This document shows positions 1-32,000 of a stretch of DNA of 32,000 nucleotides, in pieces (position 1 is the first letter of the stretch; each line of letters starts with the position of its first letter). Source of the stretch: Microcystis aeruginosa NIES-843 (GTDB taxonomy: Bacteria; Cyanobacteriota; Cyanobacteriia; Cyanobacteriales; Microcystaceae); NCBI RefSeq assembly GCF_000010625.1, contig NC_010296.1:5340001-5372000 (forward strand), read 5' to 3'. The position numbers and the translations under genes were made by a program. Under the pieces are notes generated by a model that saw nothing but the letters and a program-made list of their open reading frames with translations, made no database searches and was not told the origin of the DNA.

Positions 1-332
1 GGATTTTACGACTGGAAAGCTTGTCTTGACAGCCTCTACTCTCTGAACTATGTTTTTATTCTCTCACTTTTTTTGCCGGTTGGGTTCTGATTTTAGATTT
101 CCTCAAGAATTACTGATTAAACAATTATTTAGTTGTCTTAAGTAAATTAAGTATTTTTGGTGATTTTTATGATATAATGAGCGATATTTTCGATTTTTAG
201 GTGGGTGTTTGCCAGTGTCATAGCAATCGGTCTCCTGATTAGGATAGAAAGTTGGAAATTAAGAGTTATTATCGCCTAACTGTGATGATGGGATTGCTTT
301 CGACATAGATAGTCATCTCTTTTTTTATTTAC

Positions 333-430
333 TTAACTTAGCAATGATTGAAACCGCTCATCTCCCCGAATCTGCTCAAAATCTTTATCTGTTTTCGCCA
401 TATCCTGATACTTGACATCAAGACTGATGA
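333..430 (-). pseudogene. 3' remnant of a paralogous TPR-repeat gene (last ~32 codons plus its own stop)
   Basis: 348-430 is about 95% identical at nucleotide level to 2000-2081, the 3' end of the 741-aa TPR gene. Minus-strand translation ISLDVKYQDMAKTDKDFEQIRGDERFQSLLS* parallels the C-terminus INLDVEYQDMAKTDKDFEQIRGDERFQSFLNRV*. Homology ends abruptly near 431 and no gene body follows. Confidence 0.6.
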
Positions 431-497
431 ACGATTTATTTTATTAGTGGTATTCCGATATCTTTGCAGATTTTATTAGCGAGAATATCCCTAATTT

Positions 498-653
498 CCG
501 TATGTCTTGGAATCGCAGATCTTTTATTTAATTGGGGGTTAAACCACCAAGAATGGCTAGGACTTGCTGAAAAAGTACGGGCGAAGCATTCGGATAGAAA
601 ATCTCCGGTTTCACCGATAGGTTATTGTCCGAATGCTTCGCCCCTACAGGACG
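498..653. repeat. ~155-bp dispersed repeat, copy 1, with internal 15-bp-stem hairpin (579-643)
   Basis: 498-593 and 629-653 match 1551-1647 and 1683-1707 almost base for base in direct orientation. It contains the perfect inverted repeat GGGCGAAGCATTCGG / CCGAATGCTTCGCCC around a 35-nt loop. Track ORF 464-664 lies inside it. Confidence 0.85.
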
Positions 654-776
654 CGGGCCGATGAAGACGCAAGGTTTTGAACGACGATTCTCTCAAAATC
701 TTGCACCTGTGAGAGCAAAACAGAACCCTAAAACTCTTACCTCGTCTATATTTAACATTTATTCAGCAAGTCCTAT

Positions 777-1163
777 CTACCAATCTATCTGAACAGGATA
801 TTTTGCTAATATTGAATCATGGCTAATCAGTCTAGCATTTTCAAGATTAGCTTGAGCAACTAACAAGCGGTCAAATGGATCTTTATGGATGTTAGGTAAA
901 GTATTTAAAGCTAAAACGTGGCTGACTGTAATTGATAAAAGTCCAATTTGGTTAGTTTCCTGCTGAGTATTAATCATTTCTGCTAAAGGTATCTTGAGTG
1001 ATAGTTTACCTAGTTGTAGTTTGATTTGCATTTCCCAAATACTTGTAATACTAAGTAATAGCGTATTACTAGGATCTCTACACAGTTCTAAAGCTCTTTG
1101 AGAGAGTTTTTCTGGTTCGCTATCCCACCAAATAAATGTATGGGTATCTAAAAGAAATTTCAT
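777..1163 (-). CDS. vapC: PIN-domain type II toxin (VapC family)
   Basis: 128 aa. N-terminal LLDTHTFIW, mid SITSIWEM and C-terminal DPFDRLLVAQA...ISHD fit the PIN acidic-residue layout. Its ATG overlaps the stop of the upstream small ORF (ATGA). Confidence 0.85.
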   Translation of the reverse strand: MKFLLDTHTFIWWDSEPEKLSQRALELCRDPSNTLLLSITSIWEMQIKLQLGKLSLKIPLAEMINTQQETNQIGLLSITVSHVLALNTLPNIHKDPFDRLLVAQANLENARLISHDSILAKYPVQIDW

Positions 1164-1423
1164 GATTCACCTGTCCAAAATTCTTCAGGAAGTGGCTCAT
1201 CAAAATCTTCGCTAGTCCCAATTTTTCCAGCGTGTAGTCCTGGTTGTCGTAACTTAGGAGAAGGAGTTTCAGACGTTGTTTTTTCAGTATCTCCCCAAGG
1301 AATTAGACGAGCTACAGGCTTGTTTCCTTCGGTTATAATAATTTCAGTATCTACCTTTATTAAGGCAAGTAGTTCTTGTAAAGTTAACTGTACTTGATTG
1401 AGATCAATAGTTTTGTTTGACAT
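1160..1423 (-). CDS. vapB: VapC-associated antitoxin (Phd/YefM-like N-terminus, DFDEPLPEEFW-type C-terminal tail)
   Basis: Small ORF overlapping vapC by 4 nt. MSNKTIDLNQ...ITEGNKPVARLIPW and the EDFDEPLPEEFW tail are typical of PIN partners. I place the start at ATG 1423. The track ORF extension to 1486 runs over an unrelated fragment. Confidence 0.7.
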   Translation of the reverse strand: MSNKTIDLNQVQLTLQELLALIKVDTEIIITEGNKPVARLIPWGDTEKTTSETPSPKLRQPGLHAGKIGTSEDFDEPLPEEFWTGES

Positions 1424-1550
1424 GAATAATTTTCTCTCTTTATTTACTTCACAAAATAAAACAGGATTCAGTGATAACTGCCTCACAAGTTAATAAAGGT
1501 TTGGCAACTTTTTCCCATTGCTGAATTGCCCAATTGTGATAATTATCACT

Positions 1551-1707
1551 CCGGTATGTCTTGGAATCGCAGATCTTTTATTTAATTGGGGGTTAAACCA
1601 CCAAGAATGGCTAGGACTTGCTGAAAAAGTACGGGCGAAGCATTCGGGCAATAACTTATCGCTGAAACCGTAGATTTCCTATCCGAATGCTTCGCCCCTA
1701 CAGGACG
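1551..1707. repeat. ~155-bp dispersed repeat, copy 2 (hairpin 1633-1697, loop inverted relative to copy 1)
   Basis: Direct repeat of 498-653. The stems are identical. The 35-nt loop is the reverse complement of the copy 1 loop (30/35 matches in flipped orientation). Track ORF 1582-1776 is an artefact of this element. Confidence 0.85.
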
Positions 1708-1733
1708 TGATCGATAAACTGTTTGCGTTTCAT
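1698..1733 (-). pseudogene. Possible hicA-like toxin gene truncated after ~9 codons by the 155-bp repeat
   Basis: The ATG at 1733 overlaps the stop of the upstream HicB-like ORF (ATGA). It reads MKRKQFIDH, then enters the repeat at 1707 and stops at TAG 1698-1700. The N-terminus resembles HicA/YcfA-type toxins from memory. Only 9 native codons remain, so this is weak. Confidence 0.35.
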
Positions 1734-1942
1734 ACAACAATTTTCTCTTCTTGGTAGTTTCCCCTAGTAGCGGCAATTGCTTCCTGTTTATTCAATTCTA
1801 ATGCTTCACTAAGAGTAATTTTTAGGCTTTCTAATAACTGATCACGAGATGCTTCTTGACAGTTAACTTCCGGAATTTCTTCTATCCAACCAATCCACCA
1901 ATCTCCGTCTGGCTGAATGATAGCTGTGTAGGTGTTAGTCAT
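1730..1942 (-). CDS. HicB-like (UPF0150-type) small antitoxin candidate
   Basis: 70 aa. YTAIIQPDGDWWIGWIEEIPEVNCQEASRDQLLESLKITLSEALE matches the small HicB-fold antitoxin pattern. It is coupled by ATGA to the truncated downstream ORF. Confidence 0.55.
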   Translation of the reverse strand: MTNTYTAIIQPDGDWWIGWIEEIPEVNCQEASRDQLLESLKITLSEALELNKQEAIAATRGNYQEEKIVV

Positions 1943-1978
1943 AGAATATCTCCTTAGCTAAAATACAAATATATATTA

Positions 1979-4204
1979 TTATACTCGATTTAGGAAACTC
2001 TGAAACCGCTCATCTCCCCGAATCTGCTCAAAATCTTTATCCGTTTTCGCCATATCCTGATATTCGACATCAAGATTGATGGCGCGTTGTAAGTTTTCGA
2101 TAGCTAATTCCACATTGTTTTGTAAGCCATAACAGCAAGCTTTATTGTAGTAAGCATTAGCAGAATTTGAATTAATTTTAATAGCTTGATCGTAGGATGC
2201 GATCGCTTCTTCCAATCTGCCTAAATCATCTAACGCATTCCCTCGGTTGTACCAAGCTTGATGGTAATCGGGTTTAAATTCTAAAGCTCGATCATATGAT
2301 GCGATCGCTTCTTCCAATCTGCCTAAATCATCTAACGCATTCCCTCGGTTGTACCAAGCATCAGGGTCATCGGGTTTAAATTCTAAAGCTCGATCGTAGG
2401 ATGCGATCGCTTGTTCAAATCTGCCTAAATTACCTAACGCAACCCCTCGGTTGTTCCAAGCATCAGGGTCATCGGGTTTAAATTCTAAAGCTCGATCGTA
2501 GGATGCGATCGCTTCTTCCAATCTGCCTAAATTATATAACGCAACCCCTCGGTTGTACCAAGCTTCATGCTTATCGGGTTTAATTTCTAAAGCTCGATCG
2601 TAGGATGCGATCGCTTCTTCAAATCTGCCTAAATTACCTAACGCAACCCCTCGGTTGTACCAAGCATCAGGGTCATCGGGTTTAAATTCTAAAGCTCGAT
2701 CGTAGGATGCGATCGCTTCTTCCAATCTGCCTAAATTACCTAACGCAACCCCTCGGTTGTACCAAGCTTCATGCTTATCGGGTTTAATTTCTAAAGCTCG
2801 ATCGTAGGATGCGATCGCTTCTTCAAATCTGCCTAAATTACCTAACGCAACCCCTCGGTTGTACCAAGCTTCATGCTTATCGGGTTTAATTTCTAAAGCT
2901 CGATCGTAGGATGCGATCGCTTCTTCAAATCTGCCTAAATTACCTAACGCAACCCCTCGGTTGTACCAAGCTTCATGCTTATCGGGTTTAATTTCTAAAG
3001 CTCGATCGTAGGATGCGATCGCTTCTTCAAATCTGCCTAAATTACCTAACGCAACCCCTCGGTTGTACCAAGCTTCATGCTTATCGGGTTTAATTTCTAA
3101 AGCTCGATCCCAGGATGCGATCGCTTCTTCTAATCTGCCTAAATTCTTTAACGCAATCCCTCGGTTGTACCAAGCTTCATGGTAATCGGGTTTAAATTCT
3201 AAAGCTTTGTCGTAAGAGGCGATCGCTTCTTCAAATCTGCCTAAATTACCTAACGCAATCCCTCGGTAGTTCCAAGCATCATGGTCATCGGGTTTAAATT
3301 CTAAAGCTCGATCCCAGGATGCGATCGCTTCTTCAAATCTGCCTAAATTAGCTAACGCAATCCCTCGGTAGTTCCAAGCATCATGGTCATCGGGTTTAAA
3401 TTCTAAAGCTCGATCCCAGGATGCGATCGCTTCTTCAAATCTGCCTAAATTAGCTAACGCAATCCCTCGGTAGTTCCAAGCATCATGGTCATCGGGTTTA
3501 AATTCTAAAGCTCGATCCCAGGATGCGATCGCTTCTTCTAATCTGCCTAAATTACCTAACGCAATCCCTCGGTTGTACCAAGCTTCATGGTAATCGGGTT
3601 TAAATTCTAAAGCTTTGTCGTAAGAGGCGATCGCTTGTTCAAATCTGCCTAAATTACCTAACGCAACCCCTCGGTTGTACCAAGCATCAGGGTCATCGGG
3701 TTTAAATTCTAAAGCTCGATCGTAGGATGCGATCGCTTGTTCAAATCTGCCTAAATTACCTAACGCAACCCCTCGGTTGTACCAAGCTTCATGGTAATCG
3801 GGTTTAATTTCTAAAGCTCGATCGTAGGATGCGATCGCTTGTTCAAATCTGCCTAAATTATATAACGCATTCCCTCGGTTGTTCCAAGCATCAGGGTCAT
3901 CGGGTTTAATTTCTAAAGCTCGATCGTAGGATGCGATCGCTTGTTCAAATCTGCCTAAATTACCTAACGCAACCCCTCGGTTGTACCAAGCTTCATGGTA
4001 ATCGGGTTTAATTTCTAAAGCTCGATCGTAGGATGCGATCGCTTCTTGGTATTGTTCGAGATAATCAAAAGTAGTACCTTGATAAAACCAACCGTCTTCC
4101 CATTGAGGTAGCAAACTAACTAGACGGTTGAACCCTTTTAAGGCATCTTGATAGCGCTTTAATTCATATAGTTTAAGAGTAAATCCTGCTAGAGAGGGCA
4201 ACAT
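1979..4204 (-). CDS. Tetratricopeptide-repeat protein, ~19-20 tandem 34-aa TPR units
   Basis: 741-aa ORF. Repeating unit is AWYNRGxALGNLGRxExAIASYDRALExKPDxxx with the canonical TPR W4/G8/A20/P32 spacing. ATG 4202-4204 directly abuts the TAA (4205-4207) of the upstream NTPase gene in the same frame. Confidence 0.9.
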   Translation of the reverse strand: MLPSLAGFTLKLYELKRYQDALKGFNRLVSLLPQWEDGWFYQGTTFDYLEQYQEAIASYDRALEIKPDYHEAWYNRGVALGNLGRFEQAIASYDRALEIKPDDPDAWNNRGNALYNLGRFEQAIASYDRALEIKPDYHEAWYNRGVALGNLGRFEQAIASYDRALEFKPDDPDAWYNRGVALGNLGRFEQAIASYDKALEFKPDYHEAWYNRGIALGNLGRLEEAIASWDRALEFKPDDHDAWNYRGIALANLGRFEEAIASWDRALEFKPDDHDAWNYRGIALANLGRFEEAIASWDRALEFKPDDHDAWNYRGIALGNLGRFEEAIASYDKALEFKPDYHEAWYNRGIALKNLGRLEEAIASWDRALEIKPDKHEAWYNRGVALGNLGRFEEAIASYDRALEIKPDKHEAWYNRGVALGNLGRFEEAIASYDRALEIKPDKHEAWYNRGVALGNLGRFEEAIASYDRALEIKPDKHEAWYNRGVALGNLGRLEEAIASYDRALEFKPDDPDAWYNRGVALGNLGRFEEAIASYDRALEIKPDKHEAWYNRGVALYNLGRLEEAIASYDRALEFKPDDPDAWNNRGVALGNLGRFEQAIASYDRALEFKPDDPDAWYNRGNALDDLGRLEEAIASYDRALEFKPDYHQAWYNRGNALDDLGRLEEAIASYDQAIKINSNSANAYYNKACCYGLQNNVELAIENLQRAINLDVEYQDMAKTDKDFEQIRGDERFQSFLNRV
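2185..4045 (-). repeat. 102-bp tandem repeat array (~18 units) inside the TPR gene
   Basis: Strict 102-bp period. GCGATCGC occurs at 2199, 2301, 2403 ... 4035 (19 copies, spacing exactly 102). Three consecutive units at 2761-3066 appear identical by eye, and two identical protein units map to 3278-3481. Confidence 0.95.
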
Positions 4205-5512
4205 TTACTCTGGTTTTTGTTTAAATAACTGCCAAATTAACTGTTTTAGAGGACGCAGATAGTCATTTAATTCTACCTGCTTTCCCTTGGCTTCAATTTG
4301 TCCGTCGCGAGGTTCTAAAATGTTTTCTCTGGCAATTAAATCAGCCAAACTTTGCTTGATTTTCCAGCGATACCAGAGTTGTTGCCACATATTTCCCTTG
4401 GCGATAAATCTGGCAGTGGGTTCAACAATAAACGGTTCTAAGGAAACATTACACTGGCGCAACAAATCCACCGCAGCATAGATATATTTCGCCAGAGTAT
4501 CCCTTTTAATTGCATCCTGATAACGTTTTTGCCAGTTGCCTCGCAGAGTAGCTTGATAGTTGGCAGGATTGAGGGGTAATTGTCGGTTGTCGAGGCGCAC
4601 TAAATTTTCTACCACATTGCGAAAGGTAGAATCATTACAGGCAGCAATGCTGCTGTAGTCAGTTTCGGCTTTAATGTTGGTTTGCGGGATAGTATCCTGC
4701 AATAATTCGACAATTGCACCGTCTTCCGGTGATGGCAATTCTACCAAGTGAAAACGGTTCCACAGTTTTGGGTATTTATTCCACTGTAACTTATCCCATT
4801 CACTCGGTTGTCCCGGTAATTCGGGTTCTTTTTCATCTCTCGCAGTGGCAATTACTCGCACTTCTTCGGGACGAGTACAATGGTTTTCATAAGCTTCTAG
4901 GGTTTTTAATAGTCGTTCTTGTAAGGGAATATTAATCGCCGCAAGAGGACTATCTTTTGCTTGGGGATTTTGTTCTACTTCCAAACTGCGGCGCATATAT
5001 GAGTTAAGATCGTCGAGGAAAAATAGTAATTTTCTATCTGTTCCAATTGCCTCTAATTGGTTATTTTCAGGTCGCTCTAACCATTCTCCTAATTTTAATA
5101 CTAATACCGTCCAGCCTTCATGATTCAAGCGTTGCGCTACTTCAGCAGCTTCTCTAGTTTTGCCGATTCCTGTGGGTCCGAGAATAATTAACCAGCGATT
5201 TTCCTCCAGATTTTGCAGAAGTTCGTTAGTAAAGTTTCGGTCAGCCATTCGGTGTTGGTAAATAATATTATGATCCGCTAAAGGAGATTTATCCTTTTCA
5301 TCCCTTTTGTAGATAATCGGGATTACATTGCTATTGGGGGCAATTTTCGTAAAGGGTAAGGACGGTTCAATGATTCGGACTTTTCGTTTTTGCTCTCGAT
5401 ACCACCAAATGAAACCGATTATTGCCAGAACAACAGTCACTAATGCACCGGAGAGGAGATTGTCAATCCAGTCTTTATTAGTTTGATAGAATTGTATTAT
5501 AGAATTCCACAT
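4205..5512 (-). CDS. Membrane-anchored P-loop NTPase, STAND/AAA-like
   Basis: 435 aa. One N-terminal TM helix (LLSGALVTVVLAIIGFIWWY, res 19-38). Walker A GPTGIGKT (res 112-119). Walker B LLFFLDD (res 162-168). VIATAR (res 220-225) follows in sensor-like position. The C-terminal half is helical. Confidence 0.85.
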   Translation of the reverse strand: MWNSIIQFYQTNKDWIDNLLSGALVTVVLAIIGFIWWYREQKRKVRIIEPSLPFTKIAPNSNVIPIIYKRDEKDKSPLADHNIIYQHRMADRNFTNELLQNLEENRWLIILGPTGIGKTREAAEVAQRLNHEGWTVLVLKLGEWLERPENNQLEAIGTDRKLLFFLDDLNSYMRRSLEVEQNPQAKDSPLAAINIPLQERLLKTLEAYENHCTRPEEVRVIATARDEKEPELPGQPSEWDKLQWNKYPKLWNRFHLVELPSPEDGAIVELLQDTIPQTNIKAETDYSSIAACNDSTFRNVVENLVRLDNRQLPLNPANYQATLRGNWQKRYQDAIKRDTLAKYIYAAVDLLRQCNVSLEPFIVEPTARFIAKGNMWQQLWYRWKIKQSLADLIARENILEPRDGQIEAKGKQVELNDYLRPLKQLIWQLFKQKPE

Positions 5513-5962
5513 AAGCCTATTTTAGATTTGAGATTTTCGATTTGAGATTGCGGAATGTGTGTCTAAAGATTTGTAGAAAATTAATTCGACTTCTTTTCAC
5601 CGGTGAGAATATTCTTCCTCCTCGCCATGATAAGGCAAATTTTAGCTGCTTGTAAGTCCCTATTACCAACATATTGCCACAGGCAAGAATCGATAACTAC
5701 AGGGTAAGCACATCTTAACAATCCTTGACAAAAGCTGCTGTCGGGTTGGGTTTCGTTCCTTGCTAACAGTATTGGTGTTACTGAATTAAGGTATGAATGC
5801 CAACTTTGCACCGCATCGAAAAGTTAGTTTGTATCTAGCTTTTAAAAATCCCACAAAAGAAGATTTATACCAAATCCGCTTTTAATATTACGACTAAGTA
5901 GCTGGTTATAATTAAATTAAAAATAGATTTTAGGTTCGATCCCCCCTGCCCCCCTTGATAAG

Positions 5963-7549
5963 CTATCCATTAGTCACATCTTTCTTAACATAAAATTTGA
6001 CAAAAAGAGAAAAGTGTGCCAGATGGCTCAAGGGGGTTCTATAGGGGGACTAATTTGATGAGATAGTTTCCAAGTCTGGCTGATATCATGTAACCTTCGC
6101 AGTCCCAACCAAATAGTTTTAACACCAGGTTCACCGTCACCTTTTCTACCTAAAAACCCCCCAAGAGAAGCAATCATTCTGACCGCTTCTCGAAAGGAGG
6201 GCGGCTTTTCAGGTGGCGGACTCTTTTTATGAATAGTGGCACACAAAGATTGCCATTCATGTTCTTCCAAAAAACTTTCACAACTCTCCTCTCCGTGTAA
6301 GCGTGCTTGATAGGTTAACCAAAGTAATCTCCAAGCTACAATTGAATAGGTAGCTAAGGCCATCTCAATTCTCCTACCCGTTTCTAATTGCAGTTTTTCT
6401 AATCCACAACCACTTTTTAAAACAAAATGATAGCGTTCTATTAACCAGCGATAACTATACCAGCGCACACAGGTTATCGCTGATTCAAAGCTACTAATGT
6501 CTAGGCTAGTTAAGAGCAGCCAACTGATAGGATTAACTCCGCTATGCGGATTTTCTTCTTCAGCTAAAATTACCTGTAATTTGACCGGTTGACGAGGGGT
6601 CGCCTTGGAGTGATGGCTAGGTACTTGTATTTCAAAACTGGCAAATCTAACTGTTAGTTTAGCTAGTCTAGCCTCGTGATTAGGATTGCGTTTTACTTGC
6701 ACATCTAAGGTCCCACAGGCTTTTATTTCTCTGATGGATTGATGTAAATATTTAGGCTCTGAATGCCCTGACCTTTGCTTGTCTTCGAGATAGTTAACTT
6801 TTCGGTTATGAGTTCCTCGAATTAATAAATGAGAGTTAGGACTTCTTGATTGGGCAAATAAATCAAATATGTCTGCCTCACAATCTCCGATTGTTACTAC
6901 TTGAATATCTTCGGGTATCTGTTGTTGTGTTTCTGACAAAGAATCTAACCATCTTTGACTTTCTTTTTCTTGGGTTTCTCTTTTTTTGCGTTGCTTGGCA
7001 ATCCCTAAATTCTTTTCTTCTCTTGCCCAGACATATTGATTAATCAGTCCTAAAGGTATTCCGACTGGGGACACTCCTAAGGTGGTATGAACTTTGAGAC
7101 CAAAGGATTTTTTATAATCTAGATAACCCATGCCTTTTTTGGCTTTTTGCGTCGTAAAGTCTAAACTTGTTGTGTCTTGCACTGCCAAAACTATTGGATG
7201 TTCTTTGATTCTTTCTACTGTACTTTTGGCCTGGGCGGCAATTATATCTGAGGGGTGAAAATAGGGGGAATTCCAAAAGTCGTAGGTGGCACTCGCTGCG
7301 GCTAGATTTCCTGAAGCTTGTGGCACACTTGTACTAGGTTGACTGGCCAAGTTTTCCACGATACTGATTAACCTTTTCTTTCTTCTGGTGTCCCCTAGGT
7401 CTGCATACTGTAATTCTTGGGCTGCCCATTTCTCCATTTTTTTGCTTACCTCCACCTTAATTCCTTCTTTCAAAACTATACCTATCAATCGTTTCCCCTT
7501 TTTTTAAGTTTCTTCTCTTTTTGTTAAGAAAGATCCGACTAATGGATAG
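5963..7549 (-). mobile_element. IS4-family insertion sequence (1587 bp)
   Basis: 28-bp terminal inverted repeats CTATCCATTAGTC(AC/GG)ATCTTTCTTAACA match at 26/28. A 9-bp direct target duplication CTTGATAAG lies at 5954-5962 and 7550-7558. It has a single DDE transposase ORF. Confidence 0.9.
6028..7437 (-). CDS. IS4-family (Tn5-like) DDE transposase
   Basis: N-terminus MEKWAAQELQYADLGDTRRKKRL resembles the Tn5 Tnp N-terminus. The YREK signature is YSYRWLIERYHFVLK (Y-x2-R-x3-E-x6-K). I prefer ATG 7437, with GGTGGAGG upstream, over the TTG at 7488 used by the track. Confidence 0.9.
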   Translation of the reverse strand: MEKWAAQELQYADLGDTRRKKRLISIVENLASQPSTSVPQASGNLAAASATYDFWNSPYFHPSDIIAAQAKSTVERIKEHPIVLAVQDTTSLDFTTQKAKKGMGYLDYKKSFGLKVHTTLGVSPVGIPLGLINQYVWAREEKNLGIAKQRKKRETQEKESQRWLDSLSETQQQIPEDIQVVTIGDCEADIFDLFAQSRSPNSHLLIRGTHNRKVNYLEDKQRSGHSEPKYLHQSIREIKACGTLDVQVKRNPNHEARLAKLTVRFASFEIQVPSHHSKATPRQPVKLQVILAEEENPHSGVNPISWLLLTSLDISSFESAITCVRWYSYRWLIERYHFVLKSGCGLEKLQLETGRRIEMALATYSIVAWRLLWLTYQARLHGEESCESFLEEHEWQSLCATIHKKSPPPEKPPSFREAVRMIASLGGFLGRKGDGEPGVKTIWLGLRRLHDISQTWKLSHQISPPIEPP

Positions 7550-7584
7550 CTTGATAAGGGGGGTGCCGATCCCCCCTTAGTCCC

Positions 7585-9002
7585 TAGGGCTGTTTCATTT
7601 AAATTAATTACAGCTGATTTTGAGTCAATAAATTTGAATGAAAATTCTCAAGTTTATCTTTTTCTAATCAAAAGAGTTAGTGACAATAACTAATCTTTAA
7701 TCCTCTGCCAATATTGATTATGAATAAATTGATAAAGCCTGTTTCCAAGCCACTAAAAGCCTATCTTTCTTGAAATTGTCTGAGAGTACATCCTGTTAAT
7801 TTAGCTAATTTTTCTGCTTCTTACGTCGATAAAACTATCAGTTTTTCCCAACGTTCAGCTAACCACCTCTGTCCCTCTGTTATTGAGAGAAAACCCAAAC
7901 CTCTGAAAAGATTCAATCCTATAGTTGTGAGAATTGACCAATTGCTGGCCGCTTGAAAATCACTTATCTCGCTTTTATCTTCCTCAAAAATTACATCTTT
8001 TACCCAATGTAACTGATTTTCTATTTTCCAATGTCCTCGAATAATTTTAGCAAATACTTGAGCGGATTCGGTTAGGCTACTGATATAGTAAGCTGTTTCT
8101 TCATAGGTTTTATCCCCGCGACTACCCTTTCTTTCTACTTTAATAACTCTTCGCAGATTTTCAAACCCTTGTCTTTCATTTTTTCTCACTTTAAAAACTT
8201 CTATTTTTCTTGATATTTTTCGTCCATGACTATTATCTTGTTCAAGAAAGCAACTTTCTGGCTTTGAGGAATTACTCAGGTCTTGTATTCGCTTATAAAG
8301 ATTTTTCTGATTTCCTTTAACGGTGATAACATAGTCATTTTTACTCTTGGCTATTAAGCTGATTGTTTTTTTCTGACAGTGTAAAGCATCGCCAGTAAAA
8401 ACTTTATTTTGGAGAGAGCAATCCTCAATTATAGCTTGCCCTTCGTCGATTTCAGACCCTTTTTTGTTTTCGATTCTTTTTAAGTGTAATACTAATCCAC
8501 TTTCTTGACTAAACAATGAGACAAACATGATAAAATTTTGTTGTTCATTATTAGGATTCTTTCGGGTGTTTTTGAGACTTTTTCCATCCATACCTAGCCA
8601 ATTTATATCATCTCTTTGTCCATATTCTTCTAATGCCCATTCATTAAACATTTTTAACAAACTCTGCCAGTCAACTCCCATCATTACCCTTCTAATTGTT
8701 GAATAGGATGGGACTCTTTCTGGAATTATGTTAAATTCTTTACTGAGCCTGTGCCGATTATTTTTAGCAAACTCTCCTAGTTCTCTATAACCTGAGTATC
8801 CTAGCATTGTTCCCAGTATTATTACTACTAATACTATCCATAAAGGGTGTCTTTTTCCTTTATCTTTCCGAAAGTCCTTGACTTGTTTCAGTTTTTCTAT
8901 TAAGCTCAACATATATTTAAAAGGTTGGCGGTCACTTATCATTTTACCTGATATTGATCGCTTTTACTTTTGATATTCTGATGGGAGAATGAAACAGCCC
9001 TA
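7585..9002 (-). mobile_element. ISAs1-family insertion sequence (1418 bp)
   Basis: Perfect 15-bp terminal inverted repeats TAGGGCTGTTTCATT. An 11-bp direct repeat CCCTTAGTCCC flanks it (7574-7584 and 9003-9013). It has a single transposase ORF. Confidence 0.9.
7821..8942 (-). CDS. ISAs1-family transposase (H-repeat-associated type)
   Basis: 373 aa. VKDFRKDKGKRHPLWIVLVVII, DGKSLKNT, GDALHCQKKT and GHWKIENQLHWVKDVIFEEDKS are hallmark ISAs1 blocks. The start could also be the internal Met at 8912. Confidence 0.9.
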   Translation of the reverse strand: MISDRQPFKYMLSLIEKLKQVKDFRKDKGKRHPLWIVLVVIILGTMLGYSGYRELGEFAKNNRHRLSKEFNIIPERVPSYSTIRRVMMGVDWQSLLKMFNEWALEEYGQRDDINWLGMDGKSLKNTRKNPNNEQQNFIMFVSLFSQESGLVLHLKRIENKKGSEIDEGQAIIEDCSLQNKVFTGDALHCQKKTISLIAKSKNDYVITVKGNQKNLYKRIQDLSNSSKPESCFLEQDNSHGRKISRKIEVFKVRKNERQGFENLRRVIKVERKGSRGDKTYEETAYYISSLTESAQVFAKIIRGHWKIENQLHWVKDVIFEEDKSEISDFQAASNWSILTTIGLNLFRGLGFLSITEGQRWLAERWEKLIVLST

Positions 9003-9132
9003 CCCTTAGTCCCCCCTTTAATCCCCCCTTGATAAGGGGGGCATCTGATAATTTTTAACGCCTACCTACTTAACTCTCGATCGAATTTCAAAAACCCAGT
9101 TATGGATTTTTCCCCCTACTCCCCACTCCCGA

Positions 9133-10128
9133 TTAAAATTGAATTACACTCATATCTAGGGATAAAAAGCGATCGAGTCCTAAATACATCCAATAAATAG
9201 AGTTTGGGGATTCCTGAATAGTTTTTTGAAATCCCAAGGCGGCGGCTAATTTCTCATAATCGGGATGAATAATCAAAGTATGTAAATCGCAGAGATGAGG
9301 AAAATCTAATGTCATTTTCTGGAGAGTTTTTTGGGCATCTTGCAGAAAAATTAAACGATATTTATCTAAATAATTAGTATCGATCATCCAACTGCGAATA
9401 AATACCGAAAGACAATTTTCATCTCCCACGGATGCCATTTTAAAAGGATCCTGTTCGTTGATCGCACTTAGATGTAAACTCTTGTTAGGAGAGGTAAAAA
9501 AATTCGCTTCCGACTCGTTTGCGGTGGGATAGAGGAGATAAAAACCGACGGGATTAAGATTATCTACCCGACGCAAAACTCGCATACCTGTGGTGTAATC
9601 TTTTGCCCAACCCCGCAACAGACGAGAAATGCGATGGGGAATTGCTTCAGCATTGCGATTCATCCAGTTATAATTGCGTGTCAGCAAGTTAGCCACAGGA
9701 ATCGCATCACAACGGGGATTAAATTGATCTAATTGCAATTCTACAGATGATTCTGAGCTATCAGGCTCTAAAATCCCCGTAATTGGCTTGATTTTAATTC
9801 TGGTTGTGTTGCCGTCAAAAATTTTTTCAATTAAACCAAGGGCTGCTAATTTATCTAACATCATACCGGCAGAGCGATCGCTGCCCTGATCCTGATCCTG
9901 ATAAAATAAATCCGATGCTTGCCGATGGGTACAGATAATGGCAGTGGTGGGAAAAATTAACTGGGATAAAGGGGGTTTTGCCTGTCCTTCCTTGGCGATC
10001 GCATAAATCCAGAGACGCAGAAAACAAGTGGCACGCACCCGGGTTAATCCCACTCTCCCCACCAAGCACTCGATCATTTGTTCTTGTTTTTCCCAAGAAA
10101 ACCAAATTTTCAGATGTTTAATCTCCAT
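9133..10128 (-). CDS. Hypothetical protein (331 aa), function unassigned
   Basis: Long ORF with AGGAGC 7 nt upstream of ATG 10128. The track start at 10152 is a TTG that contains that SD. The N-terminal third looks winged-helix-like (DRSAGMMLDKLAALGLIEK). No confident family call. Confidence 0.7.
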   Translation of the reverse strand: MEIKHLKIWFSWEKQEQMIECLVGRVGLTRVRATCFLRLWIYAIAKEGQAKPPLSQLIFPTTAIICTHRQASDLFYQDQDQGSDRSAGMMLDKLAALGLIEKIFDGNTTRIKIKPITGILEPDSSESSVELQLDQFNPRCDAIPVANLLTRNYNWMNRNAEAIPHRISRLLRGWAKDYTTGMRVLRRVDNLNPVGFYLLYPTANESEANFFTSPNKSLHLSAINEQDPFKMASVGDENCLSVFIRSWMIDTNYLDKYRLIFLQDAQKTLQKMTLDFPHLCDLHTLIIHPDYEKLAAALGFQKTIQESPNSIYWMYLGLDRFLSLDMSVIQF

Positions 10129-10166
10129 CTTTTTGCTCCTAGATTCTGACAACGATTATACTTTAT

Positions 10167-10196
10167 ACTTCACCCCACTTCACCCCACTTCACCCA
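10167..10196. repeat. 3 x 10-bp tandem repeat ACTTCACCCC in a divergent intergenic region
   Basis: acttcacccc acttcacccc acttcaccca read directly from the sequence. It lies between the divergent starts at 10128 (-) and 10288 (+). Confidence 0.8.
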
Positions 10197-10287
10197 AGTT
10201 CTCAACCCTCCCCCTACTAGATAGCGCTCATTGTTGTTGCACCTCTAGAACCGACAGAATGGTTCCAGAAACATTTAGGAGACGATT

Positions 10288-10578
10288 ATGAACGATAAAA
10301 AATACGGTACTGCTCCCAGTCATACTCAAGCGTGGATTTTTCAAACTTGGTTATCTTTTATTGTCTCTATTTCTGCCACTTCTTTAGGAGTTATTTATCT
10401 ACCAGTAGATCCGTGGATTAAAGGTTATTTAGGCATGGGTTTACTATTTAGCGTCGGTTCCACCATTAATTTATCAAAAACTGTCCGCGATGTCGAAGAA
10501 TCTAAACGCTTAATTAATCGCATTGACGAAGTAAAGTTAGAACGGATCTTGACTCAGTACGATCCTTATAAGGAGTAG
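10288..10578 (+). CDS. YiaA/YiaB-type two-helix inner-membrane protein
   Basis: 96 aa. AWIFQTWLSFIVSISATSLGVIYLPVDPWIKGYLGMGLLFSVGSTINLSKTVRD matches my memory of the YiaAB two-helix domain. AGGAG lies 6 nt upstream of the ATG. Confidence 0.7.
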   Translation: MNDKKYGTAPSHTQAWIFQTWLSFIVSISATSLGVIYLPVDPWIKGYLGMGLLFSVGSTINLSKTVRDVEESKRLINRIDEVKLERILTQYDPYKE

Positions 10579-10648
10579 TTTTTCTCAGTTATTGGTTATC
10601 AGTTTTTTCGATTATTCTAACTCTTTTTTCTGACTTAGGAGAGTTTAT

Positions 10649-10891
10649 ATGCTATTCACAACTAATCTCATCGGTGTGACCAAAGGAATAATTTCTCTTT
10701 TACAAAATCCCAGTAACATTCTGTCTGTATATGATATTGAAGATGGCTTAAAAGAGAGTTGGTTACAGCGATTATCTTGGCAATATGTTAAAAGCGATCG
10801 GGAGCATCTCACCTTTGTAACTCCTAAATTAAGTTTTATGTCAAGCTATTTTGAAAGCCTTGCTAGAAGCAAGTTTCATCGACAAGTATAA
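10649..10891 (+). CDS. Hypothetical protein (80 aa)
   Basis: ORF with TAGGAGAG 7 nt upstream of the ATG. No recognisable motif. Confidence 0.4.
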   Translation: MLFTTNLIGVTKGIISLLQNPSNILSVYDIEDGLKESWLQRLSWQYVKSDREHLTFVTPKLSFMSSYFESLARSKFHRQV

Positions 10892-10958
10892 TTACTCACT
10901 TGCACAAATGAGATTCCTCCTCCCTAACAAATAAACAAACCAATAGATACTTGAGGCA

Positions 10959-11135
10959 ATGATGATTGCAGAATTAAATATCCGGTTAGAAGCCCACGAA
11001 AAAACAACCGAAGAGATAAGGCTACGGAAGGAAGCTATCGACCGGCAGTCGGCCGAGTTCAACCAATGGATGACCGGAATCAAAGCAAGGCTGGACGCGA
11101 TCGCACGCAAGATCGAACGGGACAAAAAACACTAA
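10959..11135 (+). CDS. Possible small coiled-coil protein (58 aa), below the ORF-track cutoff
   Basis: Hand translation gives MMIAELNIRLEAHEKTTEEIRLRKEAIDRQSAEFNQWMTGIKARLDAIARKIERDKKH*. It is charged and heptad-like. The competing minus-strand ORF 10892-11125 looks like an antisense shadow (S/L/A/I rich). Confidence 0.3.
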   Translation: MMIAELNIRLEAHEKTTEEIRLRKEAIDRQSAEFNQWMTGIKARLDAIARKIERDKKH

Positions 11136-11294
11136 GTAGAGCCAACGCAAAGCACTCGCTACGCAAAACCGCATTCTCTGTCTCACAAGAAAAGGTGCTT
11201 TATGGTTTATCGTCGGCAAATCGATCGCTTCGACCAACTAACCGAACATAAGCCCACCTTATCACCCCAACAAGAAATACTTTTGTCAACCCCC

Positions 11295-11323
11295 TTTACA
11301 AACCGTTACAAACTCTCTAAGAT
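11295..11323 (+). promoter_or_regulatory. Candidate sigma70-type psbA promoter
   Basis: TTTACA (11295-11300), a 17-nt spacer, then TAAGAT (11318-11323). This sits about 50 nt upstream of the psbA ATG, comparable to known cyanobacterial psbA leader lengths. Confidence 0.5.
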
Positions 11324-11372
11324 AGAGACATCATCAATCGTACCTCGATAACTTAATAGGAATCATAAACCA

Positions 11373-12455
11373 ATGACCACCACTCTACAACAGCGCGAGA
11401 GCGCTTCCCTGTGGGAGCAGTTCTGTCAGTGGATCACCAGCACCAACAACCGCTTATACATCGGTTGGTTCGGTGTCATCATGATCCCCACCCTGCTCAC
11501 CGCCACCACCTGCTTCATCATCGCCTTTATCGCCGCTCCTCCTGTAGATATCGACGGTATCCGCGAGCCTGTAGCCGGTTCTCTACTCTACGGAAACAAC
11601 ATCATCTCCGGTGCGGTTGTTCCCTCTTCCAACGCGATTGGACTCCACTTCTACCCCATCTGGGAAGCTGCTTCCTTAGATGAGTGGTTATACAACGGTG
11701 GTCCCTACCAGTTAGTCATTTTCCACTTCTTACTAGGTGTCTTCTGCTACCTCGGTCGTCAGTGGGAACTGTCTTTCCGTTTAGGAATGCGTCCTTGGAT
11801 CTGTGTTGCTTACTCCGCACCTGTATCCGCCGCTACTGCTGTATTCTTAATCTATCCCATCGGACAAGGTTCCTTCTCTGATGGTATGCCTTTAGGAATC
11901 TCTGGAACCTTTAACTTTATGTTCGTGTTCCAAGCAGAACATAACATCCTGATGCACCCCTTCCATATGTTAGGTGTTGCCGGTGTGTTCGGCGGTTCCT
12001 TGTTCAGTGCGATGCACGGTTCCCTAGTAACTTCTTCCTTAGTGCGTGAAACCACGGAAATCGAATCTCAGAACTACGGTTACAAATTCGGTCAAGAAGA
12101 AGAAACCTACAATATCGTTGCCGCTCACGGTTACTTCGGACGCTTAATCTTCCAATACGCTTCTTTCAACAATAGCCGCTCTCTGCACTTCTTCTTAGGT
12201 GCTTGGCCGGTAATCGGTATCTGGTTTACGGCAATGGGTGTTAGCACCATGGCGTTTAACCTCAACGGGTTCAACTTCAACCAGTCGATTCTCGATTCTC
12301 AAGGTCGTGTAATCGGTACTTGGGCCGATGTGCTGAACCGCGCTGGTATCGGTATGGAAGTAATGCACGAGCGCAATGCTCACAACTTCCCCTTAGACTT
12401 GGCTAGTGGTGAACAGGCTCCTGTAGCTCTGATTGCTCCTGCTATCAATGGTTAA
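11373..12455 (+). CDS. psbA: Photosystem II reaction-centre protein D1 (precursor with 16-aa C-terminal extension)
   Basis: 360 aa and unmistakable D1. Y161, D170, E189, H190, H198, H215, H272, H332, E333, H337 and D342-A344 (PLDLA) are all present. Residue 130 is Q. The C-ending codon bias is typical of a highly expressed gene. Confidence 0.98.
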
Positions 12456-12474
12456 TTCCTAGTCTGAACGAAAA

Positions 12475-12502
12475 GGCACTCCCGCGAGGGGGTGCTTTTT
12501 TG
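12475..12502 (+). terminator. Rho-independent terminator of psbA
   Basis: GCACTCCC-GCGA-GGGGGTGC stem-loop followed by TTTTTTG, about 20 nt after the psbA stop. Confidence 0.7.
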
Positions 12503-12526
12503 TTGTTAGAATTATGATATAGCTCA

Positions 12527-12778
12527 ATGTTAAATGGAATCAATTTTATGTTATCTTCTCTGATAATTGAACTGGAACAAAAGTTACGAGACTGTTCTCT
12601 TGAAGATAAACAATGGTTATTGGAGCAGTTACATCAACAATTAGGATTGAATAATCAAAAAACAACTAAACAACGATTAATAGATAGTTGGAATGAAGCT
12701 TATAGTGATGGATTGGACGAATCAGAAACTTTAATGTTAGAGCGAATACGGCATCATCAAAGCCAATTATCTGAGTAA
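12527..12778 (+). CDS. Putative antitoxin of the MazF/PemK-like toxin
   Basis: 83-aa acidic ORF ending 2 nt before the toxin ATG. No family motif recognised. The call rests on operon position. The start could be the Met at 12548. Confidence 0.55.
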   Translation: MLNGINFMLSSLIIELEQKLRDCSLEDKQWLLEQLHQQLGLNNQKTTKQRLIDSWNEAYSDGLDESETLMLERIRHHQSQLSE

Positions 12779-12780
12779 AT

Positions 12781-13137
12781 ATGACGATTTTTCAAGGAGA
12801 GATTTATTGGATTGATTTAGGAGAACCACAAGGTTCTGAACCTGCTTATCTTCGTCCTTGTGTTGTGGTGCAAAATGATGCTCTGAATCAGTCACAAATT
12901 GGGACGGTTATTGTGTGTCCATTAACAACCAATTTGAGACGAGCAAAAGCTATTGGTAATGTTTTATTGAATGAGGGTGAAGGGAATTTACCAGAATCCA
13001 GTGTTGTTAATGTTTCGCAGGTTTTCACGGTTGATAAGCGTCTTTTAACAGAGTCTATCGGAAGACTTTCTCGGGAAAAAATCAAATTAATTATTCAGGG
13101 AATTAATTTGGTTATTGAACCTCAAGAACTCGAATAA
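12781..13137 (+). CDS. mazF: MazF/PemK-family type II toxin (mRNA interferase)
   Basis: 118 aa. GEIYWIDLGEPQGSEPAYLRPCVVVQND...VIVCPLTTN...VVNVSQVFTVDK is the classic PemK/MazF SH3-like fold pattern. Confidence 0.85.
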   Translation: MTIFQGEIYWIDLGEPQGSEPAYLRPCVVVQNDALNQSQIGTVIVCPLTTNLRRAKAIGNVLLNEGEGNLPESSVVNVSQVFTVDKRLLTESIGRLSREKIKLIIQGINLVIEPQELE

Positions 13138-13172
13138 TAGGGGGTTATAAAATATAAAATTATAAAAAAAGC

Positions 13173-13360
13173 GGTTCTTCGTTACTTGGTATGGTTCGAT
13201 CAGGGGGCAGAAATCGGCTAAATCCTTATCTGGCAAGGGACTTAATTGATTAGCTCGTTCTAGATTGAAAACAATTGGCAAAAATCGAAGCAATGTCTTT
13301 CTATATAAGGGTTTCACCCCTTATAACTCCCGTCCATTGCATAACACAAACCGAAGAACC
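13173..13360. mobile_element. 188-bp MITE, copy 1
   Basis: Termini are GGTTCTTCG...CGAAGAACC (9-bp perfect TIR). The 8-bp target duplication AAAAAAGC lies at 13165-13172 and 13361-13368. About 85-90% identical to 19717-19903. Confidence 0.85.
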
Positions 13361-13482
13361 AAAAAAGCGATCGAGCTACCGCTCAAATAATTGCCCAAAG
13401 ATATCTAGCCGCTAGTCCCTGTTTAGAAACCCTGCTGAAACTCCCAGAGGATTCCCAGGGTTATCATTATGCTACTCACCTA

Positions 13483-13875
13483 ATGAGGCTCAATTTTGAT
13501 CCTAATTTTTATCGGTCTATTCAGGTAAATTCTGATACAGATTATCTGCTGCTTCGCTTACGGCAAACTCACGATATCTGGCATATAGTAACAGGTTTTG
13601 GTGTCGATGGCATGGGAGAATTGCAACTGAAAGCTTTTGAATTAAGTCAAACTCGTCGCCCTCTAGCTATTGTCATAATTTTAGGGGGATTATTGGGAGC
13701 TTTATTTTCTTCGCCACTTTCCTTACATTCTCTCTGGAAAGAGATTGTCACCGCCTATAATTTGGGCAAAAATACTCGACCTTTTTTGGCGCAAAAATGG
13801 GAACTAGCTTGGGAGAAACCCCTGCTAGTTTGGCGGCAAGAATTGGCGATTGTCCACTCGAACCTAGAAAATTAA
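13483..13875 (+). CDS. Coq4-family protein, apparently 5'-truncated
   Basis: The HDxxH-x11-E motif (THDIWHIVTGFGVDGMGELQL) is present. The frame stays open upstream to the MITE edge (13369-13482 reads DRATAQIIAQRYLAASPCLETLLKLPEDSQGYHYATHL). That stretch still looks like Coq4-family sequence, but it has no start codon. Confidence 0.6.
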   Translation: MRLNFDPNFYRSIQVNSDTDYLLLRLRQTHDIWHIVTGFGVDGMGELQLKAFELSQTRRPLAIVIILGGLLGALFSSPLSLHSLWKEIVTAYNLGKNTRPFLAQKWELAWEKPLLVWRQELAIVHSNLEN

Positions 13876-13890
13876 TTTTGCTGGACTACT

Positions 13891-14086
13891 TAAGTAAGTG
13901 GTTATAATTAAATTGAGGATGGATTTTGTCTTTGATCCCCCCTTAATCCTAGGGTTTATTCATAGTAGGGTTGATTCATGAATCAACCCTACCCTTAATC
14001 CCCCTTTGATAAGGGGGGTGCCGATCCCCCCTTAATCCCCCCTTGATAAGGGGGGCATATGATAATTTTTAACGCCTCCCTACTTA
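13891..14086. mobile_element. G6/C6-hairpin MITE copy B (carries a nested 42-bp mini-element)
   Basis: TAAGTAAGTGG...CTCCCTACTTA termini and CCCCC(C)TTGATAAGGGGGG hairpin modules. Confidence 0.8.
13949..13990. mobile_element. 42-bp element consisting only of ISAs1-like terminal repeats
   Basis: The sequence is TAGGGTTTATTCAT-AG-TAGGGTTGATTCAT/GAATCAACCCTA. The ends match the ISAs1 copy terminus TAGGGCTGTTTCAT at 12/14. It is flanked by the 10-bp direct repeat CCCTTAATCC (13939-13948 and 13991-14000). Confidence 0.7.
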
Positions 14087-14287
14087 GAATAATCGACTAA
14101 ACCGAATAAATCCCGATTAATCGGAGAAAATAAGACGATTTGCCTATTCAGGGGCTAGAGGACAGAAAAATTGTCAGACAATCGGGAAAAAGTGACAGGG
14201 GAAAAATTTTTCCGAACCGGAGTAGCAAAAAAATCCCAGTCCGGGTAAAATTGATTATCGATCGATTGTGTGAGGAGTCCGATCCCC

Positions 14288-15427
14288 ATGACCAATAAAC
14301 ACACAGCAAGGCTGCTGAGCAGTTACCTGCAGCGCCTGCCTGCCCATAGCTGGCTCATCCTAGTGTTTTGGGCTTTGATTATCGCTCCAGTCCAAGCTGC
14401 TGTCGAATTACGCATTGCCATCAGTAAAGGTGTTAGCGCCGTCTCCGTGGGTAGTTCCACCGATGCTGTGGTGAAAGATGGGGCCGGGAGAGTCCTAGGA
14501 GAATTGACCGCCATGAATGCCCTCAATGCTAATCCCAGAGGAAAAGCGGTGGGTTTGGCCGATTGGCAGGCCAGTCAATTGCTCATCGAACCGGAGAATG
14601 ATGGTTACGTCTGGATTAACGATCGCTGGTATCGAGGACGGACAAGGATCATTCGGCAAGGTTCTGGGGTGACAGCCCTAAATTTAGTCGATTTAGAGGA
14701 ATATCTCTATAGTGTCGTCGGTGCGGAGGCGATTCCCTCCTGGCCGCAAGAGGCCTTAAAAGCCCAATCCGTGGCGGCGCGCACCTATGCTCTCTACCAA
14801 ATGAATACTTCCGGCAATCGCATCTACGATCTTGATACTACCACCCGCACCCAAGTTTATAAGGGTCTAGAAAGCGAGTTTACTAGCACCCACGAGGCAG
14901 TTAAGGCCACCGCCGGACAAATTATGAGTTTCAACGGCAAACCGATTCTAGCGGTGTTTCACTCCTCCTCTGGGGGCCACACGGAAAATGTCGAGGATGT
15001 TTGGAATTCCCCCTTACCCTACCTGCGCGGTGTCATCGATTACGATCAAGTCGCCCCGGTATTCCAATGGTCAAAAAACTTTAGCGCCTGGGAATTAGGC
15101 CGTTTAATCGGTGGTGTCGGTCGCGTGCGATCGCTATCTCCCGAAAGGACCACTCCCCACGGACGAGTGATTAGAATGCGTGTAGTAGGCGATCAAGGCT
15201 CTAAATTAATCTCTGATACCCAATTACGGCGAATACTCGAGCTGCGTAGTACCCTATTCACGATTTCAGCTGATAACGGTACTTTTGCCATTAATGGTCG
15301 CGGTTTCGGTCATGGGATCGGTTTAAGTCAATGGGGCGCTTTTTCCCTCGCTGACCAAGGGGTGACTTATGACCGGATTCTCGGCCATTATTATCAAAAT
15401 GCTCGTTTAACTGAAATGCCCAACTAA
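14288..15427 (+). CDS. SpoIID/LytB-domain protein (peptidoglycan remodelling / amidase enhancer family)
   Basis: LEEYLYSVVGAEAIPSWPQEALKAQSVAARTYAL, VFHSSSGGHTENVEDVW and GHGIGLSQWGA are SpoIID-domain hallmarks. It has an N-terminal signal/anchor. I prefer ATG 14288, with GAGGAG upstream, over the GTG at 14270. Confidence 0.9.
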   Translation: MTNKHTARLLSSYLQRLPAHSWLILVFWALIIAPVQAAVELRIAISKGVSAVSVGSSTDAVVKDGAGRVLGELTAMNALNANPRGKAVGLADWQASQLLIEPENDGYVWINDRWYRGRTRIIRQGSGVTALNLVDLEEYLYSVVGAEAIPSWPQEALKAQSVAARTYALYQMNTSGNRIYDLDTTTRTQVYKGLESEFTSTHEAVKATAGQIMSFNGKPILAVFHSSSGGHTENVEDVWNSPLPYLRGVIDYDQVAPVFQWSKNFSAWELGRLIGGVGRVRSLSPERTTPHGRVIRMRVVGDQGSKLISDTQLRRILELRSTLFTISADNGTFAINGRGFGHGIGLSQWGAFSLADQGVTYDRILGHYYQNARLTEMPN

Positions 15428-15514
15428 AAAGGCTGTCAGCCATTTCCAGTCAACAGTAAACAGTGAACTGATCACTGATAACAAGGATCGAATCTAAAAC
15501 CTAATTGGTTAAGC

Positions 15515-15608
15515 TAAGTAGGGAGGCACAATTATTTGTAGGATGGGTTAGCGGTAGCGTAAACTATGCTGGCGTTGGGTTTCATGCTTCAACCCAACCT
15601 ACGTTCAT
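15515..15608 (-). repeat. TAAGTAGG-type short repeat, copy X (truncated, inverted relative to Y and Z)
   Basis: Reverse complement of the right ~94 bp of the copies at 19408-19529 and 29071-29192. Contains the GTTGGGTT-N9-AACCCAAC hairpin at 15574-15598. Confidence 0.8.
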
Positions 15609-15664
15609 CTGATCAGTGATAACTGATAACTGATAACTGATAACTGATAACTGATAACTGATTA
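15609..15664 (+). repeat. Heptamer tandem array (CTGATAA)n, STRR-like
   Basis: ctgatcagtgataactgataactgataactgataactgataactgatta. The partner arm CAGTCAACAGTAAACAGTGAACTGATCACTGATAAC lies at 15447-15482. The array ends 39 nt upstream of the fabZ ATG. Confidence 0.9.
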
Positions 15665-15703
15665 TGAGATAATGTCTGATCTCACTTGTAATTTTTGACT
15701 TGC

Positions 15704-16183
15704 ATGACCATCGTTACCGAAGCCTTAACCGAGTTGGAACCAGTCATAAAAACTACCTTTACCGTCGAGGAAATTCGCCAACTACTGCCCCATCGTTATC
15801 CCTTTGCCCTAGTTGATCGTATTATTGACTATGTACCCGGTCAAAAGGCCGTTGGCCTAAAAAATGTCACGATCAACGAGCCTTTTTTTCCCGGTCATAT
15901 TCCCAATCGTCCCTTGATGCCGGGGGTGTTAATTGTTGAATCCATGGCCCAAGTGGGGGGAGTGATTTTGACCCAATTACCCGGGATGAAAGGGAAATTT
16001 TTTGCCTTCGCTGGCATTGATAAAACCCGTTTTCGTCGTCCTGTGGTGCCGGGGGATCAATTGATCATGACGGTGGAATTATTATCCTTCAAGATGAATA
16101 AAATTGCTAAAATGCAAGGGGAAGCAAGAGTCGATGGGCAATTGGCCGCTCAGGGCGAAATGATGTTTTCCATCTTTGATTGA
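15704..16183 (+). CDS. fabZ: 3-hydroxyacyl-ACP dehydratase FabZ
   Basis: [42 protein letters not shown] and the hotdog-fold C-terminus. I prefer ATG 15704 over the TTG at 15695 used by the track. Confidence 0.95.
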
Positions 16184-16186
16184 CCT

Positions 16187-16954
16187 ATGAATTTTGATCG
16201 AGATCGTCTCCGACAAGAACTAAATTTATTTGCTATTCTAGGGGCTTTTATCACCAATATTTTCGCTAATATTTTCCCTCTCAACGGCGAAAATATCGGG
16301 GCTATCTCGAATACAGTTTTTCAAGATGTCTTAATTATTCCCGCTAATTATGCTTTTGCTATCTGGGGATTAATCTATCTGGGTTTAATTAGTCTGGGAA
16401 TTTACCAAGCTTTGGCTTTCAATAAAAATGAACCGCGTTTGCGTCGGTTAGGCTACGAATTAGCCATCGCTAGTGCTTGTCAGATTCTTTGGGTAATTCT
16501 CTTTCAATCCCGTTTTTTTACCCTGTCTTTACTGGCAATGCTAGGCATTTTAATTTCTCTCATCCGGCTTTATCTCCGCTTAGAAATTAATCGCTTGATT
16601 GTCAATCGTAAACAGGGTTTATTGGTTAATGCTCCTATTAGTATCTATTTCGCTTGGATTACCGTAGCCACGATTGTCAACGTCGCTTCGGTGCTAGATT
16701 GGATCGACTGGCAGCCATGGGGTCTAACTGACCGGATCTGGACGGTAATAATTCTGGTTATCGGGGCGATAATCGCAATTTTAGTCGGTTTAAACCGAAA
16801 AGATCGGGCTTTTATCGGGGTGTTTATCTGGGCTTTCTTGGCGATCGCTGTTAAACAGATTTCTCTGCCTCTAATTGCGATAACGGCGATTATATTAGCG
16901 ATTATCCTAACTTTTCTGGTTTTTAGTGGCAGTTTTCGTCCTCTGAGTCGTTAA
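16187..16954 (+). CDS. Multi-pass membrane protein, TspO/MBR-related family (tentative)
   Basis: 255 aa with at least 6 hydrophobic helices. PANYAFAIWGLIYLGLISLGIYQ and PISIYFAWITVATIVNV resemble TspO/MBR-related proteins from memory. Confidence 0.6.
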   Translation: MNFDRDRLRQELNLFAILGAFITNIFANIFPLNGENIGAISNTVFQDVLIIPANYAFAIWGLIYLGLISLGIYQALAFNKNEPRLRRLGYELAIASACQILWVILFQSRFFTLSLLAMLGILISLIRLYLRLEINRLIVNRKQGLLVNAPISIYFAWITVATIVNVASVLDWIDWQPWGLTDRIWTVIILVIGAIIAILVGLNRKDRAFIGVFIWAFLAIAVKQISLPLIAITAIILAIILTFLVFSGSFRPLSR

Positions 16955-17427
16955 AATGCGGGATCACAGCGAATTTCGACGATAAAGCCATCGGGATCGT
17001 AGAAGTAAACCCCCCTGCCAGTCGGACGGGTCACGGGTCCACTAGCAATAGTAATTCCCTGACTTTGTAGCACTTCTAGGGCAAAATCGAAGCATTCGGG
17101 GGCAATATCGAAGGCTAAATGGTTGGCACGGGTAAAAGCGATTTCGGGATTGTCGTCGGGAGGGTTTAAATCTGGTTCCCAAAATAGGTCAATTACTGTA
17201 CCATCGGGGGTGATAAAATTGGCCACTTTTCCCTGGGCAACTAATTCTTTTAAGGTACTGGGAATTTTTTCCCCCTTTAATTCCTCTAAGCCTAATATTT
17301 CCCCATAAAAATGACGAGAAGCCTCCATATCTTTGACGTTGAAAGCGATATGATGGACTTTTCGCAGTTGACCGATTTTGAGTTTTTTTGCGGTTACGGA
17401 AGGGCTAATAGTCATTTTAGTTATCAT
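16951..17427 (-). CDS. VOC-family (glyoxalase/bleomycin-resistance/dioxygenase fold) protein
   Basis: HHIAFNVKDMEASRHFYGEILGLEE ... HLAFDI ... GVYFYDPDGFIVEI. Its 3' end overlaps the convergent upstream gene by 4 nt (TTAA). Confidence 0.85.
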   Translation of the reverse strand: MITKMTISPSVTAKKLKIGQLRKVHHIAFNVKDMEASRHFYGEILGLEELKGEKIPSTLKELVAQGKVANFITPDGTVIDLFWEPDLNPPDDNPEIAFTRANHLAFDIAPECFDFALEVLQSQGITIASGPVTRPTGRGVYFYDPDGFIVEIRCDPAF

Positions 17428-17453
17428 TTATCAGTAAAGGATTGGGGGATTTT

Positions 17454-17565
17454 TCAGTGAACAGTAATCAGTAATCAGTAATCAGTGAAAAGACAGCACT
17501 ATTAATGTCATTTAATACTCCTCATTTAATACCGCTAACTGATAACTGATAACTGATAACTGATT
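17454..17565. repeat. Heptamer-array element: (CAGTAAT)n, conserved core, (CTGATAA)n
   Basis: cagtgaacagtaatcagtaatcagtaatcagtgaaaagacagca...ctaactgataactgataactgataactgatt. The arms are near-inverted. The core is homologous to 22715-22823. Confidence 0.85.
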
Positions 17566-17571
17566 GGCGAC

Positions 17572-18390
17572 TTAAGAGTTAATTTTTTGCAATAATTGCC
17601 GAATTGATTCCGCATCTTGGGCGTTGGGTAGGAGAGCAAGATAGAAGCCTAAATCCTGTTGCGCTTGGCTGAATTGTCCAATTTGATAGTAAACTAAACC
17701 TCGATCGCGCAGCTCTAAGGGATGATTAGGAATGAGCAAAAGTAGCAGCTCTATTGTCCGAATTGTCTGAGACCATTGTTGACGATTCAGGTAAATATAT
17801 TTTAAATTAGTCAACAAACGTAACAAAATTTGCTGATTGGTAGCAATATTGAGAAAATGTTCTTCTAATTTAACTGGCTGTTGATAAACCTGACTTAATC
17901 TTTCTTGACAGTCCTGTTTAAATAAGATTTCACCACCGTGAAAGGGATCGACAAAAATTTCCACTTCCTCGAAATCGGGACGGATAATAAAATGGCCCGG
18001 CATACCAATTCCTACCATGGGAAAATCGATCTGTTTGGCAATCTCTAAGTAGATAATCGAGAGAGTGAGCGGAATACCCGTGCGGCGATCAATTACGTCA
18101 TTTAAGTAGCTATTGCGGGGGTCATAGTATTCTTGGGTATTACCGGTAAATTGTAAATCTTCAAACAAATATTGATTGATAATCTTGACTATTTTTAAAG
18201 GATATAATCTATCGGGTAAACGTTTTTTTACCTCCTCAGCCATTAAATTTATTCTATTTAAATAGTGATCAATATTGAGGCGCGGATATTCAAAATTGGC
18301 TATTTGTAGGGCTGCCCGAGCTAGATTTATCTCAGGGTCAGGATGTTGAATTGTTTCGATGAAGGCTTGGTATAAGAGTGCAAGGGTCAT
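17572..18390 (-). CDS. SirB1/YchA-family protein (transglutaminase-like N-domain plus TPR-like C-domain)
   Basis: 272 aa. RTGIPLTLSIIYLEIAKQIDFPMVGIGMPGHFIIRP and C-terminal LELRDRGLVYYQIGQFSQAQQDLGFYL parallel E. coli SirB1 as I recall it. Confidence 0.7.
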   Translation of the reverse strand: MTLALLYQAFIETIQHPDPEINLARAALQIANFEYPRLNIDHYLNRINLMAEEVKKRLPDRLYPLKIVKIINQYLFEDLQFTGNTQEYYDPRNSYLNDVIDRRTGIPLTLSIIYLEIAKQIDFPMVGIGMPGHFIIRPDFEEVEIFVDPFHGGEILFKQDCQERLSQVYQQPVKLEEHFLNIATNQQILLRLLTNLKYIYLNRQQWSQTIRTIELLLLLIPNHPLELRDRGLVYYQIGQFSQAQQDLGFYLALLPNAQDAESIRQLLQKINS

Positions 18391-18462
18391 TAGAAAAGGG
18401 TATTAATCAGATTATCAACTATTTTAACCGATCCTTCCGATTTTATCGCTTCTCTTTTCCGA

Positions 18463-19263
18463 TCACCATTCAATATTCAGCAATTTAGATGAGCTTTCCC
18501 GGGAGAAGTAGCGAGAAATCTTGTCAAGGTCTAGATTAACCACCGCTTTTTCTAAAGGGATCGTGCGACAATTTTTATTTTGAGACTGCACTTGATAAAC
18601 TAATTGATTTGTCCAATCTAAAGCAGTTAACCAACCACTTTGAGGATGATAAACCCCAGTTTCAATGTCTAGCCAACCGCTGCCGCGAGCTAGTTGTCCC
18701 GGTTTGACATCGGGAAAGGTAAAGGTTAAAGTATGACCTGTGATAATTAGTTTATCCTTGAAATAGGGTTGGGTCATGGCATGAAATTCGTTTCTAATCC
18801 AACAAAACTGCTCGTTTGTTTGCTGTTCAAGGGGATATTCTGGTTGTACTCCCGCATGAACTAACCAAATATCTCCTAGGTCTAAATAAGCGGGTAGGGA
18901 TTGAAACCAATTAATATGCTCGGCGGGTATATTGTTATTATAACTTAGTAGTGTCGCCGCCCCGCCACTCTCGATCCAGCCGTTAAACCATTTTTCAGAA
19001 ACTTCTTTTCCTGCCAGAGCTTTTAAGAGCATATATTCATGATTTCCTAGGAGACACTGGTAGTTATTTTTGATGACAAAATCCACCACTTCCAAGCTCT
19101 GCTGTCCTCGATCGATTAAATCCCCCAGAAAATAAACCTCATCCTCACTATCGGGAGCAACTCGGTTTAATAGTCGCAAAAGTGTCTGAAAACTGCCATG
19201 CACATCTCCGATAATAATACGACGCGGTTCTTGAGTCTGTTTCCCTATTTTTTTAAAAAACAC
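18463..19263 (-). CDS. Metallophosphoesterase, PPP-family Ser/Thr phosphatase-like (PrpA/ApaH type)
   Basis: GDVHG, GDLIDRG, GNHE, VHAG and GHT motifs occur in the canonical order. The start is a GTG and is uncertain. Confidence 0.9.
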   Translation of the reverse strand: MFFKKIGKQTQEPRRIIIGDVHGSFQTLLRLLNRVAPDSEDEVYFLGDLIDRGQQSLEVVDFVIKNNYQCLLGNHEYMLLKALAGKEVSEKWFNGWIESGGAATLLSYNNNIPAEHINWFQSLPAYLDLGDIWLVHAGVQPEYPLEQQTNEQFCWIRNEFHAMTQPYFKDKLIITGHTLTFTFPDVKPGQLARGSGWLDIETGVYHPQSGWLTALDWTNQLVYQVQSQNKNCRTIPLEKAVVNLDLDKISRYFSRESSSKLLNIEW

Positions 19264-19407
19264 ACACCCCTCTCTAATTGCTGAGATTGCTACTCTTTTA
19301 TCGCTAAAAAAGCAGTTTTTATAAGGTCTTAATTTTATTATAGGACAAAGCTTTCCCTCTGACAGTCACTGGTTTTGGGGAACGCCGGAACTGCGGGAGA
19401 AAGGCTG

Positions 19408-19529
19408 TAAGTAGGTGGGTGGAATTAAATATAAGATGAACTTAGGTTGGGTTTCATGCTTCAACCCAACTCCCGCTCATGTTACGCTACCGCTAACCCA
19501 TCCTACAAATAATTGTGCCTCCCTACTTA
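19408..19529 (+). repeat. TAAGTAGG-type short repeat / MITE, copy Y (122 bp)
   Basis: Termini TAAGTAGGTGGGTGG...CCTCCCTACTTA. Hairpin GTTGGGTT-TCATGCTTC-AACCCAAC at 19446-19470. Track ORF 19415-19624 is an artefact of it. Confidence 0.85.
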
Positions 19530-19716
19530 ATTGTTTTGTAAAGTATTTTTGCAATCTCTGGGCAGGGAGCGGACAGGTTATGGTATTATTTTTTTATGAT
19601 GAGTTTTTATATAATTGGATGTAAGTGTACATCATTAAACGCAAAAATTCCCATTATATAAAAAAGTATCTCAAAAAAATGCCCACTTGTCAAGCATGAT
19701 CAAAAAAAAAGTTTTT

Positions 19717-19903
19717 GGTTCTTCGTTACTTGGTATGGTTCGATAGGGGGTCATAAATCGACTAAATCCTTATCTGGTAAGAGACTTAATTGATTAGTTC
19801 GCTCTAGATCAAAAATAATTGACAAAAATCGCTAAATGCCTTTCTATATAAGGGTTCCATCCCTTATAACCCCCGTCCATTGCATAACAATTACCGAAGA
19901 GCC
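19717..19903. mobile_element. 188-bp MITE, copy 2
   Basis: GGTTCTTCG...CGAAGAGCC termini. The 8-bp target duplication AAGTTTTT lies at 19709-19716 and 19904-19911. Confidence 0.85.
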
Positions 19904-19951
19904 AAGTTTTTTTTTGAGATTATAATAAAAAAAAATTAGTTTTCTGCTTCT

Positions 19952-21103
19952 ATGATAACCCTAATTAACGCTAGAATTCCCGCCCATCAGGATCGACAAC
20001 AAATAGAGATAAATACTGCTGGAAAGATCGAGAGGATAACGGAGATGGGGGGAAAGACAAGAGGGGAAAAGATTATCGATATGGAAGGGGATTGGCTATC
20101 GTTGGGAGGAGTAGATTTACAGATCAACGGAGGGTTAGGATTAGCATTTCCCGACTTAGAAATAACAGATCTAGAAAAGTTAGATAAGATTAGCGATTAT
20201 CTTGAGAATCAGGGCATTGATGGTTATCTGCCCACCTTAGTAACCACGTCTGTGGAGAAATTTCAAAAATCCCTCTCAGTAATTGCCAAATATATCGAGA
20301 AACAGAAACAGGAAAATCGAGCGAGCGCGCAGGTTTTAGGAGTACATTTAGAGGGACCATTTTTAAACTATGAAAAAAGGGGGGCGCATCCGGCCCAATA
20401 TCTTTTAAACCCAAGTATAGAAACAATAGATAAAATCTTTGGGGACTACTTATCGATCGTAAAAATTATCACCCTAGCCCCAGAATTAGATAGTAGCGGT
20501 ACGGTGATTAAATACTTAAGCGATCGAGGGATTACCGTCAGTTTAGGACATTCGCAAGCGAGTCAAGAAATAGCAAAAGAAGCCTTTTTACAGGGGGCAA
20601 AAATGGTTACTCATGCCTTTAATGCCATGCCTCCTTTACACCATCGTCAACCGGGGTTATTAGGGGAAGCAATTATCAATGGCGAGGTGTATTGTGGGTT
20701 AATTGCCGATGGTCAACACATCCATCCAACCATGATAAAATTATTACTAAAAGCCAGTAATTATCATCGAGGAATTTTCTTAGTTAGTGATGCTTTAGCG
20801 CCGATCGGTTTAGAAGATGGTGTCTATCCTTGGGACGAGAGAGAAATTGAAGTTAAACAGGGAACAGCAAGACTTTTTGACGGTACTTTAGCGGGAACAA
20901 CCTTACCCTTATTACAAGGAGTAGCCAATTTAGTTAACTGGGGAATATGTGATTTAGAAACGGCGATTCTTCTAGGGACAGAATCCCCCAGAAAAGCGAT
21001 CGGATTAGCGGGTTTATCGGTGGGACAACCTGCCAACTTTTTGCGCTGGCAATCGGCATCAAATTGGGAAAGATTGGATTTCAGTCAGCATTTTGGCCTC
21101 TAA
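19952..21103 (+). CDS. nagA: N-acetylglucosamine-6-phosphate deacetylase
   Basis: GGVDLQINGG, GVHLEGPFLN, SLGHS, VTHAFNAM, ADGQHIHP and LVSDAL follow the amidohydrolase NagA pattern. Confidence 0.93.
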   Translation: MITLINARIPAHQDRQQIEINTAGKIERITEMGGKTRGEKIIDMEGDWLSLGGVDLQINGGLGLAFPDLEITDLEKLDKISDYLENQGIDGYLPTLVTTSVEKFQKSLSVIAKYIEKQKQENRASAQVLGVHLEGPFLNYEKRGAHPAQYLLNPSIETIDKIFGDYLSIVKIITLAPELDSSGTVIKYLSDRGITVSLGHSQASQEIAKEAFLQGAKMVTHAFNAMPPLHHRQPGLLGEAIINGEVYCGLIADGQHIHPTMIKLLLKASNYHRGIFLVSDALAPIGLEDGVYPWDEREIEVKQGTARLFDGTLAGTTLPLLQGVANLVNWGICDLETAILLGTESPRKAIGLAGLSVGQPANFLRWQSASNWERLDFSQHFGL

Positions 21104-21502
21104 CTGTTGAATGAGGGTATCGAGATCCACTTCGAGGCGATTAAAACATTCAGGGGGGGAAAGATCGGGTTGAAAATAAATCAATTTTACCTGACCATCA
21201 CCGATAGCAACTATAGCCACTTCTTCCCTGGGATTATAGCGATAGATAATCCCAAGCATCTCTTGAATTTTACAATTAACCTTGCGATTTAATTTCTCTA
21301 GAGCCTCCCTAGAACAACAGACAAAATGGGGCTGGGGTTTAAGATCGATGCCCAGGGTTTCTTGGGCATCTTCTCCCCATTCCGAGAGTAAACCCCACAT
21401 TAAACCGGCTAATTCCTGTTGATTTTCTTGCACGAATTGATCTAATTGATAGCGCCATTGATTAGCGGGATCATCGGGGATTGGTTGTTCAAATCTCATC
21501 AT
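21059..21502 (-). CDS. Conserved-looking hypothetical protein (147 aa)
   Basis: AAGAGG lies 5 nt upstream of ATGATG. Composition is balanced. No family recognised. Its 3' end overlaps nagA by 45 nt. Confidence 0.65.
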   Translation of the reverse strand: MMRFEQPIPDDPANQWRYQLDQFVQENQQELAGLMWGLLSEWGEDAQETLGIDLKPQPHFVCCSREALEKLNRKVNCKIQEMLGIIYRYNPREEVAIVAIGDGQVKLIYFQPDLSPPECFNRLEVDLDTLIQQLEAKMLTEIQSFPI

Positions 21503-21509
21503 TAGCCTC

Positions 21510-21547
21510 TTTTCAGTTATCAGTCTTCAGTTATCAGTTATCAGTTC
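21510..21547 (-). repeat. Heptamer array (CTGATAA)n on the minus strand, 7 nt upstream of the 21502 start
   Basis: Plus strand reads ttttcagttatcagtcttcagttatcagttatcagttc. The minus strand reads ...CTGATAACTGATAACTGAAGACTGATAACTGAAAAGAGGCTAATGATG. Confidence 0.85.
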
Positions 21548-21663
21548 TTAATAAGGGGTGTGCCGATCCCCCCTACCCCCCTTGATAAGGGGGGTGCCGA
21601 TAGGCGGGGGGATCCCCCTTAATAAGGGGGGGAAGCTGACAATTTTTAACACCTACCTACTTA
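21548..21663. mobile_element. G6/C6-hairpin MITE copy C (left end missing)
   Basis: Hairpin modules plus the right terminus AACACCTACCTACTTA. The terminal TTA (21661-21663) is the stop codon of the aldo/keto reductase gene. Confidence 0.75.
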
Positions 21664-22674
21664 ACGACGGTACTCATCACCGCAATCACCGATTAACTGC
21701 AATAAATCCCGGGATTTTTGCAAGACATGATCAATTTTTTGATAGTCTTGGGGGGATAATTGAAAATCGAAAATACGGGCATTTTCTTGGATATGTTCAG
21801 CAACACCCAAACGCACCCCGATAATTGCCCCAGCTACGGCTTTTTGTTCGAGAACGTAACGCACTGCCACATTAGGAATGGTGACGTGATAGGAATCAGC
21901 GATCGCTTTAAGAACGGTTAATAATTCTTGGAATAATTGCCAGTTTCCCCAAGCATTGATCATGTTTTTATATTTCCGTAAACTAGCGGTATTGAGACTC
22001 ATGGGATTGGGTTCAGGATGACCGAGATATTTTGCCCCTAATAAGCCTCCTGCTAGAGTACCATAGGCGAGTAGATAGATGTTATGTTCTTGGCAAAATT
22101 GTGCCATTTTGACGAGGGGACGGCGATCGATTAGAGAAAACTGGACTTGATTGGAGACTATTTTAATCCCGGTGCTGAGAATAATTTTTAAATGTTCCGT
22201 GTCGAAATTAGTCAAGGCCAGGTGTTTAATTTTGCCTTCCTGTTGTAATTCTCCTAAAAAATATAAGGCATCTAGATAATTTTTATCGCGATAATCCCAC
22301 CAGTGAAACTGCAATAAATCGAGACTATCCACATCCATACGACGTAGGGAAATAGCGATATTTTTTGCGACTATTTCCTTAGTCATTTTACCCGGACGGG
22401 GAACCCATTTAGTGAAAGCTTGCAGATTATTTAAAGCATCAATGCCCCTTTGGGCGACTAATTGACGACGAAATTCACCGATAAAATCTTCGGCTGGACC
22501 GTAATGATCGGCCAGATCCCAAGTGGTGAAACCGGCATCTAGATAGGAAAACATACTAGGGATCGCTTTTTGGGGTGCGATCGAACCATGGGCGCCTGAA
22601 ACTTGCCACATTCCGTTCAAAATACGACAAATTTCCAGATCGGGGGTAAACTGTAAGCGACGAGATTCGGACAT
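21661..22674 (-). CDS. Aldo/keto reductase family oxidoreductase
   Basis: 337 aa. FTTWDLADHYGPAEDFIGEF, LDLLQFHWWDY and IKHLALTNFD fit the AKR TIM-barrel pattern. Confidence 0.9.
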   Translation of the reverse strand: MSESRRLQFTPDLEICRILNGMWQVSGAHGSIAPQKAIPSMFSYLDAGFTTWDLADHYGPAEDFIGEFRRQLVAQRGIDALNNLQAFTKWVPRPGKMTKEIVAKNIAISLRRMDVDSLDLLQFHWWDYRDKNYLDALYFLGELQQEGKIKHLALTNFDTEHLKIILSTGIKIVSNQVQFSLIDRRPLVKMAQFCQEHNIYLLAYGTLAGGLLGAKYLGHPEPNPMSLNTASLRKYKNMINAWGNWQLFQELLTVLKAIADSYHVTIPNVAVRYVLEQKAVAGAIIGVRLGVAEHIQENARIFDFQLSPQDYQKIDHVLQKSRDLLQLIGDCGDEYRR

Positions 22675-22714
22675 GGGGACTTTTCAGTGTTGCCAAAGGC
22701 ACGGCGTAGCCGTC

Positions 22715-22823
22715 CAGTAAACAGTAAACAGTAATCAGTGAAAAGACAGCAGAAAACTGCCATTGAATACTGCTCACTTAATATTCTATTCTCCTACTGA
22801 CCACTGATCACCGATTACTGATT
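22715..22823. repeat. Heptamer-array element, second copy of the 17454-17565 type
   Basis: cagtaaacagtaaacagtaatcagtgaaaagacagca...ctgatcaccgattactgatt. It shares CAGTAATCAGTGAAAAGACAGCA and a similar core with the 17.5-kb copy. It lies 40 nt upstream of the 22674 start. Confidence 0.8.
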
Positions 22824-22925
22824 CAAGACAGATCGATTGTACCTGTCCAGAAAAAAGCGGCAAAGGGGAAGACTTTCGGAAAAATCTCCCCCTTTTTGGG
22901 TTTCTGCTGCTCAATTTTTGCTGGG

Positions 22926-23243
22926 TTAATATTCCACTTCCAATCGCGCTGCGGTGACAGCATCAAAAGCGAAAGCGAGAACTATAGGCATGGGACAAGC
23001 GAGGGTGATACAGAGAATTAAAGCTGTCAGAGTCAATCCGATCGCCACTCCTAACCAAAGTTTTTCGGCAGGGGATAGACCTTTTTGGCGCTTAATGTTT
23101 TGTAACACTTTGGTGGGAATTGGTTCTGGCATCACGGCATTGGGAGGGAATGCCCAATAATTACTGTAGCGTTCGAGAAATAGCTCTGTCCAGCCGTTTT
23201 CTTGACACCATTCTTGAATCCATGGTTCGTGAAAGTGTTTCAT
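22926..23243 (-). CDS. Hypothetical membrane protein (105 aa)
   Basis: Soluble Trp-rich N-terminus (HEPWIQEWCQENGWTELF) followed by one or two TM helices. No family call. Confidence 0.65.
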   Translation of the reverse strand: MKHFHEPWIQEWCQENGWTELFLERYSNYWAFPPNAVMPEPIPTKVLQNIKRQKGLSPAEKLWLGVAIGLTLTALILCITLACPMPIVLAFAFDAVTAARLEVEY

Positions 23244-23488
23244 TGCTTCCCTGTTAACTTTTTCCAGTGATTACTATAAACATCTCCTGATGTGAATTTC
23301 ATCCTAGCAAAGCTATCTTAAGGGTCGATCGGATTCAATAAAACTTAATATATGAGTAGTCGGTGGGTAAAATGTATTCTAAGATACAGTGCCAGCGAAC
23401 GACCAGAACGAACCACAAAGACACAAAGGACACAAAGATCGATCGCTCCTATATAAGTTAAACCGATCACACAAAAGGAAATAATTGT

Positions 23489-23608
23489 TAAGTAGCTGGT
23501 TATAATTAAATTAAAAATGGGTTTGAGGTTCGATCCCCCCTGCCCCCCTTGATAAGGGGGGTGCCGATAGGCGGGGGGATTTGAAAGTTTTTAATACCTA
23601 CCTACTTA
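23489..23608. mobile_element. G6/C6-hairpin MITE copy D
   Basis: TAAGTAGCTGGTTATAATTAAATT...AATACCTACCTACTTA. The terminal TTA (23606-23608) is the stop codon of the adjacent cyclo-ligase gene. Confidence 0.8.
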
Positions 23609-24166
23609 AAAAATTTCGGTTCTCGATTCGGTACAGATTGCCTGTAATTTTTGGTCCCAAGTATCGAGGGGAAGGGTATCGAGATAGGCAAAGTCAAAGA
23701 CAATCCCGATCGAGGGGATAGCTTGCCATTCGGGGGAATGTAGGAGACGATCAAAATAACCCCCCCCGTAGCCTAAGCGATAACCTTGGCGATCACAGGC
23801 GACGGCGGGAATTAACAGTAAGTCCACTTCAGCCGGTAAAATGACAGGAGCGATCGCTGTTGGTTCGTAGATGCCATAACGATTTAATTCTAGGGGATCG
23901 TCGGCAGTCCAACAGTGCCAAGTCAGGCTATCTCCGTCACAACGGGGAAAACCCCAGCGATGGTGTTGGCAAAATAAGGAACTTAAATCCGGCTCTTGAC
24001 GATAACTGAAGTAAGCGAGAATGGTTTTAGCGTGGTGAAAGAGGGGTAAAGATTGTAAATTTTTGCAAAGTTGCTGACTATTTTCTTGCCAAATATGCTT
24101 AGGAAGCGCTCGTCTTTGGGCAATTAGTTGTTTGCGTAATTGGGCTTTTTTGGTAGCAGAATCCAT
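23606..24166 (-). CDS. 5-formyltetrahydrofolate cyclo-ligase
   Basis: 186 aa. KKAQLRKQLIAQRRAL, ILAYFSYRQEPDL, YGIYEP and LLLIPAVACDRQGYRLGYGGGYFDR match the family signature. Confidence 0.9.
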   Translation of the reverse strand: MDSATKKAQLRKQLIAQRRALPKHIWQENSQQLCKNLQSLPLFHHAKTILAYFSYRQEPDLSSLFCQHHRWGFPRCDGDSLTWHCWTADDPLELNRYGIYEPTAIAPVILPAEVDLLLIPAVACDRQGYRLGYGGGYFDRLLHSPEWQAIPSIGIVFDFAYLDTLPLDTWDQKLQAICTESRTEIF

Positions 24167-24188
24167 AAAATAGAGATAAATAGGAGAG

Positions 24189-24346
24189 TAAGTAGCTGGT
24201 TATAATTAAATTGAAGATGGATCCCCCCTTAATAAGGGGGGTGTCGATCCCTCCTTAATCCCCCCTTAATAAGGGGGGTGTCGATCCCCCCTTAATCCCC
24301 CCTTAATAAGGGGGGCATCTGACAGTTTTTAACACCTAACTACTTA
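24189..24346. mobile_element. G6/C6-hairpin MITE copy E (tandem hairpin modules)
   Basis: TAAGTAGCTGG...CCTAACTACTTA termini. Inside are about 2.5 tandem ~39-bp modules CCCCCCTTAATAAGGGGGGTGTCGATCCC(C/T)CCTTAAT. Confidence 0.8.
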
Positions 24347-24355
24347 GTAAGAACG

Positions 24356-24673
24356 ATGCTAAATCTATTTAACTCGCTTTTTGGGCGTTATAACGAGAAT
24401 ATCAAGGCCAATGTGGAAATTTATACTTGGGCAACTTGTCCCTACTGTATTCGGGCTAAATGGTTGCTGGGTTGGAAAGGGGTAAAATACACCGAATACA
24501 AGATTGATGGGGATGAAAGCGCTCGTCAAGCCATGGCCGAACGGTCCAACGGTAAACGCAGTGTACCACAGATTTTTATTAATAATGAACATATCGGTGG
24601 TTGTGATGATTTGTATGCTTTGGATGGTCAAAAAAAATTAGATAATTTATTGGCTAAATGTGGGACTATCTAA
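24356..24673 (+). CDS. grxC: Glutaredoxin (CPYC, Grx3 type)
   Basis: VEIYTWATCPYCIRAK ... RSVPQIFINNEHIGGCDDL. Confidence 0.9.
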   Translation: MLNLFNSLFGRYNENIKANVEIYTWATCPYCIRAKWLLGWKGVKYTEYKIDGDESARQAMAERSNGKRSVPQIFINNEHIGGCDDLYALDGQKKLDNLLAKCGTI

Positions 24674-25146
24674 AGTCTATTGATGAAAAAGCCTATGAGA
24701 AACATCGGCAATGGATGCAGTTAGCTTTAAATTTAGCGGCAACTGCGGGGGATCGGGGTGATGTACCTGTGGGAGCGGTTATCGTGGATAAACAGGGACA
24801 TTTAATCGCTCAAGGGGCTAATTGCAAGGAAAAACACCATGATCCCACCGCTCACGCCGAAATTCTGGCGATTCGTGCCGCTAGTCAAGTTTTAGGCAAT
24901 TGGCACTTAAATGATTGTACCCTCTACGTCACCCTCGAACCCTGTCCCATGTGTGCCGGGGCAATCATTCAGGCTAGATTAGGATTATTAGTGTACGGTG
25001 CTGACGATCCCAAAACAGGAGTTATCCGCACTGTGGCTAATTTTATAGATAGTCCTTTTTCTAACCATCGTTTACCGGTAATTGCGGGAATTTTAGCTAA
25101 GGAATCTGGGGAATTATTACAAACATGGTTTGAGAAAAAAAGATGA
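24658..25146 (+). CDS. tadA: tRNA adenosine(34) deaminase
   Basis: HAEILAIR and LEPCPMCAGAI zinc motifs. The start is either 24658 (16-nt overlap with grx) or the Met at 24715. Confidence 0.9.
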   Translation: MWDYLKSIDEKAYEKHRQWMQLALNLAATAGDRGDVPVGAVIVDKQGHLIAQGANCKEKHHDPTAHAEILAIRAASQVLGNWHLNDCTLYVTLEPCPMCAGAIIQARLGLLVYGADDPKTGVIRTVANFIDSPFSNHRLPVIAGILAKESGELLQTWFEKKR

Positions 25147-25173
25147 GAAAAATTTGAGTAATTATCGGGACGG

Positions 25174-25199
25174 TTGATAAATTTAGCTAAATTTATCAA
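25174..25199. promoter_or_regulatory. 26-bp perfect palindrome, candidate HigBA operator
   Basis: TTGATAAATTTA-GC-TAAATTTATCAA, 31 nt upstream of the higB ATG. HTH antitoxins commonly autoregulate via palindromes. Confidence 0.45.
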
Positions 25200-25230
25200 A
25201 TTATTGCCTTAGACATGACAAAAATAACCC

Positions 25231-25506
25231 ATGATTAAAAGCTTTCGATGTAAAGATACAGAAAAGCTATATAATAAGCAGTTTGTTAAAAAGTTTTCTG
25301 GGATTGAACGATTAGCGATCAAAAGATTGCGTATTTTAGAAAGTGCTAATACACTAGAAGCATTGGCAGGATTGCCGAGTAACCGCTTAGAACGTTTAAA
25401 AGGAGATAGAATCGGTCAATACAGTATTCGCATCAATGACCAGTATCGTATTTGTTTCTCATGGGATGATGCAGCTACTAATGTTGAAATTGTTGATTAT
25501 CATTAA
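25231..25506 (+). CDS. higB: HigB-type (RelE/ParE superfamily) toxin
   Basis: 91 aa. MIKSFRCKDTEKLYN ... RLERLKGDRIGQYSIRINDQYRICFSW matches the plasmid-maintenance killer HigB pattern. Confidence 0.85.
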   Translation: MIKSFRCKDTEKLYNKQFVKKFSGIERLAIKRLRILESANTLEALAGLPSNRLERLKGDRIGQYSIRINDQYRICFSWDDAATNVEIVDYH

Positions 25507-25518
25507 GGAGAATTCACG

Positions 25519-25821
25519 ATGAATAATTGGAAAAGTCCTATCCACCCCGGTGAAATTTTAGCTGATGAATTAGAGGAAATTAATCTTGATGTTTCTCAGC
25601 TTGCCACAAGAATTAATATCTCTGAGAATGAACTTGAGCAAATTCTCAAGGGACAAGGAAATATCACGGGAGATATTGCTTTAAAATTAGGGCGTTTTTT
25701 TAATACAGGAGCAGAAATTTGGATGAATTTACAAAAAGCCTATGAGTTAGATCTAGCGAGGGAAAAGTTAGGAAATACCCTCGAAAAAATTATTCCTTAT
25801 CAATCCCTGTCTTCAGGATAA
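25519..25821 (+). CDS. higA: HigA-type XRE-HTH antitoxin
   Basis: PIHPGEILADELEE...SQLATRINISENELEQILKGQGNITGDIALKLGRFFNTGAEIWMNLQ. Confidence 0.9.
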   Translation: MNNWKSPIHPGEILADELEEINLDVSQLATRINISENELEQILKGQGNITGDIALKLGRFFNTGAEIWMNLQKAYELDLAREKLGNTLEKIIPYQSLSSG

Positions 25822-26049
25822 ATTCTCTTGAATTCTATAATTATTCATTTGACATACTGGCTGCATCTCACATTTGCAGAAATAGCGACAATCAGCAATT
25901 ATCAGTCATCCCTAAACTGATACAAATGTATGAATAACCGCGTGTGGGAGTTAATCATACTGTTAACAGCAGACTAGCTGATCACCACCAGTTGCATTAA
26001 CTGGATCTTTTGCCAAAATGGAGTAAATATAGTAGCGGGGGGATGGTCA

Positions 26050-26325
26050 ATGACAGCACAGGAAGTATTAGAGTTAATTCAACAGGCAAAGGACGAAAGA
26101 GCGAGGGAGTTGGATCTGTCCAACAAAAACTTAACAGAAATTCCCCCCGAAATCCCTCAACTCACCTCCCTGCAAGAACTCAACCTCAACAGTAACCAAA
26201 TCAGGGAGATTCCAGAAGCGATCGCTCGACTCACCTCCCTGCAATCCCTCGACCTCATTAGTAACCAAATCAGGGAGATTCCAGAAGCGATCGCTCGACT
26301 TACCTCCCTGTGGGTCCTCTTTTAG
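26050..26325 (+). pseudogene. 5' fragment of a leucine-rich-repeat gene
   Basis: N-terminal helix plus 2.5 LRR units of 23 aa (LTSLQxLxLxSNQIREIPEAIAR). The units are encoded by 69-bp tandem repeats at 26162-26299. The frame ends at 26325 partway through the third unit. Confidence 0.6.
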
Positions 26326-26880
26326 TTTGCTCTGGACGGGTAAAATCAATGAAACGACCTTCAATCAGTTTTTAGAGGGTTTTTGGCGATCTATCACGAT
26401 TTTTAAAGGACAAGAACCAGAAACCAACAACGATGACACCCCCCAAGAAACCCCCCATCGGAGCAGTAAAGATTTGCTTACCACAGAAAAGTAACTTAGG
26501 CAAAAAAGTTTACAAATATTTAATATTGTCTCTCTTTTTGTCAAATAAGGACATGAAATTCCTTATTTGTTGAATCTAGTCGATGGTGAAATTAGAAGAA
26601 TGTTCAAACGCCACAAACTCTTAAGTGATATTGCACTCAAAATGAATCAAACATCTGACTCTATTGATCAAGAAGAATGGGATGAACGCGCATTTCGTCC
26701 ACAGCAAGTGTAGAATTATGTTATTCTAAATGCTTAATTGGTTGGTGAGTTAATTTTTTTAACTTCTCAGCCACTTCAACCCGATGACAACGATGATAAG
26801 TTCATAATTACCTCCTGTTCCTCTGTACTTGAATTATCCCTCAACTCTAAATTCTTGCACCAGAGCGTTTAAATCGAACC

Positions 26881-27444
26881 TCAAGAATTAAGAGGTCTTT
26901 GACATCGCTTGAGAACAAAAAAGAAAGGTTGGGGAGAGTTTTTAAAATCCATAATTCCCAGCACGGTATTATCATCTACTTTCCGAAAAGAGTCATTGAT
27001 GGGCAAATAATCATAAATCATCGTGGCGCTGACTTTGCCCCGATATTCCATCATTCGCAGTCTAGCCTGACTTGTCTCTGTTTTTAGCAAGGAGTTGGTC
27101 AGCATCAGCAAAGGTTTCAGAGAATTATTTTTGAGTATCGGCAGCTTCAAAATCCAGTTCATGGCCGTGGGATTGGGTGCCACCTTAAAAATTTTTCCCT
27201 GACCATCTAAAAATAACAGGGGGTGGACATTCTCAGTATCGACAAATTCTTTACCATACCAATTAGATGCTTCTAATAAACCATCCATTGGGTGATTTGT
27301 CTGAAGTCCAGAACCTTGCCAACGACCGAGCATAAAGTCTAAACTCACGGGGTCGAGAGCGTCAAACAATTGTAAAGCTATTTCTGTCGTCGTTTTACCA
27401 GCTTTAAGAATCGACTGGCAGCTTTCTAATTCTAATGTTTCCAT
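26881..27444 (-). CDS. GXWXG / DUF4334-type protein
   Basis: LGRWQGSGLQTNHPMDGLLEASNWYGKEF contains the GXWXG motif. The C-terminal half resembles DUF4334 from memory. I prefer ATG 27444 over the TTG at 27471. Confidence 0.7.
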   Translation of the reverse strand: METLELESCQSILKAGKTTTEIALQLFDALDPVSLDFMLGRWQGSGLQTNHPMDGLLEASNWYGKEFVDTENVHPLLFLDGQGKIFKVAPNPTAMNWILKLPILKNNSLKPLLMLTNSLLKTETSQARLRMMEYRGKVSATMIYDYLPINDSFRKVDDNTVLGIMDFKNSPQPFFFVLKRCQRPLNS

Positions 27445-27522
27445 TGTTTCACTCTTGTTGTGTCCTGACAATGATATTATAGCTTCTCAGCCAGAGGGTG
27501 GGGGATTGCCCCTCGGCTAAAA

Positions 27523-27966
27523 TCACCAAACATCCGACATATCTTCAGTCAATGGGTCATCGTATCGCCTTAAAGTTTCCAGCCATTCACTCATTTCTTC
27601 CTTGATGGTTTCTTTAAGTTCTTGCAAATCATCTTTATCTATTAGGCCTTTTTCCAGTAAGAAAGTGTAGAACTTTTTCAGACTACCTGCATTAGCCTTG
27701 ATGCTTGATTGACTGGCCCACAGGGCCTTTTTGATAAACCAATAACCCAAAAAGTCACTGACCATATCTACCCCGTCTTTGGCTTCTACGGCATCTTCAT
27801 AGAGTAAATATTCGTTGATATAAAAATCTATATTTGAAACATGATTATTAATGGTTTTTTCGGACAGGCCTGATGATTCTAGCCAACTCTCAAAATCCGT
27901 TAGTAATTCATGATTGGCTTTTCTTATCTTTTGACAGTCAGCCTCGTATTTCTGGGAATCATCCAT
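27523..27966 (-). CDS. Stand-alone phage-integrase N-terminal SAM-like (core-binding) domain protein
   Basis: FESWLESSGLSEKTINNHVSNIDFYINEYL and SQSSIKANAGSLKKFYTFLLEKGLI resemble the tyrosine-recombinase core-binding domain. No catalytic domain follows. I prefer ATG 27966, with GGAGGAGAG upstream, over the TTG at 28005. Confidence 0.55.
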   Translation of the reverse strand: MDDSQKYEADCQKIRKANHELLTDFESWLESSGLSEKTINNHVSNIDFYINEYLLYEDAVEAKDGVDMVSDFLGYWFIKKALWASQSSIKANAGSLKKFYTFLLEKGLIDKDDLQELKETIKEEMSEWLETLRRYDDPLTEDMSDVW

Positions 27967-28106
27967 CTCAAATTTCTCTCCTCCAAATCGCTGCTCGATG
28001 GTCAATAGGGTAATGAATCAAGTGTTTTTTTCCAAGCGTCTAAAGCCGCCATTTCCTCCTCAGGGTCAACCTCGGCCAACCGCCTGAATCGCCTTTCCCT
28101 TTTCTG

Positions 28107-28925
28107 CTAAATAGCTCCAACGATGTTAGACGCAATTTGCTCAATGATGGCGGCCACATCTTCTTCTGTATCTCGAGGTTGGGTTAATTCCACATCCGTT
28201 GAGAAGAGGCACATTTGAGCCCAGTCTAAGTTTTCCACTTCACACTGGTCAATCACCGAACTGGGGATGTTTTTCAGGGTGATGCTATCCCACTCAATGC
28301 CGATGAGATTGCTCTGCCGCTCAATTATCACAATTCTTCCTTGCCAACCACCGATGTCAGTCCCTAAATCTGGGTCAAGTACACCCTGTTTGACGATGAC
28401 CGAGTCGCCGACTTTGAAGGCAAACTCTGACTCGGAAAATTCGGGCGACAAGCTGGAGGCAACCGAGAGATGATACTCGCTTCCTAGCTCTTTTAACTCA
28501 AAATCCACAATCATCCGCTTGTTTTCCGAGAAATAACGGTTTTTCCTAGCGATTAGCTCGTCGATTAGCTCTTGAATATCCGCCTTGAGCCTTTTATCTC
28601 CTTTAAGAAGGTCTTTATTAAAAACTCGGTCTATCATCTCTTGCCGCTTTGACTCGGGGGACAACGCCAGATTCCAAGCGATTATCCCTATGGTCAGCAG
28701 TGTTCGCATAGATCCCTTTGTTTCATTGGATTCGCGGTAAGGCTCGATAAAATCCTCCAGAACTTCCGACATTGTGACTTCCCCAGAAGGAGAGACGACA
28801 ATTTCCTTGAAAGGCAAGGACTTTTCTCTTAATTTCTTCTCAAAGCTTTTCAAGGGTTTTTCGGATCCTTGGGACATTTTCTGCAGCCTGAGCAGTTCAC
28901 TAAATGCCTTCGATTTTTTAGCCAT
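28107..28925 (-). CDS. Hypothetical protein (272 aa)
   Basis: Long ORF with balanced composition. The C-terminal region VGDSVIVKQGVLDPDLGTDIGGWQGRIVII...IEWDSITLKNIP looks SH3/Tudor-like. No family assigned. Confidence 0.65.
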   Translation of the reverse strand: MAKKSKAFSELLRLQKMSQGSEKPLKSFEKKLREKSLPFKEIVVSPSGEVTMSEVLEDFIEPYRESNETKGSMRTLLTIGIIAWNLALSPESKRQEMIDRVFNKDLLKGDKRLKADIQELIDELIARKNRYFSENKRMIVDFELKELGSEYHLSVASSLSPEFSESEFAFKVGDSVIVKQGVLDPDLGTDIGGWQGRIVIIERQSNLIGIEWDSITLKNIPSSVIDQCEVENLDWAQMCLFSTDVELTQPRDTEEDVAAIIEQIASNIVGAI

Positions 28926-29070
28926 GATTGAGCGGGAAAATATGTGTTATTAATCCTGTTGGGTTGCTGAACAACATTGGAATAGGGGAATTGTAACTGC
29001 TCTCAGGGAGCGATTGCGCTCTCATTATTAAATCTTAAAGTTCTGGCCTGAGTCGTCAGCTGTTGACTGC

Positions 29071-29192
29071 TGAGTGGGTGGGTGGAATTAAATATAAAAT
29101 GAACGTAGGTTGGGTTGAAGCATGAAACCCAACGCCCGATTATGTTACGCTACCGCTAACCCATCCTACAAATAATTGTGCCTACCTACTTA
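29071..29192 (+). repeat. TAAGTAGG-type short repeat / MITE, copy Z (122 bp)
   Basis: Collinear with copy Y. The left terminus is degenerate (TGAGTGGGTGGGTGG) and the right terminus is GCCTACCTACTTA. Hairpin GTTGGGTT-GAAGCATGA-AACCCAAC at 29109-29133. Confidence 0.85.
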
Positions 29193-29290
29193 TCCGATAC
29201 CTTTTTGTTAACATAGATTAGCAATGCACTTTCAGAGATTCTCTTAAAATAGGGGATATCTCCTGCTCAAATCCCCCGCGGGGGAAAAAT

Positions 29291-30454
29291 ATGTCTCAAA
29301 AGCCGATTTATCTAGATTGCCACGCCACGACACCGATGGAGCCGCAAGTTCTGGCGGCGATGTTACCCTATTTTACCGAACACTTTGGTAATGCCAGTAG
29401 TATTAATCATGTCTATGGTTGGACAGCCGAGGCCGCGGTTAAACAGGCAAGAGAAACAATCGCCGCTGCTATTAATAGTAGTCCCGAAGAAATTATTTTT
29501 ACCAGTGGGGCAACGGAGGCCAATAACCTGGCTATCAAAGGGGTTGCCGAAGCTTATTTCGCCAAGGGACGGCATATAGTTACGGTGGTGACAGAACATC
29601 GGGCCGTTTTAGATCCCTGTCATTATCTGGAAAAATTGGGTTTTGAGGTGACAATTTTACCCGTCGGTGCTGATGGCCTAATTGACTTGGAACTACTAGA
29701 AAAATCTTTACGTCCTGACACGATTTTGCTGTCAATTATGGCCGCTAATAACGAGATTGGGGTGATTCAACCTTTAGCGGCAATTGGGGCGATTTGTCGC
29801 CAGTATCAGGTACTTTTTCATACGGACGCGGCCCAAGCAATCGGCAAAATTCCCCTAGATGTGGAGGAAATGAATATAGATCTAATGTCCTTAACTGCCC
29901 ACAAAGTCCACGGACCGAAGGGAATCGGTGCGCTGTACGTCCGGCGCCGGAACCCCAGAGTTCGTCTGGCCGCTCAAATTCAAGGGGGAGGCCAGGAAAA
30001 AGGACTGCGATCGGGTACAATATTTACACCGCAAATTGTCGGTTTTGCCAAGGCGGTAGAATTGGGCATCAAAGCGATAGAAGAAGATAACAGCCACTTA
30101 AATCAGTTAAAAGCCCGTTTATGGGAGATTATCAGTCAATTAGACAGAATTTATCTCAATGGTCATCCTAGCCAAAGATTAGCCGGAAATTTAAATATTA
30201 GTATTGAAGGGGTGGACGGTGCGGCGTTATTGTTAGGATTACAGCCAATAGTGGCGCTTTCCTCCGGTTCTGCCTGTTCTTCTAGCCATACCGCCCCCTC
30301 TCACGTTTTAACTGCCTTGGGTCGCCCCGAATCTCTCGCTTATGCCTCCCTGCGCTTCGGGTTGAGTCGTTTTAATACTTTAGAAGAAATTGAACTGGTG
30401 GGGGAACAGGTGGTTTTAACGGTTAATTCCCTCCGCAAAGCCAAAAATTTTTGA
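29291..30454 (+). CDS. iscS: Cysteine desulfurase, NifS/IscS class (PLP-dependent)
   Basis: FGNASSINHVYGW, TSGATEANNLAIKG, HKVHGPKGIGALYVRR (PLP lysine) and SSGSACSS (active-site Cys loop). Confidence 0.92.
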   Translation: MSQKPIYLDCHATTPMEPQVLAAMLPYFTEHFGNASSINHVYGWTAEAAVKQARETIAAAINSSPEEIIFTSGATEANNLAIKGVAEAYFAKGRHIVTVVTEHRAVLDPCHYLEKLGFEVTILPVGADGLIDLELLEKSLRPDTILLSIMAANNEIGVIQPLAAIGAICRQYQVLFHTDAAQAIGKIPLDVEEMNIDLMSLTAHKVHGPKGIGALYVRRRNPRVRLAAQIQGGGQEKGLRSGTIFTPQIVGFAKAVELGIKAIEEDNSHLNQLKARLWEIISQLDRIYLNGHPSQRLAGNLNISIEGVDGAALLLGLQPIVALSSGSACSSSHTAPSHVLTALGRPESLAYASLRFGLSRFNTLEEIELVGEQVVLTVNSLRKAKNF

Positions 30455-30516
30455 AGTTTCGGCTCCTATCCACAAGTTAGTTTCGGTCTAGGTTTGAAAA
30501 ATTCCGAAAAAGGTTT

Positions 30517-31989
30517 CTACGATTGCCTTTGACTAATTGCCGTGCCGGTTAATAACACTGATGCTTGGTTTTCAGTCCAGTGAATCATCCAACTCGGTTG
30601 TAATCCCAAAACAATAATAAATAAAGCCAAGGCAATTTCGGGAAATCTTTCGGGCCAGGTACTGCGAGGAATGCGCGATAATTCGGGGGTTAAACGACCA
30701 AAGAAAACCCGATTAATCATCAGGAGAAAATATACTGCGGTTAAACCACTAGCGACCAAACATAAGAGCGTTTGTATCGGAAAAATCGGGAAACTGCCCC
30801 GAAAGACCAAAAATTCGGCGATAAATCCCACCATTCCGGGGATGCCGGCGCTGGCCATGGCCGCTAAAATCATTAACATTCCCGTGATTGGTAAACCTCT
30901 TTCTGGATTTAATAAACCGCGTAGATAATCCACATCCCGGCTGCCGGTTTTTTTATACACCACTCCCACCAACAAAAATAACAAAGCGGAAATTAAACCG
31001 TGACTAATCATCTGCAAAATCGCCGCAGTGATGCTTAATCTGGTGGTGGCCGCCGCCGCTAGTAAAATATAGGCCATGTGGGAAATGGAAGAATAGGCGA
31101 CTACTTTTTTCATATCCTTTTGGGCAATAGCGCAACTGGCCCCGTAGAGGGCGCTGATAGCTGCTATTGTTGCTAACCAAGGGGCGAGAGTCACCCAAGC
31201 ATCAAGAAATAAACCGACTCCAAAGCGCAGCAGTCCATAGGTTCCTAATTTGAGTAATATTCCCGCTAAAAGCACAGAAACGGGGGTAGATGCTTCCACG
31301 TGGGCATCCGGTAGCCAAGTATGAAAGGGAAAAATCGGGATTTTGATGGCTAATCCAATCAGAAGGGGGATGAGGAGCAGTAATTGGGTTTTAACGTCTA
31401 AATTATTCGATAAAAGGGGGTTATAGGCGAAATTATCAGCACCGGTTAGCCAAACTAAGCCAAGGAAAGAGATTAGCACTAAAAAGCCGGAAATTGCCGT
31501 GTATAATAAAAATTTCATGCCCGCGTAACCGCGTCTTTGCCCCCCCCAAATGGCAATGAGAAAGTAAAGCGGGACGATTTCTAATTCGTAAAATAGGAAA
31601 AATAGCAGTAAATCCTGCGCTAGAAAGGCCCCCGCTACTCCGGCATTGAGTAACAAGAGCAGGGAATAGTAAAATTTCGGTCGGTTAACCTCTGTGCCAC
31701 TAGCATAAAGAGCAATTATTGTCAAGATGCTGTTAAGAAAAAGTAATGAGAATGACAATCCATCGACACCGAGGGCATAATTGAAACCGAGGAAATTAAT
31801 CCAAGGCAGGTTAACCGTGAACTGCATTTGCGGGTTACTAGGGTCAAATTGCCAGCCAAGGAGAATATTCAGCAGTAAGAGAACGACAGCAAGAGTTAGA
31901 GCTAATCCTCGCACTTTTTTCGCCTCTAGAGGCGTGTAGGCAATCAGTATCGCCCCTATAATCGGTAGCCAAATAAAAGCGTTGAGCAT
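30517..31989 (-). CDS. ndhD: NAD(P)H-quinone oxidoreductase subunit 4 (NdhD / NuoM family)
   Basis: 490-aa polytopic antiporter-like subunit. FFLFYELEIVPLYFLIAIWGG, HTWLPDAHVEASTPVSVLLAGILLK and SSISHMAYILL. The short length hints at a D3/D4-type paralog but the subtype is not resolvable here. Confidence 0.9.
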   Translation of the reverse strand: MLNAFIWLPIIGAILIAYTPLEAKKVRGLALTLAVVLLLLNILLGWQFDPSNPQMQFTVNLPWINFLGFNYALGVDGLSFSLLFLNSILTIIALYASGTEVNRPKFYYSLLLLLNAGVAGAFLAQDLLLFFLFYELEIVPLYFLIAIWGGQRRGYAGMKFLLYTAISGFLVLISFLGLVWLTGADNFAYNPLLSNNLDVKTQLLLLIPLLIGLAIKIPIFPFHTWLPDAHVEASTPVSVLLAGILLKLGTYGLLRFGVGLFLDAWVTLAPWLATIAAISALYGASCAIAQKDMKKVVAYSSISHMAYILLAAAATTRLSITAAILQMISHGLISALLFLLVGVVYKKTGSRDVDYLRGLLNPERGLPITGMLMILAAMASAGIPGMVGFIAEFLVFRGSFPIFPIQTLLCLVASGLTAVYFLLMINRVFFGRLTPELSRIPRSTWPERFPEIALALFIIVLGLQPSWMIHWTENQASVLLTGTAISQRQS

Positions 31990-32000
31990 TCTTTAATGGG

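Follow-up and report, generated by a model that had tools for sequence, protein, structure and literature searches.

In plant CC-NLR resistosomes of the ZAR1 type, oligomerisation exposes N-terminal helices and leads to their insertion into the membrane. Among bacteria, Avs5 (AVAST type 5; the anti-phage SIR2-STAND proteins, e.g. PaAvs5 and EfAvs5, PDB 9jap) joins an N-terminal SIR2 module, an NTPase and a C-terminal alpha-helical, TPR-like repeat sensor on a single polypeptide, and Avs5 NTPases belong to the nSTAND3 type (bioRxiv 10.1101/2025.07.08.663546), the nSTAND nomenclature stemming from Kaur, Burroughs, Iyer and Aravind (eLife 2020, PMC7159879; eLife 2021, PMC8195603). The NTP-dependent conflict systems of multicellular bacteria described in these two papers combine a STAND NTPase with superstructure-forming repeats and a modular effector position, are enriched in cyanobacteria and include vWA-MoxR, EACC and EAD/Death-like adaptors as partners. 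NLR-like proteins with high-internal-conservation (HIC) repeats (fungal HET-E/NWD genes; bacterial proteins, PMC13449251) carry WD40, ANK or TPR units on NACHT or NB-ARC ATPases; the legend of Fig. 8 of the latter paper includes nSTAND3 ATPases and 'TMH' N-termini among the bacterial examples.

Here, we analysed a window of 32,000 nucleotides from Microcystis aeruginosa NIES-843, in which an earlier note had described a membrane-anchored STAND-like NTPase and a TPR protein separated only by TAA-ATG. With Avs5, this gene shares the Pfam nSTAND3 (PF20720) NTPase, the helical repeat sensor and, in intact orthologues, the single-polypeptide arrangement, and a structural search with the model of its NTPase half lists EfAvs5 among its hits. 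It differs from Avs5 in having one transmembrane (TM) helix instead of SIR2, in lacking a PADLOC match and a similarity to solved STANDs detectable by phmmer, and in belonging to a cyanobacterial, chromosomal family with a putative anti-phage role, whose copy in the window is split by a stop. The HIC-repeat proteins resemble it in their ATPase with near-identical tandem repeats, in variation at few surface positions, in a repeat number that differs between strains, in pseudogenised alleles that segregate in the population and in the presence of transposable elements nearby, but here the repeats are TPRs on an nSTAND3 NTPase. The match to the conflict systems that had been suggested earlier holds for the nSTAND family, the repeats, the cyanobacterial enrichment and the modular effector position (here TM versus Schlafen/AlbA_2), but not for the multi-gene partners, which are absent from what is a one-gene system. 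The likeness to ZAR1-type resistosomes would be a functional analogy only, in that a STAND/NOD oligomer may gather N-terminal helices at the membrane as executioner, whereas here the helix would, by prediction, sit in the membrane at all times, the N-terminal region has no homology and the mechanism is entirely one that we infer. Finally, the directly adjacent, in-frame stop and start without a separate SD recall translationally coupled gene pairs, but here they are the by-product of a nonsense mutation beside an existing Met codon and are not kept in orthologues. The features of the locus are as follows.

5512..4205, minus strand: ORF 1, 435 aa, NTPase half, covering what are residues 1-435 in the intact orthologue
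5399..5458, minus strand: predicted single TM helix, aa 19-38, LLSGALVTVVLAIIGFIWWY, with the basic stretch REQKRKVR after it
5156..5179, minus strand: Walker A (P-loop) GPTGIGKT, aa 112-119, with K118, read from the sequence
5009..5029, minus strand: Walker B LLFFLDD, aa 162-168, read from the sequence; beta-strand 162-166 in the AF2 model
4838..4855, minus strand: VIATAR, aa 220-225; strand 218-225 in the AF2 model, ending in an invariant Arg
4205..4207, minus strand: TAA stop, codon 436, GAA (Glu) in intact alleles, from a G-to-T change
4202..4204, minus strand: ATG heading ORF 2, already present in the intact gene as internal codon Met437
4204..1979, minus strand: ORF 2, 741 aa, TPR sensor half of the intact protein, in the same frame as ORF 1
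2174..4047, minus strand: tandem array, 102-bp unit in 18.4 copies (TRF, 93% matching), with runs of identical units
1991..2155, minus strand: 'TPR end-of-group' capping domain, aa 684-738 of ORF 2 (NCBIfam NF047558, TPR_END_plus)
5949..7563, minus strand: IS4/Tn5-type IS, intergenic, 437 bp upstream of the NTPase start codon
7585..9002, minus strand: ISAs1-type IS with a DDE transposase (Pfam DDE_Tnp_1_assoc and DDE_Tnp_1), adjoining the first IS

The ORF coordinates and the junction letters, AAA CCA GAG TAA ATG TTG CCC when read on the minus strand, bear out the two ORFs, their shared frame and the TAA-ATG junction. It was also fair to say that the TPR ATG has no SD of its own, since SD-like content upstream of it is nil apart from a GAG 3 nt before. 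The stop is found in the window and in L002-L009, which represent eight independent assemblies from different projects, while L011, L012 and L013 have GAA with identical flanks and GAA also occurs in L001 and L010. The protein junction of the intact allele reads ...KQKPE-E-MLPS... (P0001, P0002, P0003, P0005, P0013 and P0121), and Met occupies position 437 in all intact Microcystis alleles compared. Looking at orthologous Microcystis loci, as the earlier note had proposed, therefore uncovers a sense codon at the TAA position between identical flanking codons. At the level of sequence, these comparisons show that the two ORFs are halves of one gene split by a single G-to-T nonsense change in the lineage of this strain, and the ATG of ORF 2 is, judged from the aligned alleles, an inherited internal Met rather than an evolved start. 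Between the two origins that had been offered for the junction, GAA at the site of the stop and the prevalence of fused proteins identify the recent nonsense split as the actual one. Termination-reinitiation is not the origin, because the Met codon pre-exists in intact alleles, but it is possible as a consequence of the split; the junction looks designed because the next codon was already Met.

The TAA allele is also present in M. viridis NIES-102 and many metagenome contigs, and an exact copy of the 435-aa product occurs in 32 indexed blocks from a public sequence collection; together with the eight independent assemblies, these blocks make sequencing error a very unlikely source of the TAA. 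The NTPase CDS is identical in the window, NIES-102 and L003, which indicates that the TAA allele is young, and TAA is found on a second NTPase haplotype (P0006) as well. In the AF2 model of the intact ortholog P0013 (pLDDT 88.9), the last helix of the NTPase module (415-432) ends at a break at residue 433, and codon 436 falls within the first residues of helix 434-450. By this model, the cut coincides exactly with the point where the NTPase module gives way to the first TPR helix.

Nearly every homologue from across the cyanobacteria is a single fused protein, with a length of 600-760 aa and in some cases up to about 1400 aa. Fused proteins dominate both the 217 homologues and the best 150 of 202 family representatives at E <= 1e-10, and in neither set did we find the two-gene arrangement kept. 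Orthologues are thus single genes. In other Microcystis and cyanobacteria, the gene encodes a short N-terminal helix, one TM helix, an nSTAND3-type NTPase, a helical module, a TPR array and a cap; the C-terminal repeats that are part of the NTPase polypeptide in these orthologues are in the window a separate ORF after the TAA. The Microcystis loci share the order SpoIID...[gene]-small ORF-VapBC-prismane at a fixed chromosomal position and, being syntenic, are true orthologues. Elsewhere in the family, two loci carry other lesions, namely an in-frame stop near the NTPase/TPR border at a site different from codon 436, with the TPR ORF open (L019), and a truncation by IS66 (L018). These are independent lesions and, like the two IS just upstream in the window, point to dispensability of the gene.

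As had been noted, the gene in the window is flanked by TA modules on one side, where a small HicB-like ORF accompanies VapC (PIN) and its antitoxin, and by two IS on the other. The IS4/Tn5-type element has 46-nt terminal inverted repeats (5949-5994 and 7518-7563) and the transposase domains Tnp_DNA_bind, DDE_Tnp_1 and Dimer_Tnp_Tn5 (Pfam), and is missing at the corresponding site in PCC 9809, M061S2 and FACHB-524; the ISAs1-type element is missing from the otherwise collinear NIES-102 locus.

ORF 1 comprises an N-terminal amphipathic helix and one TM helix, an nSTAND3-type P-loop NTPase and a helical C-terminal module, and fused Microcystis proteins share 95-100% identity with it over their N-terminal 435 aa. 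The Pfam nSTAND3 profile matches with 32.2 bits, above its gathering score of 27.2 (E 1.1e-7), with an alignment that spans profile positions 7-74 of 155 only, i.e. the first half of the profile; PF20720 is precomputed for most homologues. The TM helix and all three motifs read earlier are present, and across 88 family members G115, G117, K118, T119, D167 and R225 are invariant, while L163, F164 and L169 around Walker B and V220, A222 and T223 of VIATAR are nearly so. VIATAR would correspond to a sensor-1-like strand of the hhhTxR form typical of STAND NTPases. Based on sequence motifs and profile score, the assignment to the STAND type is supported, in agreement with the earlier call, which had drawn on the classification of the Aravind group, the source of this family. 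The AF2 model of ORF 1 (pLDDT 87.3, pTM 0.81; helical modules at 264-432) has an AAA+-like fold; its top Foldseek matches are generic AAA+ proteins (RFC, Clp) and not STANDs, with EfAvs5 SIR2-STAND (9jap_A) further down the list (rank 37, E 3.8e-6, TM 0.34), and phmmer with the NTPase against the PDB returned no match, solved STAND structures included.

The TM segment has a mean Kyte-Doolittle value of 2.29 over 19 aa (residues 19-37), is the sole such segment in ORF 1 and appears in the AF2 model as a helix at residues 24-45 with low pLDDT. A hydrophobic N-terminal segment (KD >= 1.6) is kept in 56 of 85 family members, which on average have 4.2 K/R in the 12 aa after it versus 1.4 in the 15 aa before; the predicted topology places the N-terminus outside and the NTPase in the cytoplasm. 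The NTPase starts at about residue 1 in nearly all family members, and in the relatives P0177, P0197 and P0200 an SLFN_AlbA_2 (Schlafen/AlbA_2) domain replaces the TM helix. Since these relatives carry Schlafen/AlbA_2 there, we regard the TM segment as the occupant of the effector position. The earlier statement that a membrane anchor is present and no recognisable effector was right. A Pfam search found no SIR2 domain in ORF 1, and the neighbourhoods in Nostoc and other genomes revealed no conserved neighbour gene able to supply an effector. The single TM helix may be an anchor only and not an effector.

ORF 2 consists of one degenerate TPR, about 19 canonical 34-aa TPRs and a C-terminal cap (TPR_END_plus, 273.9 bits against a cut-off of 32) that intact orthologues likewise have at their C-terminus. 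A search with Pfam TPR_1 gives 20 repeats (E 1e-228), matching the array of about 20 units reported before, which has arisen by expansion of a 102-bp tandem repeat. Its Psim of 0.85 over 19 units, or 0.884 over 17 core units, lies above the HIC repeat criterion of Psim >= 0.7 (PMC13449251). Amino-acid variation is limited to 13 of the 34 repeat positions (1, 2, 5, 6, 9, 12, 13, 17, 19, 24, 26, 30 and 34), three further positions vary synonymously only, and most codon variation alters the amino acid. Seven of the eight canonical concave-face, ligand-binding TPR positions, taken from PMC1261162, are variable (hypergeometric p = 0.002). The TPR part has 195, 299 or 365 aa in intact alleles versus 741 aa in the window, and the repeat number, far lower in the intact alleles, thus differs between strains. 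Taken together, variable residues on the canonical ligand-binding face, HIC repeats and repeat-number polymorphism are hallmarks of NLR-type sensors.

On this basis we infer a defence role and a membrane-effector mechanism for the intact protein. It would be a membrane-anchored, NLR-like intracellular sensor with its N-terminus outside and its NTPase and TPR parts in the cytoplasm, in which the TPR array would keep the ADP-bound NTPase off in the resting state. Binding of a ligand protein to the concave TPR surface, with a phage or another invader as its most plausible source, would permit nucleotide exchange and NTPase-driven oligomerisation, whereupon the N-terminal TM and amphipathic helices would cluster, disturb the membrane or make it permeable, and so halt the growth of an infected cell. 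The split allele would yield a membrane-anchored NTPase without a covalently attached sensor, and the TPR protein, if made, would arise at a lower level via reinitiation at the adjacent ATG. The likening to Avs-type immune sensors stands with regard to the NTPase type common to Avs5, whereas a check against the PADLOC models gave no match, Avs models included (best hits PDC-S73, at E 4.6e-5 and 20 bits, and P-loop fragments of IetA), and the defence role is putative.

A one-base split of a membrane-anchored, NLR-like sensor gene with most likely loss of function is, as a whole, the explanation that we consider probable. The protein could instead be a housekeeping membrane-anchored ATPase/TPR scaffold, e.g. 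for envelope or thylakoid complexes, with the split as loss of a non-essential paralogue. TPR proteins commonly serve as assembly factors in cyanobacteria, the chromosomal position in Microcystis is fixed, and homologues in Nostoc and other genomes sit among housekeeping genes. Apart from the TA modules there is no recognisable defence island around the gene, and searches for copies on phages and plasmids were as empty as PADLOC. In comparisons of intact alleles, dN/dS values of 0.04-0.5 show purifying selection on the NTPase, and STAND clades with and without a defence role are intermingled (PMC13581612). However, the HIC repeats with polymorphic number and variation focused on predicted ligand-contact positions, the recurrent inactivation in the family, the exchange of the N-terminal position for Schlafen/AlbA_2 and the NTPase type common to Avs5 argue against such a scaffold, which we therefore regard as rather unlikely.

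It is more doubtful still that the split allele is a functional two-chain version, in which NTPase and free 20-repeat TPR sensor are both made by reinitiation and assemble non-covalently, perhaps re-tuned. The adjacency of stop and start, the intactness of both ORFs and the modelled position of the cut at a domain boundary would suit it, as would the frequency of the TAA allele in environmental assemblies on two NTPase haplotypes and the second lineage with a stop near the same border (L019). However, the ATG is an inherited codon without a usable SD, the two-gene arrangement is kept nowhere in the family, and the stop in L019 lies elsewhere and would interrupt the first TPR. Where the two TAA haplotypes differ, they do so by polymorphisms that intact alleles also carry, which indicates recombination and not long independent maintenance, and the open TPR ORF is uninformative because 102-bp units keep the frame without selection. 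Hardly any credence is due to the largely refuted idea that faulty sequencing or assembly produced the stop codon or the 20-repeat array. Tandem 102-bp repeats are difficult to assemble, and the NIES-102 array has about 10 one-base indels, which recur at one repeat position and therefore look like systematic read error, but the TAA recurs in assemblies from different projects, a metagenome contig has an open TPR ORF of at least 440 aa after it, and the arrays of NIES-102 and the window differ in length by no more than 7 bases, though in sequence at 131 positions.

Judged from the alleles compared, the split allele has most likely lost its function and would be a young pseudogene that still segregates in the population. 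Both of its ORFs are fully open, the TAA-ATG adjacency could permit reinitiation and the allele is widespread, which are points against a loss of function. The split is an ordinary and recent one, in a family that is uncharacterised but recognisable, and the finding amounts to a polymorphism of one base that splits or pseudogenises the gene for a protein of known type.

The two ORFs under study lie on the minus strand in one and the same reading frame, and the earlier description of a TM/NTPase ORF that is separated only by TAA-ATG from a TPR ORF was confirmed in every detail (junction in the window DNA: AAA CCA GAG TAA ATG TTG CCC).

5512..4205, minus strand: ORF 1, NTPase protein of 435 aa, same frame as ORF 2
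4204..1979, minus strand: ORF 2, TPR protein of 741 aa, same frame as ORF 1

As had been noticed, the ATG of the TPR ORF lacks a real SD. For this junction the earlier note had considered either coupled termination and reinitiation or a recent nonsense split, and had proposed to check whether the TAA is a sense codon in orthologous loci. Indeed, intact Microcystis loci carry GAA (Glu436) at this position and are read straight through, which bears out the nonsense split. The earlier reading was essentially right, the outcome being the less exciting of its two options: the gene is an otherwise ordinary member of the nSTAND3-TPR class that is split by one nonsense base change.

A homologue search covering 5.8 billion proteins retrieved 217 relatives, exclusively from Microcystis, other cyanobacteria and a few Chloroflexi. 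Apart from those truncated at contig ends, nearly all relatives combine nSTAND3 and TPR in a single protein of 600-760 aa, and in the closest ones, which are 95-100% identical over the 435 residues, the sequence ...LFKQKPE-E-MLPSLAGF... crosses the position of the stop uninterrupted. We then compared the DNA of twelve Microcystis loci at codon 436, which were retrieved by exact-protein look-ups; a scan of genome contigs with back-translated patterns yielded one locus only, the patterns being too specific. Codon 436 is TAA in the window, M. viridis NIES-102 (AP019314.1) and seven metagenome contigs, and GAA in five other strains or contigs, three of which are identical or nearly identical to the window over 21 bases on either side of the codon. 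From TAA and GAA within matching flanks we conclude that the split is a single G-to-T transversion (GAA, Glu436, to TAA). The ATG following the TAA already serves in the intact gene as the ordinary codon for Met437. The gene order SpoIID ... gene - small ORF - VapB/VapC - prismane/hydrogenase genes is common to the compared Microcystis loci, and on this basis they are true orthologues. The AlphaFold2 model of an intact orthologue (P0013, pLDDT 88.9) shows a helix at residues 415-432, a one-residue break and a further helix at 434-450; the cut therefore coincides exactly with the transition from the NTPase module to the first TPR helix.

A sequencing or assembly error as the source of the TAA was excluded, since the same TAA is present in independent assemblies, and 32 blocks of the public collection are indexed as containing the identical 435-aa product. 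A second TAA haplotype (P0006) has the same stop, seven amino-acid differences and a different upstream context. These seven differences are polymorphisms that are found in intact alleles too, which argues for recombination rather than a long independent history. For the same reason, relaxed constraint, for which the ratio of seven non-synonymous to 0-1 synonymous differences between the TAA haplotypes might be taken, was rejected in favor of recombined polymorphism.

The NTPase had been described as STAND-like, and this assignment is supported, as the protein matches Pfam nSTAND3 above the gathering score (32.2 bits, gathering score 27.2). It stays below threshold for Pfam nSTAND5 and the generic AAA models, and NCBIfam gave no specific match. 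The motifs within the ORF 1 protein are as follows.

Residues 112-119: Walker A, GPTGIGKT
Residues 162-168: Walker B, LLFFLDD
Residues 220-225: VIATAR

In an alignment of 88 family members, G115, G117, K118, T119, D167 and R225 are invariant. The AlphaFold2 model of the 435-aa protein (pLDDT 87.3, pTM 0.81) displays a P-loop alpha/beta core followed by helical modules. A Foldseek search of this model against the PDB returned generic AAA+ proteins (RFC, Clp), with the SIR2-STAND protein EfAvs5 lower in the list (E 3.8e-6), and a search with the model of a 735-aa orthologue returned TPR proteins only, neither of which discriminates STAND from other AAA+ proteins. The predicted fold is consistent with STAND membership but is no proof alone. 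A phmmer search of PDB sequences with the single NTPase sequence found nothing significant, and in a profile search of PDB sequences with the full-length proteins the matches were swamped by TPR proteins.

The ORF 1 protein has one strongly hydrophobic segment (residues 19-37, mean Kyte-Doolittle 2.29), which is followed by the basic stretch REQKRKVR. The hydrophobic segment is conserved in the family (Kyte-Doolittle at least 1.6 in 56 of 85 members), with on average 4.2 K/R in the 12 residues after it versus 1.4 in the 15 residues before it, and from this sequence pattern the positive-inside rule predicts an N-out, C-in topology of the putative anchor. Among 1.84 billion cluster representatives, which were scanned exhaustively with HMMER, only 202 matched at E <= 1e-10, and because the match begins at residue ~1 in almost all of them, the TM segment is normally the sole N-terminal module. 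Three relatives, P0177, P0197 and P0200, which are 37-39% identical over the whole NTPase module, carry a Schlafen/AlbA_2 domain where the TM segment stands. This exchange is the kind of effector-position swapping that is known in STAND immune proteins.

The array of ~20 units reported for the ORF 2 protein was recovered as 20 Pfam TPR_1 repeats, and its C-terminus corresponds to the NCBIfam "TPR end-of-group" cap, the other NCBIfam TPR matches being generic. At the DNA level, the tandem repeat consists of 18.4 copies of a 102 bp unit with 93% matching (2174-4047), and several adjacent units are identical at the nucleotide level. The units were set in the canonical TPR register (W4, G8, A20, Y24, A27, P32), and Pfam confirms this register by aligning residues 104-137 to profile positions 1-34. 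Across 17 core units, 21 of the 34 positions are invariant, while positions 1, 2, 5, 6, 9, 12, 13, 17, 19, 24, 26, 30 and 34 vary; at three further positions the codon variants are exclusively synonymous, and two of the thirteen variable positions have synonymous variants as well. According to Magliery and Regan (PMC1261162), TPRs are hypervariable on their concave face at positions 2, 5, 9, 12, 13, 33 and 34, and in HOP the ligand contacts are positions 2, 5, 6, 9, 12 and 13; seven of these eight concave/contact positions vary in the array (hypergeometric p = 0.002). The Psim of the array is 0.85-0.88, and PMC13449251 gives Psim > 0.7 as the criterion for "high internal conservation" (HIC) repeats. 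The same paper states that HIC repeats occur together with ATPases in bacteria too, including nSTAND3, and has "TMH" among the N-terminal modules in a figure legend.

Repeat number is polymorphic as well, the TPR part comprising 195-365 aa in intact alleles versus 741 aa in the window. Other family members reach 1000-1400 aa, and the read-through length of 1177 aa is therefore not unusual. Fungal NLR sensors are known for a combined signature of near-identical repeats, varying contact residues and polymorphic length, and the window array shows all three traits. The NIES-102 array (L002, 9309-11540) shows about ten single-base indels relative to the window array, at ...CCCGAT[G/A]A... We rejected their interpretation as decay, since their recurrence at one and the same point of the repeat unit speaks for systematic errors in the long reads (possibly at a methylation motif) and against frameshifts of biological origin.

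In architecture and evolution, the family (TM helix, nSTAND3, HIC TPR array and end cap) fits kinds already described. Avs5, which acts against jumbo phages, shares the Pfam nSTAND3 NTPase with the window protein, its sensors being TPR-like or Sel1-like repeats (bioRxiv 10.1101/2025.07.08.663546) where the window protein has a TPR array; the closest experimentally studied relatives are therefore defence proteins. A PADLOC scan of both ORFs gave weak P-loop/TPR similarity only and assigned no system, and the phage and plasmid collections contained no homologue. The distant homologues in Nostoc and other genomes have no conserved neighbours, from which we conclude that this is a one-gene system. 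A link to Anabaena, drawn through the source annotation "similar to Q8YMK7" to the filament-forming TPR protein All4981, was dropped: in the latter, the TPRs begin around residue ~150-250 and no NTPase is part of its description, and the accession could not be tied to it.

The gene is flanked by toxin-antitoxin genes on one side and two IS on the other, as the earlier note had stated. Downstream are a VapC (PIN) gene, a Phd/YefM-like antitoxin and a small HicB-like ORF; the IS begin 437 bp upstream.

5949-7563: Tn5/IS4-type IS with 46-nt terminal inverted repeats, intergenic, upstream of the NTPase gene
About 7585-9002: ISAs1-type IS, adjoining the Tn5/IS4-type IS, upstream of the NTPase gene

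The ISAs1-type element is absent even from the near-identical, collinear NIES-102 locus, and the window therefore represents a close but distinct strain. A promoter and terminator scan of 1700-6050 gave counts at or below the shuffled expectation and was uninformative.

Several further observations concern this neighbourhood. Beyond the HicB-like/VapBC cassette, the 3' end of the TPR gene (1982-2081) recurs as a 100-nt copy with 88% identity at 330-429 (minus strand). The copy encodes ...LDVKYQDMAKTDKDFEQIRGDERFQSLLS and a stop, i.e. the alternative C-terminus of the 631-aa alleles P0001 and P0002, and the stretch of the window around it also aligns to PCC 9809. The toxin-antitoxin cassette (about 430-1980) may have inserted at the 3' end of the gene with a duplication, or allelic ends may have been exchanged. 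Two 154-nt repeats (500-653 and 1554-1707, 87% identical) with internal inverted symmetry (arms 575-647 / 1629-1701) flank the VapBC module and resemble small mobile repeats of the MITE type; gene calling places short spurious ORFs over them, whose translations are nearly identical. Upstream of the gene, a 339-aa ORF (9133-10152, minus strand) without Pfam or NCBIfam match recurs in the same orientation at most of the examined Microcystis loci, where it is called as 331 aa; it is missing in FACHB-524 and is not conserved beside the distant homologues. A psbA copy (11373-12455, plus strand; Photo_RC, 360 aa) lies in a strain-variable segment between PemK/MazF toxin and YiaAB genes; it is present in NIES-102 and missing at this position in PCC 9809, M061S2 and FACHB-524. 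Finally, the Microcystis allele P0121 (L020, 619-3909) combines a 99% identical NTPase and an intact Glu436 with one or two TPRs and a C-terminal CHAT (caspase-like) protease domain (Pfam E 8e-42). Either a genuine gene fusion mediated by the TPRs or a chimeric assembly may account for it, and it was set aside as evidence for an effector because it stems from a single 4-kb short-read metagenome contig that is possibly chimeric across the TPR repeats.

Beyond gene structure, single-base disruption and repeat dynamics, which the data demonstrate, we infer an activation sequence by analogy with STAND proteins (PMC7159879, PMC13581612). At rest, the TPR array would hold the NTPase off until a protein ligand binds; nucleotide exchange and then oligomerisation would follow, and the oligomer would cluster the N-terminal helices, which would act on the membrane. 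From the window allele, the NTPase would be made without its sensor, and the TPR protein only through reinitiation at the ATG. The split allele most likely represents a loss of function. Two other cyanobacterial members of the family are independently disrupted: at L019, from another cyanobacterial lineage, an independent in-frame stop is located ~38 codons into the first TPR and the TPR ORF continues in the same frame (4640-7129), and at L018 the gene is truncated by an IS66 element (5001-7744). Together with the two upstream IS of the window, these cases are consistent with a gene that is dispensable and possibly costly.

Alternatively, the split could be functional, with both one- and two-chain forms of the receptor in Microcystis populations. 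Termination at the TAA and reinitiation at the adjacent ATG would then yield a membrane-anchored nSTAND3 NTPase and a free, strongly expanded TPR receptor of 20 repeats, which would associate non-covalently, the receptor gating a membrane-disrupting N-terminal helix in an NLR-like manner. Both ORFs are open, the cut coincides with a domain border and the TAA allele is common. However, a young mutation in a 102-bp repeat would be expected to leave the frames open, and there is no conservation of the two-gene form anywhere. We consider a two-chain sensor improbable. The main alternative to a defence role of the family is a housekeeping scaffold, which would agree with the stable chromosomal position, the housekeeping neighbours, the absence of defence-model matches and the purifying selection on the NTPase (dN/dS 0.04-0.5), but is opposed by the repeat signature of the TPR array, the effector-position swap and the recurrent inactivation.

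The main present value of the split is an annotation point, namely that the two ORFs constitute one disrupted gene and should not be annotated as an operon. The family itself is compact, with ~200 sequence clusters of almost entirely cyanobacterial single-gene STAND sensors that have a TM helix as sole N-terminal module, and the evolution of its TPR arrays parallels that of the hypervariable repeat sensors in fungal NLRs. Should the intact protein turn out to sense phages and to kill by way of its own membrane helix, it would be a minimal bacterial counterpart of resistosome-type NLR execution, and also a candidate factor behind the strain-specific resistance of bloom-forming Microcystis to cyanophages. 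With TAA and GAA segregating, natural on/off alleles are available for testing this reading. The family would be a reasonable target for work on cyanophage resistance.
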